IMG/VR virus record: IMGVR_UViG_3300019889_000017
Span: 1-60,897 of that record
Strand: one strand, 5' to 3'
Length of the DNA: 60,897 bases
Source of the DNA: a virus
Lineage: Duplodnaviria; Caudoviricetes
Both the position numbers and the translations under genes were made by a program. The notes beneath the pieces were generated by a model, which made no database searches, was not told the origin of the DNA, and worked only from the letters and a program-made list of their open reading frames with translations. Of the stretch, positions 1 through 60,897 are shown piece after piece (position 1 is the first letter of the stretch; each line of letters opens with the position of its first letter).

Positions 1-11
1 ATGTAGATCGG

Positions 12-137
12 TGACCGGGAGCAGCGGTGCGCGACGGTGAGCGGATACCTGGTGCTTCAGAGCGGCAAGACCTCGTCCGGCGTTCGTGTCGAGTTCGACT
101 GGCAGAAATGGGGCGGCCGCCGACACAAGATCGAGTC
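12..137. repeat. Terminal overlap, identical to 60772-60897 (circular or circularly permuted assembly)
   Basis: 126 bp exact match between the two ends; the ORF starting at 60632 reads through the junction to a stop at 210. Confidence 0.95.
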
Positions 138-504
138 GGCACCCGACTGGGTCAAGGCCCTCTGCACGGACGCGCCGTCGAACGTCACTGAATGGCCGGT
201 TAGAGGCTGAGTGAGCATCTTCGGGTCCGGCAAGCCCAAGAAGCCGCGGAAGCGGCGCACCGTGCCACCGGCCACGCCGAAGCAACCGGCGCCGCGCCGG
301 AGCACCCAGACACCCAAACGGGGCCGGAAGCCTCCCGGTCCTCCGGCGACGTGATCCCGGGAACCGGGCCCGGCCGTGGTCTGCCGTGGTGGCGGCACAT
401 CCAGGTGCTTCGCCATCGGCATGACCCGGGCGATCGCGTAATGCAGCGGCTGTTTCCGCTTCCCCGTCCGGGACGCGTCGTCCACGTGATCGGACCGACT
501 GGAA

Positions 505-533
505 TTGACACTTAGATGTCATGCCTGTAAGGT
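505..533 (+). promoter_or_regulatory. Phage promoter/operator motif copy
   Basis: TTGACA-17-TAAGGT, with TGACA-N6-TGTCA dyad. Confidence 0.75.
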
Positions 534-572
534 TATCACCGAGCAGCACGGAGCTGCAGGAATGGGGAGAGA

Positions 573-749
573 ATGCCCAGGCACAGCGAGTCGAGCGGAG
601 CGGGGTCGCCGAGCACCGGCAACGGGCGCACCGGCGGCAAGAAGCCCAAGGCTCTGAACGTCACCCAGCGGACCAGCACCGGCACCATCCTCTGGAAGGC
701 CACGGCCGCACTCTTCGGCAAAGGTAAGAGCGGTAAGGGCAGGAAGTAG
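573..749 (+). CDS. Small basic hypothetical protein (58 aa)
   Basis: GGAGA RBS, downstream of promoter at 505, followed by a terminator; translated by hand (MPRHSESS...GKGRK). Confidence 0.55.
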   Translation: MPRHSESSGAGSPSTGNGRTGGKKPKALNVTQRTSTGTILWKATAALFGKGKSGKGRK

Positions 750-798
750 CAGAACTGCTACAGTCCGAACTCTTGCGAAGTACAGGGTCTGACGAGTG

Positions 799-831
799 AA
801 GGAGCCCCCGCCGAACCGGCGGGGGCTCCTT
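799..831. terminator. Bidirectional intrinsic terminator
   Basis: AAGGAGCCCCCGCC-GAACC-GGCGGGGGCTCCTT hairpin between convergent genes. Confidence 0.75.
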
Positions 832-847
832 CTGTTTTCCCGGCAGC

Positions 848-1186
848 CTACTGGATCGACCGCGGGTCCGCCTGAGGCGTGGCCTGATCGCGGATCCCCA
901 GCAGCGCGAACCCGGCGAGGATGATCCCGCCCAGGCCGGTCACCGCGGCGTCGGACCACTGGAGCCCGTACTCGGCGAACATCGCCGCACCGGCGGCCGT
1001 CGCGGCCACGAACAGCGCCGGAGCCACCGGGCGGGTGGTGAGCGCGATGACCACGCCCGTGACGAAGGTGACGATGGCAGTGGCCTGACCGGCGTTGAGC
1101 CAGTCCAGGCCGAGGCTGACACCCCAGGTGAGACCGGCGCCGATCAGCGCCAGCCACAAAGCCGGTTCCCGGCCGAAGATCCTCAT
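848..1186 (-). CDS. Holin
   Basis: 112 aa with several hydrophobic segments, starts 'IFGREPALW', directly after the endolysin. Confidence 0.75.
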   Translation of the reverse strand: MRIFGREPALWLALIGAGLTWGVSLGLDWLNAGQATAIVTFVTGVVIALTTRPVAPALFVAATAAGAAMFAEYGLQWSDAAVTGLGGIILAGFALLGIRDQATPQADPRSIQ

Positions 1187-1199
1187 TTTCCCTCTCCCC

Positions 1200-1985
1200 C
1201 TAAGCCGTGCGGGCGTGGATCTCGTCCACTACCGCGTCGGCGATCTCTTCCGGCAGCGCGGCCGCGATCGCCTGTGGCGTGAGCGTGGCGAGCAGGCCGG
1301 TCACGATGGCGTTCTCGTCCACGTCGACGCCGCTGAGCCGGTTCACGGCGTCTCGAATCAGGAACATCACCGTCAACGTGCTCGGCTCACTCCCGCCCGA
1401 ACCGGCGCCCTGCTGCCACGGGGCGACACGGAGCTGCTTCAGCGCCTTGCTGGGGGTGGACGCGAGGTAATCCATCCGCGTCGTCCACCAGGCGTCCATC
1501 AGGACATTGAACTGGGCCTGTGTCATATCGTCCTCTCCAGCTCTGATCGAGGCCGCGAAAGCGGCCACCTGGGCCCGGGAGCCGATGATCTCCCAGTGCA
1601 TCGGGTCGGGGCGGCTGAAGTCGCCACCCCAGCGCAACGTGCCCCCCGACGCCGCCTCGATGGCGTGGCACGCCGCGATCTCGCGCGCGGTCATGTTCGA
1701 GCCGGTCGGCGGGCCCATCGGGTGTTCCGGCGCGTTGATGTCCCACGCGGTGCCGCTGGCGTGGTTGGACCACTGGTCGGAGCCCTGGATCTTCTTCGGG
1801 TCCCAGCCCCAGCAGGTGCCCGGGACGATCGACTCCACGGTGGCCTTGTAGCGGCGCATCTGCCACCGGGCGATGGTCGCGACGTCACCTCTCAGGATGC
1901 CGTTCGGGAACATCACGCCCTCGAACGGTCCCAGGTCACACGAGATCTTGGCGACCACCGGCCAGCCGTTCTGTGAAGCAGCCAT
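1200..1985 (-). CDS. Endolysin, M15-family peptidase
   Basis: SNHASGTAWDIN and DPMHWE zinc-peptidase motifs; N-terminus 'SQNGWP' typical of actinophage lysin A. Confidence 0.85.
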   Translation of the reverse strand: MAASQNGWPVVAKISCDLGPFEGVMFPNGILRGDVATIARWQMRRYKATVESIVPGTCWGWDPKKIQGSDQWSNHASGTAWDINAPEHPMGPPTGSNMTAREIAACHAIEAASGGTLRWGGDFSRPDPMHWEIIGSRAQVAAFAASIRAGEDDMTQAQFNVLMDAWWTTRMDYLASTPSKALKQLRVAPWQQGAGSGGSEPSTLTVMFLIRDAVNRLSGVDVDENAIVTGLLATLTPQAIAAALPEEIADAVVDEIHARTA

Positions 1986-2021
1986 ACTCCTCTCCCTCCT
2001 GTCAACTTCACAGTAACAGCT

Positions 2022-2207
2022 TCAGCGCTTGGACCGCCGGGTGCGCGCGGCCTTACGCGCCATCCGGCTGCGCTGGGCGTGTGACCTGCCCGCGTTGCTG
2101 ATCTTCGCCGCTACGGTCTTGCTCTTCCCCTTGCGCCTCAGCGCCCTGTACGCCCGGTGCCGGGACCTGTAGACGAACCCTTTGCGACCACCCGCTGAGC
2201 TGACCAC
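2022..2207 (-). CDS. Small, highly basic protein
   Basis: 61 aa Arg/Lys-rich, 'YRALRRKGKSKTVAAKISNA', GGAGG RBS. Confidence 0.6.
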   Translation of the reverse strand: MVSSAGGRKGFVYRSRHRAYRALRRKGKSKTVAAKISNAGRSHAQRSRMARKAARTRRSKR

Positions 2208-2300
2208 GGGGCATCACCTCCTGTCTCATATGGTCTACCCGGCGTCGGGCACGAGGAAGCCCTGACCCGTTCAGGTCAGGGCTTGACACTCGACTGTCAA

Positions 2301-2603
2301 TCAGCGCACCAGCTGCACCGACGCGATCACCACCACCGTCATCAGCGCAGCGGCACCGTTGCTGACGGTCAGGAACCGGTCTCGTAGGAAGTAGCCGTGC
2401 AGGGAGAACCCGGCCTGCACGAGAAAGATCAGGAGGAGGAACAGTGTCGAGACACCGGCCGCCTCCCGGTCCTGCCACAGCTTGACGATCTGCGGGATGG
2501 CCACCAGCGGGTTGACCACGCTGATGATCGTGACGATCTTGTCCCAGTGGATCGCCGCACGGACATGGTCACGAGACGTGTTCTTCGTATCCTGTTCGGT
2601 CAT
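2301..2603 (-). CDS. SemiSWEET/PQ-loop family membrane protein
   Basis: 100 aa, 3 TM segments, 'IPQIVKLW..REAAGVS', 'HGY', 'SN'; ATG sits at the expected TSS of the promoter at 2611-2639. Confidence 0.75.
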   Translation of the reverse strand: MTEQDTKNTSRDHVRAAIHWDKIVTIISVVNPLVAIPQIVKLWQDREAAGVSTLFLLLIFLVQAGFSLHGYFLRDRFLTVSNGAAALMTVVVIASVQLVR

Positions 2604-2610
2604 TCCCGAT

Positions 2611-2639
2611 ACATTACCGTCATCACTGTAAGGTGTCAA
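2611..2639 (-). promoter_or_regulatory. Phage promoter/operator motif copy
   Basis: TTGACA-17-TAATGT. Confidence 0.75.
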
Positions 2640-2785
2640 ACGAGACCTGGTGCCCTACTCTGGTCGCGGGCATGGAGAAGGCCTCGCCGGAGAACCCGGA
2701 GAGGCCTTCTTCCACGTCTACTTCCCGCCGCTGCCGGGTGTCGGTCTCGGCCGTGGTGGGCAGGGGTCAGGATCGTGTCGCGCCA

Positions 2786-3253
2786 TCAGCACGTACCGCC
2801 GGTGCGCCCGGGCACCGTGTTGACGCTGCTGATGACGGCGTTGTAGATGCCCAGCGACGCGTCCGACTCGCCCGGCTGCATCGTCCAGTAGTTGTTGCCG
2901 GTGCAGTTGTGGTTGTCCCAGTACCGAATGACGCTTCCGCTCTTGTTGTAGAGCGACCGGAAGGCGTTGTCGGACCGGCCCGCCAGCGGGAAACCGTCCT
3001 CCTGCCAGATGTACCCGGCAGTCCACTGGTAGATGCGGCCGGTCGCGCCGACACCGGTCCACCCGCAGGCGTAGCCGATGAGGCAGTCAGCGGTGCCGAT
3101 GCTCGGCGCGTCGCCCACCAGCAGCGGGGGCCGGACGGCGTTCCATTCGTTGCCCGCCACCGGCGTGGTCGCCTGGGCGGAGGTCTGGGTCACGAAGCCG
3201 AGCCCGGCGGCGAACACCACCGCGGCCAAGAGCAGCTTGGTCCTGTTCAGCAT
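2786..3253 (-). CDS. Secreted protein, peptidase inhibitor I36 / beta-gamma crystallin-like
   Basis: Signal peptide (AQA cleavage site), 'C.IGYACGWTG...TG', 'SLYN', 'ISSV'; own promoter at 3290-3318. Confidence 0.6.
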   Translation of the reverse strand: MLNRTKLLLAAVVFAAGLGFVTQTSAQATTPVAGNEWNAVRPPLLVGDAPSIGTADCLIGYACGWTGVGATGRIYQWTAGYIWQEDGFPLAGRSDNAFRSLYNKSGSVIRYWDNHNCTGNNYWTMQPGESDASLGIYNAVISSVNTVPGRTGGTC

Positions 3254-3511
3254 GTCATCCCTCTCGTTGGAATCGTGTGCTCCGCGGCAACCTTAACAGT
3301 CATGACGTCAAGGTACAATCAGGGGATGAGGTGATTGACCCGGCAGCACGGACAGGAATTGATGAAGACCCCGTCCCCGCACCGGCTCAACCCGCAGGCC
3401 CAGCAGAGCTGTGCCTCGGTGCGCTGCACCTCCCGGCCAGCCTCGCGGATCGCGGCGGCCATCTTCCTGACCCGGTACCACAGCTTGGTCACGACTTCTC
3501 GAATCCGCAGC

Positions 3512-3838
3512 TCAGGCCGGAGGCCCGAACGCCCTGTCACGTGCCCGCTGCAGGACCTTGACCAGCCGGTTACAGTCGCTCCAGTTGTCCAGCATCGCCC
3601 ACCAACCGTCGAAACCAGGTTCGTACGGCATCGCGGCCTTCAGCTTGGCCAGGTCGATGGTCGGCTCTCCGGCATCGCTCAGCCAGTCGTTGACGATGCG
3701 GACGATCCGAGCCGTCGGATCCTCCACACCCTCGCGGGTGGCAGCCTGGGTCACTACCTGGACCGTGCCGTCGGACTCGTCGTTTCCCCAGCTCACACGT
3801 ACGTTCACGTCGTGGCCGCGGATCACTTCAGAAGGCAT
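3512..3838 (-). CDS. Hypothetical protein
   Basis: MPSEVIRG... start with GGAG RBS, follows the terminase gene. Confidence 0.6.
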   Translation of the reverse strand: MPSEVIRGHDVNVRVSWGNDESDGTVQVVTQAATREGVEDPTARIVRIVNDWLSDAGEPTIDLAKLKAAMPYEPGFDGWWAMLDNWSDCNRLVKVLQRARDRAFGPPA

Positions 3839-3896
3839 CGCGCCGTCTCCCGTCTCGGGGTTGAACCACCGGCCTCTCACCGGCTTGGAGCCGAGC

Positions 3897-5378
3897 CTAC
3901 CGGAGGCCACGGCCAAGCGGCGAGAGGCCGGTACTGGGGAGCGAGCCCACCGGCTGGACGAACGACCCGATCCCGGTGTGCAGATCCGCCCACATGGCCA
4001 TGGCGATGGCATCTCCCCGGTCCGACGACCGGCCGAGCACCTCCACCACCTTGTCCTTCGCCAGGATCTTGTACTTCGGCGGCGACCCGGAGGTGATCTC
4101 CCAGGTCGGAGTGGTCAGGTCACTGATCATCAGGTCGTCCGGAGGCAGCGCCAGCACCGGCTCATACGCCGGGTCCAGCAGCTCGCGCAGGTTCCAGTAG
4201 GCCGCGCTCCGGACGTTGACGAACCCGTACTTGCCGGACCGGTCCCGGTGACCGGTCTTGCCTGAGCCGGTGTACGCGAGCGGCCGCGCGCCCACCTCGC
4301 GGAGCCGGTCGTACACACCGGCGCCCACGCCGATCACGTCCACGATCGCGCGCCCGGCCAGGCCCTGGACCTCGCCCACCTGGCTCATGGTGTCGCGCCG
4401 CCGGTTGCCGGTCAGCGTGATCGCCCAGCCGTCACGCAGGGCGAGCACCGAGTCGTCACCTCCCCGGCCGACGTCGATCCCGGTCCAGAGCGGCCCACCC
4501 GGGGAAGGACGACCGGCCCGGTCCCAGTCGTACCACCGCTCGATCGCAGCCTCCAGCCAGGCCAGCGGGATGACGCTGTCCTCGTCGCTGGCGTGGAACT
4601 CCCCCAGCACCCGGTTGTGGTAGACCGCGCTGTCCTCGCCCCACTGCAGCCGCCGCTGCTCGGCCCACAGTCGCGAGATCCTCCCCGAGGCGATGGCCTC
4701 CGCCAGCGTGACGTGCCGGGTCCACCAGTCCTCGTAGCCGGGCGCCCGCCGGTGGATGTCGTAGAAGCGGCCGGACGGCGGGCCCGGGGTGCTCATGGCC
4801 AGGGCGTAGGCGTTCTGCGCGGTGTCCGTTCCGGCGCCGGAGAAGGCGCCCTCAACGGAGTCCCAGGTGGCTGGCGGGATGATCTTGGCCTCGTCCAGCA
4901 GGTAGAGCAGCTCGTCGGCGTGCGCGCCCTCGATACGCTCAGGGGTGTTGCTGGCCACCGCGGTGGCCGCGCCGTGGTTCAGCTTCAGGCGCAGATCCAG
5001 CAGCTCCGTCCGCGGGTTGTACGGCGCCCGGCCCAGCGTGGCGAAGTCGATCCGGTCCGCCCACTTGTGGATCTCCGGCCAGAGGTAGACCTCCAGGTGC
5101 CGCCACGCCGAGGCGGTGGTGATGATCTTCCATTCGAGCCCCACCAGGTCCCGGGTGGTGGCGAACCAGTTCACTACGATGGCGCCCAGGAACGACTTCC
5201 CAAGGCCGTGGGGACCTCGTAACGCCACGCGTTTCTTTTGGACGATCGCGTTCAGGACCTCGCCCTGGTAGCCGGTCAGCTGGACGTTCAGGCACTCGTC
5301 AGCCCAGGCCACCGGCGAGTTGATCCAGCGGGCGAGCCGGGTCCGGCTGATCACCTTGCCCGCCAGGTCGACCCTCAC
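3897..5378 (-). CDS. terL: Terminase large subunit
   Basis: Walker A GPHGLGKS, Walker B LLDEA, STP coupling motif, RNase H-like GIDVGRGGDD, C-terminal DRGDA. Confidence 0.93.
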   Translation of the reverse strand: MRVDLAGKVISRTRLARWINSPVAWADECLNVQLTGYQGEVLNAIVQKKRVALRGPHGLGKSFLGAIVVNWFATTRDLVGLEWKIITTASAWRHLEVYLWPEIHKWADRIDFATLGRAPYNPRTELLDLRLKLNHGAATAVASNTPERIEGAHADELLYLLDEAKIIPPATWDSVEGAFSGAGTDTAQNAYALAMSTPGPPSGRFYDIHRRAPGYEDWWTRHVTLAEAIASGRISRLWAEQRRLQWGEDSAVYHNRVLGEFHASDEDSVIPLAWLEAAIERWYDWDRAGRPSPGGPLWTGIDVGRGGDDSVLALRDGWAITLTGNRRRDTMSQVGEVQGLAGRAIVDVIGVGAGVYDRLREVGARPLAYTGSGKTGHRDRSGKYGFVNVRSAAYWNLRELLDPAYEPVLALPPDDLMISDLTTPTWEITSGSPPKYKILAKDKVVEVLGRSSDRGDAIAMAMWADLHTGIGSFVQPVGSLPSTGLSPLGRGLR

Positions 5379-6082
5379 TAGGTCTTCTCCCCGCCCATCG
5401 CGGTCACGTCGATGGTGCCGAGATGCGCCTGGACCAGAATCGGCACCCTCGCCTGCTGCTCAGGGGAGAGGTTCAGCTCGTCCAGCATGGTGGAGATCCG
5501 GGTGGCCACGACGTCACCCCAGCGCTCGGCCAGCGCGGTGAGCCGGTCGGAGATCCCCATCTTGTGGGCAGCCTCGGCATACTTGACCACCCGGTCCCGT
5601 TCGGACGCCTCCAGGGCGACCAGCGCCCGAACCTCCTCGCTCTGCGCGAAGATGTGGCCGTCCTTACCGGCAGCGCCGTACCGGTGCCCGATCAGGCCAC
5701 CGGTGTCCGGCCCGTTCTCCAGCACCACCTGACGCCGCAGAAGGTCGGAGTAGGCGCCGAGCCGGAGCCACGACATCTGCAGGATCCCGAGTACGGCCAT
5801 CGAGCTGGTCACGTTCTCGGCGGCGTTCACGTCGCCGACCGCGGACCAGGCGCTGATCCGGGCCTCACCCTTCACCTTGGCCACCGCCAGGGAGGCCCCG
5901 ACGTGCCGCTGACAGCCGTCCGTACCGCGGACGGCCAAGGCGTGGCAGGAGCCGCGGCCCCTGCTCCTGTTCTTCGTGCACTCCATCCGGCGGTGGTCTT
6001 CGCACCACCGGGCCCCGCCGGGGTTGAAGGTGCGCGTAATCGGCCTGAGACCTTCCGGATTCACGACGCCCTTTCGGTACAT
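5378..6082 (-). CDS. Probable terminase small subunit
   Basis: Abuts terL; N-terminal Cys/His motif (C...C.RHVG) and helical body. Confidence 0.65.
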   Translation of the reverse strand: MYRKGVVNPEGLRPITRTFNPGGARWCEDHRRMECTKNRSRGRGSCHALAVRGTDGCQRHVGASLAVAKVKGEARISAWSAVGDVNAAENVTSSMAVLGILQMSWLRLGAYSDLLRRQVVLENGPDTGGLIGHRYGAAGKDGHIFAQSEEVRALVALEASERDRVVKYAEAAHKMGISDRLTALAERWGDVVATRISTMLDELNLSPEQQARVPILVQAHLGTIDVTAMGGEKT

Positions 6083-6220
6083 GGTGCCATCCTATCCTGA
6101 AGTCAGAGGACATCTCGGTGTCCCGGACAGCGCCGAGCCCACCTGGGAACGGGGAAGTGACCAGGTGGGCTCGGGCAGGGCGGCAACCCCCACGAAAGGC
6201 GCCGCTACCTGGAGGTGAGA

Positions 6221-7075
6221 TCAGGCGGCGAAGTCCACCTTGCGGCGCCGCGAGAGCACGATCAGAAATGCTCCGGTAGCGGCGACCATGACTCCGACAG
6301 CGATCAGGACGCCGGTACCGGCGCCGGTGACCGGCAGGCTGGGCCCGCTGATACCGGCGCCGCCGGTGGGCAGCGGCGCCGGAGCCGTCGGTCCCGGCTG
6401 GGTCGCCGTGGCGCTCGCGCTGGGACTCGGGCTTGAGCTCGGCGTCGGGCTGGCGCTCGGGGAGGGGCTGGGCGGGTAGCAGGCCAGCGGGTAGATCTTG
6501 CCGTCGAACGTCACCGACTTGACCAGTGCGGAGTTGCCGGTGTCCTTGGCGTAACCGACGCCGAACGTGCCGACCACGGTTGCGGCCGTGTAGTTCCACA
6601 GCCCCACCAGGTCACCGGCGGTGTCCACCGGGTTGGACTGGCCGCCGACATCGGCAGCGCCGATCTTGCTCGACCAGAACTTGCCGCCCGCGGTGACGTT
6701 GACCGTGGAGTACGGATTCGCCGTCTCCATCTTGAACAGCGGGAGCGCGCCTACTTTGAGCGCGGCCGTGAACGACCCCGCCTCGACGTCGGCCAGCTTG
6801 ATCCCGGTCGGGCTCGCGGTGTGGTGGTGGATGATGCTCGGGCCGTTGAACAGGAACCCGGCGGGCTTCTGCTCGGGTCGCAGGTCCACGGTGTCCGCGG
6901 TGGGCTGGCCGTCGCCGTTCTCGTCCACGTTGACGTACCAGCCGGAGGCGTTCGGGCAGTTCGCCGAGCCGGTGGGGCTGTAGCCGATCTCGGTGGCCTG
7001 CGCCGGGCCGCTCATCGCGAGGGCGCCGACCAGCACGCCGAGCGAGACAGCAGCCAGCCTAGTATTGATCTTCAT
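6221..7075 (-). CDS. LPXTG cell-wall-anchored surface protein
   Basis: Signal peptide, Pro/Ser linker, LPVTG, TM helix, RRRK tail; own promoter at 7111-7140. Confidence 0.85.
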   Translation of the reverse strand: MKINTRLAAVSLGVLVGALAMSGPAQATEIGYSPTGSANCPNASGWYVNVDENGDGQPTADTVDLRPEQKPAGFLFNGPSIIHHHTASPTGIKLADVEAGSFTAALKVGALPLFKMETANPYSTVNVTAGGKFWSSKIGAADVGGQSNPVDTAGDLVGLWNYTAATVVGTFGVGYAKDTGNSALVKSVTFDGKIYPLACYPPSPSPSASPTPSSSPSPSASATATQPGPTAPAPLPTGGAGISGPSLPVTGAGTGVLIAVGVMVAATGAFLIVLSRRRKVDFAA

Positions 7076-7144
7076 GTATGTCTCTTCCCCTGTCGGTTGG
7101 GTCGGGCGGAACCTTACAGCATCTACGGGGAGGTGATCAAGCGG

Positions 7145-7840
7145 TCAGGCAAGCGTGACTACGACGTCACGGTCGAACAGGAATCCGTCCGTGCTCACCA
7201 CCGCGCGCACCGCCTTGACGCCCTTGGGCAGGTCGTAGAAGGCGTATGCGCGGATCGAGTTGCCGGGGTTCAGCTCCGTGTACCAGCCGGTCAGGTCCTT
7301 GTTCCCGAAGATGTTGGCCGTGCCGTCCGCGCTGAACTGCCGACCGGCGGCGTCCTCGACCTTGATCCGGCCGTCGGCGTCGAAGTACATCGGCTGGTCG
7401 CCGACGTTCTTCACGGTGACGTCCAGCCGGGTGTACACGCCCTGCGCCTTCTGCCGGTTGTATTGGCCGCCCACCTGCGTGAGGCCGGTCTTCACCCCGT
7501 GGAACGTGTACTGGAAGTCGCCGGAGAGGAACGTCTTACCGACGGTGTAGGCGGCCGGGCCCTTGTCCGCGCCCAGGCTCTTCTCGGCAGCCGGAGCCGC
7601 GGGCATGGTGGTGAACCCCGCCTTCGGGTCACCGCTGCCTCCGGCGATCCCGATGACGGCCACGGCCGAGAACATCAGGAAGAGCCCGCCGAGCACGACC
7701 AGAATGATCGCCCAGACCGGGAAGCCCTTCTTCCTCCCCGCGGTCTCGGTCGGCAACAGCAGCGCGGCGGAGGCCGGGCCGGGCGAGATGGGGGCCGAGG
7801 TCCGGTCCAGGCTGATAAGTGTCTTCAGTGGGTCGCTCAT
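7145..7840 (-). CDS. DUF4352 / Mpr-like membrane-anchored protein
   Basis: N-terminal TM, 'KAQGVYTRLDVTVKNVGD', 'ELNPGNS...YDLPKG'. Confidence 0.7.
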   Translation of the reverse strand: MSDPLKTLISLDRTSAPISPGPASAALLLPTETAGRKKGFPVWAIILVVLGGLFLMFSAVAVIGIAGGSGDPKAGFTTMPAAPAAEKSLGADKGPAAYTVGKTFLSGDFQYTFHGVKTGLTQVGGQYNRQKAQGVYTRLDVTVKNVGDQPMYFDADGRIKVEDAAGRQFSADGTANIFGNKDLTGWYTELNPGNSIRAYAFYDLPKGVKAVRAVVSTDGFLFDRDVVVTLA

Positions 7841-7882
7841 TGTTCGGTCTCCTTGATACGTAATTGTCAAAGTTTGGGGTGC

Positions 7883-7936
7883 CCGGACTCGGGACGTGTG
7901 CGTTCTGGATGTTGGGACGGCCCTGGTCCCGAGCCG
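7883..7936 (-). ncRNA. Solitary TIGR-like stem-loop unit
   Basis: + strand CG-TGTGCGTTC-TGGATGTTG-GGACGGCCC-TGG closed by the CCGGACTCGGGA/TCCCGAGCCGG stem; loop is degenerate. Confidence 0.6.
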
Positions 7937-7977
7937 GACGAGACGTTACCTTACAGTCATGACGTACATGTAGTCAA

Positions 7978-8033
7978 CCCAGGGCAGGGCGCTTCTGCAA
8001 TAGGTATCGAGCCGAGATTGGCCCCGCCCCGGG
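7978..8033 (-). ncRNA. Solitary TIGR-like stem-loop unit
   Basis: + strand CG-CTTCTGCAA-TAGGTATCG-AGCCGAGAT-TGG in a 12-bp stem that pairs fully with G-U only on the minus strand. Confidence 0.75.
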
Positions 8034-8037
8034 AAGA

Positions 8038-11000
8038 TCATTTCTCGTAGCAGCGTGACCAGTCGGTTCCCGCCGGGCTCACATCCGCCAGGATGGGGAC
8101 CCCACGCCACTCGAACGACAGCGCTTCGACCACCGCGCGGCCGACGTCCACCGCGTCCTCCTCCGGCACGCTGAGGACAATCTCGTCGTGCACCTGCGCC
8201 CGCAGCATCGGCAGCACCTCGGCGGGGAGGCGCAACATCCCCTCCATCATGAGGTCGCGAGCCGCACCCTGGCCCATCAGCGCCGGGCCCTGGGTGTGGG
8301 CGCGCCGCGGGTCGGGCCGCATCATCCGGCCGAACCCGTTGTCCAGCAGCTGGCCGGACTCGGCGAGCACGCGAACCTCCTGCTGCCATTCGACCAGCCG
8401 GGGGAAGCGCTCGCGCATCGACGCGTCGAACCGACGGACCAGCGCTGGCTCGATGTCGTTCTCCATGCCGATCCGGCGCAGCGACTCCCCGTAGTTCCAG
8501 CCGTGCCCGATCGGCTTGGCGACCTCCCGGAACGAGCGGTCGCCGAACAGCGCCAGCGCCAGCTCGGCGTGGGGATCCTCCTCGTGCAGCATCGCGATGT
8601 ACGCCTGGTCCTGTGACAATCCCGCGACGGCGCGCATATCGACCTGCGAGAGGTCGACCGAGATCAGCACCTCCCCGGGATCGGGCAGCAGCACGGCGCG
8701 CTCGACGTGCCGGCCGTTCCGCTTGCCCATCACCGTGAGCCCCGGATCGGTCAGCGACCAGCGGCCGGTGGCCTGCTTGAACGACACCCTGGGGTGTACC
8801 CGGCCGTCCGGCGCCATGCTGTTGGCAATGGTCTCGTAGACGGTCCGCGCCGAGACGATCCGGTAGACCTCCTTGACGATGGCGCAGACCGCGGGCAGGT
8901 GGTGGTACTCCTGCCCCAGGTGGAGCATGTGGTCGGCGCTGACCTGGATCTCACCGGAGCTGGGCGTGGTCCAGATCGAGGTGGCCCCAGCCGCACGGAG
9001 TGCCTTCTCCAGCGCGGCCTTCCCCGGCTTGGTGGACAGCGGAGATAGGTAAGCCTTACCTTTGGCGTCCTCGGTCGGGATCGCACAGTGCTCGACCAGC
9101 GACTCCATGGCCCGGGCCTTACGGTCCCGGATCCCGTTCATCCGGACGGCGAGCAGACCCTGGTCCACCAGGAAGCCGTTGATCGAGATCTGCGCGGCGA
9201 GCGCGGCCACCCGGTGCTCCCGCACCAGGTACTCCGGCAGGCTTCCTCCCAGCTCCTCCAGGAGCTTGGAGTACAACCGCCGGGACAGCTCGACGTCCTG
9301 GACCATGTAGTCCTTGAAGGCCCGGCCGTCCTCAGAGTCATCGATCGGAATGTGCCACCAGCCGCCGTACTTCTTGGCCAGCCTCTTGGACACGTCGGTG
9401 AGCTTGGCACCCAGCCCGTACTTCTCGGCGAGCGTGCCGAGGTCGTACTTGCGGTCGGCGTCCACACCCTTGTCCCGGGCCATCGGCGGGTCCAGGAACC
9501 GGGCCACCACCAGCGCGTCGAAGAGTTTGCCGTCGGCGGCGTCGTGGTGGATCTGCTCCATGGTGATCTTTCGCGCCCGCACCAGCGCGGGGAGGTCGAA
9601 GGCCATGATGTTGTGGCCGGTAATGGTGCCCGCATTCTGGAGTCGACGCGCCACATACTCGGCGGTCCGATCGTGTGTGTACGAGACCACCGGATCATCA
9701 CCCCGGGCAGTCCCGCCGATTCGGACGTACTCGCTCCCCGGGGTGCGGTAGAGGTCGGCCGCGTCGCCGGTCTCCAGGTCGAACGTAACGACGTCGGCGG
9801 TTGACGCTGAAGTGTCAGGCTCCGGACCGTCCGGCGCGTACGTCAGGGCATACCCATCCGGGTGCATCTTGGGCTCGGCTCGCGGACCGTAATCCACAGG
9901 CTGTGGATCCACCGACGTTGGAGCGTCGGGCTCAGGGTCCGACGGCCCGGGTGCCGGCTCCGGCTCGGCGCCGGGCGCCGGGGGGAGGTCATCCTCCTCG
10001 AAAACCCGCCACTGGCTCACATGACCGAACGCGGAACCGACACGTTCGATCCACATTCCGTCGTACCGGCGCCCCTTCAGCCGCGAGTAGGCCTCGCCGA
10101 GCGCCTTGGTATAACCCTTCTCGCTCGGGTCGTCCAACTTGGGCGGGGCCATGTACGCAGCCGGATCGGCGAGCGCCTTCCCCTTGACGTCGGAGGCCCG
10201 GAACGTGTTGTTCGAGAACTGCTCTCGGAGCCAGCCCAGGTGGCCATGCCAGTACTGGGTGTCGAAGTCGCTCTCCGACCGCCAGATCTTGAGGTTCTTC
10301 AGGAAGCCGTCCAGCCCGGCGGCCTCCACGATCCCGCTGACGATCCGCTCCCAGACCTCGAACGACCCGAAGGAGATGCTGCGCCTCGGCCGCGGGGCAC
10401 CCTGGGCGAACCAGGCCCGGACCAGCGTGAGGATGGCCACCATCAGCTGGCGCCGGTTGGCCCGGCTCCAGCTCACCAGGTCCAGCCCCGAGATTCCGGG
10501 GTGGCGGAAGGAGCTGGACGGCCGGTCCTGCGGGTTGGCGTAGTCGGGCCTGATCGAGATCCGGTAGACCCGGCGGGTGAGGTCGCCGCGAACCTGGACC
10601 TGGTTCCCGAGGGATATCCAGGTGACCCGGTTCGGGAAGTTGGCCATCGTGCTGACGCCCAGGATCCGGTCCTGCCACGTCTCGGCGGTGAGCGCCTGGG
10701 CCAGCGGTGCGCCCTCGATCGTGTGCGCCTCATCGAAGACGAAGAACTCCTTGCCGGTGCGGAAAGCGCTGGTGATCTGCTTGCGCAGCTCCTCGGGCTC
10801 GGACACCCAGTTCATCGGCTCGGCCGCCGATCCGGTGTAGACCGAGATGATCGAGTCGGCGATCAGGTTCTTCCCCACGCCCGCCTGCAGGCCGTCGACC
10901 ACCGCGAGCGGCACCTTGGGGACCATGCCGCGGATGGCCGGGGTGACGATCAGCGCCAGCAGATTGGCCCGGTCGGCGTCCGTCTCGAACGGCATGTCGC

Positions 11001-12327
11001 CGAACCACTCGCTGAGAATCAGCTCGCGCGCGGCGGTGATCTCCTCCGGGCTCGGATTCTCGGGGACGGTCAGGCCCTCCAGCACCGGGTCCGCCAGAAG
11101 GATGGTCTTGGTGGCCTCGTCGTAGCCGGGCTCGGTGACGATCGTCCCGTCCGGCCGTACGAACGGGGCGTGCGCGACCCTCTCCAGCGGGGAGAACTTG
11201 GCTGACCGGCTGGTCACCGCGGCGATGGTGCCGGGGTCGGGCCACGTAAAGCTGTAGGTGACGCCGCCCTGGGCGTCGGAATTCTCGTTGACCGTGACCG
11301 CGGTCTCCTGGATCACGTCGTGGAAGGTCCCCCGGTCGACCGGGGACATGCCGGTTGCGGTCAGCCGGGAGATGACACCGCCGTGGTTGAACAGCTCCTT
11401 GCCGTCCCACCGGCTGATCAGCGCGCTGGTCAGGTCGTTGATCACCGACAGCCTGTCCCGGTTGCACACGACCGTGGTCCGGCCGTCCTTCCCCGTCGGC
11501 GCCTCCGAACCACGCCTGCGGGGCTTGGGCTTGGAGTCGGCGGGCTTCGGCTTGGCGCCCGCCAGGATCCGGGAGAAGTAAGCTGCCCGCCGTTCGGGCG
11601 CGCGCCCGGCGAGCACGTCGTCCAGGCCTGCCTTGGCGTCGTCCCCGGGGAGGCGGGTGAAGCTGATCTTGGTGGCGCCCTCCATCGCGAGGGCTTCGGC
11701 GAGCCCGGTTCCGGCCTGATAAACGTCAGGGTTGCTTGACGCATCGGCGTCCAAGATCACGACCACCGTACAGCCGTCGGCCAGGGCGAGGTCCGGAATC
11801 GGGCGGCCGTCGACCTGCCACATCCGGCAGCCCGCCATGCCGTACACCGCCCAGCCCTCGGGCGCGTAACTGGCGGCCGCTAGACACTGCTTGGTGCCCT
11901 CCACGATCAGCATCCGGTCGGCTTCCGGCGCCGAGCGCACGGCCCAGAGCACCGGTTCCATGCCCTTGCGGAAGACGTACTTACGGGTCCGGCCGCGACC
12001 GTCCTCGGTCGGGTCGTCCGGGCGGATCTGGTACTCGACACGCTCGCCGAGGTCGTCGGTCCAGGGGAAGAGGATGGCCGGAAAGTTGGCCCAGTTCTCC
12101 CACACCCCGCCGAGGCCCTTGGTGTCCTCTGGACTGACCAGCGACCGGACGCCGAGCGACCGGGCCAACTGCACGTCAACGGCCTGCGCCGTCAGGTACT
12201 CCTCGTGCGCCGCGGCCAGTTCTCCGACCACATGGCCGCCGTGCATCGCACCCTCGGTGCGCTTCAGCAGCTCTATGCCATCGACCAAACGCTGTTCATC
12301 CGGACGAATCATGTTATCGTCGCTCAC
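8038..12327 (-). CDS. Fused TOPRIM primase / P-loop NTPase (helicase-like) / 3'-5' exonuclease / family A DNA polymerase
   Basis: IVEGTK and ILDAD (TOPRIM); GLQAGVGKN and FVFDE; FDLET, GHNIMAFD, YMVQD (exonuclease); TGRWS, DLSQVDMR, REVAK...NYG, QVHDE (PolA). Confidence 0.88.
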   Translation of the reverse strand: MSDDNMIRPDEQRLVDGIELLKRTEGAMHGGHVVGELAAAHEEYLTAQAVDVQLARSLGVRSLVSPEDTKGLGGVWENWANFPAILFPWTDDLGERVEYQIRPDDPTEDGRGRTRKYVFRKGMEPVLWAVRSAPEADRMLIVEGTKQCLAAASYAPEGWAVYGMAGCRMWQVDGRPIPDLALADGCTVVVILDADASSNPDVYQAGTGLAEALAMEGATKISFTRLPGDDAKAGLDDVLAGRAPERRAAYFSRILAGAKPKPADSKPKPRRRGSEAPTGKDGRTTVVCNRDRLSVINDLTSALISRWDGKELFNHGGVISRLTATGMSPVDRGTFHDVIQETAVTVNENSDAQGGVTYSFTWPDPGTIAAVTSRSAKFSPLERVAHAPFVRPDGTIVTEPGYDEATKTILLADPVLEGLTVPENPSPEEITAARELILSEWFGDMPFETDADRANLLALIVTPAIRGMVPKVPLAVVDGLQAGVGKNLIADSIISVYTGSAAEPMNWVSEPEELRKQITSAFRTGKEFFVFDEAHTIEGAPLAQALTAETWQDRILGVSTMANFPNRVTWISLGNQVQVRGDLTRRVYRISIRPDYANPQDRPSSSFRHPGISGLDLVSWSRANRRQLMVAILTLVRAWFAQGAPRPRRSISFGSFEVWERIVSGIVEAAGLDGFLKNLKIWRSESDFDTQYWHGHLGWLREQFSNNTFRASDVKGKALADPAAYMAPPKLDDPSEKGYTKALGEAYSRLKGRRYDGMWIERVGSAFGHVSQWRVFEEDDLPPAPGAEPEPAPGPSDPEPDAPTSVDPQPVDYGPRAEPKMHPDGYALTYAPDGPEPDTSASTADVVTFDLETGDAADLYRTPGSEYVRIGGTARGDDPVVSYTHDRTAEYVARRLQNAGTITGHNIMAFDLPALVRARKITMEQIHHDAADGKLFDALVVARFLDPPMARDKGVDADRKYDLGTLAEKYGLGAKLTDVSKRLAKKYGGWWHIPIDDSEDGRAFKDYMVQDVELSRRLYSKLLEELGGSLPEYLVREHRVAALAAQISINGFLVDQGLLAVRMNGIRDRKARAMESLVEHCAIPTEDAKGKAYLSPLSTKPGKAALEKALRAAGATSIWTTPSSGEIQVSADHMLHLGQEYHHLPAVCAIVKEVYRIVSARTVYETIANSMAPDGRVHPRVSFKQATGRWSLTDPGLTVMGKRNGRHVERAVLLPDPGEVLISVDLSQVDMRAVAGLSQDQAYIAMLHEEDPHAELALALFGDRSFREVAKPIGHGWNYGESLRRIGMENDIEPALVRRFDASMRERFPRLVEWQQEVRVLAESGQLLDNGFGRMMRPDPRRAHTQGPALMGQGAARDLMMEGMLRLPAEVLPMLRAQVHDEIVLSVPEEDAVDVGRAVVEALSFEWRGVPILADVSPAGTDWSRCYEK

Positions 12328-12412
12328 GTTCGGTCTTCCTCTCGCAGGTTGATCTCTGGGCCGGTCAGGTGGGTCTCCTCCCCCTGACCGGCCTTCTCCG
12401 TGTCTGCCGACC

Positions 12413-13009
12413 TTACGCCTGCGACGTTGGCTCGGACGGCGAATCAGACCACGGAGCCGTCAGCTCCTGGATCCTTTGGATGTTGATCACCGAAGAAACG
12501 TCCGGAAGAGTGGCCCGGGTGACCAACAGGCGCGCCAGGCGGGCCACGTCGGTGAGCCGATGCTCCGCCGTATCAAGGCTGTGCCGCTGGTCAGCACTGG
12601 AGGCCCGCAACTGGTCCAACCTCTGGGCCAGATCCTTGCGGTCCATGTTGAACGCCTGGGCTTTGCTCTCCGACTTCAAGAACCTGTCTTTGAGCTTTTC
12701 CAGGCTGGCTTCAGCCACATTCAACTTCTCGGCTAGAAGATCATTGTTCTTAAAGAGCTCTTTGACCCTGTCCTCTGCTCGCTCGGCCCACTGCCGGTTG
12801 GAGCGCCTGCCGAGCTGCTCTTTATCGGCACGCTTGGTTTCCTCAGCCAGCTGGTCCTCCAGGACCACGACCCGATCCTTAAGGCCCACCTCGTCTGAGG
12901 TGGACAGCCGTTCGAGGACCTCGGTCGCCTCCTCTCGGTCGCCTGCCGTGATTTCGATGGTCACGTGCGAATCGTGAAACTCTTTCGCAGTCTTGATGCG
13001 GATCTCCAT
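12413..13009 (-). CDS. Coiled-coil hypothetical protein
   Basis: 198 aa charged heptad-like sequence, GGAG RBS, promoter at 13040-13069. Confidence 0.65.
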   Translation of the reverse strand: MEIRIKTAKEFHDSHVTIEITAGDREEATEVLERLSTSDEVGLKDRVVVLEDQLAEETKRADKEQLGRRSNRQWAERAEDRVKELFKNNDLLAEKLNVAEASLEKLKDRFLKSESKAQAFNMDRKDLAQRLDQLRASSADQRHSLDTAEHRLTDVARLARLLVTRATLPDVSSVINIQRIQELTAPWSDSPSEPTSQA

Positions 13010-13069
13010 CGGACTCCCCGTCCTGTTGTTAGGTCTCGAACCTTACAGGCTAGACGTTGAGGTGGTCAA

Positions 13070-13122
13070 CCGGGGCCGGGCGGCACTGGTTTGGGTATCG
13101 AAGCCCTTCTGGCCCAGCCCCG
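13070..13122 (-). ncRNA. Solitary TIGR-like stem-loop unit
   Basis: + strand CG-GCACTGGTT-TGGGTATCG-AAGCCCTTC-TGG closed by CCGGGGC/GCCCCGG. Confidence 0.8.
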
Positions 13123-13128
13123 GAAGCT

Positions 13129-14808
13129 CTATCGGACTGCCAGCTTCCTGACCGCCCGGCGCCCGCTGATCCGGGTGATCAGGTCGGCCGCCTCACCACG
13201 GGTGCGCACCTTGCCGAGCTTGGCCTCCGGCAGGCCCTCGCGCAGCAGGCGGCCGCGCTGCTGGTCACTGACCGGCTGGCGCAGCCAGCGCGCGTCACGT
13301 TCGACAAGCTTTTGAAACGCCTTGGCACGGTCCTCACCGATCCCCATCGCCCAGTCGGCCGGGAGCTGCTCGTGCAGGATCTCCAGCTTGGCGTTCCGGT
13401 ACGCAGCCAACCGCCAGGTGTCGACCCCCGCCGGGACCATGACGACGATCTCCTGACCGGCGCCGAGGCACCAGCCGTCCTCGACGGGTAACCAGCGCAA
13501 CCGTGAAGCGCCGAACACGTCGACCTTCCCGGCCTTGCCAGCATCGCAGTTGTCATGCCGGTGGCCGTTCTCCGAGACCACCCGGGCGGGGAGGTAGCGG
13601 CGGCACAGCGAACACCGGTGCCAGGTGACCTCACACGGCTCCCCGCACGTCGGGCACGCCTGAGCTTCGGCCTCTCCGTCGAGCTTCTTCTTGCGCTTGG
13701 TGTCAAACCCCTCGTCCCCGAGGTCGACCCTCGTGACGATGTCATGGCGCCGGGTGGCGCCGACGAAGTCAACGATCAGCAGGTCGGCCTTCCCCGGGGA
13801 CAGCCGGGTCCCGCGGCCCGCCATCTGGACGTACAGGCCGTGGCGCACGGTGGCCCGTGCGATGGCTACGCAGTCGATCGACGGCTCGTCAAAGCCCTCG
13901 ATGAAGACTCCGCAGTTGACCACGCACTGGGTCTCGCCGGTCTTCAGCCGCTTCTTGGTCGCCGTCCGGAGGTCGGTCTCGGTGTCGCTCTCCACCGCCT
14001 CAGCAGCCATGCCGCGCTTGACCAGGGCGGCCGCGAGAGCGTGTGCGGTCTTGACCGTCGGTGTGAAGGCGAGAATCTTGCGGTCACCGGCGTGCTCGAT
14101 CAGCCCGTCCGCGATCTCCTCGATGGCGCCGGAGTCCTCCATCTCACGGCCGAGGTCGCCACCGGAGAGGTCGCCGTCGCCACCCTTGCGCACCCGGGTG
14201 AGGTCCATCTTGGTCTCGACCACCACCGCCGGGAGGATCGGCACCAGGTAGCCGCCGAAGATGGCCTCCCGAATTGACATGTAAGAGACAACTTTCTCCC
14301 ACACGCCGAGCGTCTTCCCCTCCCGCTCCGGAGTGGCGGTGAAGCCGACCGCCAGAGGGCCGTGCGGGTGGAATGCGCCGAGCCCCTTCAGGAACTTCGT
14401 CCAGCTCGGCGATGGTGCGTGGTGGGCTTCGTCCACGATGATCGTCCCGAACGGCCGGCGCCCGGCCGACTCGACCAGCCGCCGGAGCCGTTCGTCGCGG
14501 TGCGCGGTAGGGATGGAGGCCACCACGCAGTCCGCGTCCACCTCGTCCCGCTCCGCCTTGACGATGCCGGTCGAGAGGTGTGGCGCCTGCCAGTCCAGTT
14601 TCTCGATGAACTGGTCGGCCAGCTCTTCGCGGTGCACACCGACGATCGTCCGGCCGCGGTCGGCGCGCCGGGTGGCGGCCGCGCCCATCACCACGCCCTT
14701 TCCGGTGCCGGTCGGGTGGACCACCAGGGGGCGGCGAACACCCTCGCGCTCGGCCGTCTCGATGGCGTCCAGAGCCTTGACCTGGTAGTCGCGGAGCTGG
14801 ATGTCCAT
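13129..14808 (-). CDS. SF2 (DEAH) helicase with Zn-ribbon
   Basis: LRDYQ, PTGTGK, DEAHH, TATP, EGFDEP, QMAGRGTR motifs; CPTC...CSLC. Confidence 0.92.
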   Translation of the reverse strand: MDIQLRDYQVKALDAIETAEREGVRRPLVVHPTGTGKGVVMGAAATRRADRGRTIVGVHREELADQFIEKLDWQAPHLSTGIVKAERDEVDADCVVASIPTAHRDERLRRLVESAGRRPFGTIIVDEAHHAPSPSWTKFLKGLGAFHPHGPLAVGFTATPEREGKTLGVWEKVVSYMSIREAIFGGYLVPILPAVVVETKMDLTRVRKGGDGDLSGGDLGREMEDSGAIEEIADGLIEHAGDRKILAFTPTVKTAHALAAALVKRGMAAEAVESDTETDLRTATKKRLKTGETQCVVNCGVFIEGFDEPSIDCVAIARATVRHGLYVQMAGRGTRLSPGKADLLIVDFVGATRRHDIVTRVDLGDEGFDTKRKKKLDGEAEAQACPTCGEPCEVTWHRCSLCRRYLPARVVSENGHRHDNCDAGKAGKVDVFGASRLRWLPVEDGWCLGAGQEIVVMVPAGVDTWRLAAYRNAKLEILHEQLPADWAMGIGEDRAKAFQKLVERDARWLRQPVSDQQRGRLLREGLPEAKLGKVRTRGEAADLITRISGRRAVRKLAVR

Positions 14809-15200
14809 CAGTGCCCTCTCTGCACGTTGGCGCTGAACCGCTTATACGACCGACCGTGTGTCGTGTGGCCCAGACGGTCGATCGTGGCCTTTCCGTCGAA
14901 CCGGACCTGGAGCCGGTCCCCGATCAGGGCCGCGCCCTGGGTCAGCGCGTGCTGGAGTCCGGGGGCGTAGGCCATCACGCGGACTCGTCTGGTCCCGCCT
15001 CGCCACAGGTCCACGAACGGAACCGGTCCGAACTCGGTTGAGACCTCACCCTGGCGGAGCACCACCCCTCTGATCGTCGCGCCTTCGACGGTCGGATTCC
15101 AGGTGGCCGCCGGGTCGCCCTCGGTCAGTGCGCGGACGGCACACATCAGGCAGTCCGCCTCGTGGTCCTGGGCTGCCGTGTCGTGCTTCTCTGTCGTCAT
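14808..15200 (-). CDS. Putative OB-fold ssDNA-binding protein (paralog of 18791-19243)
   Basis: Aligns by eye with 18791-19243 (G..I.G.V...GE; GDR..V.F.G; G..Y..F...V); leaderless behind the promoter at 15208-15236. Confidence 0.5.
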   Translation of the reverse strand: MTTEKHDTAAQDHEADCLMCAVRALTEGDPAATWNPTVEGATIRGVVLRQGEVSTEFGPVPFVDLWRGGTRRVRVMAYAPGLQHALTQGAALIGDRLQVRFDGKATIDRLGHTTHGRSYKRFSANVQRGH

Positions 15201-15219
15201 GCCGGAAACCTTACTGTCA

Positions 15220-15435
15220 TCACTGCAAGGTGTCAACGTGCGGTACGCACGGAACGAATGTGCAGCCACCGCCGCACGTGCCCATGTCGTGGGCCTCGCG
15301 CATCCGATCGACCCACTCCCGCAACCGACGGTCATCGTCGGTCATCCGCTGGTCAGCCTCCTGCAACCGAATCCGGCGCTGAGCCAGGTACGTACGTGAG
15401 AGCCGGTTGTAGGCCCAGTCGGGGAGCCGGATCAC
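15220..15435 (-). CDS. Hypothetical protein
   Basis: GTGA overlap with the upstream gene. Confidence 0.5.
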   Translation of the reverse strand: MIRLPDWAYNRLSRTYLAQRRIRLQEADQRMTDDDRRLREWVDRMREAHDMGTCGGGCTFVPCVPHVDTLQ

Positions 15436-15734
15436 TCCTGCTCCCCGGTCTTGGTGCTATCGGCCCACAGTCGCGGCGGCCACAGGTACTCCGCCTCGGT
15501 CAGGATCTTGACCCATTCGACCAATCGGCCGTCCCGTTCCAGCCAGCGCTCGACAGCCAGCCACCCGGCGGCGATCGGCACCCGGCCGCTACCGGTCACG
15601 TACCACAGGCCGCCCGCCTTCAGCATCGCGTAGGTGAAGGCGCGGCTGTGGCTCATCCCCGAGTAGCTGATACCGAACAGCAGCACCGTGTCGTCATCGA
15701 TCTTCTTGCTGTCGAAACCGAACTTCATCGTCAT
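15432..15734 (-). CDS. Hypothetical protein
   Basis: 'FTYAMLKAGGLWYVTG' motif, AGAAGG RBS. Confidence 0.6.
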   Translation of the reverse strand: MTMKFGFDSKKIDDDTVLLFGISYSGMSHSRAFTYAMLKAGGLWYVTGSGRVPIAAGWLAVERWLERDGRLVEWVKILTEAEYLWPPRLWADSTKTGEQE

Positions 15735-15843
15735 GCCTTCTATGTTAGCAGTGAGAACCCCGGACCGGGCGCGAAGATGATGGGTGACATTCCTCGGTCC
15801 TGGCGAGTTGACACTTCACAGTCAAGCCTGTTAAGCTTCTCCC

Positions 15844-16023
15844 ATGAAGAAGCGAGCGACACCGAAGCCCCTCTCCCCCGCCCAGATCAAGGCACTGACC
15901 AAGCTGGCGGACGGCGGTAGCAGTAACCAGATGCGCCGCGGCACCAACGACGCTCTCCACGACATGGGCCTCATGGAGCGGGGCCAGATCACCGCCGCTG
16001 GCCTCGCAGCCATCAGCCGCTGA
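15844..16023 (+). CDS. Small hypothetical protein, possible winged helix (59 aa)
   Basis: Leaderless after the promoter at 15808-15837; 'LSPAQIKAL...GLMERGQITAAGLAAI'; hairpin at 16031-16055. Confidence 0.55.
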   Translation: MKKRATPKPLSPAQIKALTKLADGGSSNQMRRGTNDALHDMGLMERGQITAAGLAAISR

Positions 16024-16128
16024 ACGAGACAGGCCCCGGGGAAACCCCGGGGCCTAGCGGTTGACACTTCACAGTCAAGCCTGTAACGTCGTATCCGTCA
16101 GCAGGGCCACACCGAGGAGGCACCGATC

Positions 16129-16356
16129 ATGATCGCTCACATCGCCGGTTACCAGATCAACGTCTACGCCGACGCAGATGCACTCCGCACCAACCGTGAG
16201 CCGGTCGAATCGATGCCCTGTGACGCCAAGGTCGGCGGGACCCGGAGCGCGGCGGTTCAGCTCATGTCCCACGGATACCTTCCCACCTCGGGGTTCGACT
16301 TCATACCGTGTGCGGTTCCGAACACCTGGACCATCGAAGTCATCAAGGTCGCCTGA
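16129..16356 (+). CDS. Small hypothetical protein
   Basis: GAGGAGG RBS, promoter at 16061-16089, GC hairpin downstream. Confidence 0.6.
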   Translation: MIAHIAGYQINVYADADALRTNREPVESMPCDAKVGGTRSAAVQLMSHGYLPTSGFDFIPCAVPNTWTIEVIKVA

Positions 16357-16386
16357 CGGACGGGGCCCCCGCCCCGGAAGGGGGGA

Positions 16387-16644
16387 GGGGGCCGCCACGG
16401 TGTTCACTTGCTGGGTACCAGAGAAGGTGTTGACCGTGGAGTGTGGCCCCCGAGCTGGGTGGGCCGCCATTGGGTAGCGAGACGAATATGACCCAGCTCG
16501 GGGAGTCTATGAAGTTGAGCCTCCGGTCCGCGGTGGTTCGTGTATGGGTACCGAAGCGACCTTGACCGCGACCCGGAGGGGTGTGAGCCCCGAGCTGGGT
16601 GTGCGGCAAATGGGTATCGAGCGATCGATGACCCCAGCTCGGGG
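16387..16644 (-). ncRNA. TIGR-like stem-loop array, 4 units, downstream of the Tas gene
   Basis: Four hairpins, each enclosing TG-N9-TGGGTAHC(G/A)-N9(10)-TGA on the + strand; stem CCCCGAGCTGGG used twice. Confidence 0.85.
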
Positions 16645-16650
16645 AGTCTC

Positions 16651-17490
16651 CTAGTCGTTCGCAGCGTGCCAGTCCCGGGCCGCGATCCAGAGATCCTTCA
16701 GCACGGTCTTGCTGACGATCCTCAGCGCGTCGGCGTGCTGGTGGCCCGGCCGCCACGGGGCGGTGATCAGCTCCGTCTTACCGGCGCCGTTGCACTGCGG
16801 GCACGGCCGGTCGTGGACCTTCTCCGCGGTCACCGCCCGGCGCTTGTCGTAGACCTCGCGGTACGGGGAGCGAGCCTGCTTGACGCAACTCTCCGAGATC
16901 AGGTAGGCGCGCGTCTTGGCGTCCGTCGACCAGTTCGACTTCTGGCCCTTCCTGCGCCGGGCGGCACCCCGAATGCTGGCATTCTGGGTGTCGAGCTCTA
17001 TTTGACCCGAGATGCCGCCCGGCTGTTCATCCCCGCCGATGCTCCGACCTTGAGCACCGCTAGGTGTATGAACGACGGGGATCGTGTGCAGGCCACTGTA
17101 GGCCCAGAGTTCACTGACGGTGCGCGGCCGGTCGTGGAGGATGTTCCAGTACGGGTCGCCGATGGTGGCCAGTAGGCGCGCCAGCTGCTTCTCCCCGATC
17201 CCGATCTGTTCCTTCTGCCACGGCCCCAGCGGGTGCTTCCGCATCGCTCGCTGAAGGCCGAGGATGACGGCGTGCTCCAGTTTGGCGAGGTTCTCCCCGG
17301 CAACGCGGATGGCCGCGACGTCGGGGTCGTCCGGCGACAGGCCCATCCCCCGCATCTCGTCGTCCGAGTCGACTTCGGACCGGGTGGCCTGCCGGAACCG
17401 GTTGTCCGTGGCCTTGCGTAGCTCCTCCAGACCGTCGAGCTGGGCGGCCAGCAGGAAGATCGCGGTGTTGCCGCGCAACATCTCACTCAT
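16651..17490 (-). CDS. tasA: TasA-like Nop/IS110-domain RNA-binding protein, no nuclease domain
   Basis: Coiled-coil N-terminus, GIGEKQLARLLATIGD, SELWAYSGL, RRKGQKSNWS, PYREVYDKRR, HADALRIVSKTVLKDLW; no RuvC or HNH; flanked by dual-spacer arrays. Confidence 0.8.
   Translation of the reverse strand: MSEMLRGNTAIFLLAAQLDGLEELRKATDNRFRQATRSEVDSDDEMRGMGLSPDDPDVAAIRVAGENLAKLEHAVILGLQRAMRKHPLGPWQKEQIGIGEKQLARLLATIGDPYWNILHDRPRTVSELWAYSGLHTIPVVHTPSGAQGRSIGGDEQPGGISGQIELDTQNASIRGAARRRKGQKSNWSTDAKTRAYLISESCVKQARSPYREVYDKRRAVTAEKVHDRPCPQCNGAGKTELITAPWRPGHQHADALRIVSKTVLKDLWIAARDWHAAND
16959..17082 (-). ncRNA. Two TIGR-like units embedded in-frame in tasA
   Basis: TG-CTGGCATTC-TGGGTGTCG-AGCTCTATT-TGA and TG-CTCCGACCT-TGAGCACCG-CTAGGTGTA-TGA, each in a 10-13 bp stem. 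Confidence 0.75.
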
Positions 17491-18055
17491 CGCACAGCAC
17501 CTCTTCGACCTGCTCATCGGAGAGGTCGGCGACGACCTCGACGTGGTGTTGCTGCATCACCTTGACCAGCTTGCGGTACTTGCGCGCCGTGGTGGCGTTG
17601 GCCTCGGACTGCCGGTCCGACTCGGCCGCGGCGAACTCCAGGTCCGCAATCGTGCACCGCTCGATGTCACGGTACGTCTTGTTGCCCAGCCAGAGGGACA
17701 GCCGGACGCGGTGCTTCCGGAACAACGCGACGCGGGAGTTCCGGACGTTGCCGCCACCGGGGAGGACGCCGGCTGATTGGGCAGCGATGCGGGTTTGGTC
17801 CTCCCCGGTGACGGTGCTTTGACCCGGCTCGATGGTGTCCCTCTGGGTATCGGCTGCCAGTTGATCGGGCCGGGAGTCCTTGCGCGGGACGGTGGCCAGT
17901 TCCCGGCGGACCGTCTCGGTCAGCGCCTGGCGGTAGGCCTCGCTCGTTGCGGCCTTGGGCGTGCGTTCGAAGATCAGGTTGGCCAGGGTGTCCAGGTTCT
18001 CCTCGGTGGTGTCCGTGAGGATCGCCCGGATGTGCTGGCGGAGGTCGAATTTCAT
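17483..18055 (-). CDS. Tas-associated hypothetical protein (190 aa)
   Basis: MKFDLRQH start with GGAGAGG RBS; ATGAGTGA overlap with tasA. Confidence 0.75.
   Translation of the reverse strand: MKFDLRQHIRAILTDTTEENLDTLANLIFERTPKAATSEAYRQALTETVRRELATVPRKDSRPDQLAADTQRDTIEPGQSTVTGEDQTRIAAQSAGVLPGGGNVRNSRVALFRKHRVRLSLWLGNKTYRDIERCTIADLEFAAAESDRQSEANATTARKYRKLVKVMQQHHVEVVADLSDEQVEEVLCDE
17757..17874 (-). ncRNA. Two TIGR-like units embedded in-frame in the partner gene
   Basis: CG-CCGGCTGAT-TGGGCAGCG-ATGCGGGTT-TGG and TG-GTGTCCCTC-TGGGTATCG-GCTGCCAGT-TGA in 10-bp stems. Confidence 0.75.
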
Positions 18056-18087
18056 GGGTGTTCGGTTCCTCTCCGTTGGTCCATGGG

Positions 18088-18784
18088 CCGGTACGAATGG
18101 CGACGCTATGGGTATCGTATGGGCTGTGATTCGTACCGGGTCAAGAACAGACGGTGCGCTGCATTTGGGTATCGGCGGTGTATTGACCGTCTGCTCATGA
18201 CCCGGTACGAATGTAGAGTGGTTGGGTATCGGTGGGACTTTGATTCGTACCGGTTCAAGAACAGACGGTGTGCCGAGCTTGGGTATCAGCGAACCTGTGA
18301 CCATCTGCTCATGATCCGGTACGAATGTAGGAAACATGGGTATCGGACCCGCTTTGATTCGTACCGGTTCAAGAACAGACGGTGGGACGACTTTGGATAT
18401 CGGGAGGACTATGACCGTCTGCTCATGACCCGGTACGAATGGTGTCCCCATGGGTATCGGATCCGCTTTGATTCGTACCGGTTCAAGAACAGACGGTGCT
18501 TTGCCTTTGGGTATCGGAGAACCTTTAAACCGTCTGCTCATGACCTGGTACGAATGCGGGGAGCTTGGGTATCGAATCTTCACTGATTCGTACCGGCTCA
18601 TGAGCAGACGGTGCGTTCCTTATGGTTGACGGTGTCACCTTGACCGTCTGCTCATTGACCGATGTGAATGATTGATCCGTGGGTATCGCCGATACAATGA
18701 TTCACACCAGTGAATGAACAGACGGGGTTCCCCGGGGCGGTGATCGAACTCTGGATATCGCCACCATCTTGACCGCCCCGGGGA
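18088..18784 (-). ncRNA. Main TIGR-like stem-loop array, 12 units
   Basis: 57-bp units (114-bp period): TG-N9-TGGGTATCG-N9-TGA with unique 9-mers, alternating stems CCGGTACGAA and CAGACGG. Confidence 0.9.
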
Positions 18785-18790
18785 GGTCGA

Positions 18791-19243
18791 CTACTTCTCG
18801 ACGTGCCTGACAGCGACCCCGAAATGCCTGTATGGCTTCCCGGCGTACGGGCCGGTACGGGCGATCTTCTCGCCGAAGAACTTGACCGCCATACGGTCGC
18901 CGAGCTCGGCGTCCGCGTCCAGCAGCTCCCGCTTCAGCACGGAGCTGTAGCCGATGACACGGTACTTCGTGCCGTCCTTGGTCTGGATCGTGACCGTGGG
19001 AACCATCGGGTTGTCGCCGGGCTTGGCGTAGTCCGACCGGGTCTCGCCCACCTTGATCACCAGGCCGGAGATACCCTCGCCGTGCTCGGTGGGGACCCAG
19101 CCTTCGGAGTCGTCCTCCTCAACCGAGTCCAGCAGGTCATCGAAGTCATCCTCCGAGACTTCCTTGGCGGTGTCCGTCAGGCTTTCGAACAGCTCGTCCG
19201 CCTCGTCCTTGGCGGGGGGAGTCTTACTGGTGCTTCCGGCCAC
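18791..19243 (-). CDS. Putative ssDNA-binding protein
   Basis: Acidic N-terminus plus beta-rich OB-like body, near the YqaJ exonuclease; AAGGAGG RBS. Confidence 0.55.
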   Translation of the reverse strand: MAGSTSKTPPAKDEADELFESLTDTAKEVSEDDFDDLLDSVEEDDSEGWVPTEHGEGISGLVIKVGETRSDYAKPGDNPMVPTVTIQTKDGTKYRVIGYSSVLKRELLDADAELGDRMAVKFFGEKIARTGPYAGKPYRHFGVAVRHVEK

Positions 19244-19417
19244 GAGGGCCCTCCTTCAGTGAGCTGGCTAGTTAGTTGTCCCGATCCGGCTGGACGGCTT
19301 CCTCAATACGCGTAGGCAGTGCCGTCCAGCCGGACCAGTTCGGGTCTCTTAACGCCACCCGCGTAGCGCGTCCGCCTTGAGTTGATCAGACCGGTCTTGG
19401 GCGAACCTCGGACCGCT

Positions 19418-19495
19418 CGCCCCCCGCCGTGGACTCGAACCACGGTGGCCCCTCATACGCCATTCTTGGGGCTGACAACTGCCTATCCAGGGAGC
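19418..19495 (-). ncRNA. tRNA-like RNA (atypical cloverleaf)
   Basis: GCTCCCTG/CGGGGGGC closing stem, D-like hairpin, GCCCC/GGGGC arm with 15-nt loop, CCGTGG-TTCGAGT-CCACGG T arm; promoter at 19559-19587. Confidence 0.5.
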
Positions 19496-19603
19496 CGGAC
19501 CGACCGCGAAACCGGCCCGGATGCTGGCCCTAAGGGGTCTGTCGAACCAGCGAGTCATACCTTACAGTGCCGCCGTCAACGTTGCAACGTTGACACTTAA
19601 GTG

Positions 19604-20608
19604 TCACTTCAGCGCCCGGATCGTCATCGCCCGGTAGTGGCTGACCACCGTGCAGGCCTCGGCCACCTCCGGGTAGTCCCGGCGCAGCGCCTCGACGCTG
19701 ATCCGGCTGGACTTGATCTCGGGGTAGCTGACGATCTTCCGCTCGCCCAGGTAACCCGCACCGGCGTCGCCGACCTGCATCCGGAAGTAGTTCTTGATCT
19801 CGTCCAACCTGGCCGAGGCCTTGTCGGCCGCCAGCTTGGCCGTCTTGTAGTCGGCCAGCCACTCCTCCGCATCCTCGGGGAGCTGGATCGACGGGACCAC
19901 GATCGACGGGTGTAGCTGCTTCAGCAGCTCCTCGGTCTTCGGGTGGCGCAGGTTGTGCATCGGCGGTTCGTCGCCGAGCACGTTGACTACCCAGAACCGC
20001 TCAGCCTCGTCGGCCAGCTCCTTGAACCAGGTCTTGTCGAAGAAGGTCTCCACCGTGAAGAACTGGCGCTCGTGCCCCAGCACCAGGCAGCCCAGGTAGC
20101 ACACCGGCAGGCCGATGATGCCCATCTGCCACTGAGCCTGGGCCTGGTAGCTGAGCGGCGCCGAGCCGGTTCCCTGGCCGCCGGGCGTGATCGTGCCGCT
20201 GGCCCAGTGCTCGTCGTCCCCGGAGGTCTTGCACTCGATCAGCGCCCTGGCCTTCCACTGGCGCGGCTTGCAGGCGAACCGGTCCGGCGTCACCCGGAGG
20301 AAGTCGCGCTCACGGTCGGCCCACAGACCGCCCGCGAACCGCGAGACCAGGCCGATCTCCTCTGCTGTCTTCAGAGCCACGACGTCCTCCAGCCGGTGAC
20401 CCCACTCGACGGCCGCCAGGCCGGACAGATCTTTTCCACCACGTTTCTTGGTGTTCCAGACGCTGAACGTGGTGTCGTACTCCGACACGCCCACCAGGGC
20501 GCCGACCTCGGAGCCGCCGATCCCGCCCATCCTGGCTGCGAGCCAGGGCCCGCGACCGGCACACTCGGGGAGGATGACCTCGGCCGGGGAGTTGTCGACG
20601 GTGGCCAT
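19604..20608 (-). CDS. YqaJ / lambda-exonuclease family recombination nuclease
   Basis: WLAARMGGIGGSE, WGHRLE, TPDR, IECKT, YQAQAQWQM. Confidence 0.9.
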   Translation of the reverse strand: MATVDNSPAEVILPECAGRGPWLAARMGGIGGSEVGALVGVSEYDTTFSVWNTKKRGGKDLSGLAAVEWGHRLEDVVALKTAEEIGLVSRFAGGLWADRERDFLRVTPDRFACKPRQWKARALIECKTSGDDEHWASGTITPGGQGTGSAPLSYQAQAQWQMGIIGLPVCYLGCLVLGHERQFFTVETFFDKTWFKELADEAERFWVVNVLGDEPPMHNLRHPKTEELLKQLHPSIVVPSIQLPEDAEEWLADYKTAKLAADKASARLDEIKNYFRMQVGDAGAGYLGERKIVSYPEIKSSRISVEALRRDYPEVAEACTVVSHYRAMTIRALK

Positions 20609-20673
20609 CCGGTGCGCCGGGTGCGGGCAGGCGAGACGCCCACCCGACCGGGAGAGATGACGCCGCGCCGCGG

Positions 20674-20895
20674 TCACTTGGCCGCCAGCCAATCCGCCAG
20701 TTTGATGTGGAGGTCAGCGATCCTTACGGCACAGAGAGCTACCTGGATGGTGTCCCGGCTATCGTCACCATGCGGGAGAGGCCCTGCAGAAAGGGCTGTT
20801 TCTTCAGCCTTCTTCAGCCACTTCTGAGCAGCCGTCCGATGCCTCTCTTCATTTTTTATTTGGTTAAGCAGTGCGTCGAGTTCATCGCCCATCAT
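20674..20895 (-). CDS. Hypothetical protein
   Basis: AAGGA RBS, early-gene cluster, lower GC. Confidence 0.55.
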   Translation of the reverse strand: MMGDELDALLNQIKNEERHRTAAQKWLKKAEETALSAGPLPHGDDSRDTIQVALCAVRIADLHIKLADWLAAK

Positions 20896-20925
20896 TTCTT
20901 CCTTTCTCCTGGCAACGGGCCGCGC

Positions 20926-21171
20926 TCACTCAGATTCCCCAGGGAGCTCTGTATTGGTGTAATTCACAGTTTTGGCCATCTTATAGATATCGCTCAGCTC
21001 ATCTATAAGGGACTCCAGCCCGTTCAGGTCGAAAGACCTCGTGTCACCCATCCCGATCAGAATGATCTGCGTGTACGGCTCTGTCTCCTCTTCCACGTAG
21101 TTAATCTTGGCCGCCATATTGCCGACCATTCCGGTGAACTTGAAACCTGCGTGTTCGGTCCTCACGGTCAT
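20926..21171 (-). CDS. Hypothetical protein
   Basis: ATGA overlap with the upstream gene. Confidence 0.55.
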   Translation of the reverse strand: MTVRTEHAGFKFTGMVGNMAAKINYVEEETEPYTQIILIGMGDTRSFDLNGLESLIDELSDIYKMAKTVNYTNTELPGESE

Positions 21172-21527
21172 TCTCCGTAGTAGTCGGTCTCAGGGTCTGT
21201 CCAGGTCGCCAGCATCCTGGCGAGACGGCGCCGCGCGTAGCTGAACGGGCTGACCGAGTCCAGCAGCATCTCGTCCAAGGTCCGCACGTGGCCGGTCTCA
21301 ACCTCCTTGAGCAACCGGCTCAAGGCGTCCGTATCCGGTCGGTGGCGACACGGTGTCATCAGCACCCCAGCACAGCAGCCGAACCAGGGTGCCGCCGGGT
21401 CCTTCCCCCGCTCCGCCTCGCAGCTGGCCAGCGTGCAGCCACATCCCTCACACGGCGCGTCATCACGGATCTGCCGACGTCGCTCGGCGACCGCCTTCCT
21501 CATATCCTCGTCCGCCACGGTCATCAA
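21168..21527 (-). CDS. Cys-rich hypothetical protein
   Basis: CEGCGC...C...CC...C; coupled to both neighbours. Confidence 0.55.
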   Translation of the reverse strand: MMTVADEDMRKAVAERRRQIRDDAPCEGCGCTLASCEAERGKDPAAPWFGCCAGVLMTPCRHRPDTDALSRLLKEVETGHVRTLDEMLLDSVSPFSYARRRLARMLATWTDPETDYYGE

Positions 21528-21892
21528 TCTGCCCTCCCCTCAGGTAGCGGGTCGCCGTAGCCGGACGACCTCAGCAGCCAGACCATGTGGTCCAGCGTGG
21601 TGAACACCGGCCAGATCCCGAGCTGGGCCGGCCCGACGCCGTTGGGCCGGAGCAGGACCAGGGGGAGGTTGTCCCCGGCGTTGCGGACCGCCTGGCGCAG
21701 ATTGGCCATCGGCTCGAACCCTGCTCGGGCCTTGACCTCCCACCCCAGCCCGGGTGTTCCGGTGATGTCGACACCGGACGCCCCGGCGCCGGTCGGCATG
21801 GCGTAGGGCCAGCCGTGCTCGGCCAGGTAGCGCGCGGCCAGCAGCTCCGTCGTCCGGCCGCGGCGCTTCCTCGCCTGAGGGGTGCCGGTCAC
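21524..21892 (-). CDS. PD-(D/E)xK nuclease, probable Holliday junction resolvase
   Basis: RKRRGRTTE...GVDI...WEVKAR; GTG start overlaps the upstream TGA. Confidence 0.65.
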   Translation of the reverse strand: MTGTPQARKRRGRTTELLAARYLAEHGWPYAMPTGAGASGVDITGTPGLGWEVKARAGFEPMANLRQAVRNAGDNLPLVLLRPNGVGPAQLGIWPVFTTLDHMVWLLRSSGYGDPLPEGRAD

Positions 21893-22320
21893 CGGTGTTC
21901 CTGACCGGAGCATCCACAGCCCGGGATCTGACACGAGTCCTCTTCCAGGAGCTGATCCAGGGCGTGCCGTTTCTCCGGGATGACCGGGCCGGTGGTGAAC
22001 TTGCCCGGTCCGACGGTCCAGTACGGGCATTCCGGCGCGTGGTTGTCGTCCCGGGGAGAGCGCTCGAAACCACAGAACGCGCAGTCGTTCCGGACCTGCT
22101 GTTGCCCTGCGCCCGGGGCCACGAACTCCAGCCGCTTCCAGATCCGGATCAGGTGCTCCGGCGCCATCTCGATGTGACGGTGCACGTGACCGTGCTCGAA
22201 CACGACGCACACGGTCGAGGCGTACCGCGACAGGTCGCCGTAGCCTCTGGCCGGGAGCGTCTCCTGCACCACGTCGAACTGGAAGTCGCTGAGATCTCCG
22301 ATCGTCATCTGTACCCGCAC
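21889..22320 (-). CDS. Hypothetical protein with Cys/His motifs
   Basis: CAFC...HAPEC, CQIPGCGC; promoter at 22365-22393. Confidence 0.55.
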   Translation of the reverse strand: MRVQMTIGDLSDFQFDVVQETLPARGYGDLSRYASTVCVVFEHGHVHRHIEMAPEHLIRIWKRLEFVAPGAGQQQVRNDCAFCGFERSPRDDNHAPECPYWTVGPGKFTTGPVIPEKRHALDQLLEEDSCQIPGCGCSGQEHR

Positions 22321-22389
22321 GGTGTCGGACCCCTTCCTGTCGGCTTCTCAAGCTTGCCCGTCATACCTTACCGTCAAGACTGTGAGGTG

Positions 22390-23127
22390 TCAATCAGAGG
22401 ATCTGGTCGAGCGGCTCGGCATGTACTGGTGGGCGAACGGCCGGGTACGCACGATGACCCCCGAGCCCGCCGCGTCCAGGCTGATCCGGCCGCCGTCATC
22501 CGGGCGCCAGGAGCCGTTCGGCCGATCCAGCCAGGCCAGCAGCGAGCGCCGGTCGCTGGCGCTGAGCTGGACGTGGTGGTCCCGGTCCGCGATGACGCGC
22601 GCCAGCGTGGCGCGGTAGACCGCCTCGGCCACTCTCTGAGCCTCGCGCTGGCCGCCGGAGCCCGCATCCTCCCAGTTGACCGTGTAGACCAGGTGCCGGT
22701 TGTTGCCCATCCGGACCTCCAGGTCCCGGTTGTCACCCTCGTCCACGTGGAGCGCCAGGCCGTAATGCGGGTTGTGGAGCTGGACCAGGGCCTCCTCGCC
22801 GGTCCAGGGGTAGGCCAGGATGGCGCCCAGCTCCTCGGCCACCGTGGCCGGTGAGACGTAGTCCCCGTGCCGAGACTCCAGGTCGTTCACGTAGCGCCGG
22901 AGCGCGTCGGCCAGCGTCGTGGGCTCGCCCTCGGTCAGGCTCAGGACATCCTCCTGATCCATCGACGCCAGCGCGTCGATCATGTCCACGATCGTCTCCC
23001 GGCCCTCGCCGGTCTGGGCCATCGTGTTGCGGATGACGCGCTCCCGCACAAGCGCGGCTTGCCAGGCTCCGAGGTCGTCAGCTCCAGCCAGCAGGTCCTG
23101 TAGTTCGCTCATCTCTACCTCCCCCAA
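22390..23127 (-). CDS. Hypothetical protein
   Basis: Long ORF with GGAGG RBS before MSELQ (23112); promoter at 23153-23182. Confidence 0.6.
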   Translation of the reverse strand: MGEVEMSELQDLLAGADDLGAWQAALVRERVIRNTMAQTGEGRETIVDMIDALASMDQEDVLSLTEGEPTTLADALRRYVNDLESRHGDYVSPATVAEELGAILAYPWTGEEALVQLHNPHYGLALHVDEGDNRDLEVRMGNNRHLVYTVNWEDAGSGGQREAQRVAEAVYRATLARVIADRDHHVQLSASDRRSLLAWLDRPNGSWRPDDGGRISLDAAGSGVIVRTRPFAHQYMPSRSTRSSD

Positions 23128-23221
23128 CGGCGAGTCTCTCCCACCGTGTCATACATTACCGTCATGCCTGTTAGGTTGTCAATAAGGGGAGGCCAGCCGA
23201 TTCCAGCTGGCCCCTCCTCGA

Positions 23222-24688
23222 TCAGCGTTCCTCGAACAGGTGGTCACACCCGTCACACCGGATGTTGGTCTTCTCGATCACCTTGCGGCTGGCACGGATG
23301 ATGTTGGGCTCATCGCACGTGCACGTCAGTTTGATGTTGCCCGTACTGGACTCGGTGGTGCCGGGCTTCTTCTGACCGCGGCCGATCTGCTCGCCACCCT
23401 CGGTCTCCTCGTCCGAGCTACCGAGCCACAGGGGGAGGTGGACGACCAGCCGGATCGCCGCGTCCAGCTCGGCCAGCAGGTCGGCGTACTGCTCGACAGT
23501 CTCTTCCTTCAGGGTGACCTCGGAGAAGCCGATCGAGGGGCTGGCCTGAGCATCCCGGTACTCCAAGCCCAGCTCTTCGGCGAGCTGCTTGAACTTGGCG
23601 TTGTGCCACCGGTTCTGGCGGCTGGTGTCCTGGATGTCGCGGACCTTGGCCAGGGTGTGGGCCGCCTCGTGGAGCATGGTCTGCAGTACCTGCTTAGCGC
23701 CCTTGGCCAGGGTCTCCCCTGCCATGAACATCTCGCCCATCTGCAGGTTGGTGATCGCACTCTCGCCTTCAGCGCGAGTCTTCCAGCCGTTCGGCCGGAA
23801 GTGGCCCCAGCGCGCCGGGCCGATCATGCCCGAGCCGGTCACCATGACTACGGCCGGAAGCTCCGAGTGGTTCCCGCGGATCCGGTCCCAGACCGTCTCC
23901 AGGAGCTGGACCACCGCGGAACCGGCCATGTCGCCGGTCACGGTCGACATCTCTCGGTCGGCAAGGTGCGCGGCGATCTTCGCGGCGCCGCTCGGCGTGA
24001 TCGTCATCCTCCCCTTGGCGGTCACCTCCTCCTGGACCACAGCGGAACCGGCCATGTCGCCGCGACCCCGGGCGAGTACCGTCCCGCCAAACTTCACCAG
24101 GTGGGTCTTCCAGGACTTACCGGCAGCGGCCACCTTGCCGCGCGCCCAGTCCTCGCGCATCGCCTCGTACATCAGAGTCTCGGTGGCGGCTTCGTCCAGC
24201 CGGGCCTCCTCGGCCTCCCATGCGTGATCGATCGCCTCGCGGTCGTCCGGGGTGGCGGTGGGCTCGCCCCGGTAGGGGTACTCGGTGCCCTCGGTCGCCC
24301 ACTGGCGGGGATCTCCGGCGGCGCGCTCCGCGTCCTCCAGCTCGGCCTCAGCGTGGTACTTGTCCATGACCTCAGACACAACCTCGCGCCGCACGTCCTC
24401 GGTCAGAGCCTCGGCGTGCGCCCGCTTGACTCCGGCCGCATCCTCCGGCGCCAACCACATGGTCTGAACCGGTGCGGCGTAGAACGTCCCAGCAGTCGTC
24501 TCGATCATGTAGCCGCGCCGATTGACGCACTTGTCCTTGCCAACAACCCGGGCGACTCGAACGCCTTCGCCGGTCTTGGTGGCGCTCTCACGGATGCTCT
24601 CGTGGCCCTCGGAGTTGTAGGCGAACTTCACGAGGATCCGGTCCCCGGCCTGGACGTCGCTGGCGTTGATCTTTCCCTTGGCGGTCAT
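23222..24688 (-). CDS. SprT-like zincin-domain protein with C-terminal Zn ribbon
   Basis: TMLHEAAH...TSRQNRWHNAKF...LGL; CTC...CDGC; promoter at 24730-24758. Confidence 0.7.
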   Translation of the reverse strand: MTAKGKINASDVQAGDRILVKFAYNSEGHESIRESATKTGEGVRVARVVGKDKCVNRRGYMIETTAGTFYAAPVQTMWLAPEDAAGVKRAHAEALTEDVRREVVSEVMDKYHAEAELEDAERAAGDPRQWATEGTEYPYRGEPTATPDDREAIDHAWEAEEARLDEAATETLMYEAMREDWARGKVAAAGKSWKTHLVKFGGTVLARGRGDMAGSAVVQEEVTAKGRMTITPSGAAKIAAHLADREMSTVTGDMAGSAVVQLLETVWDRIRGNHSELPAVVMVTGSGMIGPARWGHFRPNGWKTRAEGESAITNLQMGEMFMAGETLAKGAKQVLQTMLHEAAHTLAKVRDIQDTSRQNRWHNAKFKQLAEELGLEYRDAQASPSIGFSEVTLKEETVEQYADLLAELDAAIRLVVHLPLWLGSSDEETEGGEQIGRGQKKPGTTESSTGNIKLTCTCDEPNIIRASRKVIEKTNIRCDGCDHLFEER

Positions 24689-24840
24689 CGCTCGCTCCCT
24701 GTTCTCCGTGCTCGCTGCTGATACGGAGGACTTTACAGGCGTGACAGTGGAGTGTCAACCTCAACGGCATGCCGATGAAGTAAGTCACACAGGTGCTCAG
24801 AGAGTTGACACTTTACTGTCACGCCTGTAAAGTAGTTCTC

Positions 24841-25050
24841 ATGACGAAGACAGCAGCACTTCCCAAGACTCAGGCAGCGGCCATGGAAATCCTGGTGGAC
24901 GGCATGAGCCGGGACGAGTGGAGCGAAGCAGGAGCGAACCTCAACGCGATCGGCAGCCTGAGCCGAAAGGGCCTGGTCCGGCGCGAGGGTGACCCGCGCA
25001 AGGTGGTCAGCGACAGGTTCGAGATCGTCCGGTACTTCCGGGTCGCCTGA
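24841..25050 (+). CDS. Small hypothetical protein, possible winged helix
   Basis: Leaderless after the promoter at 24805-24833; 'IGSLSRKGLVRR'; terminator at 25059-25090. Confidence 0.55.
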   Translation: MTKTAALPKTQAAAMEILVDGMSRDEWSEAGANLNAIGSLSRKGLVRREGDPRKVVSDRFEIVRYFRVA

Positions 25051-25103
25051 CACAGCACGAGGGCCCGGAGGATAGTCCCTCCGGGCCCTCAGCTTCGGAC
25101 AGG

Positions 25104-25364
25104 TCAGGCTGCAGCGGACACCAGGTCCGTGCGCGCGCCCTGGCCTGGGCGGCCGGCCTTCCACTCGTCCAGGCTGGCCCGGGTGAAAACGGGCAGGTTG
25201 TACTGACCCTCTGCCTTCCGGTCGGGGTTGGCCTCCGGCCCGATGCCGCGCGCGACGTAGCTGGAGAGGGTGTTCCGCTTCAGGCCCAGGTACTCGGCCG
25301 CCGGACCGTACCCGACGAATTCATCGGGAAGGTCAGACAAGATCTCCGTGGATCTCGCACCCAT
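25104..25364 (-). CDS. HTH DNA-binding protein (AlpA/excisionase-like)
   Basis: AAEYLGLKRNTLSSYVARGIGP...F...LDEWKAGRPGQG; GGAGG RBS. Confidence 0.75.
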   Translation of the reverse strand: MGARSTEILSDLPDEFVGYGPAAEYLGLKRNTLSSYVARGIGPEANPDRKAEGQYNLPVFTRASLDEWKAGRPGQGARTDLVSAAA

Positions 25365-25487
25365 GATGGTCTGGCCTCCCTGATCAACTCGCAGTCCAGT
25401 CACAGCTGTTACTTTACCGGCGCGCCTGTCAAATGACAAGCCCGCCACTTACTTGTATCGGCACATAATAAAAGTTCGCCGGGGAGG

Positions 25488-25790
25488 TCAGCCGCACGGA
25501 AGAGTGGCCCGGTACGCGGCCATCGCGGCCGCGATGACGCGGCCACGCTCCCCCGCCGGGCCAGCCGGTGGCGGTGGCCCGGTGGTGAAGAGATCCAGAA
25601 CAGCGCACATGGCCTGGTCCTGATCACGCTGAACCTTCGCGTTCTCAGCATCCTGGTCACGCTCGTTCTTCCAGATCCAGAAGGACAGCAGGCTGGCGAT
25701 GAGCAGGACCGCCAGGCCCCACGACAGCAGGATCGTCCAGACGGGGCGCGGTATGTCCCAGCGCGCGGAGAGTCTCACACGCCGGATCAT
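25488..25790 (-). CDS. Membrane protein
   Basis: One TM helix plus Cys pair. Confidence 0.6.
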   Translation of the reverse strand: MIRRVRLSARWDIPRPVWTILLSWGLAVLLIASLLSFWIWKNERDQDAENAKVQRDQDQAMCAVLDLFTTGPPPPAGPAGERGRVIAAAMAAYRATLPCG

Positions 25791-26056
25791 GCCTCAGCCC
25801 CCGAGGGAGCGCTGGACGACCCAGGCGAGGAGGAGGACCGCGGCCCCAGCGGCTCCGACGGCTCCGACGGCAGACTGACCCGCGTACCGGGCCCGGAGAG
25901 CCAGAGCCTGAGAAAACCAGGGCCGAGCATCGTCGCCGCGCTGATCAGCATCAACGGCCACGGCCCGGCGGTCAGGACCGTCCACGTTCCCCACGCGCCT
26001 CCGAGGACCAGGAAAAAGAGATCCCGTTGGAGGGGCGGCAGTGCTCGCCTGCTCAC
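25787..26056 (-). CDS. Membrane protein
   Basis: Two hydrophobic segments; overlaps both neighbours by 4 bp. Confidence 0.55.
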   Translation of the reverse strand: MSRRALPPLQRDLFFLVLGGAWGTWTVLTAGPWPLMLISAATMLGPGFLRLWLSGPGTRVSLPSEPSEPLGPRSSSSPGSSSAPSGAEA

Positions 26057-26799
26057 TCACTTTTCCCTGCCTTCCCGGTCCGCCGAGCTGTTGTCGCCGA
26101 GCGTACGCGAGAGGGGCCTGAGCGCGTCCCGGTGCGGCGCAGCAGCATGGGATCGGTCACCACCGGCCCGGACCACGACAAATCCAGCGCCGAGCCGTAG
26201 TGCCACTTGCGCGCCACCCGGTCAGCTGCCCGGTGTTTCGTCAGGCTGGGGATGGACAGGTGGTCCACCAGTGACGGCCAGGTGTACCAGACCTCACGAT
26301 CGTTGCGCTTCGCCCAGCCGCCCACCCGCATGTCGTCCGGGACCCCGCCGCGCCGGGAGGACCACTCGATCATCGCCGGTATGTCGGCTGTCGGAACCGC
26401 CAGGCTCACGCCCCACATCACGCGCTCGCCGCGGACCCAGGATGCGTGCACGGCGTCGGCACGCACCGTCAACACGTCCCAGCGGGCCGGAGCCATCCGC
26501 CCGGTGCCGAGGTAGGGCGAGACCACCGCCCCGTCAGGGACGAACTCCAGGGCCTTCTCCAGCCCCGCGAGGTAGTCGCCGCACGGAACCGCGTCGTCCT
26601 GGATCAACACGTGGTAGTCGGCCGCCGGGTCGAACAGTGACCAGGCCTCGCGCGCCACGTTCCACACGCGCTCGGCGTTGCCGGACGGCGGGCCGTTGTC
26701 GTCCCAGTAGATCTCCACCGGGCGGTCCAGCGCATCGCGAAGTTCTTTCACGTACCTCGCCCGGTCCGGGTGGGCCATGATGCTGGCGCTGACCCTCAC
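26053..26799 (-). CDS. Glycosyltransferase (GT-A fold)
   Basis: IMAHPDR, HVLIQDDA, PDD, PSLVDH. Confidence 0.75.
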   Translation of the reverse strand: MRVSASIMAHPDRARYVKELRDALDRPVEIYWDDNGPPSGNAERVWNVAREAWSLFDPAADYHVLIQDDAVPCGDYLAGLEKALEFVPDGAVVSPYLGTGRMAPARWDVLTVRADAVHASWVRGERVMWGVSLAVPTADIPAMIEWSSRRGGVPDDMRVGGWAKRNDREVWYTWPSLVDHLSIPSLTKHRAADRVARKWHYGSALDLSWSGPVVTDPMLLRRTGTRSGPSRVRSATTARRTGKAGKSE

Positions 26800-28598
26800 T
26801 CGCCGTCCCGCAATGCCTGCAGCATCGACTCCCGCAGATCCTTGCGGGGGCCGAGCCGGATCCCGCGGGCGCGCGCGAGCGCGCGGAGCTGGCCTGTGTT
26901 CAGGTCCTCGGTCGACGTTCCCGGCCTCACGCTCCCCAGTTCGCCCTCATGCACGATGAACCAGAGCGGCGGCGCCTCGGCCACCGGCATCGGCTCAGCC
27001 AGGTTAGGTTGCGGCTCCGGACCAGGCTCCTCCCCAGTGGCCCAGCCGGGAGAAGGCGAGACGCCCTCGCTCGTGATGGCGGTGACCGCGTGCAGCCCCT
27101 CGGACCCGGCCGCCCGGAGATTGGCGTCCACTATGGCGGCCGACTCCTCCGGAGTCTCCTGACGAATGGCCAGCTGAGTCACGGCGAGGTGGTCGTGGAA
27201 GATCTTGATCGGTTCCAGAAAGCCCTCCGCCACCATCTCGTCCACCGCCTCAGCCACGCCGGGCCAGTCGGGGTGGCCGTAGTCGTCCAGCGCGATCACG
27301 GCGTTGGGCGCGAGGTGCGGCGCCCACAGCTCGACGTCGGCCAGAGCGCCCTCCTTGCTGTGGTCGCCGTCGATGAAGATCAAACCCACCTGCCGGTTGC
27401 CGTAGCCGACCAGATCCGGGGAGGTGACCCAGTCCCGGGCCACGTTGGCGCTGAAGTCGTGGACCAGCGTGATCGAGCTGTTGTAGCCGAGCGCCATCAC
27501 GTTGTACTCGGCCCAGCGCCGCGAGCCCTCCTCGTTGAACGGCGGGGCATAGGTGTTGCCCGCCTTCTCCCACAGGTCGACACCCCACAGGTGCGCTCCG
27601 TTCCCCTGGCGCGCTCCCCAGGCCATCAGCAGCGCGGTCCGGCCCTGGAACACGCCGATCTCCACGATCGCCTGATCCGAGGGCACCTGGGCGGCGAAGT
27701 CGGCCAGCGCGACCCCGATCTCATCCGGGGTAGCGCCGCGGACCTTCTTGAAGTGCCGGGGGATCGAAAGCCTCGTCATACGGTTGCCTCTCGGTCTCGG
27801 AGTCACCGACCGCGGCATGGTGCCGGGCCGAAGTCTGGACTGGACCGACTTCTCAGGCCGGACGTCCGGCCTGAGAAGTCGGTCCAGTCCAGACTTCGGC
27901 CCGGCGGTCAGCATCGTGTGGCCGCGCCAGTCCTCATACCGAAGCTTGTCCCGCTTGAACTGGTCCCGGTGGTTGACCCGCTGGTACTGGGCGTCGCTCT
28001 CGGCCTTCCCCGCGATCGGGTGCATGTGCTCGATCCGCACCTCGGGGAGGTGGCGCAACGCCCCGGCTCCGCCGAACAGGTCCATCATCGCGTTGTCGCA
28101 GTACATGTGCTCCACCGGTGCCGGGACCATCCGGCCGAGCGCGCGGACCGCGTCAGCGGTCACCGCCCATTCGGTGCTGAGGTTCTGGCCCTGGTAGCCG
28201 TCGTCCCCGTAGACCATGCCGGTGCCCAGCTCGTGCAGGACGGCGAGGTAGCGCTCAGCCCAGCCGATCGTCTGGGGGAGGTGATCGTCGCCGGCGAATC
28301 CGAGGGCGAAGTATGAACTGTCCACGATCAACTGGCTGACCGTCCGCTCCAGCTTGTGCACCATCGGCATCCACTCGGTAAACGTGATCATCTTGAGCGG
28401 GCTGGGCGTGTCATCCGGCGTGTCGTCCAGGAACTCATCCAGGACCGCGCCGTATTCGTAGTACCTCGGGTCGTCGGCATCCACGGCCAGCACAAGGTCC
28501 GCGACGTCCCAGGCGTTGGTGAAGTCCCAGGCGGCGATCAGGCGCCGGATGTTCCCCGGGCGGCCGCGGGTGGGGACGAGAACAGCCAGCTCAGGCAC
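26796..28598 (-). CDS. GT2-like glycosyltransferase fused to a class I SAM methyltransferase
   Basis: VLVPTRGRP, FAGDDH, HMYCD, IEHMH; then VEIGVFQG, IFIDGDH, LDDY; second RBS+ATG at about 27779. Confidence 0.75.
   Translation of the reverse strand: MPELAVLVPTRGRPGNIRRLIAAWDFTNAWDVADLVLAVDADDPRYYEYGAVLDEFLDDTPDDTPSPLKMITFTEWMPMVHKLERTVSQLIVDSSYFALGFAGDDHLPQTIGWAERYLAVLHELGTGMVYGDDGYQGQNLSTEWAVTADAVRALGRMVPAPVEHMYCDNAMMDLFGGAGALRHLPEVRIEHMHPIAGKAESDAQYQRVNHRDQFKRDKLRYEDWRGHTMLTAGPKSGLDRLLRPDVRPEKSVQSRLRPGTMPRSVTPRPRGNRMTRLSIPRHFKKVRGATPDEIGVALADFAAQVPSDQAIVEIGVFQGRTALLMAWGARQGNGAHLWGVDLWEKAGNTYAPPFNEEGSRRWAEYNVMALGYNSSITLVHDFSANVARDWVTSPDLVGYGNRQVGLIFIDGDHSKEGALADVELWAPHLAPNAVIALDDYGHPDWPGVAEAVDEMVAEGFLEPIKIFHDHLAVTQLAIRQETPEESAAIVDANLRAAGSEGLHAVTAITSEGVSPSPGWATGEEPGPEPQPNLAEPMPVAEAPPLWFIVHEGELGSVRPGTSTEDLNTGQLRALARARGIRLGPRKDLRESMLQALRDGE
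27822..27905. repeat. 84-bp perfect palindrome, no loop
   Basis: Two 42-bp arms centred on GAC|GTC (27863/27864). Confidence 0.95.
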
Positions 28599-28752
28599 CT
28601 TGACCTTCTTTCTGCTGGTCCTCGAACCGTTGCCGAGCAGCAGTCGTCACAGGCACGCCCTTGCACGAATGAGTTACAAACCAGACAAACTTGCCGCAGG
28701 TCTCACACTCGGTGCGACCGTCGCCAGGGTCCGTGTGCGGGTGATCAATCAT
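28591..28752 (-). CDS. Small Zn-finger-like protein (53 aa)
   Basis: Translated by hand: MIDHPHT...CETCGK...HSC; overlaps both neighbours. Confidence 0.45.
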   Translation of the reverse strand: MIDHPHTDPGDGRTECETCGKFVWFVTHSCKGVPVTTAARQRFEDQQKEGQGA

Positions 28753-29420
28753 CATTTGCTCCAGGTGAAGTACGGGTTGTCGATCACGGACCGCTGTATG
28801 CCGGGCCGGATCAGCCGTGGGTTCTCCCAGCGCGAGCCCCGGCCGTCGGCCCGGGACGTCGAGTACAGGTAGTGGTACATGATCCGGGGGACGACCACCT
28901 CGGTCTGCAACAGCCCGCTACGGCGGAGCTGGGCGACCCAGGCCCGATCCTCCGGGGACCCCTTGCGGGCCCGGCGGAAGTCGGCGCTCCGCGCGATCCG
29001 GGACAGCATCGGGTTGATGTGCGAGATGTCGCGTTCATGGCGGCCGCGCATGTTCCGCCAGTGGCCGTAGGCCAGCGAGTGGTAGGCCACCGCGGTGGGC
29101 ATGTCGTCGGAGTAGCACTGGACCTGGAACCCGACGTAGTCGCGGCGGTGGTCCAGCGCGCGCATGACCTCGTCCACGAAGAACGGGCTCACCATGTCGT
29201 CGTCGTCCACGAACGAGAGGTAGTCCGTCGCGGTGTCCAGGACCATCCGCTGGCGGATCTCGGGGAGCGACGGGTGGCCGTTGTTCCACCACGCGACGAC
29301 GCGCACCCGGCCCTCGTACGGGTGGAGCTGGGGCAGCAGCCCGGTCATCAGCCGCTCGAACAGCGGGCGCCGCTCGCCCAGGGTCGGCACGAGGATCGTC
29401 CAAGAAGGCGCGGCTGTCAT
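28752..29420 (-). CDS. GT2-family glycosyltransferase
   Basis: WTILVPTL, YLSFVDDDD, GSPED, YHY. Confidence 0.8.
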   Translation of the reverse strand: MTAAPSWTILVPTLGERRPLFERLMTGLLPQLHPYEGRVRVVAWWNNGHPSLPEIRQRMVLDTATDYLSFVDDDDMVSPFFVDEVMRALDHRRDYVGFQVQCYSDDMPTAVAYHSLAYGHWRNMRGRHERDISHINPMLSRIARSADFRRARKGSPEDRAWVAQLRRSGLLQTEVVVPRIMYHYLYSTSRADGRGSRWENPRLIRPGIQRSVIDNPYFTWSK

Positions 29421-29460
29421 GTTGCCACTGTAGCGGAGCCGAGGCCATCTCGGGAGCCGA

Positions 29461-29720
29461 GGCGATTTGCCCTAGAACTACTATGGTTTCTCCCAGAATA
29501 TATCTGGTTTGCCCCGATCTAGGGGACAGGGGACCCTGGGGAGCGTCAACCCCCTCGCGCCCATACGCGTATTACGTGTGTGCGCCAAGATCAACTAATG
29601 ACAACTTTTTCCATACGCGTAGGTGGTTGGGGTCCCCAGGGGTTCCCTTTACATCCCCGCATAACAGGGCGAACCATATATATTTCGGGATGTACCATAG
29701 TAGTTCTAGGGCGAATCGCC
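29461..29720. other. Non-coding nested inverted-repeat element, origin-like (copy 1)
   Basis: About 55-bp imperfect outer inverted repeats, inner inverted repeats, two CCATACGCGTA, AT-rich core. Confidence 0.6.
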
Positions 29721-29733
29721 ACAGGCCTGGCGC

Positions 29734-30423
29734 TCACCAGGTCGGAACGCCGGGAAACTTACTGATGTCCCCAACGTCGTATACTTCTAGATTGCGAGGT
29801 GTGCCCGCACTTGCGAAATGGCTGCCTCCGGCGACCGAGAACGAGCCTTGAAGCTGGACGGCACCGGTCACGTTTCCCGCATCACTGACGGAGAAGTACA
29901 CGCCACTCCCCGTAGCGTTGAATGCCGCGTTCGCCGCGGTGATCGGGAAGCGGTAGTACTCCCCCAGCTGTGCACCGGCCGACTTGAACACCCGGAGATC
30001 CGCGTAGGTGTTGGCCGTGCCGTGCGAAACCCCGCCGTGGGTCTTCATCTCGTAGACCCGGTTGCGGATGAATGTCACGCTGGCCGTGGTCAGCAGAGCC
30101 GTCAGGCTGATACCGATGGCGGTCTGGCTGGAGGTGGCCTGGGCCCTGGCCCACATGCCCACGCCGTCCGACTCAGCCGAGTCAGCCGACCGCCCGATGA
30201 TCATCAGCGACCCGCGGTAGCTGATCATCTGGACGACGGCGCCCTCCATGACCGAGGCTTCGGCCAGCCGGGGGACTCCGGTCAGGATGATGCCGGAGAT
30301 CGCGACGTCCGCGGTGCCGTCCGTATTGACCGCGTCCACCACCCCGACCCGCAGGGTGAGCGTGTCCTCTCCGTCCAGCGAGGGGCGGAGCTTCTTCATC
30401 AGCTTGGTGTAGTCGAGCGCCAT
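29734..30423 (-). CDS. Minor tail protein
   Basis: OB-like 'GVVDAVNTDGTADV' N-terminus, end of the tail module. Confidence 0.6.
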   Translation of the reverse strand: MALDYTKLMKKLRPSLDGEDTLTLRVGVVDAVNTDGTADVAISGIILTGVPRLAEASVMEGAVVQMISYRGSLMIIGRSADSAESDGVGMWARAQATSSQTAIGISLTALLTTASVTFIRNRVYEMKTHGGVSHGTANTYADLRVFKSAGAQLGEYYRFPITAANAAFNATGSGVYFSVSDAGNVTGAVQLQGSFSVAGGSHFASAGTPRNLEVYDVGDISKFPGVPTW

Positions 30424-31496
30424 CAGAGTTCCCGCACCTGGAGAGAGGTGTCGCCGGTGAGGTCGAGCGTTACAGCGTCCACGGCGTAGACCGCACCGTT
30501 ATCGCTGACCACGTCCCCCGCGGTGATCGTCGGGTCGTACGGCCGGATCAGGGTGTAGGTGGCGCCGGCGCCGATGTTCTGGCTGAGGATCGTCTGTGCG
30601 GCGCTCTGAGCCTGCGGGACGGTGAGCAGCAGTGGGGAGCTGAAGAACTGGGTCACGCGCCCGTAGGGGCTGGTCCCCGGCCCGGTCCCGGCGTAGGTCG
30701 GGGAGGAAGGATCGTCATCGACGGCGACCGCCTGGACCGGAACCGAGCCGTCCTGGGACTCGCCGCGGGCCACGATCACGTTGGGCGGCCGGGTGTCGAA
30801 GTTGGCCGACAGGCTGGTGAGCTGGTCGAGAGGGTACGAACTGGTGGGATCCGGGACCAGGGTGCCGACCTGGATGTGGCCTACCCGGTCGTACCAGGCG
30901 GTGCGGCTGAAGCTGCTCAGGATGTCCAGGATCTCCGACCACGGCGCGGTCCCGGTGTCGAGCCCGAGCACCCGGGCCACGCCCAGGGCGGCGCCGACCG
31001 GCGTCACGCCGGGGTTCACGCCGGTCCGGTTGGTGACCACCGTATTGATCATGGTGCCCAGGTCGGTACCGGACGCGATGGTCAGCGGCGTCTCGAACCG
31101 GTACCGCTCCACATCGTCCGAGATGTCTATCAGGCCTACGTCCACCATCCGCTGACCCGCGCGCACGTCGGTCTTGGCGGAGCTGATCTCGTAGGTCCCG
31201 TAAGGCACGCTTGACACTGAATCGTCAAGGAGCTGGACGCCAAGCTCTACCTCGACGGTGGTGCCGAACGGGGTCAGCAGGTCCCCCGGCCTGCGCGGCA
31301 ACAGGTCGTCGCCGGCGAACGAGAGGCGTCCGTCCCACCGTCCGTTGCGCCGGGCGTCCTGGGTGAAGCTGCCCGCGACCGGTTCCAGCTCCTGGGTCAC
31401 ACCTCCCCGGCTGAAGGTGAAGCGGCTCCACCGCCGGTAGCCGGTCGGGGTGCCGAGCGCGGCTTGTGCTCGCGCTGAAGCGAACTGGGTGCTCAC
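30423..31496 (-). CDS. Minor tail / baseplate hub-like protein
   Basis: LLTPFG, VPYGTY, NVIVARGE, DDDPSSPTY, YGRV..FFSSPLL typical of actinophage tail proteins. Confidence 0.7.
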   Translation of the reverse strand: MSTQFASARAQAALGTPTGYRRWSRFTFSRGGVTQELEPVAGSFTQDARRNGRWDGRLSFAGDDLLPRRPGDLLTPFGTTVEVELGVQLLDDSVSSVPYGTYEISSAKTDVRAGQRMVDVGLIDISDDVERYRFETPLTIASGTDLGTMINTVVTNRTGVNPGVTPVGAALGVARVLGLDTGTAPWSEILDILSSFSRTAWYDRVGHIQVGTLVPDPTSSYPLDQLTSLSANFDTRPPNVIVARGESQDGSVPVQAVAVDDDPSSPTYAGTGPGTSPYGRVTQFFSSPLLLTVPQAQSAAQTILSQNIGAGATYTLIRPYDPTITAGDVVSDNGAVYAVDAVTLDLTGDTSLQVREL

Positions 31497-31578
31497 CGTG
31501 CACGTCCTTTGTGGATGATCAAGTTTCCCGCTCCGGATAGACCACTGTGGACGATCCGCAGATCACTGGCCAGGGGCA

Positions 31579-34395
31579 TTACAAGAACTCCGATGGGTCG
31601 GGTGTGGTCGGCCACGGCTGCCGGACGAGCACCAGGCTCAGCACCTTGACCGTGCTCACTGGGCCCTTGACGGTCCAGCCCTGCGGGGCGAACCAGCCGG
31701 GCATACCACCCAGAGGTGAGTAGTAGATCCGGTCGGCACTGAGTAGTGCCTCCAGCCGGTTGATGGCAGCTCGGCCCTCGACAGCGATCGACAGGCTGAG
31801 GTCCTCCCCGGTCAGGGTCGTGGACACCGAGTGCAGCCCGCCGTCCAGCGGGATGGAGTCAACCACCAGCCGCGGGAATGCGCTGGTCCGATCGGTGGCC
31901 ACGGCCATCTTGTCGGTCAGGCTCGCGATCCGGTCCAGGTTGTCGGTGTAGGTGAAGGCCGGAACCGTGGAGCTGGAGAAGTCGCTCACCTTCAGCTCCG
32001 GCACGGCCAGCGGGCCACCGGAGATCGTGCCGTCCAGCCGGACGAAATGAGCCTCCTTGTAGACCGGAACGTGACTGGCGCTGGTCGTGGTGCCCGACCC
32101 GTTGGACGCGATGCCCGGGGTCGCCGAGCCGGAGTTGCCGCTGGTGTGGGTGTGGCCGGTGGTCGGAGAGTCGCCCAGGTCGCCGGAGGTCGGCCGCTCG
32201 AAAGAGCCGGTCCCCGAGACGGCGACGTTCGTGTCGTGGCTGTGCGAGCCCATCCCGTGGGTGTGGCTGCCCGCGGTGTGGGTGTGCGACGAGGACCCGC
32301 CGGTGCTGTTCACCGAGTCGGCGCCGACGTCCCGGGCGAACCAGGTCCGCATGTCCGGGGTCCCGCTGTTGCCGTCGCACAACGTCAGCAGCGGATCGAG
32401 CGCAGCCACCGTGCCGAGGTACAGGCCGATGATCCGGGTCTGAGTGCCACCCCCGGAATTGACCAGCGTGCGGAGCCTCCGGTTCGGCGGATCCAGGGAG
32501 GCCGCGCTGGTCGCACCTCCGGACGCCGAGCTCAAGTCTCCGGAGTCCGCGTTCGTCACGGTCATCGGGTGGTTGTGCCTCGGCAGCCAGCGAGGGGAGG
32601 AGGAGCCGAATCCGGCCTCCTGGCTGGAGACCGGGTTGCTCAGGCTGGTGTTGCTCAGCGAGTGGGCATGGATGAACCCGTCGTGCGTGTGCGCGGCCAC
32701 GGTGTGCGTGTGGGTGGCCGTGCCAGTGCTCGCCCCGCCGTTGCCCGCTGCAGCAGCGCCGCGCAGGTACCTCCCCGAACTGGGTGCGTCGGTGTCCCAG
32801 CCGGACACGCTCTCGGTGGCCCAGCCGAGTACCCCGGTGGGGTAGTTGGCCTGTGAGCCGTCCGACTCGATCCAGATCACCTCGCGCGTGGACGGCAGGT
32901 TGTTGGCGGAGTTCGTCGCGGGGGTAGCCAGGCCGGACAGGAACGCGTCCCGGACACCGGTCGCGCTCGGCCGGGTGTGCGAGTGCGGCTGGTCAGCCTG
33001 AGGCTGGCTGGCCCCGTTGAACCGGGCGCTGGTGGTGGAGCTGTTGGACGTGCCCGTGTTGCCACCAACGCTGTGGCTGTGGGCGCCGATCGTGTGGCCG
33101 TGGCTGGTGGCCATCGAGTGGCTGTGGCTGGCCGTCCCTCCGGTTGCACTAGGTGCGCCGGTGCCGGTCGCCCCACGCGGGTAGAAGCCGTCCAGTGCGG
33201 CCACCCGGGTCCAGCCGGACGGGATGCTGGCGATCGTGCTCGGCCAGGCCAGGATCATGTCCGCCGGGATGGTGTCCGGCAGTTCCACGAACGTCGAGAC
33301 GTAACCCCAGTACCGGACCCGGTAGGTGATGTCACAGGCCTCGTCCGACGGCTCGCAGTCGGGGCCGCTCAGCTGCGGGTCCAGCTGTGGAATCGCCAGA
33401 TCCAGGTAGGAGCCGTTGAGCCCGTCCGGCACGGTCGCGATCCGGGACGACCCGGTGCAGTCGTCGCGGTAGACCTCGGCCACGACGTAGTCGTTGTCCC
33501 ACATCTGGCCGCCGGGGTTCTCCCAGGTCACCCGGTACCCGCCGAATTCAGGCGTGACCGTGACAAGGGGAGGTGAAGGCGGGGGGATGGTGTTCTCGAT
33601 GCTGAACGCGAGAATCTGTGTGTGCTCGAACGGGTCGGCTCCCCGGATGGTCGAGCGGACCACGAAGGTTGCGGTGTACGTGCCGTCGGGCAGGCCGGTG
33701 GTGACCGGCACCGTACCGGGCGGAGTGCCCGAGCCGGAGCTGGAGAACACAGTCACGGCCGCGCCGTTCTTCACTGTGACGGCCCAGCTCAGGGGAGGTA
33801 GACCGTCGTATCCGACGCCGCCGAAGAACAGATCCGGCTGGTTAGTGTCGGTGACCGTGCCGCCGGTCTGGTCGACGCCCGCATTGTCCTGGATCTCGGG
33901 GCTGTAGTCAGGTTGCAGGCGGGTATCGACATCGACGTACATCTCCGCCGTGCGCGTTTCGGTGGCGCCGTCCTCCGGCTGGTCGAACCAGCCACCGCCG
34001 ATGTTCAGGTCGGACAGGGCGCCCGCGGTGCTGAGCCCGTACTCGGCGTCCTGGTACCACGATCCGGACTGCTCGGTGAACACGGCGGTGACCGGCACCG
34101 TGTCGAACCCGATGAAGTCGTCGGTCCCGCGGCCGAGGTCGATGTCCTCGGTGCACGTCCCGGCGTCGGCTCGGATCCGGATCCGGCCGCGGACCCGGTG
34201 CCGCCCGTAACCGGCCGCGGGTGTGTGCGGGCCCACCCTCAGGTTGTAGTTGTCGCTGGAGTCGGCCTCGTTGAAATCCACGTACGTGGCATCGGAGTTG
34301 TCCGAGGTCACAGCCGCCAGAGTGCCCGAAGGTACGGCGGTTCCACCTCCCGTCTTACGGACGGAGACGGGCCTCAGAACGTCGACAACAGCCAT
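31579..34395 (-). CDS. Tail fibre / minor tail protein with collar-like domains and HxH repeats
   Basis: IPSGW, LCDGNSGTPD, many HSH/HTH motifs. Confidence 0.75.
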   Translation of the reverse strand: MAVVDVLRPVSVRKTGGGTAVPSGTLAAVTSDNSDATYVDFNEADSSDNYNLRVGPHTPAAGYGRHRVRGRIRIRADAGTCTEDIDLGRGTDDFIGFDTVPVTAVFTEQSGSWYQDAEYGLSTAGALSDLNIGGGWFDQPEDGATETRTAEMYVDVDTRLQPDYSPEIQDNAGVDQTGGTVTDTNQPDLFFGGVGYDGLPPLSWAVTVKNGAAVTVFSSSGSGTPPGTVPVTTGLPDGTYTATFVVRSTIRGADPFEHTQILAFSIENTIPPPSPPLVTVTPEFGGYRVTWENPGGQMWDNDYVVAEVYRDDCTGSSRIATVPDGLNGSYLDLAIPQLDPQLSGPDCEPSDEACDITYRVRYWGYVSTFVELPDTIPADMILAWPSTIASIPSGWTRVAALDGFYPRGATGTGAPSATGGTASHSHSMATSHGHTIGAHSHSVGGNTGTSNSSTTSARFNGASQPQADQPHSHTRPSATGVRDAFLSGLATPATNSANNLPSTREVIWIESDGSQANYPTGVLGWATESVSGWDTDAPSSGRYLRGAAAAGNGGASTGTATHTHTVAAHTHDGFIHAHSLSNTSLSNPVSSQEAGFGSSSPRWLPRHNHPMTVTNADSGDLSSASGGATSAASLDPPNRRLRTLVNSGGGTQTRIIGLYLGTVAALDPLLTLCDGNSGTPDMRTWFARDVGADSVNSTGGSSSHTHTAGSHTHGMGSHSHDTNVAVSGTGSFERPTSGDLGDSPTTGHTHTSGNSGSATPGIASNGSGTTTSASHVPVYKEAHFVRLDGTISGGPLAVPELKVSDFSSSTVPAFTYTDNLDRIASLTDKMAVATDRTSAFPRLVVDSIPLDGGLHSVSTTLTGEDLSLSIAVEGRAAINRLEALLSADRIYYSPLGGMPGWFAPQGWTVKGPVSTVKVLSLVLVRQPWPTTPDPSEFL

Positions 34396-34400
34396 GACTT

Positions 34401-37400
34401 CTATGCTCCCACGTCAGCTAGTTGGGGAGGCGGCTGTGGGCCGGTGCCGATGAAGTCGGCGGTCACCTGCCGGATGCGGCCGATCTTGACGATGCGCACC
34501 GACTCCGCGACCGGCGCGGCCCAGACCTCCTCGGCGTCACTCGGCGAGATCAGTACCAGCGGCCGGGACAGCACAGCGTGCAGGACGGCCAGCTCGGCCT
34601 CCGATTCCACGGCCGCGCTCATGTGGAGGTTCCGGCCGCCCGGCGCGGCCGAGGTGACGAACCGGGAGCCCATCACGCCGTTGGCCGCGGTGAACGGCCG
34701 CACAACGTCCCACTCGAACTTGCCCGCCACCGGCGCCCACATCGGCCCGTCCGGGCCGAGCGTGCGGATCAGGTGCCAGTCCTCATCCCACTCCAGGCAG
34801 AACAGGTCCGGCGTCGGCGGGGGCGTCGGTGTCTCCATGAGCTGGACGAACGCGACCTCCTCGTGAAGCGGCTCACTCGTGGTGCTGGCGAGCGTGCCGG
34901 AGGTGACGCTGGCGACGGTCGGCGTGGTGCTGTCGGTGTTGGTGCCGGTGTGGGTGTGCGTGCCGGTGGCCACACTGACCGTGACGGTGACGCTGGAACC
35001 CTGAGTGACCGCGGCCGCCGACGCGATGGTCTCGGAGTGGGCGTGCCCGGTGGTCGTGTGGTTGTGGCTCGGCGTCGTGTGGTCATGCGGATTGAGCGAC
35101 CCGCCGGTCCCGCCGATCGATGCGGTGGCGCCGCGGGGGTGGACACCGAACAGGTCCAGCGTGCCGTTGGTCCCGTCGCACAGCTGCCAGAAGTCCGGGA
35201 TCGAGCCGATCGACCCGCGCCAGGCGCAGATCAGGCCGACGGGGAGGTCCGGCACGCCGAGCGTGTTCTCTTTAACCCGCACGTTGCGATAAGGCGGGTC
35301 GTTGCCCGCGCTGTTGCCGGACGTCCCCGACCCGCCCGAGGCCAGGGCTTGGGTGGAGGTCGACGCGGCGCTGATCGGGTGCGTGTGCGATGCGGTCCAG
35401 AGGACCTGCTGGGCTCCGGCAGTCAGCGTGTTGGCGCTGCTCACGGAGCCGGTGGTGCCGGTGTGCACGTGGGCGGTCCCGGTGTGGGTGTGCGCGTCCA
35501 CGCTGTGGTTGTGGTTGTCGAGCGCGCTCGCAGCCGTCGCTCCCCCGTTGCCAGCTGCAGCGGCACCCTTCAGGAACCGGTTCGTAGCGTCGGCGTAGTC
35601 CGTCCATCCTGACACTGAAATGTCCGGCATGAACCCGAGGGCGCCGTCCGGAACCCCCAAGGGAGTTCCGTCCGACTCCATGAAGATCACTGTCAGCCGG
35701 GCGGGATCGTTGGTCTCCGTGTCGCTGGTCGGGGCGGTGGCGCCGCTGACCACGGTGGCGGAGTTCAGCGCGGGCCGGGTATGCGTGTGGGTGGCCAGTA
35801 CGGCGACCGCACCAGCGGAGTTCGGCGTGCTGTTCAGCGCTCCCACCGCGGCCGAGGTGGCACCGGTGTGGGCGTGCACGTGGCTGGTGTCGTGCGTGTG
35901 AGTGGGCACGACGTGCGCGTGCGTGGCCACGCCTGCGACAGTCCCCGGCTGGGTTGAGCCGTCCGGTACGCCCTTCAGGTAGTGGCCGTCCAGGTCGGTG
36001 GTCCGGCGGAAACCGTCCGGGACGGTGGCGTCGGTGGACGGCCACATCACGATGAGGCCCAGCGGTATCGCAGGGTCGAAAGCATCGGACCAGTTCGAGA
36101 TCCGCAGATCCCCGTCGATCCGGCCGACGGTGCGCGCCCGGTAGTAGGAGCAGCACGGCTCCGGATCGTGGTCGCACACGCTGGAGGGACCGGTCCGGGG
36201 AAGGGTGTAGTCCACCCATTGGGCGCACTCGGCGGTGGCCAACGGGCCCAGCATGGCGATCGTCGCGGTGCTGACCGGGCTCACGATCGCCGCGGGGTTG
36301 TGGACCGTCCAGAGATTCCCCTGGGTGTCGGTGAACTCGCTCGTCCCGTCCAGGTGGCCGGTGAAGTCCGGCGCCGCGAGGATCACCCCGGCAGCGCCGT
36401 CGCGGATCTCAGCCGAGTAGATCCGGCCCGTGTAGATCTGGACCGGAGCACCGGCCAGCAGGAAGGCGCCGACGGTGAACGGCGCCGTGCTGTCGAACAG
36501 CGATGTAGTTCCTCCCCCGCTGTTGCTGAGCACGTCGCCGAGCTGAACCCACGGCCCGTCGATCTCGTTCTGGGTCTCGTAGGTGACCGTCCAGCCTCCG
36601 GCGCCGTCGTCGGTAACCAGAGTCACCCGGAGCCGGACCGCACCGAACGGGTCGATGGTCGGCCGCTCAGTGGCCTCGGCGAACGTCAGGGCGGAGGTGC
36701 CGTCTTCACTCCAGCCGAGCAGCGGGAGGCCGATGGTCCCGATCATCAGCCGCCAGGATCGCTGGTTCGAGCCGGTGTCGTAGTGGGCGACCAAGGTCTC
36801 CTCGGCGGCCGGGTACCAGGAGTCGTCGCGCTGGGCGTGGATTGTCACCTGGAGGCCGGTCATCGCCGGGCCGGGATCCGGGGTCGACGCGTAGCCGTTG
36901 CCGGTGACCAGCTGGCCGGGGATGGAGAGGTAGCCACCGACGGGGCAGTCGACGCGCTGGATCTCGATGTAGCCGACCGCCCCGTCGAAGTCGCCGACGT
37001 ACGGCGCGCACGCCTCCAGGTTGTAGAACGGCGTGCCGTCCTCCGGGTCCACCGTTGGGTTCTCCGGCACCGGGACGAGTCCCACCAGGACGGTAAAGTC
37101 CAGCATCTCCTCGACCGAGGGGTACTCGGTGTTGCTGCCCAGCGTCGTCCAGATCTGGAAGTGGGCGACGTAGGTGCCGTTGTCCAGGGGTGCGGCCAGG
37201 CGGTCGACCGGCGCACCCGAGACCAGCCCGGTGTCCGAGACCACCGCGCCGTGCAAGGTCACCCAGTAGCGGTACTGACGGGCTGACAAGCCGTCCAGGT
37301 CTACGGCGTCCGCCCGGAGCGTCGGCTGGGTGGTGTCGGAGATCGTGGTCGTCGCGGTGCCGGAGCCGTCGAGAATCTGCGGCGTGAAGGTCGGCGCCTC

Positions 37401-37823
37401 CCGCGAGTCCATGTCCAGGTACAGCTCGTTGATCTTGACCCCGGCGGACTGGCCGGTCACGTACGTGTAGAGCACGGTCGACCCGTCCGGCGGGGCGCCG
37501 AACCCCCAGGAGCCGGTCACGGTTCCCGGGGAGAGGGAGAACGAGGCGGCAGCACCGGCGACCAGCGCGCCGGAGCTGAGGCGCACCGCCCACCAGGCGT
37601 CGCCGTCCTCCCCGCGCGCGCGCAAGCGCACCTGGTGCCGCCGCTCGCCCGCCGGCGGGGCGTCCGGCGGGGTCGCCAGGATCAGGGCAGAGCCGTCTCC
37701 GGACCAGGTGGCGTACGTCGCGTCCGAGTCGTCCGAGGTGACGCCGTGCAGCGTGCCCGTGCTCGGCGTCCAGCCGACCCCCGAGGATGTGGCTGAGGGC
37801 CGGAGGGTGGTGATCGTGGCGAT
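34401..37823 (-). CDS. Tail fibre / minor tail protein (paralog of 31579-34395); start extended to ATC at 37823
   Basis: LamG-like insert, WQLCDGTNGT, HxH repeats; the upstream extension GTLHGVTSDDSDATY matches the paralog's GTLAAVTSDNSDATY. Confidence 0.75.
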   Translation of the reverse strand: MATITTLRPSATSSGVGWTPSTGTLHGVTSDDSDATYATWSGDGSALILATPPDAPPAGERRHQVRLRARGEDGDAWWAVRLSSGALVAGAAASFSLSPGTVTGSWGFGAPPDGSTVLYTYVTGQSAGVKINELYLDMDSREAPTFTPQILDGSGTATTTISDTTQPTLRADAVDLDGLSARQYRYWVTLHGAVVSDTGLVSGAPVDRLAAPLDNGTYVAHFQIWTTLGSNTEYPSVEEMLDFTVLVGLVPVPENPTVDPEDGTPFYNLEACAPYVGDFDGAVGYIEIQRVDCPVGGYLSIPGQLVTGNGYASTPDPGPAMTGLQVTIHAQRDDSWYPAAEETLVAHYDTGSNQRSWRLMIGTIGLPLLGWSEDGTSALTFAEATERPTIDPFGAVRLRVTLVTDDGAGGWTVTYETQNEIDGPWVQLGDVLSNSGGGTTSLFDSTAPFTVGAFLLAGAPVQIYTGRIYSAEIRDGAAGVILAAPDFTGHLDGTSEFTDTQGNLWTVHNPAAIVSPVSTATIAMLGPLATAECAQWVDYTLPRTGPSSVCDHDPEPCCSYYRARTVGRIDGDLRISNWSDAFDPAIPLGLIVMWPSTDATVPDGFRRTTDLDGHYLKGVPDGSTQPGTVAGVATHAHVVPTHTHDTSHVHAHTGATSAAVGALNSTPNSAGAVAVLATHTHTRPALNSATVVSGATAPTSDTETNDPARLTVIFMESDGTPLGVPDGALGFMPDISVSGWTDYADATNRFLKGAAAAGNGGATAASALDNHNHSVDAHTHTGTAHVHTGTTGSVSSANTLTAGAQQVLWTASHTHPISAASTSTQALASGGSGTSGNSAGNDPPYRNVRVKENTLGVPDLPVGLICAWRGSIGSIPDFWQLCDGTNGTLDLFGVHPRGATASIGGTGGSLNPHDHTTPSHNHTTTGHAHSETIASAAAVTQGSSVTVTVSVATGTHTHTGTNTDSTTPTVASVTSGTLASTTSEPLHEEVAFVQLMETPTPPPTPDLFCLEWDEDWHLIRTLGPDGPMWAPVAGKFEWDVVRPFTAANGVMGSRFVTSAAPGGRNLHMSAAVESEAELAVLHAVLSRPLVLISPSDAEEVWAAPVAESVRIVKIGRIRQVTADFIGTGPQPPPQLADVGA

Positions 37824-37835
37824 GGCTCGTACCTC

Positions 37836-40505
37836 CTATCGGACCAGGGTGGCTTGACCGAGGCGCTCCAGGATGGCCTCCGCGGCCTCCTCGCCAGCTT
37901 CCTCACCCTGACCCTGGATGAGGATGGCGCCGGGCGCGATAGTGATGGTGATGTTGCCCAGCGCCGCGCCGTCGCCACCCCGGACCGGCCCGGCGGTGAA
38001 CGAGGGGAGGTCGCCGGTGAGATCGGCAAGGGTGTCCTGGATCATCTTGCGCCGATCCGTCAGGCCCTCCTCGAACCCCTGCATCACCAGTTGGCCGGAC
38101 TTGCGAAGGATGTTCATGTCCACCGAGGCCGGACCCTTCCAGTCCGGCAGCAGCGAGGTCAACCGGGACAGCAGCCCTCTCACCCGGTCGAACCCGGACT
38201 GGATGCCCGAGATCAGGCCGTCGATGATCCGTCGCCCAGCACTGACCAGCCACGACCCGGCACCCGCGAACGCGCCGACGATCGCTCCCCGGACCGCGTT
38301 CGTAGCCTTGATCGCGGCATTCAACCCGGTCGCGGTCATCGACTGGCCGAACCGGGTCATCAGCGAGACCCCGGCCGACGACATGGATCCGAGCGCCGAC
38401 AGCAATCCGGAGACGACCGCCGCATTGATCTTGAACACCGCACCGACCAGCGAGGGGATGGCTTTGGTGAACGCGACAATCAGAGCGGCCATCAGCTGGG
38501 CACCGGCCCCGGCTATCTGAGGCGCGTTCGCCACCAGCGTGTCGACCACGATCGGGATCAGGACACCTGAGACGAACTGGACGATCAGGCCCAGGCTGTC
38601 GGCCATCGCTTGGATGATCGTCAATATGATGTTGATCGCCGCGTCGATGACCTGGGGGTTATCCCGCAGGAAGGCGGTGATCTGTGGGATAAGGGTGCCG
38701 GTGATGAACGTGGTCAGCAGGCCGATGTTGGTCGACCACGCATTGAGCAGCGACTGGAACACGTCGAGCCCGGCCTGGAGGAACTGCGGGTTGTCCCGGA
38801 ACATCTTCGTGATCGCGGGGATGATCTGCGTCGTGATGATCGTGACGATCAGCCCGACGTTGTTGACCCAGCCCTGCATGAACTGCTGGACCGCGAGTAG
38901 GCCCTGCTCTATCAGCGCCGGGCCCTGGGTCTGCAGCGTGCTCAGCAGCGCGGGGATGACCTGGGTCTGGATCGTGCTGATCAGCTGGGGCAGCGCGTTG
39001 GCGAAGCCCTGCACGACCGCCAGCAGCAGGTTGGTCCCGAGTAGCAGCAACTGCGGGACGGCGCTGATCAGCGCAGACACGATCTTGGGGATGGCGCTGA
39101 TCAGCGCGATCGACAGGGCGGGCAGCGCGCCTAGGACGCCCTCTATCAGGCCTTGGACCAGCCGGAGCCCGGCGGCGATGATGATCGGGATCAGCCCGAT
39201 GATGCCGGTGACCAGCGTGGTTACGATCTGGATCACCGCCGGGAGCAGTATCGGCAGCGCGGCCACGATCCCGTCCACCAGGCCGTTGATCAGCTCGCCC
39301 GCTGCAGCCACGATCTTCGGGGCCGCGGTAACCAGCCCGTTGACCATCGCGGTGATCACCTGGACCAGCGACTGGATCACGTTCGGGATGATCGTCGGGA
39401 GCGCGTCGGCAATGCCCAGGGCCAGCTCCACGGCCGCGTCCAGGACCGCGGACTTCATCTCCAGGAACCCGGCGATCAGGTCCGGCAGGTGGCTGACCAC
39501 GAAGTCCAGGCCGTCGGTGACCAGGCCTCGGAGAGCCTCGACGGCGCGGTCGAAGAACCCGGGCCCGAACCCGCCGAGGAAGGTCTTGACCGCGACGTAG
39601 GCCTCACTCAGGAACGCGATGGCCTTGCCCAGGCCGACGATCACCGCGCCCAGGCCCTTGACGAAGTCCTGGAAGAAGATCGTCGCGTCCGGGCCGCTGG
39701 CGGCGATCAGTTCGAAGAAGGTGCCCAGATCGTCCCCGAGCCCGGGGAGGACGGCTGCCATGCCTTTGAGGAACGGAGCGGCCGCGGCGATCAACAGGTT
39801 GAATCCCGGCAGGGAGTTCTTGACCAGGTCGGCCAGCCCGGCCGCGAACGGCACGATGGCCGGGCCTATGTCCTTGAACGCTTCCTTGACCTGCGGGCCG
39901 ATCTGAACTACCAGCTTCTGGAATACGCCGAGCGCGTCGATCAGCGGCTTGAGGATCGGCTGAGCCGCATCGGTGAAGACCTTCTTCATCGACTCGGTCA
40001 ACTTGGTGGCTGCAGCCTTGAGGGCGGGCTCCTCCTTCAGCAGGAACGCGCCGAGGCCGATGACACCCAGGCCACCGGCGGCGAGCACCGCGCTGGCGAT
40101 TGCGGCGCCGAGCGCCGGGCCGACCACGGCCGCGATGCCGGCGACGATGCCCAGGCCCACCACGATGAGCGCGGGCCCGATCAGACTCGGGATGGCGGAC
40201 AATCCGCCGGTGAGGCTCTTGGCGAACAGCTTGATCGCCGTTTCGCCGGAGTTCTCCAGGTTTCTGGAGAAGCTCTTACCTGAGTCGTCGGCAGCATCGT
40301 TGAGCGCTTTACCGATCAACTTCCCGGCGGCGCGCGCTTTCACCACGGTCCGGGCGAGATCGGCGTCATCGACCTCCACAGGAACCTTGACCGGATCGAG
40401 GCGCATCCGGGCCAGCGCAGCATTGATCTTGGCCTCGGCCTCTTTGGCGAAAGCCTTCACGTCCCCCGTGATCAGGACGCGCGCTGAACCGACATCGGTA
40501 GCCAC
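37836..40505 (-). CDS. Tape measure protein
   Basis: 889 aa Ala/Gly/Leu-rich amphipathic repeats, 'DVGSARVLI' N-terminus, 'LPDWKGP' C-terminal motif. Confidence 0.88.
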   Translation of the reverse strand: MATDVGSARVLITGDVKAFAKEAEAKINAALARMRLDPVKVPVEVDDADLARTVVKARAAGKLIGKALNDAADDSGKSFSRNLENSGETAIKLFAKSLTGGLSAIPSLIGPALIVVGLGIVAGIAAVVGPALGAAIASAVLAAGGLGVIGLGAFLLKEEPALKAAATKLTESMKKVFTDAAQPILKPLIDALGVFQKLVVQIGPQVKEAFKDIGPAIVPFAAGLADLVKNSLPGFNLLIAAAAPFLKGMAAVLPGLGDDLGTFFELIAASGPDATIFFQDFVKGLGAVIVGLGKAIAFLSEAYVAVKTFLGGFGPGFFDRAVEALRGLVTDGLDFVVSHLPDLIAGFLEMKSAVLDAAVELALGIADALPTIIPNVIQSLVQVITAMVNGLVTAAPKIVAAAGELINGLVDGIVAALPILLPAVIQIVTTLVTGIIGLIPIIIAAGLRLVQGLIEGVLGALPALSIALISAIPKIVSALISAVPQLLLLGTNLLLAVVQGFANALPQLISTIQTQVIPALLSTLQTQGPALIEQGLLAVQQFMQGWVNNVGLIVTIITTQIIPAITKMFRDNPQFLQAGLDVFQSLLNAWSTNIGLLTTFITGTLIPQITAFLRDNPQVIDAAINIILTIIQAMADSLGLIVQFVSGVLIPIVVDTLVANAPQIAGAGAQLMAALIVAFTKAIPSLVGAVFKINAAVVSGLLSALGSMSSAGVSLMTRFGQSMTATGLNAAIKATNAVRGAIVGAFAGAGSWLVSAGRRIIDGLISGIQSGFDRVRGLLSRLTSLLPDWKGPASVDMNILRKSGQLVMQGFEEGLTDRRKMIQDTLADLTGDLPSFTAGPVRGGDGAALGNITITIAPGAILIQGQGEEAGEEAAEAILERLGQATLVR

Positions 40506-40566
40506 GCGACTAGCGTACGTGCCCTGCTACTCAGGACACAGAGGGCATTTCAGCTAGGATGGCTGT

Positions 40567-40995
40567 GTGGATGTCTCGCGCGCCCAGCTCTCGAACACCG
40601 GGGACATGGTTCAGCTGTCCGATCCGGAGTTTCCCTGGACGGTCGACGTCTACCTGGCTGAGGGCACCGAACGTCCTGAGGTCCGAGGGCTGGTCATCTG
40701 GGCGCGCAACGGCCAGCCGATCACTTCCACCGTGTTGGCCCAGCTGCCGGTCCGCCAGCTGGCCAGCGTGGCCGCCAGCGCGCTGCTCGGGGAGGGGGAG
40801 GCGCAATACCGGATGCTCGCCCTCCCGCGGCCGCCGGGATCCCGCAGCTGGCCACCGGACCACTTTGACCGGGTCGCGCGCGTGGGCGCGTGGGCGCTCG
40901 CTACGGGGCGTCCTGGCGGTGCGGCTGGAGCCGTTGCAGAGTTCTGGGGCGTTCACTATCGGACGGCGCGCCGGTGGCTGTCAGGCCACCAGTAG
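40567..40995 (+). CDS. HTH-containing protein, antisense to the tail operon
   Basis: C-terminal AVAEFWGVHYRTARRWL. Confidence 0.6.
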   Translation: MDVSRAQLSNTGDMVQLSDPEFPWTVDVYLAEGTERPEVRGLVIWARNGQPITSTVLAQLPVRQLASVAASALLGEGEAQYRMLALPRPPGSRSWPPDHFDRVARVGAWALATGRPGGAAGAVAEFWGVHYRTARRWLSGHQ

Positions 40996-41530
40996 GTTTC
41001 GGCCCGGCCAGGCTCTCGAACTCTGCGGTGATCTTCCCGCGGTCCGGAGCCCGGCGCTTGCCTGTGGTCAGCGCCTCGTTGTCCAGCAGCCGGACGAACT
41101 TTTCCCGTGCATCCTTGTCCAGGTTACCGGCCACCAGCATGTAGATCGCGTCGAGCGCGGCAGCGATCGGCATGACGTCCCAGCGGAACCCGTGCTGCGC
41201 CAGCTGCCCGTTGATCATCGACCAGTGGGTGGTGGCCACCGTGGCAAGCACCAGCGTGGCGTGGAAAGAGCGCCCGGCGACCTGTTCGACAGCTTCCACC
41301 AGAGCGGCTTTCAACTCGGCGCTGTCGACCTCCGCGGACAGGAGGAGATCGTCAAGGCTGTCCCCGTCCTCAGGACTTGACCTTAAGAGGTCAAGAACCT
41401 CGGACGGGTCGCCCGATGCGATCACCGGGAACCAGTCGGCCGCCGGGAGAGCCGGGATCTCGAACTCCCGGCCGCCGATGTCCAGCGTGACGGCCCAGAG
41501 CTTCAGCGAAGCAACCGGGTCCACGTCCAT
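40901..41530 (-). CDS. Probable tail assembly chaperone
   Basis: Position upstream of the TMP; 'FEIPALPAADW'. Confidence 0.5.
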   Translation of the reverse strand: MDVDPVASLKLWAVTLDIGGREFEIPALPAADWFPVIASGDPSEVLDLLRSSPEDGDSLDDLLLSAEVDSAELKAALVEAVEQVAGRSFHATLVLATVATTHWSMINGQLAQHGFRWDVMPIAAALDAIYMLVAGNLDKDAREKFVRLLDNEALTTGKRRAPDRGKITAEFESLAGPKPTGGLTATGAPSDSERPRTLQRLQPHRQDAP

Positions 41531-41531
41531 G

Positions 41532-42068
41532 TCAGGGCGCCATGCTCCGGGCCAGCTCCAGGAGCCGGTCTACCGTAGCGGTCGGCGACGCGCCGTCCCA
41601 CTTGGGCGCGTGCTCCAGCTCGGGCACCGAGGCGAAGTCGTCCCAGTGCGACAGCTTGTAGTGATAGGTGATCACTCCCGTGGGGAGGTTGATCCCCACG
41701 ATGAAATAGCCGCCCTCGAACATCGGGTCGTCGTCCGGATGGTGAGCCTTGCTCCGCCAGGAGTCACCCGCCTTGTCGGCCGCAACCGCGGCCAGCACAG
41801 CGGTCAGCGCGCGGCGGTGGTCGTACAGCTGCCCGAACGTGTGGAACCCGTCGCTGATCTCGTCCGAGCCCCCGGACAGCGCCCGGAGGGTCTGGCCCAG
41901 GAGAGCGCGGATCGTGCCGGTCTCGTGGTCCGAGGCCACCCGGAGATTCAGCGGGTCGATCGACGTGGCGACCACGAATGCGTACGGCATCCCGTTGGCG
42001 AACGTCTCCAGGACCCGGCCCTCCGCGTCGTCCGGGTCGGCATAAGTCTCGATGTAGTCGACGGTCAT
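41532..42068 (-). CDS. WDGH-like domain protein
   Basis: SDGFHTFGQLYDHR, WRSKAHH, FIVGI.LPTG.ITYHY, APKWDG. Confidence 0.65.
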   Translation of the reverse strand: MTVDYIETYADPDDAEGRVLETFANGMPYAFVVATSIDPLNLRVASDHETGTIRALLGQTLRALSGGSDEISDGFHTFGQLYDHRRALTAVLAAVAADKAGDSWRSKAHHPDDDPMFEGGYFIVGINLPTGVITYHYKLSHWDDFASVPELEHAPKWDGASPTATVDRLLELARSMAP

Positions 42069-42427
42069 CAGTCAGTCCGGCTCGGGTGGTCGGCGAACAA
42101 CGGTGGGTCGACCACAGTCGGCGGCCGAGGCACCGAACCGGCGCGGCCGGTGTCGTGCTTGATCCCGGCACGCATCGCGTTGTCCTTGGCCGCTATCAAC
42201 TTGTTCAGCGCAGTGGTCAGCTCAGGCGAGTCGGTGGTGATCCATCCGACCAGCTCCACCCCGGTCTGGTAGAACGGCCGCGAGTACCTCTGCAGCTGCG
42301 GGGGGAGGTGCGAGAACGTCAGCCACTGGAGCGCATCGCATACACCCGGGTGGCGTCCCTGAGTAATGCGCTCGGCGTGCTCACGCGTTCCCAGGGTGTC
42401 GGCGAGATCTCGATGGGGTCGGGACAT
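42068..42427 (-). CDS. Helical hairpin phage protein, possibly Acb2/Tad1-like
   Basis: FSHLPPQLQRYSRPF...PELTTALNKLIAAKDNAMRA. Confidence 0.5.
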   Translation of the reverse strand: MSRPHRDLADTLGTREHAERITQGRHPGVCDALQWLTFSHLPPQLQRYSRPFYQTGVELVGWITTDSPELTTALNKLIAAKDNAMRAGIKHDTGRAGSVPRPPTVVDPPLFADHPSRTD

Positions 42428-42547
42428 GATCAGGGTTTCTCCTCTTCTTGACGCGGTAACTGAGCTGGATCGGCAGGAGCTTGCGCCGTGCGGCCTTCTC
42501 CACCCGCCGTTCGTCGGCGCGCCGCTGGACACGGCGCGCCCTGGAGT

Positions 42548-42937
42548 TCACGCCCGTTTCCTGGCCGCGGCCTTCTTGGCAGGCGCCGCCTTCTTGGCGA
42601 CACGGCGACTGGCGCGGTTGTCATCCTGCGCGAACGCGCTCAAGGCCAGCGGGATGATATCGGCCGACTGCTGGAGATCGAGGTCCCCGGCGAGCATCTG
42701 GTCATCCATCCAATCGATGTCTGCCTGGTTCAGGATCACCGAGTCGACAATGTTGCGGAGCCGCTCCAGCGAAGCCATGACCTGCTCGCCGGTCCAGTTC
42801 TCGGTGGCCTGGAGCCGGACGAGTATCCGCTTCCACACCAGGATCTGCTCAGGCCTGGGCATCTTGACCCAGATTTTGCGGTTCCGGAACTCGATCTCGC
42901 GCTCCGGGACCTCAGTAGCTCCCTGCTGTTCGGTCAT
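42548..42937 (-). CDS. Probable tail assembly chaperone
   Basis: Position and size; 'NRASRR' plus AKKA tail. Confidence 0.45.
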   Translation of the reverse strand: MTEQQGATEVPEREIEFRNRKIWVKMPRPEQILVWKRILVRLQATENWTGEQVMASLERLRNIVDSVILNQADIDWMDDQMLAGDLDLQQSADIIPLALSAFAQDDNRASRRVAKKAAPAKKAAARKRA

Positions 42938-43067
42938 GGTGCCACCCTACCCTGGAGGAGCGGACATCTCAGGGCCAGATGCCGATCGCCAGCCCGATCA
43001 CGAACACGGCGACGACGAGATTGATCACCATGCAGACCAGCGCTATGCGGATCACCGGGTCCACAGG

Positions 43068-43484
43068 TCAGCCGATCGTCACGGTGAAGTCCGGGGCACC
43101 GCCCGCGACCTGCTCAAGTGCCTCGTACAACCAAGGGCGTGGCGCTCGTGCCGGCTGGTGGACCCACTTGGCGTAGACAACCTTCCCGCCCACGGTGAAA
43201 CGCAGCTTGCCACCCGGATTCTTAGGGAAGATCGTGAGCGATCGGCGGCCGTTGTGTATGGCCGCCGCATACTCGGCCGTGTAGACGATCGTGCCGACTA
43301 CGGTCGACGCCTTGACGTCCACGCTCATCTGGCCCGAGGCGCGAAGGTTTCCCGTATCCACCGGAGTCAGCACCTGGGAGCGGTTGAACGTCCGGCGAGT
43401 GACGCGGGTGACCAGGCTCTTCGCACGCCGCATACCCACGCCGCGGAGCTTGGCACGGTCCAGCTTGAGCACGTGGGCGACCAT
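43068..43484 (-). CDS. HK97 gp10-like neck / tail completion protein
   Basis: TPVDTGNLRAS, YAAAIHNG, PRPWLYEAL. Confidence 0.75.
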   Translation of the reverse strand: MVAHVLKLDRAKLRGVGMRRAKSLVTRVTRRTFNRSQVLTPVDTGNLRASGQMSVDVKASTVVGTIVYTAEYAAAIHNGRRSLTIFPKNPGGKLRFTVGGKVVYAKWVHQPARAPRPWLYEALEQVAGGAPDFTVTIG

Positions 43485-43500
43485 CTTTCGAGCGTACCGG

Positions 43501-43529
43501 TTGATACCTCCCCGGCATAGCGGTAAGGT
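43501..43529 (+). promoter_or_regulatory. Phage promoter motif copy pointing into a non-coding region
   Basis: TTGATA-17-TAAGGT. Confidence 0.65.
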
Positions 43530-43536
43530 AACCACA

Positions 43537-44060
43537 GCTGAAAGTGGTTCGTGGATGACACGCAGGCTCAACGGCCCGTGCCCGGCTGTTGCTGCATCGG
43601 GCACGGTACGGACGCGCAGGAATCCGCCGAGAACGGCATGAGATCGCCGTGACATCCCGGAGAGACGGGAGGTGGCTCCGCTGGGGGACCAGTTAATTAG
43701 GCGGTTTCAAGTACCGTCCGGAGCACGAGGTGACCGACGTTTGCGCATCGCAAGAAGAGGGCGGGACGTGGCTGGCATCTCTCGGCCGCCGGCATCGTGG
43801 CGGGGACGGCCACCAGAGGTGGTGCTCAGAGCGTGGAGCGAGGGTAAAAACTCACGTGAGGTTTCCGGGTCCTCTTCAAACCGGGGACGGCCACCAGAGG
43901 TGGCAACGTGGCACTCCGGGATATTGCCCGGAGCCGGGACGCTGGAGCCACGTTTTGCGATGGCGAGGGAGCGGCAGTACGGCCTCTGCTGGAAACAAGC
44001 GCGCGAGGAAATCGATAGGCAACCGCGTCAGTACGGCTCCCGAACCAAAATCGTCAGACA
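43537..44060 (+). ncRNA. Candidate large structured ncRNA
   Basis: No convincing ORF; many nested stems; duplicated 21-nt module; own promoter. Confidence 0.5.
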
Positions 44061-44151
44061 TCTACCGATCATGAAGCCATCACTGTAAGGTGAGTCGTAG
44101 ATACAGCGGAGGCTCCGGACGAGGATCGATCTCCCCGGGGCTTCCTGCTGA

Positions 44152-60897: not shown

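Follow-up and report, generated by a model that had tools for sequence, protein, structure and literature searches.

The locus and its features

The window, a 60.9-kb stretch of DNA, is an entire virus record whose relatives include Actinoplanes phage phiAsp2, and the original prediction that the system is phage-encoded is therefore upheld. Two sequencing runs were found to contain it, both of them DNA, neither RNA, and both from one soil sample; the host is more likely Actinoplanes-like. The locus lies in the replication/recombination module, with a YqaJ/RecE-like exonuclease on one side and the genes for helicase and DNA polymerase on the other. Relative to phiAsp2 it constitutes an insertion of approximately 3 kb and, since this close relative lacks TasA, the TIGR-TasA system is seen to be an inserted accessory cassette. 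Megablast comparison of the locus with a phage collection gave no match. The features are as follows.

18086..18784, minus strand: upstream stem-loop TIGR array of 12 units (U01–U12), covariance-model E 3.8e-13 to 4.4e-8
17483..18055, minus strand: upstream partner gene ORF-up, 190 aa, phrog_4604, its stop overlapping the tasA start
17821..17876, minus strand: U13, inside ORF-up (residues ~61–78, disordered linker), found by motif and covariance model
17755..17810, minus strand: U14, inside ORF-up (residues ~83–100), boxes CCA...CG, loop CGCUGCCCA
16651..17490, minus strand: tasA, a 279-aa coiled-coil and Nop-domain protein lacking a nuclease domain, with a conserved H-C-C-H-H motif at 226–252
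17029..17082, minus strand: U15, inside tasA (residues ~137–154), degenerate loop CGGUGCUCA, E 0.013
16962..17017, minus strand: U16, inside tasA (residues ~159–176), in the disordered insertion 137–178
16395..16644, minus strand: downstream array of four units (U17–U20); U17 E 3.8e-8, U20 degenerate, E 0.34
13069..13124, minus strand: orphan U21, which directly follows the stop codon of the helicase gene and borders on a promoter-like motif, E 8.2e-7
7978..8033, minus strand: orphan O1, which directly follows the stop codon of the DNA polymerase gene and borders on a promoter-like motif, E 1.7e-5
7882..7938, minus strand: probable orphan O2, E 0.011 (borderline)
48762..48816, minus strand: possible orphan O3, close behind the major capsid gene stop, with a less regular stem, E 0.0025

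The 12 hairpins upstream and four downstream of the 279-aa reading frame agree with the number first reported. Missed at that time were the four units within coding sequence (U13 and U14 in ORF-up, U15 and U16 in tasA) and three to four orphan units elsewhere in the genome, behind the helicase, DNA polymerase and capsid stops and up to 31 kb from tasA. U15 is a weak call because of its degenerate loop. The phage genome thus carries approximately 24 guides in total. Units U04–U12 fall within a 114-nt tandem repeat, present in five copies, which contains two alternating stem types. Three further candidates from a loose motif scan (25338–25369, 32430–32462 and 2792–2823) had no covariance-model support and were dropped. 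A simple scan of the locus revealed no promoter and no minus-strand terminator; a single terminator-like site was found, on the plus strand, where 2.0 such sites were expected.

Guide hairpins

Each hairpin encloses, on the minus strand, the arrangement (U/C)CA-N9-loop-N9-C(A/G), in which the loop is CGAUACCCA-like and the 9-mers are variable. The pattern TCA-N9-YSRTAYCCA-N9-CA (≤1 mismatch) has 16 matches where 0.12 would be expected. Every one lies on the minus strand, and none of 100 shuffles reached 16. Eight of the 16 hairpins first described read exactly TCA-N9-CGATACCCA-N9-CA; the other eight differ by one to three bases in box or loop. The first spacer of U20 is 10 nt long. All 21 A spacers are distinct, as are all 21 B spacers, and the information content of the spacer columns is 0.01–0.25 bit compared with 0.75–1.8 bit for the box columns outside the positions fixed by the search. 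The spacers have a GC content of 54% in a genome of 67%, and bear traces of having been duplicated and then having diverged. This two-spacer, box-flanked layout is that of the stem-loop TIGR arrays described in Faure 2025 and Xu 2026, in line with the TIGR architecture originally proposed.

A strict search for motif plus stem across the whole genome returned 21 matches on the minus strand and none on the plus strand (shuffle mean 0.74), and every one of the 20 units in the locus is co-oriented with tasA, which bears out the claim that the predicted RNA and the gene share an orientation. Read on the minus strand, the stems of these 20 units contain 16 G.U pairs and two A-C mismatches, which would be G.U pairs if the plus strand were the RNA; the statement that the stems are completed by G-U pairs "only on the minus strand" should consequently read "mostly." When units were selected without regard to G.U pairing the ratio was 12 to 3 in the window and 57 to 27 over all loci (177 units), such that the excess in the wider locus set is just ~2:1. 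Among 16 units 92.2% of stem cells are paired, changes have occurred on both sides at 12 of 12 pairs, and the covariation score was matched by none of 500 shuffles. A search of Rfam gave one sub-threshold match to a microRNA family (E 0.74), which at 21.6 bits, where the gathering score is 49, was taken as noise.

CUU at the base of the stem is described as a processing motif by Xu 2026 (bioRxiv 10.64898/2026.09.09.750476). It occurs in four of the 11 upstream linkers, always behind one of the two stem types. As the boxes here are UCA/CCA, this clade may use a signal other than CUU.

The TasA protein

Among solved structures, phmmer against the PDB placed TaTasR (9mty_A, E 2.1e-9) first, with TasH at E 1.6e-6. 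The AF2 model (pLDDT 84.9) begins with a coiled-coil helix (residues 3–36), and in the Foldseek comparison all ten PDB matches at E≤0.001 were TasR or TasH chains with a TM of ~0.6, followed by IS621 at 2e-3 and then by weak matches to Nop5, Nop56 and Prp31. The first aligned stretch (query 69–134) maps to TaTasR 151–211, from which it follows that the N-terminal domain of TasR has no counterpart. A Pfam search revealed nothing at E≤1, and no nuclease. The prediction of a Nop-domain protein devoid of a nuclease is therefore confirmed by phmmer, model and fold search alike, and a Nop protein of the Tas family with no nuclease domain is, by definition, a TasA.

The protein has 1595 homologues, which share a Nop core with invariant residues. 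H226, C230, C233, H250 and H252 are found in 38 of 40 aligned homologues and represent a putative zinc site. PHROGs labels the family "transposase," a label explained by the Nop-like RNA-binding domain common to TasA and IS110/IS621. Membership of IS110 was considered and rejected: the protein consists of a coiled coil and a Nop-like part, and is accompanied by many single-loop units with no single bridge RNA.

The probable upstream partner and related loci

Of 31 related loci, 29 have a homologue of ORF-up that precedes tasA and shares its strand, and here the gene is translationally coupled to tasA. Its product belongs to no Pfam family, nuclease families included; a fold search against the PDB gave nothing at E≤0.001, and the ESM Atlas no usable match. 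The ORF-up protein probably works with TasA.

In the 31 related loci plus the region of the window, 160 of the units identified by motif and stem lie on the tasA strand and two on the opposite one; with the covariance model, all 37 matches in nine related loci lie on the tasA strand, around tasA. Spacers vary among homologous loci, as had been anticipated: in one that is 70% identical (L001) the same unit positions are occupied, judged by eye, by different spacers. Within the first 50 kb of TasA-less phiAsp2 no unit was found as a full-length match, including at the same gene ends.

The TasA family and ORF-up, with hairpins in the gap separating the two, occur together in 83 records of cultured Mycobacterium phages and five of Gordonia phages. 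An example is Mycobacterium phage Pinto (gp71/gp70), where they adjoin the immunity region. At E≤0.01 the hairpins of Pinto escape the covariance model built from the units of the present phage, and their assignment is based upon fold and a reading of the sequence. Literature searches turned up no paper on TIGR in actinophages besides the mycobacteriophage review cited by Faure 2025; such systems may already be listed in supplementary tables.

Target searches

The spacer search suggested along with the original prediction yielded no natural target in any of the collections scanned. The phage genome contains no site matching a guide with ≤3 mismatches in either two-strand geometry. Guides showed no excess of matches over re-paired controls in the 31 related loci and the whole window, and no excess in the first 50 kb of the 58.6 kb of phiAsp2. 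Outside collections were searched with four of the ~24 guides. One guide gave a single match at one mismatch in 201 Streptomyces genomes compared with two control matches, Streptomyces being probably the wrong genus given the more likely Actinoplanes-like host; exact scans of IMG/VR with three guides gave 0, 1 and 0 matches, the single one falling in an unrelated AT-rich contig.

As a separate observation, near-matches with ≤4 mismatches were depleted in the phage's own genome, with 4 against 13.1 in controls for the two-strand geometry G1 and 5 against 11.6 for its counterpart G2; of 400 control sets, 2.5% (G1) and 2.2% (G2) fell at or below these numbers. The same-strand geometries showed no depletion. 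Since 12 comparisons were made, this weak effect is not counted as a finding.

Proposed function

We consider it very probable that the locus represents a TIGR-TasA system of the stem-loop type, which an uncultured soil actinophage carries within its replication module as an accessory cassette. As to how it would operate, we infer from other Tas proteins its processing, the loading of the dimer, the binding of DNA, repression and the geometry of the target. The minus strand would be transcribed within a long operon, and the transcript presumably cut to single hairpin units of ~55–60 nt. A TasA dimer may then grip each unit through its boxes, (U/C)CA ahead of each spacer and C(G/A) behind, whereupon the two 9-nt spacers would pair with neighbouring half-sites of 9 bp, one on each DNA strand. 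The predicted 18-bp site consists of spacer A and, behind it, spacer B in reverse complement, a geometry taken from PMC13421893 and the Guan 2026 preprint. Because TasA has no nuclease domain the complex would, by analogy, bind DNA and leave it uncut, blocking transcription or replication there; Xu 2026 (bioRxiv 10.64898/2026.09.09.750476) reports for other TasA proteins non-cutting, programmable DNA binding and a role as transcriptional repressor. The sites most likely reside in other mobile elements or the host rather than in the phage's own genome.

An unlikely alternative, though the best placed of those weighed, retains RNA-guided DNA binding and has the complex bend or mark sites to assist phage recombination, replication or segregation, possibly with ORF-up. 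The position of the cassette, flanked by the YqaJ/RecE-like exonuclease and by the genes for helicase and DNA polymerase, is in keeping with such a role, as is the conserved partner gene coupled to tasA, and Faure 2025 (PMC12045711) raises integrase-aiding and ParB-linked functions for TasA. A self-directed role requires, however, that guides match the phage genome, and none does so at ≤3 mismatches; moreover, neither Pfam nor a fold search shows the partner to be ParB-like.

It is less probable still, indeed very improbable, that the guides pair with host or phage RNA in the manner of box C/D sRNAs, with TasA masking the RNA, promoting its decay or controlling its translation. Box C/D RNPs likewise have a Nop fold (witness the weak Nop5/Nop56 matches) and two guides flanked by boxes, a likeness drawn in the Discussion of Faure 2025 (PMC12045711), and spacers of 54% GC in a 67% GC genome are compatible with unstructured RNA targets, and also with promoters. 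Against this, the nearest kin by both sequence and fold are the DNA-targeting TasR and TasH and not Nop5, the TasA proteins of other clades bind double-stranded DNA according to Xu 2026 and Guan 2026, and neither a fibrillarin nor an L7Ae partner adjoins tasA.

We give hardly any credence to purely structural hairpins (terminators, mRNA-end protectors or REP-like repeats) beside a decayed IS110-type remnant making no use of guides, for which the "transposase" label and the orphan units exactly at gene ends, two of them abutting promoter-like motifs as plain terminators would, might speak, but against which stand strand-specific boxes around two hypervariable 9-mers kept across 31 loci, unlike plain hairpins, strong conservation of the protein with its 1595 homologues and invariant Nop-core residues, its lack of a DEDD or serine recombinase domain, and the missing units at the same gene ends in the first 50 kb of TasA-less phiAsp2.

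Relation to published systems and significance

The TIGR-TasA system described here is a member of a family described in 2025–2026 and no new kind of system. Stem-loop arrays, TasA, intragenic tigRNAs and repression by TasA are already in print in PMC12045711 and Xu 2026 (bioRxiv 10.64898/2026.09.09.750476), and the novelty implied by the original prediction falls away.

A tentative and, on balance, doubtful proposition is that actinophage TIGR-TasA forms a distinct two-protein subtype in which all of the following would hold jointly: TasA and a conserved partner of novel or unassigned fold are translated together; both genes have guide units written into their disordered linkers, without exception in one and the same frame; units are scattered at operon ends beside promoters, tying guide output to how the replication and capsid operons are transcribed; and arrays grow by tandem duplication, after which spacers mutate in place. 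If true, the last would offer one answer to the origin of TIGR spacers without acquisition machinery. The natural targets, biological role and spacer origin of TIGR-Tas are still open according to the Discussion of Xu 2026. To these questions the locus contributes a complete phage genome with ~24 guides and a close TasA-less relative, phiAsp2. The Mycobacterium and Gordonia phage relatives have a tractable host, in which native expression, targets and phenotype of TIGR-TasA are directly testable.

Comparison with known systems

The closest resemblance is to the stem-loop TIGR-TasA systems typified by PlTasA (Peromyscus leucopus gut contig), BlTasA (Bifidobacterium longum) and MbTasA (Minisyncoccota), to which the present protein is likened on the strength of their descriptions in Faure 2025, Xu 2026 and Guan 2026. 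Common to all are a nuclease-free coiled-coil and Nop protein, tandem hairpins with two ~9-nt spacers around a 9-nt loop and short flanking boxes, arrays on both sides of tas, and units within tas in a disordered insertion (in BlTasA, the wedge loop). The boxes differ, being (U/C)CA and C(G/A) here and CUU/UG there, the latter also reported for PateTasR, and CUU is present here at 4/11 linkers. Further differences are the clade-specific H-C-C-H-H motif, the conserved upstream partner gene, which itself carries two units, and the orphan units as far as 31 kb from tasA.

With the dual-repeat systems TaTasR (PDB 9MTY) and Salicola phage SpTasH (PDB 9W04 and others) the locus shares a homologous Nop core and two-spacer guides. 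It lacks both RuvC and HNH domains, has palindromic stems of variable sequence where those systems have conserved edge repeats, and its units measure ~56 nt as opposed to 36 nt.

The IS110/IS621 bridge-RNA recombinases (PDB 8WT6, 8WT9) have the Nop-like RNA-binding domain in common with TasA, the Foldseek matches ranging from E 2e-3 to 2e-2. Unlike these, the locus has no DEDD/RuvC-like domain, no serine Tnp domain and no element ends, and encodes many single-loop guides in place of one two-loop bridge RNA.

Archaeal and eukaryotic box C/D RNPs (Nop5, Nop56/58) show weak Foldseek matches (E 1.5–3) to the Nop fold and have a comparable pseudo-symmetric RNA bearing two guides and flanking box motifs. 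K-turn boxes are lacking here, neither fibrillarin nor L7Ae was found and, by analogy with other Tas proteins, the putative target is DNA rather than rRNA.

Hairpin locus and guide units

The complete virus record (60,897 bp; GC 67%) contains a real, well-formed stem-loop TIGR-TasA locus, the tasA-hairpin region, at 18784-16395 on the minus strand. The 12 upstream and four downstream hairpins that the original prediction had placed around a 279-aa ORF are present on this strand. In minus-strand reading order, with the guide units numbered U01 to U20, the components are:

U01-U12, minus strand, upstream hairpins (n = 12), first in order
18055-17483, minus strand, ORF-up (190 aa), after U01-U12
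17490-16651, minus strand, tasA (279-aa ORF), its ATG overlapping the ORF-up stop
U17-U20, minus strand, downstream hairpins (n = 4), after tasA

Each hairpin possesses a stem of approximately 10-13 bp enclosing, 5′ to 3′, (U/C)CA, nine variable nucleotides, a 9-nt loop near CGAUACCCA, nine further variable nucleotides, and C(A/G). With up to one mismatch, the motif originally proposed yields 16 matches, all on the minus strand, where 0.12 are expected. It is matched exactly by eight of the 16 hairpins first recognized, whereas the other eight deviate by one to three bases and the first spacer of U20 is 10 nt long. Across 16 units, 92.2% of stem cells are paired (35-43% in shifted-partner controls), both sides have changed in 12 of 12 pairs, and the covariation score was unmatched in 500 shuffles (0/500).

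In the stems of the 20 units G·U pairs outnumber A-C on the minus strand by 16 to 2; G·U-blind selection gave 12 versus 3 in the window, and 57 versus 27 among 177 units across all loci. Because of this excess the minus strand is favored as the RNA strand, although, contrary to the original claim, the pairing is not exclusive to it. Inspection by eye also revealed a GC-rich hairpin (GGCCCCC...GGGGGCC) after the last unit, U20, at 16360-16400 (minus strand); it has no T run and was not called by the terminator scan.

Units within genes and orphan units

U13 and U14 lie inside ORF-up (residues ~61-100), their span corresponding to disordered residues 60-101 of its model, and U15 and U16 lie inside tasA (residues ~137-176), where they span the disordered insertion of the TasA model. 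Codon phase is identical in all four, and the loops of U13 and U16 each encode Asp-Thr-Gln. Homologues carry a D/E-x-Q/H signature once or twice within the insertion, the remainder of which is freely variable.

A covariance model trained on 16 units regained units outside the training set (U17, 3.8e-8; U05, 4.4e-8; U15, 0.013). The orphan units, away from the main locus, are listed here with their covariance-model values; the best plus-strand match in the phage genome is 0.017.

13069-13124, 8.2e-7, at most ~20 bases past the helicase stop
7978-8033, 1.7e-5, at most ~20 bases past the family-A DNA polymerase stop
48762-48816 (possible unit), 0.0025, at most ~20 bases past the major capsid gene stop
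7882-7938 (probable unit), 0.011, ~100 bases past the polymerase stop

The polymerase domain is confined to the last ~300 residues of a 1429-aa ORF (8038-12327, minus strand), the counterpart of which in Actinoplanes phage phiAsp2 is pas55.

Two orphan hairpins abut a phage-specific promoter-like motif, TTGAC-N16-21-TGTAARGT, which starts exactly at the hairpin end. Six copies are found in the phage genome versus none expected:

505-533, 24805-24833, 51793-51821, plus strand
7948-7977, 13040-13069, 24730-24758, minus strand

The divergent pair at 24.7-24.8 kb may mark an early control region. A further unit-like hairpin with a 10-bp stem (25338-25369, minus strand; CCA-N9-CGAGAUCCA-N9-UG) is probably due to chance, since the covariance model gives it no support. 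It overlaps a ribosome-binding site and start codon in the intergenic region at 25.2-26.0 kb.

The TasA protein

The protein has no match in Pfam and is assigned by PHROGs to phrog_4285, “transposase” (E 2e-88). The sole real sequence matches among solved structures are TaTasR (9mty_A; E 2.1e-9) and TasH (E 1.6e-6). In the AlphaFold2 model, based on 40 homologues (mean pLDDT 84.9), a long coiled coil leads into a helical domain, and a single stretch, 137-178, is disordered. Each of the ten PDB structures that Foldseek matches to it at E ≤ 0.001 is a chain of TasR or TasH (TM ~0.6); the IS621 recombinase ranks next (2e-3), and Nop5, Nop56, and Prp31 score weakly. No nuclease domain was found in the protein; sequence and fold thus agree with the predicted nuclease-less, Nop-domain effector.

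Relatives of the locus

A word-index protein search (E ≤ 0.001) returned 1595 TasA homologues, the closest non-self one being 73% identical; the named matches are Streptomyces and Kitasatospora. Matches in the phage collection comprise 91 records, every one below 60% identity: 83 Mycobacterium, five Gordonia, and one each of Arthrobacter, Rhodococcus, and Microcystis phages. The compared loci include 26 from genomes (nearly all Actinomycetota) and four from IMG/VR. Of 31 loci, 29 have a homologue of ORF-up upstream of tasA and in its orientation, whereas L017 and L029 lack one; ORF-up itself has no Pfam family, PDB fold match, or usable ESM Atlas match. When the strict motif was required together with a stem of 6 bp or more, the 31 loci plus the window region gave 160 units on the tasA strand versus two opposite, and all 37 covariance-model matches in nine loci (E ≤ 0.01) are on the tasA strand, around tasA.

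In Mycobacterium phage Pinto (L005, 222-3199) TasA is gp70 and the ORF-up homologue gp71. The covariance model finds no match there at E ≤ 0.01; on folding, the 335-nt gp71-gp70 gap forms five consecutive hairpins (z = -5.65). In cluster-A mycobacteriophages this gene pair lies just downstream of gp75, annotated as the immunity repressor, and the superinfection immunity gene gp73; for gp70 the annotation varies among records between “transposase,” “DNA binding domain protein,” and “hypothetical protein.”

Origin of the cassette and its spacers

The capsid protein shares 74% identity with that of phiAsp2, and the replication module, apart from the cassette insertion, is collinear with its phiAsp2 counterpart. 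The pas50-pas51 gap is 82 bp in phiAsp2 (L033, 39886-39968) versus ~3 kb in the window (15734-18791), where it holds the TIGR-TasA cassette and ~650 bp of small ORFs. The cassette is a ~3-kb insertion relative to phiAsp2, which was not found among the TasA matches in the phage collection and whose first 50 kb contain no unit at full length.

The upstream array contains five tandem copies of 114 nt, in which the scaffolds (stems, boxes, and loop) are 79-94% identical versus 37-40% for the spacers. Spacer pairs sharing at least six of nine bases number 14, versus 5.5 in letter-shuffled controls (fraction 0.002); the first spacers of U06 and U08 have eight of nine bases in common. Spacer GC is 54% versus 67% for the genome. 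The sequences fit array growth by duplication with fast spacer change; scaffold gene conversion would give the same pattern.

Targets and proposed action

Each spacer is described as pairing with the 3′ half of its own DNA strand, adjoining flanking duplex (PMC13421893; Guan, 10.64898/2026.08.11.744272), from which it follows that, by analogy, one strand of an 18-bp site would read spacer A (the first) and then the reverse complement of spacer B (the second). The phage's own genome, the related loci, and the first 50 kb of phiAsp2 yielded no guide target; nor, with four of ~24 guides tried on outside collections, did 201 Streptomyces genomes (one guide) or IMG/VR (three guides). Own-genome near-matches (≤4 mismatches) of 24 spacer pairs are fewer than in re-paired controls, in two-strand geometries only, which could reflect self-targeting avoidance but is not significant given the number of comparisons. 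No RNA sequencing run was found to contain the phage. By homology, a dimer of TasA loaded with a single hairpin RNA would bind both strands of the 18-bp site, and the complex would block it without cutting.

Comparison with known systems

Stem-loop TIGR arrays beside TasA were described by Faure et al. 2025 (PMC12045711); their hairpins combine a variable palindromic stem with two 8-12-nt spacers and nucleotides resembling boxes C and D, and processing yields single units. Xu et al. 2026 (bioRxiv 10.64898/2026.09.09.750476) report 2,559 stem-loop arrays with loops mostly of 9 nt, units inside the coding region of tas, in disordered insertions, and TasA as an RNA-guided reversible transcriptional repressor, and Guan et al. 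2026 (bioRxiv 10.64898/2026.08.11.744272) the structure of PlTasA with stem-loop tigRNA and DNA. The TIGR-Tas-like reading agrees with these systems; it is correct and, because the three studies cover the same ground, already in print. An H226-C230-C233-H250-H252 motif, plausibly a zinc site, is kept in 38 of 40 homologues and occurs in Pinto gp70; TasH, in sequence alignment, has no such motif at the matching place. To the known TIGR-TasA systems the phage locus adds clade-specific features worth recording.

What the first reader, a model, noticed from the sequence alone, without database searches (positions are those of the whole stretch)
16959..17082. Guide units embedded in-frame inside the tasA coding sequence
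Seen: two complete hairpin units lie right after the conserved SELWAYSGL motif. They are translated as an apparent ~40-aa insertion (VHTPSGAQGRSIGG...GQIELDTQNASIRG). Both stems pair fully with G-U on the coding strand. Inference: the mRNA is also a guide precursor, so processing would destroy the message. This suggests negative autoregulation, or that units insert into a tolerant loop.
Basis: partly seen in the sequence, partly recalled or inferred. Interest (0 to 1): 0.85.

Follow-up and report, generated by a model that had tools for sequence, protein, structure and literature searches.

The report
Guide RNA hairpins inside a phage tasA gene
Two guide-RNA hairpin units of a TIGR-Tas system really do sit in frame inside the phage gene for the protein that uses them, in a floppy loop that carries nought to about four such units in relatives, but a 2026 preprint has already described the same arrangement in another TasA.

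Summary
The window is a complete 60.9-kb soil actinophage record. The gene at 16651-17490 (-) is a nuclease-less Tas protein, TasA: its profile matches solved TasR at E 2.4e-19 and its best fold matches are TasR and TasH.

Two hairpins lie in frame on the coding strand, at 17029-17082 and 16956-17023. They share the architecture of 16 extragenic units in the window: stem, CA, 9 nt, a 9-nt loop motif, 9 nt, C, stem. That architecture gives 21 hits, all on the minus strand, against 1 hit in 40 shuffles.

The units fall in the wedge loop, which AlphaFold2 predicts as disordered (pLDDT below 50). In relatives the loop grows in steps of one unit. Of 84 loci, 36 of 36 short loops hold no unit, 24 of 30 middle loops hold two, and 7 of 7 long loops hold three.

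Stems covary strongly: 92.8% of cells are paired, against 62.8% in shuffles. Residues encoded by the spacers are nearly random.

Xu et al. (bioRxiv, Sept 2026) already report in-frame tigRNA units in tas genes, including two in the wedge loop of Bifidobacterium longum TasA. This is therefore a new member of a known kind. Autoregulation remains untested, because no RNA data exist for this phage.

The parts
16651..17490 (-). tasA coding sequence (279 aa as called; the open frame runs up to an ATG at 17517). It encodes a Nop-domain-only Tas protein.
   Evidence: ORF. Called protein P0001, 279 aa. Profile matches TasR 9mty_A at E 2.4e-19 and TasH at 1.6e-09. The ten best Foldseek hits are all TasR or TasH chains. 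PHROG 4285, annotated 'transposase', E 1.6e-88. No Pfam family.
17029..17082 (-). Intragenic unit 1. 5' arm 17082-17071, CA 17070-17069, spacer A 17068-17060, loop motif 17059-17051, spacer B 17050-17042, C 17041, 3' arm 17040-17029. It encodes roughly I137-D154 of the wedge loop.
   Evidence: motif 9 of 12, stem 11 of 12 pairs. CM 14.9 bits, E 0.081. Fold z -2.55.
16956..17023 (-). Intragenic unit 2. 5' arm 17023-17005, CA 17004-17003, spacer A 17002-16994, loop motif 16993-16985, spacer B 16984-16976, C 16975, 3' arm 16974-16956. Its 3' arm encodes the conserved IRGAARR.
   Evidence: motif 11 of 12, stem 19 of 19 pairs. CM 16.9 bits, E 0.022. Fold z -5.43.
18088..18784 (-). Upstream array of 12 stem-loop units with a 57-nt period and two alternating stem sequences.
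   Evidence: TRF period 114. Unit list. These are training rows of model R1.
17483..18055 (-). Upstream partner gene (190 aa, phrog_4604, function unknown). Its stop overlaps the tasA start. It carries two more in-frame units, at 17823-17874 and 17751-17814.
   Evidence: CM 37.0 bits (E 5.9e-08) and 31.5 bits (E 1.9e-06), neither in the training set.
16447..16647 (-). Three units just downstream of the tasA stop: 16585-16647, 16520-16579 and 16447-16504.
13070..13123 (-). Dispersed unit just after the helicase ORF.
   Evidence: motif 12 of 12, stem 12 of 12; 50.7 bits (a training row).
7883..8033 (-). Two dispersed intergenic units, 7978-8033 and 7883-7938, about 9 kb from tasA.
   Evidence: CM 32.3 and 26.9 bits, not in the training set. 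Also.

Best explanation
The segment holds two stem-loop tigRNA units of a TIGR-TasA system. They sit in frame in the part of tasA that encodes the wedge loop.

Shown here:
- The units share the dual-spacer architecture of the flanking arrays.
- They lie on the sense strand.
- Related phages and prophages keep them as base-paired stems with turned-over spacers, which indicates selection on the RNA rather than on the peptide.
- The loop length is quantised by unit number.
- The encoded peptide is a poorly conserved stretch that is predicted to be disordered.

Inferred, by analogy with BlTasA (Xu et al. 2026):
- The tasA transcript, probably part of a single array, partner gene, tasA and downstream-units transcript, is bound at these units by TasA dimers.
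- Host RNases then trim it to guide RNAs. One transcript would therefore yield either protein or guides.
- This would couple TasA level to guide supply, and could act as negative feedback.

Unit 2 is a textbook unit. Unit 1 has a diverged loop motif, but each of its three deviations is seen in other units.
For: TasA identity:
- Profile match to solved TasR (E 2.4e-19) and TasH; best fold matches are TasR and TasH.
- The model is all-helical with N-terminal coiled-coil helices, and there is no nuclease domain hit.

Units:
- 21 motif-plus-stem hits, all on the minus strand, against 1 hit in 40 shuffles.
- The covariance model built from extragenic units finds both intragenic units full length.
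- The same model on 72 related viral loci gives 263 hits at E<=0.1, 261 of them on the tas strand. Strong hits lie inside tas, for example L014 43.7 bits and L002 40.8 bits.

Location:
- The insert falls between TasR residues 213 and 219, inside the wedge G210-K230 as Xu et al. define it.
- pLDDT is below 50 for residues 137-184, against 85.6 for the whole model.

Unit-wise variation:
- In 120 homologs the loop segment measures 12 aa (2), 28-32 (11), 43-49 (103), 64-68 (3) or 86 (1).
- In the 84 of 100 loci that have both anchors: 36 of 36 short loops hold 0 units; 10 loops of 31-50 aa hold 1 unit (4) or 0 (6); 30 loops of 51-68 aa hold 2 (24) or 1 (6); 7 of 7 loops of 69-90 aa hold 3. Of 82 units, 81 are in phase 0.

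RNA-level selection:
- 46 intragenic units were chosen on the loop motif only. 92.8% of stem cells are paired, against 62.8% in shuffles and 33-58% when the partner is slid.
- All 12 pairs show changes on both sides. 160 cells have double changes, against 47.8 +/- 5.5 in shuffles.
- In the inner 10 pairs there are 27 G-U cells against 8 A-C cells, which favours the sense strand.

Peptide:
- Residues encoded by the RNA motifs (G-Q/H, D, Q/H) are conserved.
- Spacer-encoded residues have identity 0.07-0.18, while the rest of the protein is at 0.79.

Precedent: small RNA-seq of the BlTasA RNP recovered tigRNAs from inside its coding sequence, mapped to the wedge loop (Xu et al., sections 5 and 11).
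Against: - There are no RNA data for this phage, so transcription, binding and processing of these two units are inferred.
- CM scores of the two window units are modest (E 0.022 and 0.081) and sit among a few plain GC-rich hairpins.
- Unit 1's loop motif matches at only 6 of 9 positions, and its stem has a U-U mismatch.
- Neither unit has the CUU motif that Xu et al. place at processing boundaries. Only 15 of 46 intragenic rows have CTT within 10 nt 5' of the stem.
- MFE folds pair part of the 'spacer' loops internally.
- No convincing target of either unit was found in the phage itself.
- Homologs with no intragenic unit, such as the mycobacteriophage loci, still have upstream units. The intragenic units are therefore dispensable for the system.
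Confidence: 0.75

Rival explanations
1. The units are relics. Array units were copied into a tolerant loop by whatever mechanism expands arrays. They are tolerated because the wedge loop accepts disordered peptide, and they no longer serve as guides or regulators.
For: The loop tolerates 0 to about 4 units. Six of 30 middle-length loops and six of 10 short-middle loops hold fewer detectable units than their length suggests, which is consistent with decay. Window unit 1 has a diverged motif and lacks CUU. Systems with no intragenic unit exist.
Against: Stems stay paired at 92.8% across homologs of 35-70% protein identity while their sequences and spacers are replaced. Neutral relics should lose pairing. 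BlTasA intragenic units are recovered in the RNP.
Confidence: 0.12
2. The units act in cis only. TasA binds the hairpins in its own mRNA and blocks translation or changes mRNA stability. No functional guide is released, or a hairpin only pauses ribosomes.
For: The hairpins lie on the sense strand, are stable (z -5.4 and -2.55) and sit in the middle of the CDS. The partner gene carries the same arrangement. No target was found.
Against: Spacers turn over completely between close relatives. That pattern is expected for guides and not for a fixed operator. The units keep the full dual-spacer geometry.
Confidence: 0.08
3. Selection acts on the protein. The insert is a repeat-containing wedge extension selected for its peptide (G-Q/H-x3-D-T-Q/H repeats), and the hairpins are a by-product.
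For: Xu et al. describe the wedge loop as contacting the tigRNA and as separating its figure-eight conformation, and Faure et al. describe it as separating the DNA strands. Phase 0 is kept in 81 of 82 units. A few residues are conserved.
Against: The conserved residues are exactly those encoded by the RNA motifs. The other residues are near random (0.07-0.18), and the model predicts disorder. A peptide constraint cannot explain arm-to-arm covariation with 160 double changes, nor identical units in intergenic DNA.
Confidence: 0.05

Closest known systems
Intragenic tigRNAs of Bifidobacterium longum TasA (BlTasA), and in-frame stem-loop units in tas genes generally: Xu et al., bioRxiv 10.64898/2026.09.09.750476 (I read sections 5, 6, 7, 11, 13 and 29 plus passages; figures and supplement not seen)
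   Same: Both are nuclease-less TasA proteins with stem-loop units upstream and inside the coding sequence. In both, two units map to the wedge loop, the frame is kept and the region is disordered. The same idea is raised there, that guide maturation and Tas translation may be linked.
   Different: This is another host lineage: a soil actinophage whose relatives are in Streptomyces, Kitasatospora, Mycobacterium and Gordonia phages or prophages. There are no RNA data here. Points shown here and not found in the passages I read: wedge length quantised by unit number (0 to about 4), covariation statistics, and units embedded in the neighbouring non-tas gene. I could not compare sequences, because BlTasA was not available to me.
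Stem-loop TIGR array of Peromyscus leucopus gut TasA (PlTasA): Faure et al. 2025, PMC12045711 (passages read), and bioRxiv 10.64898/2026.08.11.744272 (passages read)
   Same: TasA without a nuclease domain. [quoted passage not shown] Units are processed singly.
   Different: The units described there lie in intergenic sub-arrays. The passages I read mention no units inside the coding sequence.
Dual-repeat TIGR-TasR and TasH (PDB 9mty, 9w04)
   Same: Homologous Nop-domain fold, a 9-nt spacer pair, a roughly 9-nt loop and a wedge loop at the same position.
   Different: Those proteins carry RuvC or HNH nuclease domains. Their guides are fixed 36-nt RNAs with conserved edge repeats. Their wedge is short (21 aa in TaTasR against 56 aa here).
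IS110/IS621 bridge RNA recombinases
   Same: Related RNA-binding domain (Foldseek rank 12, E 8e-04). Many database annotations call this TasA family a 'transposase'.
   Different: No RuvC or Tnp catalytic domains here. The guides are arrays of hairpins, not one bridge RNA in an element end.

Membership tests
Tas protein, TasA subtype (TIGR-Tas) | Nop-type RNA-binding domain homologous to solved Tas proteins | tested here: met
   Profile of 120 homologs matches 9mty_A (TasR) at E 2.4e-19 and TasH at E 1.6e-09. The AF2 model (pLDDT 85.6) has all ten best Foldseek hits in TasR or TasH chains, TMq 0.58-0.61.
Tas protein, TasA subtype (TIGR-Tas) | No RuvC or HNH nuclease domain | tested here: met
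   279 aa. The model consists of two long N-terminal helices plus the C-terminal domain. No Pfam family at E<=0.1.
Tas protein, TasA subtype (TIGR-Tas) | Encoded next to an array of dual-spacer units on the same strand | tested here: met
   12 units upstream and 3 downstream, all on the minus strand.
Tas protein, TasA subtype (TIGR-Tas) | Binds tigRNA and is guided by it to DNA | not testable with these tools
   Needs pull-down, small RNA-seq or EMSA.
Stem-loop tigRNA unit | Variable palindromic stem enclosing the unit | tested here: met
   Unit 2 has 19 of 19 pairs and unit 1 has 11 of 12. Across 46 intragenic units, 92.8% of cells are paired and all 12 pairs covary.
Stem-loop tigRNA unit | Two spacers of 8-12 nt separated by a loop of about 9 nt, flanked by conserved box C- and box D-like nucleotides | tested here: met
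   Both units have 9 + 9 nt spacers around a 9-nt loop. The specified positions match at 11 of 12 in unit 2 and 9 of 12 in unit 1. Each deviation in unit 1 also occurs in other units of alignments A2 and A3. Which nucleotides are box C and box D is my reading by analogy with Faure et al..
Stem-loop tigRNA unit | CUU at the stem base (processing boundary, Xu et al.) | tested here: not met
   Neither window unit has it. 15 of 46 intragenic rows have CTT within 10 nt 5' of the stem. Xu et al. describe the motif as frequent, not universal.
Stem-loop tigRNA unit | Expressed, processed and bound by Tas | not testable with these tools
   No RNA holder is listed for this stretch.
Intragenic (in-frame) tigRNA in the Tas wedge loop | Lies inside tas without breaking the frame | tested here: met
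   Cores start at codons 141 and 163 in phase 0, and the frame is open.
Intragenic (in-frame) tigRNA in the Tas wedge loop | Maps to the wedge loop or another disordered region | tested here: met
   The insert lies between residues aligned to TasR 213 and 219, within the wedge G210-K230 of TaTasR. pLDDT is below 50 for 137-184.

The most novel reading that the evidence does not exclude
In this actinophage clade, guide units behave as modular in-frame cassettes that colonise disordered linkers of operon genes. There are 0 to about 4 copies in the TasA wedge loop and 0-2 in the upstream phrog_4604 partner gene. The operon mRNA would itself be the guide precursor. TasA binding and host trimming would then set a protein-to-guide feedback. 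The wedge peptide, which separates the DNA strands, would be encoded by the very guide RNA it contacts.
Probability: 0.25. Interest if true: 0.7.

Novelty: new member of a known kind. Interest (0 to 1): 0.4.

Why it matters
A gene whose mRNA is also the precursor of the guides its own protein uses is an unusual case of overlapping coding. It offers a simple way to balance effector and guide levels.

This instance adds comparative evidence to the single experimental case (BlTasA). The wedge loop grows in whole guide units. The stems are kept by compensatory change while the spacers turn over. The neighbouring gene carries such units too.

It also warns annotators on two points. This family is widely labelled 'transposase' or 'hypothetical'. 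And open frames can run straight through TIGR arrays: the 372-aa ORF 17483..18601 does so here.

Tried and rejected
- Pfam found nothing for TasA.
- Rfam 15 gave no family at gathering score on the whole window. At E<=1 in 16300-18900 it gave only chance miRNA hits.
- The 8-nt loop motif alone is not enriched in the window: 60 matches against 53.7 expected. Only motif plus stem plus spacing is informative.
- Promoter and terminator scan of 16300-19300: 0 promoter-like sites and 1 terminator-like site on the opposite strand. This is uninformative for an actinophage.
- Self-target search. For 23 units I tried both spacer arrangements, gaps of 0-2 and up to 3 mismatches against the window. It gave only self-overlaps and two hits with 2 mismatches (unit 2 at 13125-13143; an array unit at 57572-57591). 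My estimate of about 0.35 such hits expected by chance makes this not significant. I did not search collections for targets, because an exact 18-mer is expected by chance at that scale.
- Sequencing runs: no RNA holder is listed. Two DNA runs of one soil study may be the source. I did not use read laying, because contigs of DNA runs cannot show RNA ends.
- The megablast search against phages matched only Actinoplanes phage phiAsp2, over a RecE-like gene, so no close named relative exists.
- The genome-contig scan returned 27 loci, mostly labelled Actinomycetota and none Bifidobacterium. Relatedness to BlTasA could therefore not be measured.
- Sixteen of 100 loci were dropped from the unit-count table because my two peptide anchors were not both found.
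- Supplements and figures of the papers were not seen. TIGRSafari and the supplementary tables of Xu et al. may already list this clade and its wedge lengths.

Full report
CONTEXT. The window is a whole virus record of 60,897 bases, rated 100% complete by CheckV. Two DNA runs of one soil-metagenome study hold it. Its only nucleotide match among named phages is Actinoplanes phage phiAsp2, over a RecE-like gene at 74.6% identity.

The gene in question is the minus-strand ORF 16651..17517 (288 aa). The protein collection holds it as a 279-aa product starting at 17490. That start overlaps the stop of the upstream gene.

IS IT tasA? Pfam finds nothing. PHROGs places it in phrog_4285, annotated 'transposase' (E 1.6e-88).
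- A profile of 120 homologs matches the solved TIGR-TasR chain 9mty_A at E 2.4e-19 and TasH chains at E 1.6e-09.
- An AlphaFold2 model (mean pLDDT 85.6, pTM 0.79) has all ten best PDB fold matches in TasR and TasH chains. IS621 recombinase follows and Nop5 comes far behind.
- The protein has two long N-terminal helices and the C-terminal domain, with no nuclease domain. It is a TasA in the sense of Faure et al. 2025 (PMC12045711, passages read).

THE UNITS IN THE WINDOW. A tandem array lies upstream of tasA on the same strand (TRF period 114 = 2 x 57 nt). Read on the minus strand, each unit has these parts in order:
- a stem of 8-20 bp
- CA
- 9 nt
- a 9-nt loop motif (consensus CGAUACCCA)
- 9 nt
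- C
- the returning stem.

This fits published stem-loop tigRNAs, which have variable palindromic stems, two spacers of 8-12 nt and a loop of mostly 9 nt (Faure et al.; Xu et al. section 7).

There are 12 units in the array, 3 just downstream of tasA and one at 13070-13123. I aligned these 16 and built a covariance model from them.
- With filters off, the model finds further units that were not in its training set: 17818-17879 (37.0 bits), 17752-17813 (31.5), 7975-8036 (32.3), 7879-7941 (26.9) and 48759-48819 (23.5).
- It also finds the two units of the finding, full length and at the expected place: 16959-17020 (16.9 bits, E 0.022) and 17026-17085 (14.9 bits, E 0.081).
- These two scores alone are not decisive.

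An independent scan asked for at least 9 of 12 specified positions plus at least 9 stem pairs with at most one mismatch. It gives 21 hits, all on the minus strand and including both units. Forty dinucleotide-preserving shuffles gave 1 hit in total.

THE TWO UNITS.
- Unit 2 (16956-17023) has 19 of 19 stem pairs, four of them G-U on the coding strand by my count from the arms printed. It matches 11 of 12 specified positions and folds at z -5.43.
- Unit 1 (17029-17082) has 11 of 12 pairs, with one U-U mismatch. It matches 9 of 12 specified positions, and its loop motif matches at 6 of 9. It folds at z -2.55.
- Each of unit 1's three loop deviations also occurs in other units of alignments A2 and A3.
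- Both cores begin on a codon boundary, at codons 141 and 163.
- The coding strand folds more stably than its complement for both units.

WHERE IN THE PROTEIN. The profile alignment places ...SELWAYSGLH opposite TasR residues up to 213, and ...RRRKGQKSNW opposite TasR 219-229. About 38 profile positions between them have no TasR counterpart. Xu et al. define the TaTasR wedge as G210-K230 (Methods passage), so the insert lies in the wedge loop.

HOMOLOGS. The word-indexed search returned 1,749 proteins at E<=1e-3, and I aligned the best 120. Between the invariant G133 and R179 the segment measures:
- 12 aa in 2 proteins
- 28-32 aa in 11
- 43-49 aa in 103
- 64-68 aa in 3
- 86 aa in 1.

These are steps of about 17-19 aa, that is, one unit.

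I then fetched DNA for 72 viral loci and 27 genome loci. The genome loci are mostly labelled Actinomycetota, including Streptomyces, Kitasatospora, Parafrankia, Actinomadura and Mycobacterium.
- The model gives 263 hits at E<=0.1 on the 72 viral loci, 261 of them on the tas strand. Many lie inside tas.
- Of 100 loci (window included), 84 had both peptide anchors. In those 84:

| Wedge length (aa) | Loci | Units detected |
|---|---|---|
| 22-30 | 36 | 0 in all 36 |
| 31-50 | 10 | 1 in 4 loci, 0 in 6 |
| 51-68 | 30 | 2 in 24 loci, 1 in 6 |
| 69-90 | 7 | 3 in all 7 |
| 103 | 1 | 3 |

- Of 82 units, 81 are in phase 0.
- The mycobacteriophage homologs (83 of the 91 phage records) have the short loop and no intragenic unit, yet they carry upstream units.

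RNA OR PEPTIDE? I took 46 intragenic units, selected on the loop motif alone and not on their stems (the two window units were added). I aligned them without gaps on the motif.
- For the 12 stem pairs, 92.8% of cells form a standard pair. Shuffles give 62.8 +/- 1.4% (0 of 500 reach the observed value), and slid partners give 33-58%.
- All 12 pairs show changes on both sides, and 160 cells have double changes against 47.8 +/- 5.5.
- The rows are related and partly paralogous, so these numbers are not probabilities. The gap to both controls is nevertheless large.
- G-U cells outnumber A-C cells by 27 to 8 in the inner ten pairs, as expected if the sense-strand RNA is the selected molecule.

At protein level I compared 15 close homologs with the same 47-aa segment.
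- The rest of the protein has mean pairwise identity 0.79, and the insert has 0.41.
- Residues encoded by spacers are at 0.07-0.18.
- The conserved residues (G-Q/H, D, Q/H) are those encoded by the stem end, the CA and the loop motif.

HOW IT PROBABLY WORKS.
- Shown: the anatomy, the strand, the frame, the location, the unit-wise variation and the covariation.
- Inferred: these units are transcribed within the tasA message. The likely operon is array, partner gene, tasA and three downstream units, all on one strand with overlapping stop and start.
- Also inferred: TasA binds the units and host RNases trim them to guides, as Xu et al. showed for BlTasA by small RNA-seq of the purified RNP (section 11).
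- If so, a transcript gives either protein or guides, which could balance the two or feed back negatively.
- Xu et al. state this only as a possibility. They note that independent internal promoters are not excluded (sections 5 and 13).
- I could not test it, because no RNA holder is listed. I put real, selected tigRNA-type units at about 0.9 for unit 2 and 0.75 for unit 1. I put maturation into guides from the mRNA at about 0.55, and true negative autoregulation at about 0.3.

AGAINST.
- The CM scores are modest.
- Unit 1's motif is diverged.
- Neither unit has the CUU boundary motif (15 of 46 intragenic rows have one nearby).
- MFE folds pair part of the spacer loops.
- No self-target was found.
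- The units are dispensable in relatives.

COMPARISON AND NOVELTY. Two full-text searches returned a single paper that treats intragenic tigRNAs: 'tigRNA' + 'intragenic' gave 1 paper, and 'TasA' + 'TIGR' + 'stem-loop' + 'coding sequence' gave 3 papers. That paper is Xu et al., bioRxiv 10.64898/2026.09.09.750476, posted 2026-09-11.
- It reports that stem-loop arrays can lie within tas coding sequences without disrupting the frame, typically in disordered regions.
- It reports that BlTasA has two tigRNA-coding regions in its wedge loop.
- The finding is therefore a new member of a known kind.
- The following were not in the passages I read: the quantisation of wedge length by unit number, the covariation evidence, and the in-frame units in the neighbouring gene. 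I did not see the figures, supplements or TIGRSafari, which may bear on this.

NOTICED IN PASSING. The partner gene upstream (17483-18055, phrog_4604) carries two in-frame units. Its homologs carry 0, 1 or 2, all in phase 0. Units also occur far from tasA, in intergenic DNA.

Noticed in passing
window 17483-18055 (-); units at 17823-17874 and 17751-17814: The gene just upstream of tasA (190 aa, phrog_4604, function unknown, stop overlapping the tasA start) also carries two in-frame (phase 0) tigRNA-type units in a central linker. CM scores are 37.0 and 31.5 bits. Among ten related loci checked, its homologs carry two units (L032, L002, L008), one (L001, L003, L010) or none (L025, L038, L056, L013), all in phase 0. 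The passages of Xu et al. that I read mention units only inside tas.
   Followed up: partly
window 7883-7938, 7978-8033, 13070-13123 (all -): Dispersed tigRNA-type units lie in intergenic DNA 3.5-9 kb from tasA, after the helicase ORF and after the large primase/polymerase-like ORF. They are on the same strand as the flanking genes. They may double as processing or termination sites.
   Followed up: partly
window 25327-25380 (-) and 48759-48819 (-): Two weaker unit-like hits. One lies inside ORF 25104..25448 (motif 9 of 12, stem 11 of 12; CM 17.1 bits). The other is antisense to ORF 48207..48881 (CM 23.5 bits).
   Followed up: no
window 17483-18601 (-): A 372-aa open frame runs from inside the array through the partner gene, because the 57-nt unit is 19 codons long and has no stop in that frame. 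The plus strand is open across the array too (17777..18586). A gene caller could mistake array units for a repeat protein. The long N-terminal extensions of many database homologs (up to 167 aa before the core) may be of this kind.
   Followed up: no
window 16447-16504 and 16585-16647 (-): Two downstream units share almost the same stem sequence but have entirely different spacers, as do the alternating array units. Spacers are thus exchanged within fixed stems, by an unknown mechanism.
   Followed up: no
window 13125-13143 (+): The best near-match to the combined spacers of intragenic unit 2 (2 mismatches, 1-nt gap) lies at the helicase stop, directly beside the dispersed unit at 13070-13123. 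I estimate about 0.35 such hits by chance over 23 units, so it is not significant.
   Followed up: partly
L014 3461-3522: This is the only one of 82 intragenic units that is not in phase 0 (it is in phase 2). It is also the best-scoring intragenic CM hit (43.7 bits), so the frame is not dictated by the RNA.
   Followed up: no

Follow-up and report, generated by a model that had tools for sequence, protein, structure and literature searches.

TIGR-Tas systems were first described in 2025, and the closest described systems to the locus considered here are those of the stem-loop TIGR-TasA type, such as PlTasA, BlTasA and MbTasA (PMC12045711; 10.64898/2026.09.09.750476). It has been reported, in the available sections of a preprint (Xu et al. 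2026 preprint, 10.64898/2026.09.09.750476), that TasA together with a tigRNA alone represses transcription and that guides can lie inside tas coding sequences. In the accessible text of Faure et al. 2025 (PMC12045711), TasA is described as having no clear associations with other proteins, and ParB-like genes are mentioned separately. As far as these texts describe them, the stem-loop systems share with our locus, which lies in a window of 60,897 nucleotides of viral DNA (the window being the whole stretch that was analysed), a nuclease-less Nop-domain Tas protein, variable palindromic stems that enclose a conserved central motif between two 9-nt spacers, and arrays located both upstream and downstream of tas. 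However, the published descriptions, to the extent available, come without a conserved partner protein, whereas the window has one, which we call ORF190; in addition, the consistent CUU at the stem base was not seen in the window units when these were compared by eye.

Two further sets of reports bear on this locus. In the tasParB-tasA operons (Faure et al. 2025), a small gene likewise shares an operon with tasA, and arrays are located upstream, downstream and between; in the available description, however, TasParB is ParB-like by HHpred and is accompanied by dual-repeat arrays, whereas 82 members of phrog_4604, the family of ORF190, gave no match to a ParB family, and the arrays in the window are of the stem-loop kind. 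The intragenic tigRNAs in tas (Xu et al. 2026 preprint) resemble those reported below in that an in-frame unit occupies a disordered segment and leaves the reading frame unbroken, and the tasA of the window also carries one, but the host gene in the passages available is tas and here it is the neighbouring ORF190. No description of a phrog_4604 partner was found in the TIGR-Tas literature to which we had partial access, and no guides inside a gene other than tas were found in print; the accessible passages on intragenic guides mention the tas coding region only. What appears to be new is thus the partner family and the guides in a non-tas gene, guides inside tas being already known from the 2026 preprint. 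The features of the locus are collected in Table 1.

Table 1. Features of the TIGR-Tas locus, in window coordinates.
Feature	Position	Strand	Length	Basis
Three units downstream of tasA	16588-16644, 16520-16579, 16447-16504 (overall 16447..16644)	(-)		inverted repeats and unit scans
tasA, nuclease-less TIGR-associated Nop-domain protein	16651..17490	(-)	279 aa	NF052498.1 and Foldseek
tigRNA unit inside tasA, encodes ..GQIELDTQNASI..	16956..17023	(-)		inverted repeat and unit scans
ATGAGTGA, overlap of tasA start codon and ORF190 stop codon	17483..17490	(-)		sequence
ORF190, TasA partner gene, phrog_4604 family	17483..18055	(-)	190 aa	translation (uninterrupted ORF)
Embedded tigRNA unit 2	17751..17814	(-)		inverted repeat and unit scans; helix 2 covariation
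Embedded tigRNA unit 1	17823..17874	(-)		unit scans; helix 1 covariation
Main stem-loop TIGR array, ~12 units	18088..18784	(-)		repeats and inverted repeats, unit scans

By its sequence, the locus is a TIGR-Tas system, in which a Nop-type Tas protein is combined with two-spacer stem-loop units found on the tas strand only. The TasA protein matched NF052498.1 (TIGR_Tas_endo) at 1.1e-62 with 211.8 bits, the cut-off being 100, and its unit-bearing segment falls within disordered residues 133-186 (pLDDT <50). The start at 17490 (ATG at 17490-17488) was favoured over an upstream ATG at 17517 on the basis of homolog N-termini, which read MSD... or MSE.... When the AlphaFold2 model of TasA was searched with Foldseek, TasH and TasR cryo-EM chains were matched (E 1e-5, TM 0.54-0.71), and Nop5 structures were also among the fold matches. 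In box C/D sRNPs, the Nop-domain protein Nop5 works with the small accessory proteins L7Ae and fibrillarin on a dual-guide RNA. By analogy, the combination of a Nop-domain protein, a small accessory protein and a dual-guide RNA in the window may be of a comparable kind; the model of ORF190, however, gave no fold match to L7Ae or fibrillarin, which is a weak test, and no methyltransferase motif was found in the protein.

In a strict scan of the window, 18 units came from the minus strand and 0 from the plus; the scans gave 18-21 units overall, whereas 100 shuffled versions of the window (first-order Markov, both strands) contained none. In the main array, two stem types alternate with a unit period of 57 nt (a 114-nt double repeat), and the arms of the inverted repeats are 30 nt apart. 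Counted over 143 units read on the tas strand, the stems contain 87 G-U pairs, which indirectly supports this strand as the transcribed one. Rfam, promoter and terminator scans yielded nothing usable. A self-target search of the 60.9-kb genome with 20 guides, in which 18-bp sites were composed either as A+rcB or as rcB+A and gaps of 0-2 were allowed, returned 3 matches at ≤2 mismatches; one was the unit itself and the other two were judged, without a shuffle control, to be no more than chance, and no self-target is proposed from them.

ORF190 is a real protein-coding gene. The first-pass annotation had placed a 190-aa ORF between the main array and tasA and regarded it as translationally coupled to tasA, and both statements hold: the frame is free of stops throughout, and its TGA (17485-17483) falls within the overlap with the tasA start. 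The same overlap, of 5-8 nt, is found between ORF190-type genes and tasA in loci L001, L002, L003, L005 and L007. GC3 was 0.93 in codons 1-58 and again in codons 104-190, to be compared with 0.88 in tasA, 0.89 in the helicase gene and only 0.52 in the frame that reads through the array. A 372-aa ORF running through the array (18601..17483) was therefore rejected as the true gene, because its array part has this GC3 of 0.52 and because the Met at 18055 is the start in all homologs.

The predicted protein has two domains, at aa 1-55 (N-domain) and aa 105-190 (C-domain), joined by a disordered linker of variable length that here spans aa 60-103; AlphaFold2 pLDDT values are 90-96 in both domains and ~50 in the linker. 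ORF190 has 29 homologs at 47-62% identity, and its relatives at E ≤1e-3 form 72 representative clusters, the query counted in. It matches the phrog_4604 profile at 8.9e-11 over aa 126-181, as do all 82 aligned relatives, the best of them at 8.8e-31, and Pinto gp71 matches this profile over its full length at 2.7e-77. phrog_4604 has no assigned function, Pfam domain or known fold. Searches with ORF190 gave no match in Pfam, NCBIfam or PADLOC, no Tas or Nop match by profile, nothing usable in the PDB by sequence (best E 0.12) or in the ESM Atlas, no Foldseek match in the PDB at E ≤1e-3 and, in a VIA wide fold search, a best Z of 5.1 that was confined to a long helix. The first-pass annotation had seen no ParB, RuvC or HNH motif in it, and indeed Pfam contained none for ORF190 or for any of the 82 relatives. 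For ParB, this extended to E ≤1 with ORF190 and to E ≤0.01 among the relatives; the ParB fold was likewise absent from the fold-match lists of ORF190, an absence that is a weak test.

The partner gene is syntenic with tasA at all loci examined. When bacterial loci were fetched with TasA patterns alone, a family member was the immediate upstream neighbour of tasA, in the same orientation, in 20/20, and an HMM built from a diverse partner alignment recognised it at E values from 1e-21 to 1e-52 in 19 of these loci and at 1.9e-6 in the remaining one (L026). In phages, the pair occurs in six lineages (Pinto, BENtherdunthat, Omega, prophiFSAT01-1, Talia1610 and contig L003), and 38 Mycobacterium phage accessions, which belong to cluster A and count as one lineage, were common to the tblastn lists of both proteins, and in each of them the match to the partner lies upstream of that to TasA, at a distance of ~300-360 nt. 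The 20 loci, which are phylogenetically dependent, and the phages of the six lineages share one gene order and strand at protein identities of 25-60%. In a sample of 401 genomes from the family of genome G001, phrog_4604 was present in 3, and all 3 matches lay at those same TasA loci; in a phylum-wide sample it was present in 1/401 genomes, the centre genome only, which shows its rarity in bacteria and is uninformative on co-occurrence. The proposal that this is a Tas partner gene has thus withstood the gene-neighbourhood comparison, and a pattern of homologs occurring mostly without tasA was not seen. The relatives were reached via TasA and via distant family members: searches of the phage collection with the window's own partner and locus (tblastn, megablast) gave no match, a related-locus search of genome contigs with ORF190 gave nothing, and the distant members P0070, P0082 and P0064 as single queries gave no viral loci. 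A search of longer proteins gave no fusion of partner and TasA, which is weak evidence. The contexts of the cassette differ; in Omega it is inverted within structural genes, and elsewhere it lies beside replication or immunity genes.

Two guide units are embedded in frame in ORF190, at about residues 62-101 and hence in the disordered linker (residues 60-103). The first-pass annotation had reported two units in a linker, encoding DQLAADTQRDTI and DQTRIAAQSAGV, and assigned them to 17757-17874; the two units and the encoded peptides were found, but the actual limits are those of Table 1. Both follow the plan of the array units, in which the two stem arms enclose, in this order, CA, 9-nt spacer A, CGATACCCA, 9-nt spacer B and C; the reading frame runs CAN, three spacer codons, GAT ACC CAN and again three spacer codons. 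Unit 1 has the stem CCCGGCCCGAT/ATCGAGCCGGG, spacer A ACTGGCAGC, the centre CGATACCCA and spacer B GAGGGACAC, and it encodes ..PDQLAADTQRDTIEPG... In unit 2, which encodes ..TGEDQTRIAAQSAGVLPGG.., the stem measures 17 bp and the centre, CGCTGCCCA, is degenerate; this unit may be decaying in the window. The homologs from L001, L002, L005 and L007 carry both units, and that from L003 carries at least one. When the embedded stems of six sequences were aligned, 95.2% of the cells were paired and 10 of the 28 pairs had changed on both sides; none of 500 shuffles reached the observed value, and slid controls paired at most 54%. In the clade of the window, the embedded stems are maintained through compensatory changes.

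The spacers behave differently from the domains, with a codon entropy of 3.1-3.3 bits as compared with 0.76 and 0.90. For instance, the domain DNA of L002 agrees with that of L005 at 247/261 and 156/165 positions (95%), whereas only 16/36 (44%) of their spacer bases agree; because the flanks are near-identical and the spacers unrelated, in this pair nature has provided a clean experiment on how spacers turn over. In this clade, the 9-nt spacers, of three codons each, turn over freely. Across the family, the protein signature [QH]xxxD[TA][QH] occurs in 32/82 representatives, while 0.86 were expected from shuffles. The other 50/82 members show no embedded unit by this signature, and since most members do without embedded units, the embedding is not essential to the role of the protein. 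In eukaryotic snoRNA host genes, box C/D-type guides are obtained from the transcript of a protein-coding gene and are located in introns. In ORF190, by contrast, the guides occupy translated codons, and the guide and protein sequences are therefore coupled.

With a probability of about 0.6, we consider that ORF190 is a partner gene placed upstream in, and dedicated to, one clade of stem-loop TIGR-TasA systems of actinobacteria and actinophages, that its product is non-catalytic and that its mRNA doubles as a guide precursor. Because no catalytic motif is seen in ORF190 and its pI of 5.9 makes it mildly acidic (family median 6.1), it is read as a dedicated non-enzymatic partner of TasA, which would serve the TasA-tigRNA particle, or the precursor RNA, as an adaptor or assembly subunit and not as a nuclease. 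The ORF190-tasA transcript may then have two mutually exclusive fates. If translated, it would yield TasA coupled to ORF190 through ATGAGTGA; if cut, it would release the embedded guides and part the two domain-coding halves, and cutting would therefore link the production of guides to the dose of protein. As guides diversify, the hypervariable stretches of peptide would arise as a tolerated by-product. A universal need for the partner is opposed by the finding that TasA of other clades represses in E. coli without it (available text of the Xu et al. 2026 preprint), and thus the partner is not universally required. More tentatively, and with less confidence than we place in the partnership itself, the actinobacterial stem-loop TIGR-TasA systems may have in the phrog_4604 proteins an obligatory third component, required for guide maturation or loading, or for converting DNA binding into a biological outcome. 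If true, the guides in the partner coding sequence would form a built-in circuit, with each transcript giving either proteins or guides, and a protein segment would be rewritten with every spacer replacement.

Instead of an adaptor, the partner could be a tigRNA maturation or loading factor which recognises the stem-loop precursor and either brings a host RNase to it or into position or chaperones guide loading onto TasA, and would thereby stand in for the Y/H self-processing loop that is absent from stem-loop Tas proteins. The partner gene always adjoins arrays, an array is often placed between it and tasA in family loci, and an Arg-rich segment (NVRNSR..R..R) just precedes the C-domain. However, ORF190 is acidic overall, no RNA-binding or nuclease fold was found for it, and the context that helps processing lies downstream of tasA in the accessible part of the Xu et al. 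2026 preprint, where E. coli expressed the stem-loop loci together with their native loci from constructs that may or may not include a partner homolog. We regard this role as unlikely. It is improbable that the partner is a regulator, such as a TasA antagonist, a dosage controller or an operon transcription factor, that limits self-targeting or times TasA in infection. Such a role would suit a small acidic two-domain protein whose modelled long helix may dimerise, and the translational coupling to tasA in the clade of the window, but no HTH or other DNA-binding family was found in the 82 members and no known defence or anti-defence family matched ORF190. The "DNA-binding" labels given to neighbouring genes by some annotators belong to TasA itself, and the strict 1:1 synteny in very different phage contexts suits a structural partner at least equally.

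The first-pass annotation had taken the product for an accessory or effector subunit, possibly undescribed, which supplies the activity missing from TasA; that it is a catalytic effector of this sort we consider very improbable. TasA indeed has no nuclease domain, the partner is constant, and its near-invariant residues include a Cys-Thr pair (C134-T135) and Arg58. However, no enzymatic family or fold was matched, which in itself does not prove inactivity; only ~8 columns are near-invariant among the 82 relatives, with no acidic/His catalytic constellation, the folded parts sum to only ~145 residues, the pI is 5.9, and TasA RNPs suffice for repression according to the available sections of the Xu et al. 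2026 preprint. That the partner is an unrelated passenger in a mobile two-gene cassette, with array fragments caught in a tolerant linker of variable length, would fit the unrelated contexts of the cassette but is scarcely credible, as the conservation of order and strand described above is hard to account for without a functional link and the embedded stems are under compensatory selection.

The Tas clade with the partner includes ~80 sequenced cluster-A mycobacteriophages and Omega, for which a laboratory strain of M. smegmatis serves as host, and the partner gene offers a concrete experimental handle on guide maturation and repression. Guide units in the codons of a second gene extend "guides inside tas" to a general principle; units of 57 to 60 nt with 9-nt spacers are frame-neutral and able to colonise disordered linkers, and the embedded guides account for the hypervariable stretches in phrog_4604 proteins. 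Furthermore, these findings account for the way in which actinophage records label TasA genes as "transposase" and "DNA binding", and for spurious long "transposase" N-termini such as that of BENtherdunthat gp059.

ORF190, the 190-aa member of phage family phrog_4604 that lies upstream of tasA, is a dedicated, conserved partner gene encoding two folded domains joined by a tolerant linker. The first-pass annotation had proposed a Tas partner, and gene neighbourhood bore this out: when 20 bacterial loci, mostly from Actinomycetota, were fetched by TasA patterns alone and then searched with HMMs built from our own alignments, every one of the 20 had a phrog_4604-family ORF immediately upstream of the Tas gene and in the same orientation, with E values of 1e-21 to 1e-52 at 19 loci and only 1.9e-6 at the other (L026). 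The reverse search with phrog_4604, run on 401 genomes drawn from the same taxonomic family as genome G001, matched 3 of them, and all three matches were at those same TasA loci. In a phylum-wide sample, the genome at its centre alone carried the family (1/401), and the gene is therefore rare in bacteria. The partner/TasA pair was also found in Mycobacterium phages Pinto (gp71/gp70) and Omega (gp22/gp21), Gordonia phage BENtherdunthat (gp058/gp059), prophiFSAT01-1 (gp25/gp27) and Arthrobacter phage Talia1610 (gp253/gp255). By tblastn, 38 Mycobacterium phage accessions appeared in both lists, with the partner match always about 300-360 nt upstream of TasA; these accessions are near-identical and therefore represent one lineage. 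The family was not found in the three scanned flanking ORFs of the characterised TasH locus of Salicola phage CGphi29, and since a word-indexed search returned 1,594 TasA homologs at E<=1e-10, the partner is tied to one Tas clade, not to all. In Omega (fetched locus L010, record 14781-16309), the partner-array-TasA cassette is inverted and surrounded by head and tail genes, with about 11 units flanking it, a placement which suggests that the cassette is mobile as a block.

The window is a complete virus record of 60,897 bp. Its 279-aa Tas protein matched NCBIfam NF052498.1 ('TIGR-Tas system RNA-guided endonuclease') at 1.1e-62, and in structure comparison its AlphaFold2 model (pLDDT 80.9) matched the TasH and TasR cryo-EM chains at E of about 1e-5, above IS621 recombinase and Nop5. 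An extra nuclease domain is absent from this protein, which is therefore a TasA. Actinophage records give TasA differing labels ('transposase', 'DNA binding domain protein', 'helix-turn-helix DNA binding domain protein') or leave it hypothetical, and PHROG labels phrog_4285 'transposase'.

Features of the TIGR-Tas locus and related units in the window
Feature	Position	Strand
TIGR-Tas locus	18784 down to 16447	minus
Stem-loop array, ~12 units	18088-18784	minus
ORF190, 190 aa	18055..17483	minus
Embedded unit 1, encodes DQLAADTQRDTI	17823-17874	minus
Embedded unit 2, encodes DQTRIAAQSAGV	17751-17814	minus
tasA, 279 aa	17490..16651	minus
Second, degenerate tasA-embedded unit (..VHTPSGAQGRSI..)	~17027-17085	minus
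tasA-embedded unit (..GQIELDTQNASI..)	16956-17023	minus
Three further units	16447-16644	minus
Solitary tigRNA-like unit, centre CGATACCCA	13070-13123	minus
Solitary tigRNA-like unit, centre CGATACCTA	7978-8033	minus
Solitary tigRNA-like unit, centre CAACATCCA	7883-7938	minus

ORF190 is a coding gene. It is open through 190 codons, and its TGA stop lies inside ATGAGTGA, which also holds the TasA ATG, a start backed by homolog N-termini, in line with the coupling to tasA proposed at first pass. GC3 is 0.93 in each domain-coding part and 0.76 in the linker, compared with 0.88 in tasA, 0.89 in the helicase gene and just 0.52 in the read-through frame of the array. Because the 57-nt (19-codon) period of the array is stop-free, a 372-aa ORF (18601..17483) can be called that runs through five repeats into ORF190; it was rejected on the GC3 of its array part. 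In BENtherdunthat gp059, a 424-aa 'transposase' (locus L008, 2554-3828), the N-terminus is array read-through and the Tas match begins at residue 151.

With an 82-sequence alignment, AlphaFold2 predicted two confident domains in ORF190, residues 1-55 (three helices) and 105-190 (a helix, a beta-hairpin, a 34-residue helix and a short helix). Residues 60-103 between them, with pLDDT of about 50, coincide exactly with the two embedded units, which are present in frame and in a linker between helical regions, as the first-pass annotation had described; the centre of unit 2 is degenerate (CGCTGCCCA). A word-indexed search gave 29 homologs (184-208 aa, 47-62% identity) and an exhaustive HMMER search gave 72 representative clusters at E<=1e-3, query counted. 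All 82 aligned members matched phrog_4604 ('unknown function'), and no Pfam family was common to more than one of them. For the partner, NCBIfam and PADLOC gave no match, the best PDB sequence match had E 0.12, Foldseek found nothing in the PDB at E<=1e-3, the highest VIA-align score, Z 5.1, covered just the long helix, and BFVD matches were confined to uncharacterised actinophage proteins such as Omega Q854P2. With a pI of 5.9, against a family median of 6.1, the protein is mildly acidic, and about eight columns are near-invariant in the family (M1, L45, R58, C134, T135, A143, A157 and L178).

The units share a minus-strand plan: between the two arms of a 10-19-pair stem run CA, spacer A (9 nt), CGATACCCA, spacer B (9 nt) and C. 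Under a strict search for this plan, the minus strand yielded 18 units and the plus strand none, and 100 shuffled versions of the window (first-order Markov, both strands) were likewise empty; looser scans gave three extra units. The plan fits the stem-loop arrays described in the accessible text of Faure et al. 2025 (PMC12045711), with variable palindromic stems, two spacers of 8-12 nt and, in some, a conserved intervening sequence. Across all loci, the stems of 143 units contain 87 G-U pairs on the tas strand, which would be A-C mismatches on the opposite strand; therefore, the RNA is read from the tas strand's sense. Among these units, hardly any spacer pair recurs, except between two near-identical prophages of one MAG.

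In the embedded units, the structure is conserved and the spacers are free. When six DNA sequences were aligned, standard pairs made up 95.2% of the cells of the two helices, and both sides changed in 10 of 28 pairs; none of 500 shuffles reached these values, and slid partners paired at 54% at most. RNA folding formed both hairpins (z-score -3.6). In a 30-protein alignment, the three-codon spacer blocks (residues 66-68, 72-74, 88-90 and 94-96) have entropies of 3.1-3.3 bits, against 0.76 and 0.90 in the domains and 1.05 and about 1.35 in the centre codons. Between relatives L002 and L005, domain-coding DNA is 95% identical (247/261 and 156/165), whereas 16 of 36 spacer bases are alike. All embedded units, including that at 16956-17023 in tasA, use the same reading frame, and since 9-nt spacers span three codons and the 57-60 nt period spans 19-20, units and spacer replacements are frame-neutral.

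Most loci have the order partner, one to five intergenic units, tasA, with 160-510 nt between the genes. In the clade of the window (with relatives L001, L002, L003, L005 and L007), the intergenic array is absent, the genes overlap by 5-8 nt, and the partner linker holds two units, one being detected in L003. One was also detected in the partner linker of L020. Among the protein sequences, 32 of the 82 family representatives carry the in-frame signature [QH]xxxD[TA][QH], at 43 sites in all, compared with an expectation of 0.86 from shuffling; therefore, guide units inside the partner gene are probably widespread in the family.

Most likely, the partner would serve the TasA-tigRNA particle, or the precursor of that particle, as an adaptor or assembly subunit without catalytic activity. 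Each ORF190-tasA transcript would be either translated or cut, with cutting releasing the guides, and such a choice would tie guide production to protein dose. A role in guide maturation or loading is attractive because stem-loop Tas proteins lack a self-processing loop and their maturation mechanism is reported as unknown in the accessible text of the Xu et al. 2026 preprint (10.64898/2026.09.09.750476); we regard it as possible, if rather unlikely. That the partner regulates TasA is doubtful. The first-pass annotation saw a partner supplying an activity that TasA lacks; the partnership stands on the synteny, but a catalytic effector is very improbable, as we saw no evidence for an enzymatic role and the TasA RNP by itself represses transcription according to the same text. 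A mere passenger is scarcely credible.

In their accessible parts, Faure et al. describe TIGR-Tas, stem-loop arrays and TasA, note that the last is not clearly associated with other proteins, and treat ParB-like genes apart from this (ParB and phage terms are absent from the supplementary text files), and Xu et al. describe stem-loop tigRNAs in frame within tas coding sequences. Neither a phrog_4604 partner nor guides inside a non-tas gene were found in the accessible TIGR-Tas literature; the partner could be drawn unlabelled in Fig. S14 or the PDF supplement of Faure et al., or in the preprints' Extended Data. Phages of M. smegmatis would allow the finding to be tested directly.

Both tasA-embedded units of the window fall within residues 133-186, which are disordered in the AlphaFold2 model, and most TasA homologs of the clade carry two such units. 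The three solitary units are intergenic in a same-strand early operon, far from the tas locus, and guides seem to be scattered across the phage genome. A tasA-embedded guide has an 18-bp rcB+A match (2 mismatches, 1-nt gap) at 13125-13143, right next to the solitary unit at 13070-13123; we judged this match, without a shuffle control, to be no more than chance. Immediately downstream of the TIGR locus, the minus-strand operon is interrupted by two small plus-strand ORFs (15844-16023 and 16129-16356), each preceded by a copy of the plus-strand promoter-like GTTGACACTTCACAGTCAAGCCTGT (about 15811-15835 and 16062-16086).
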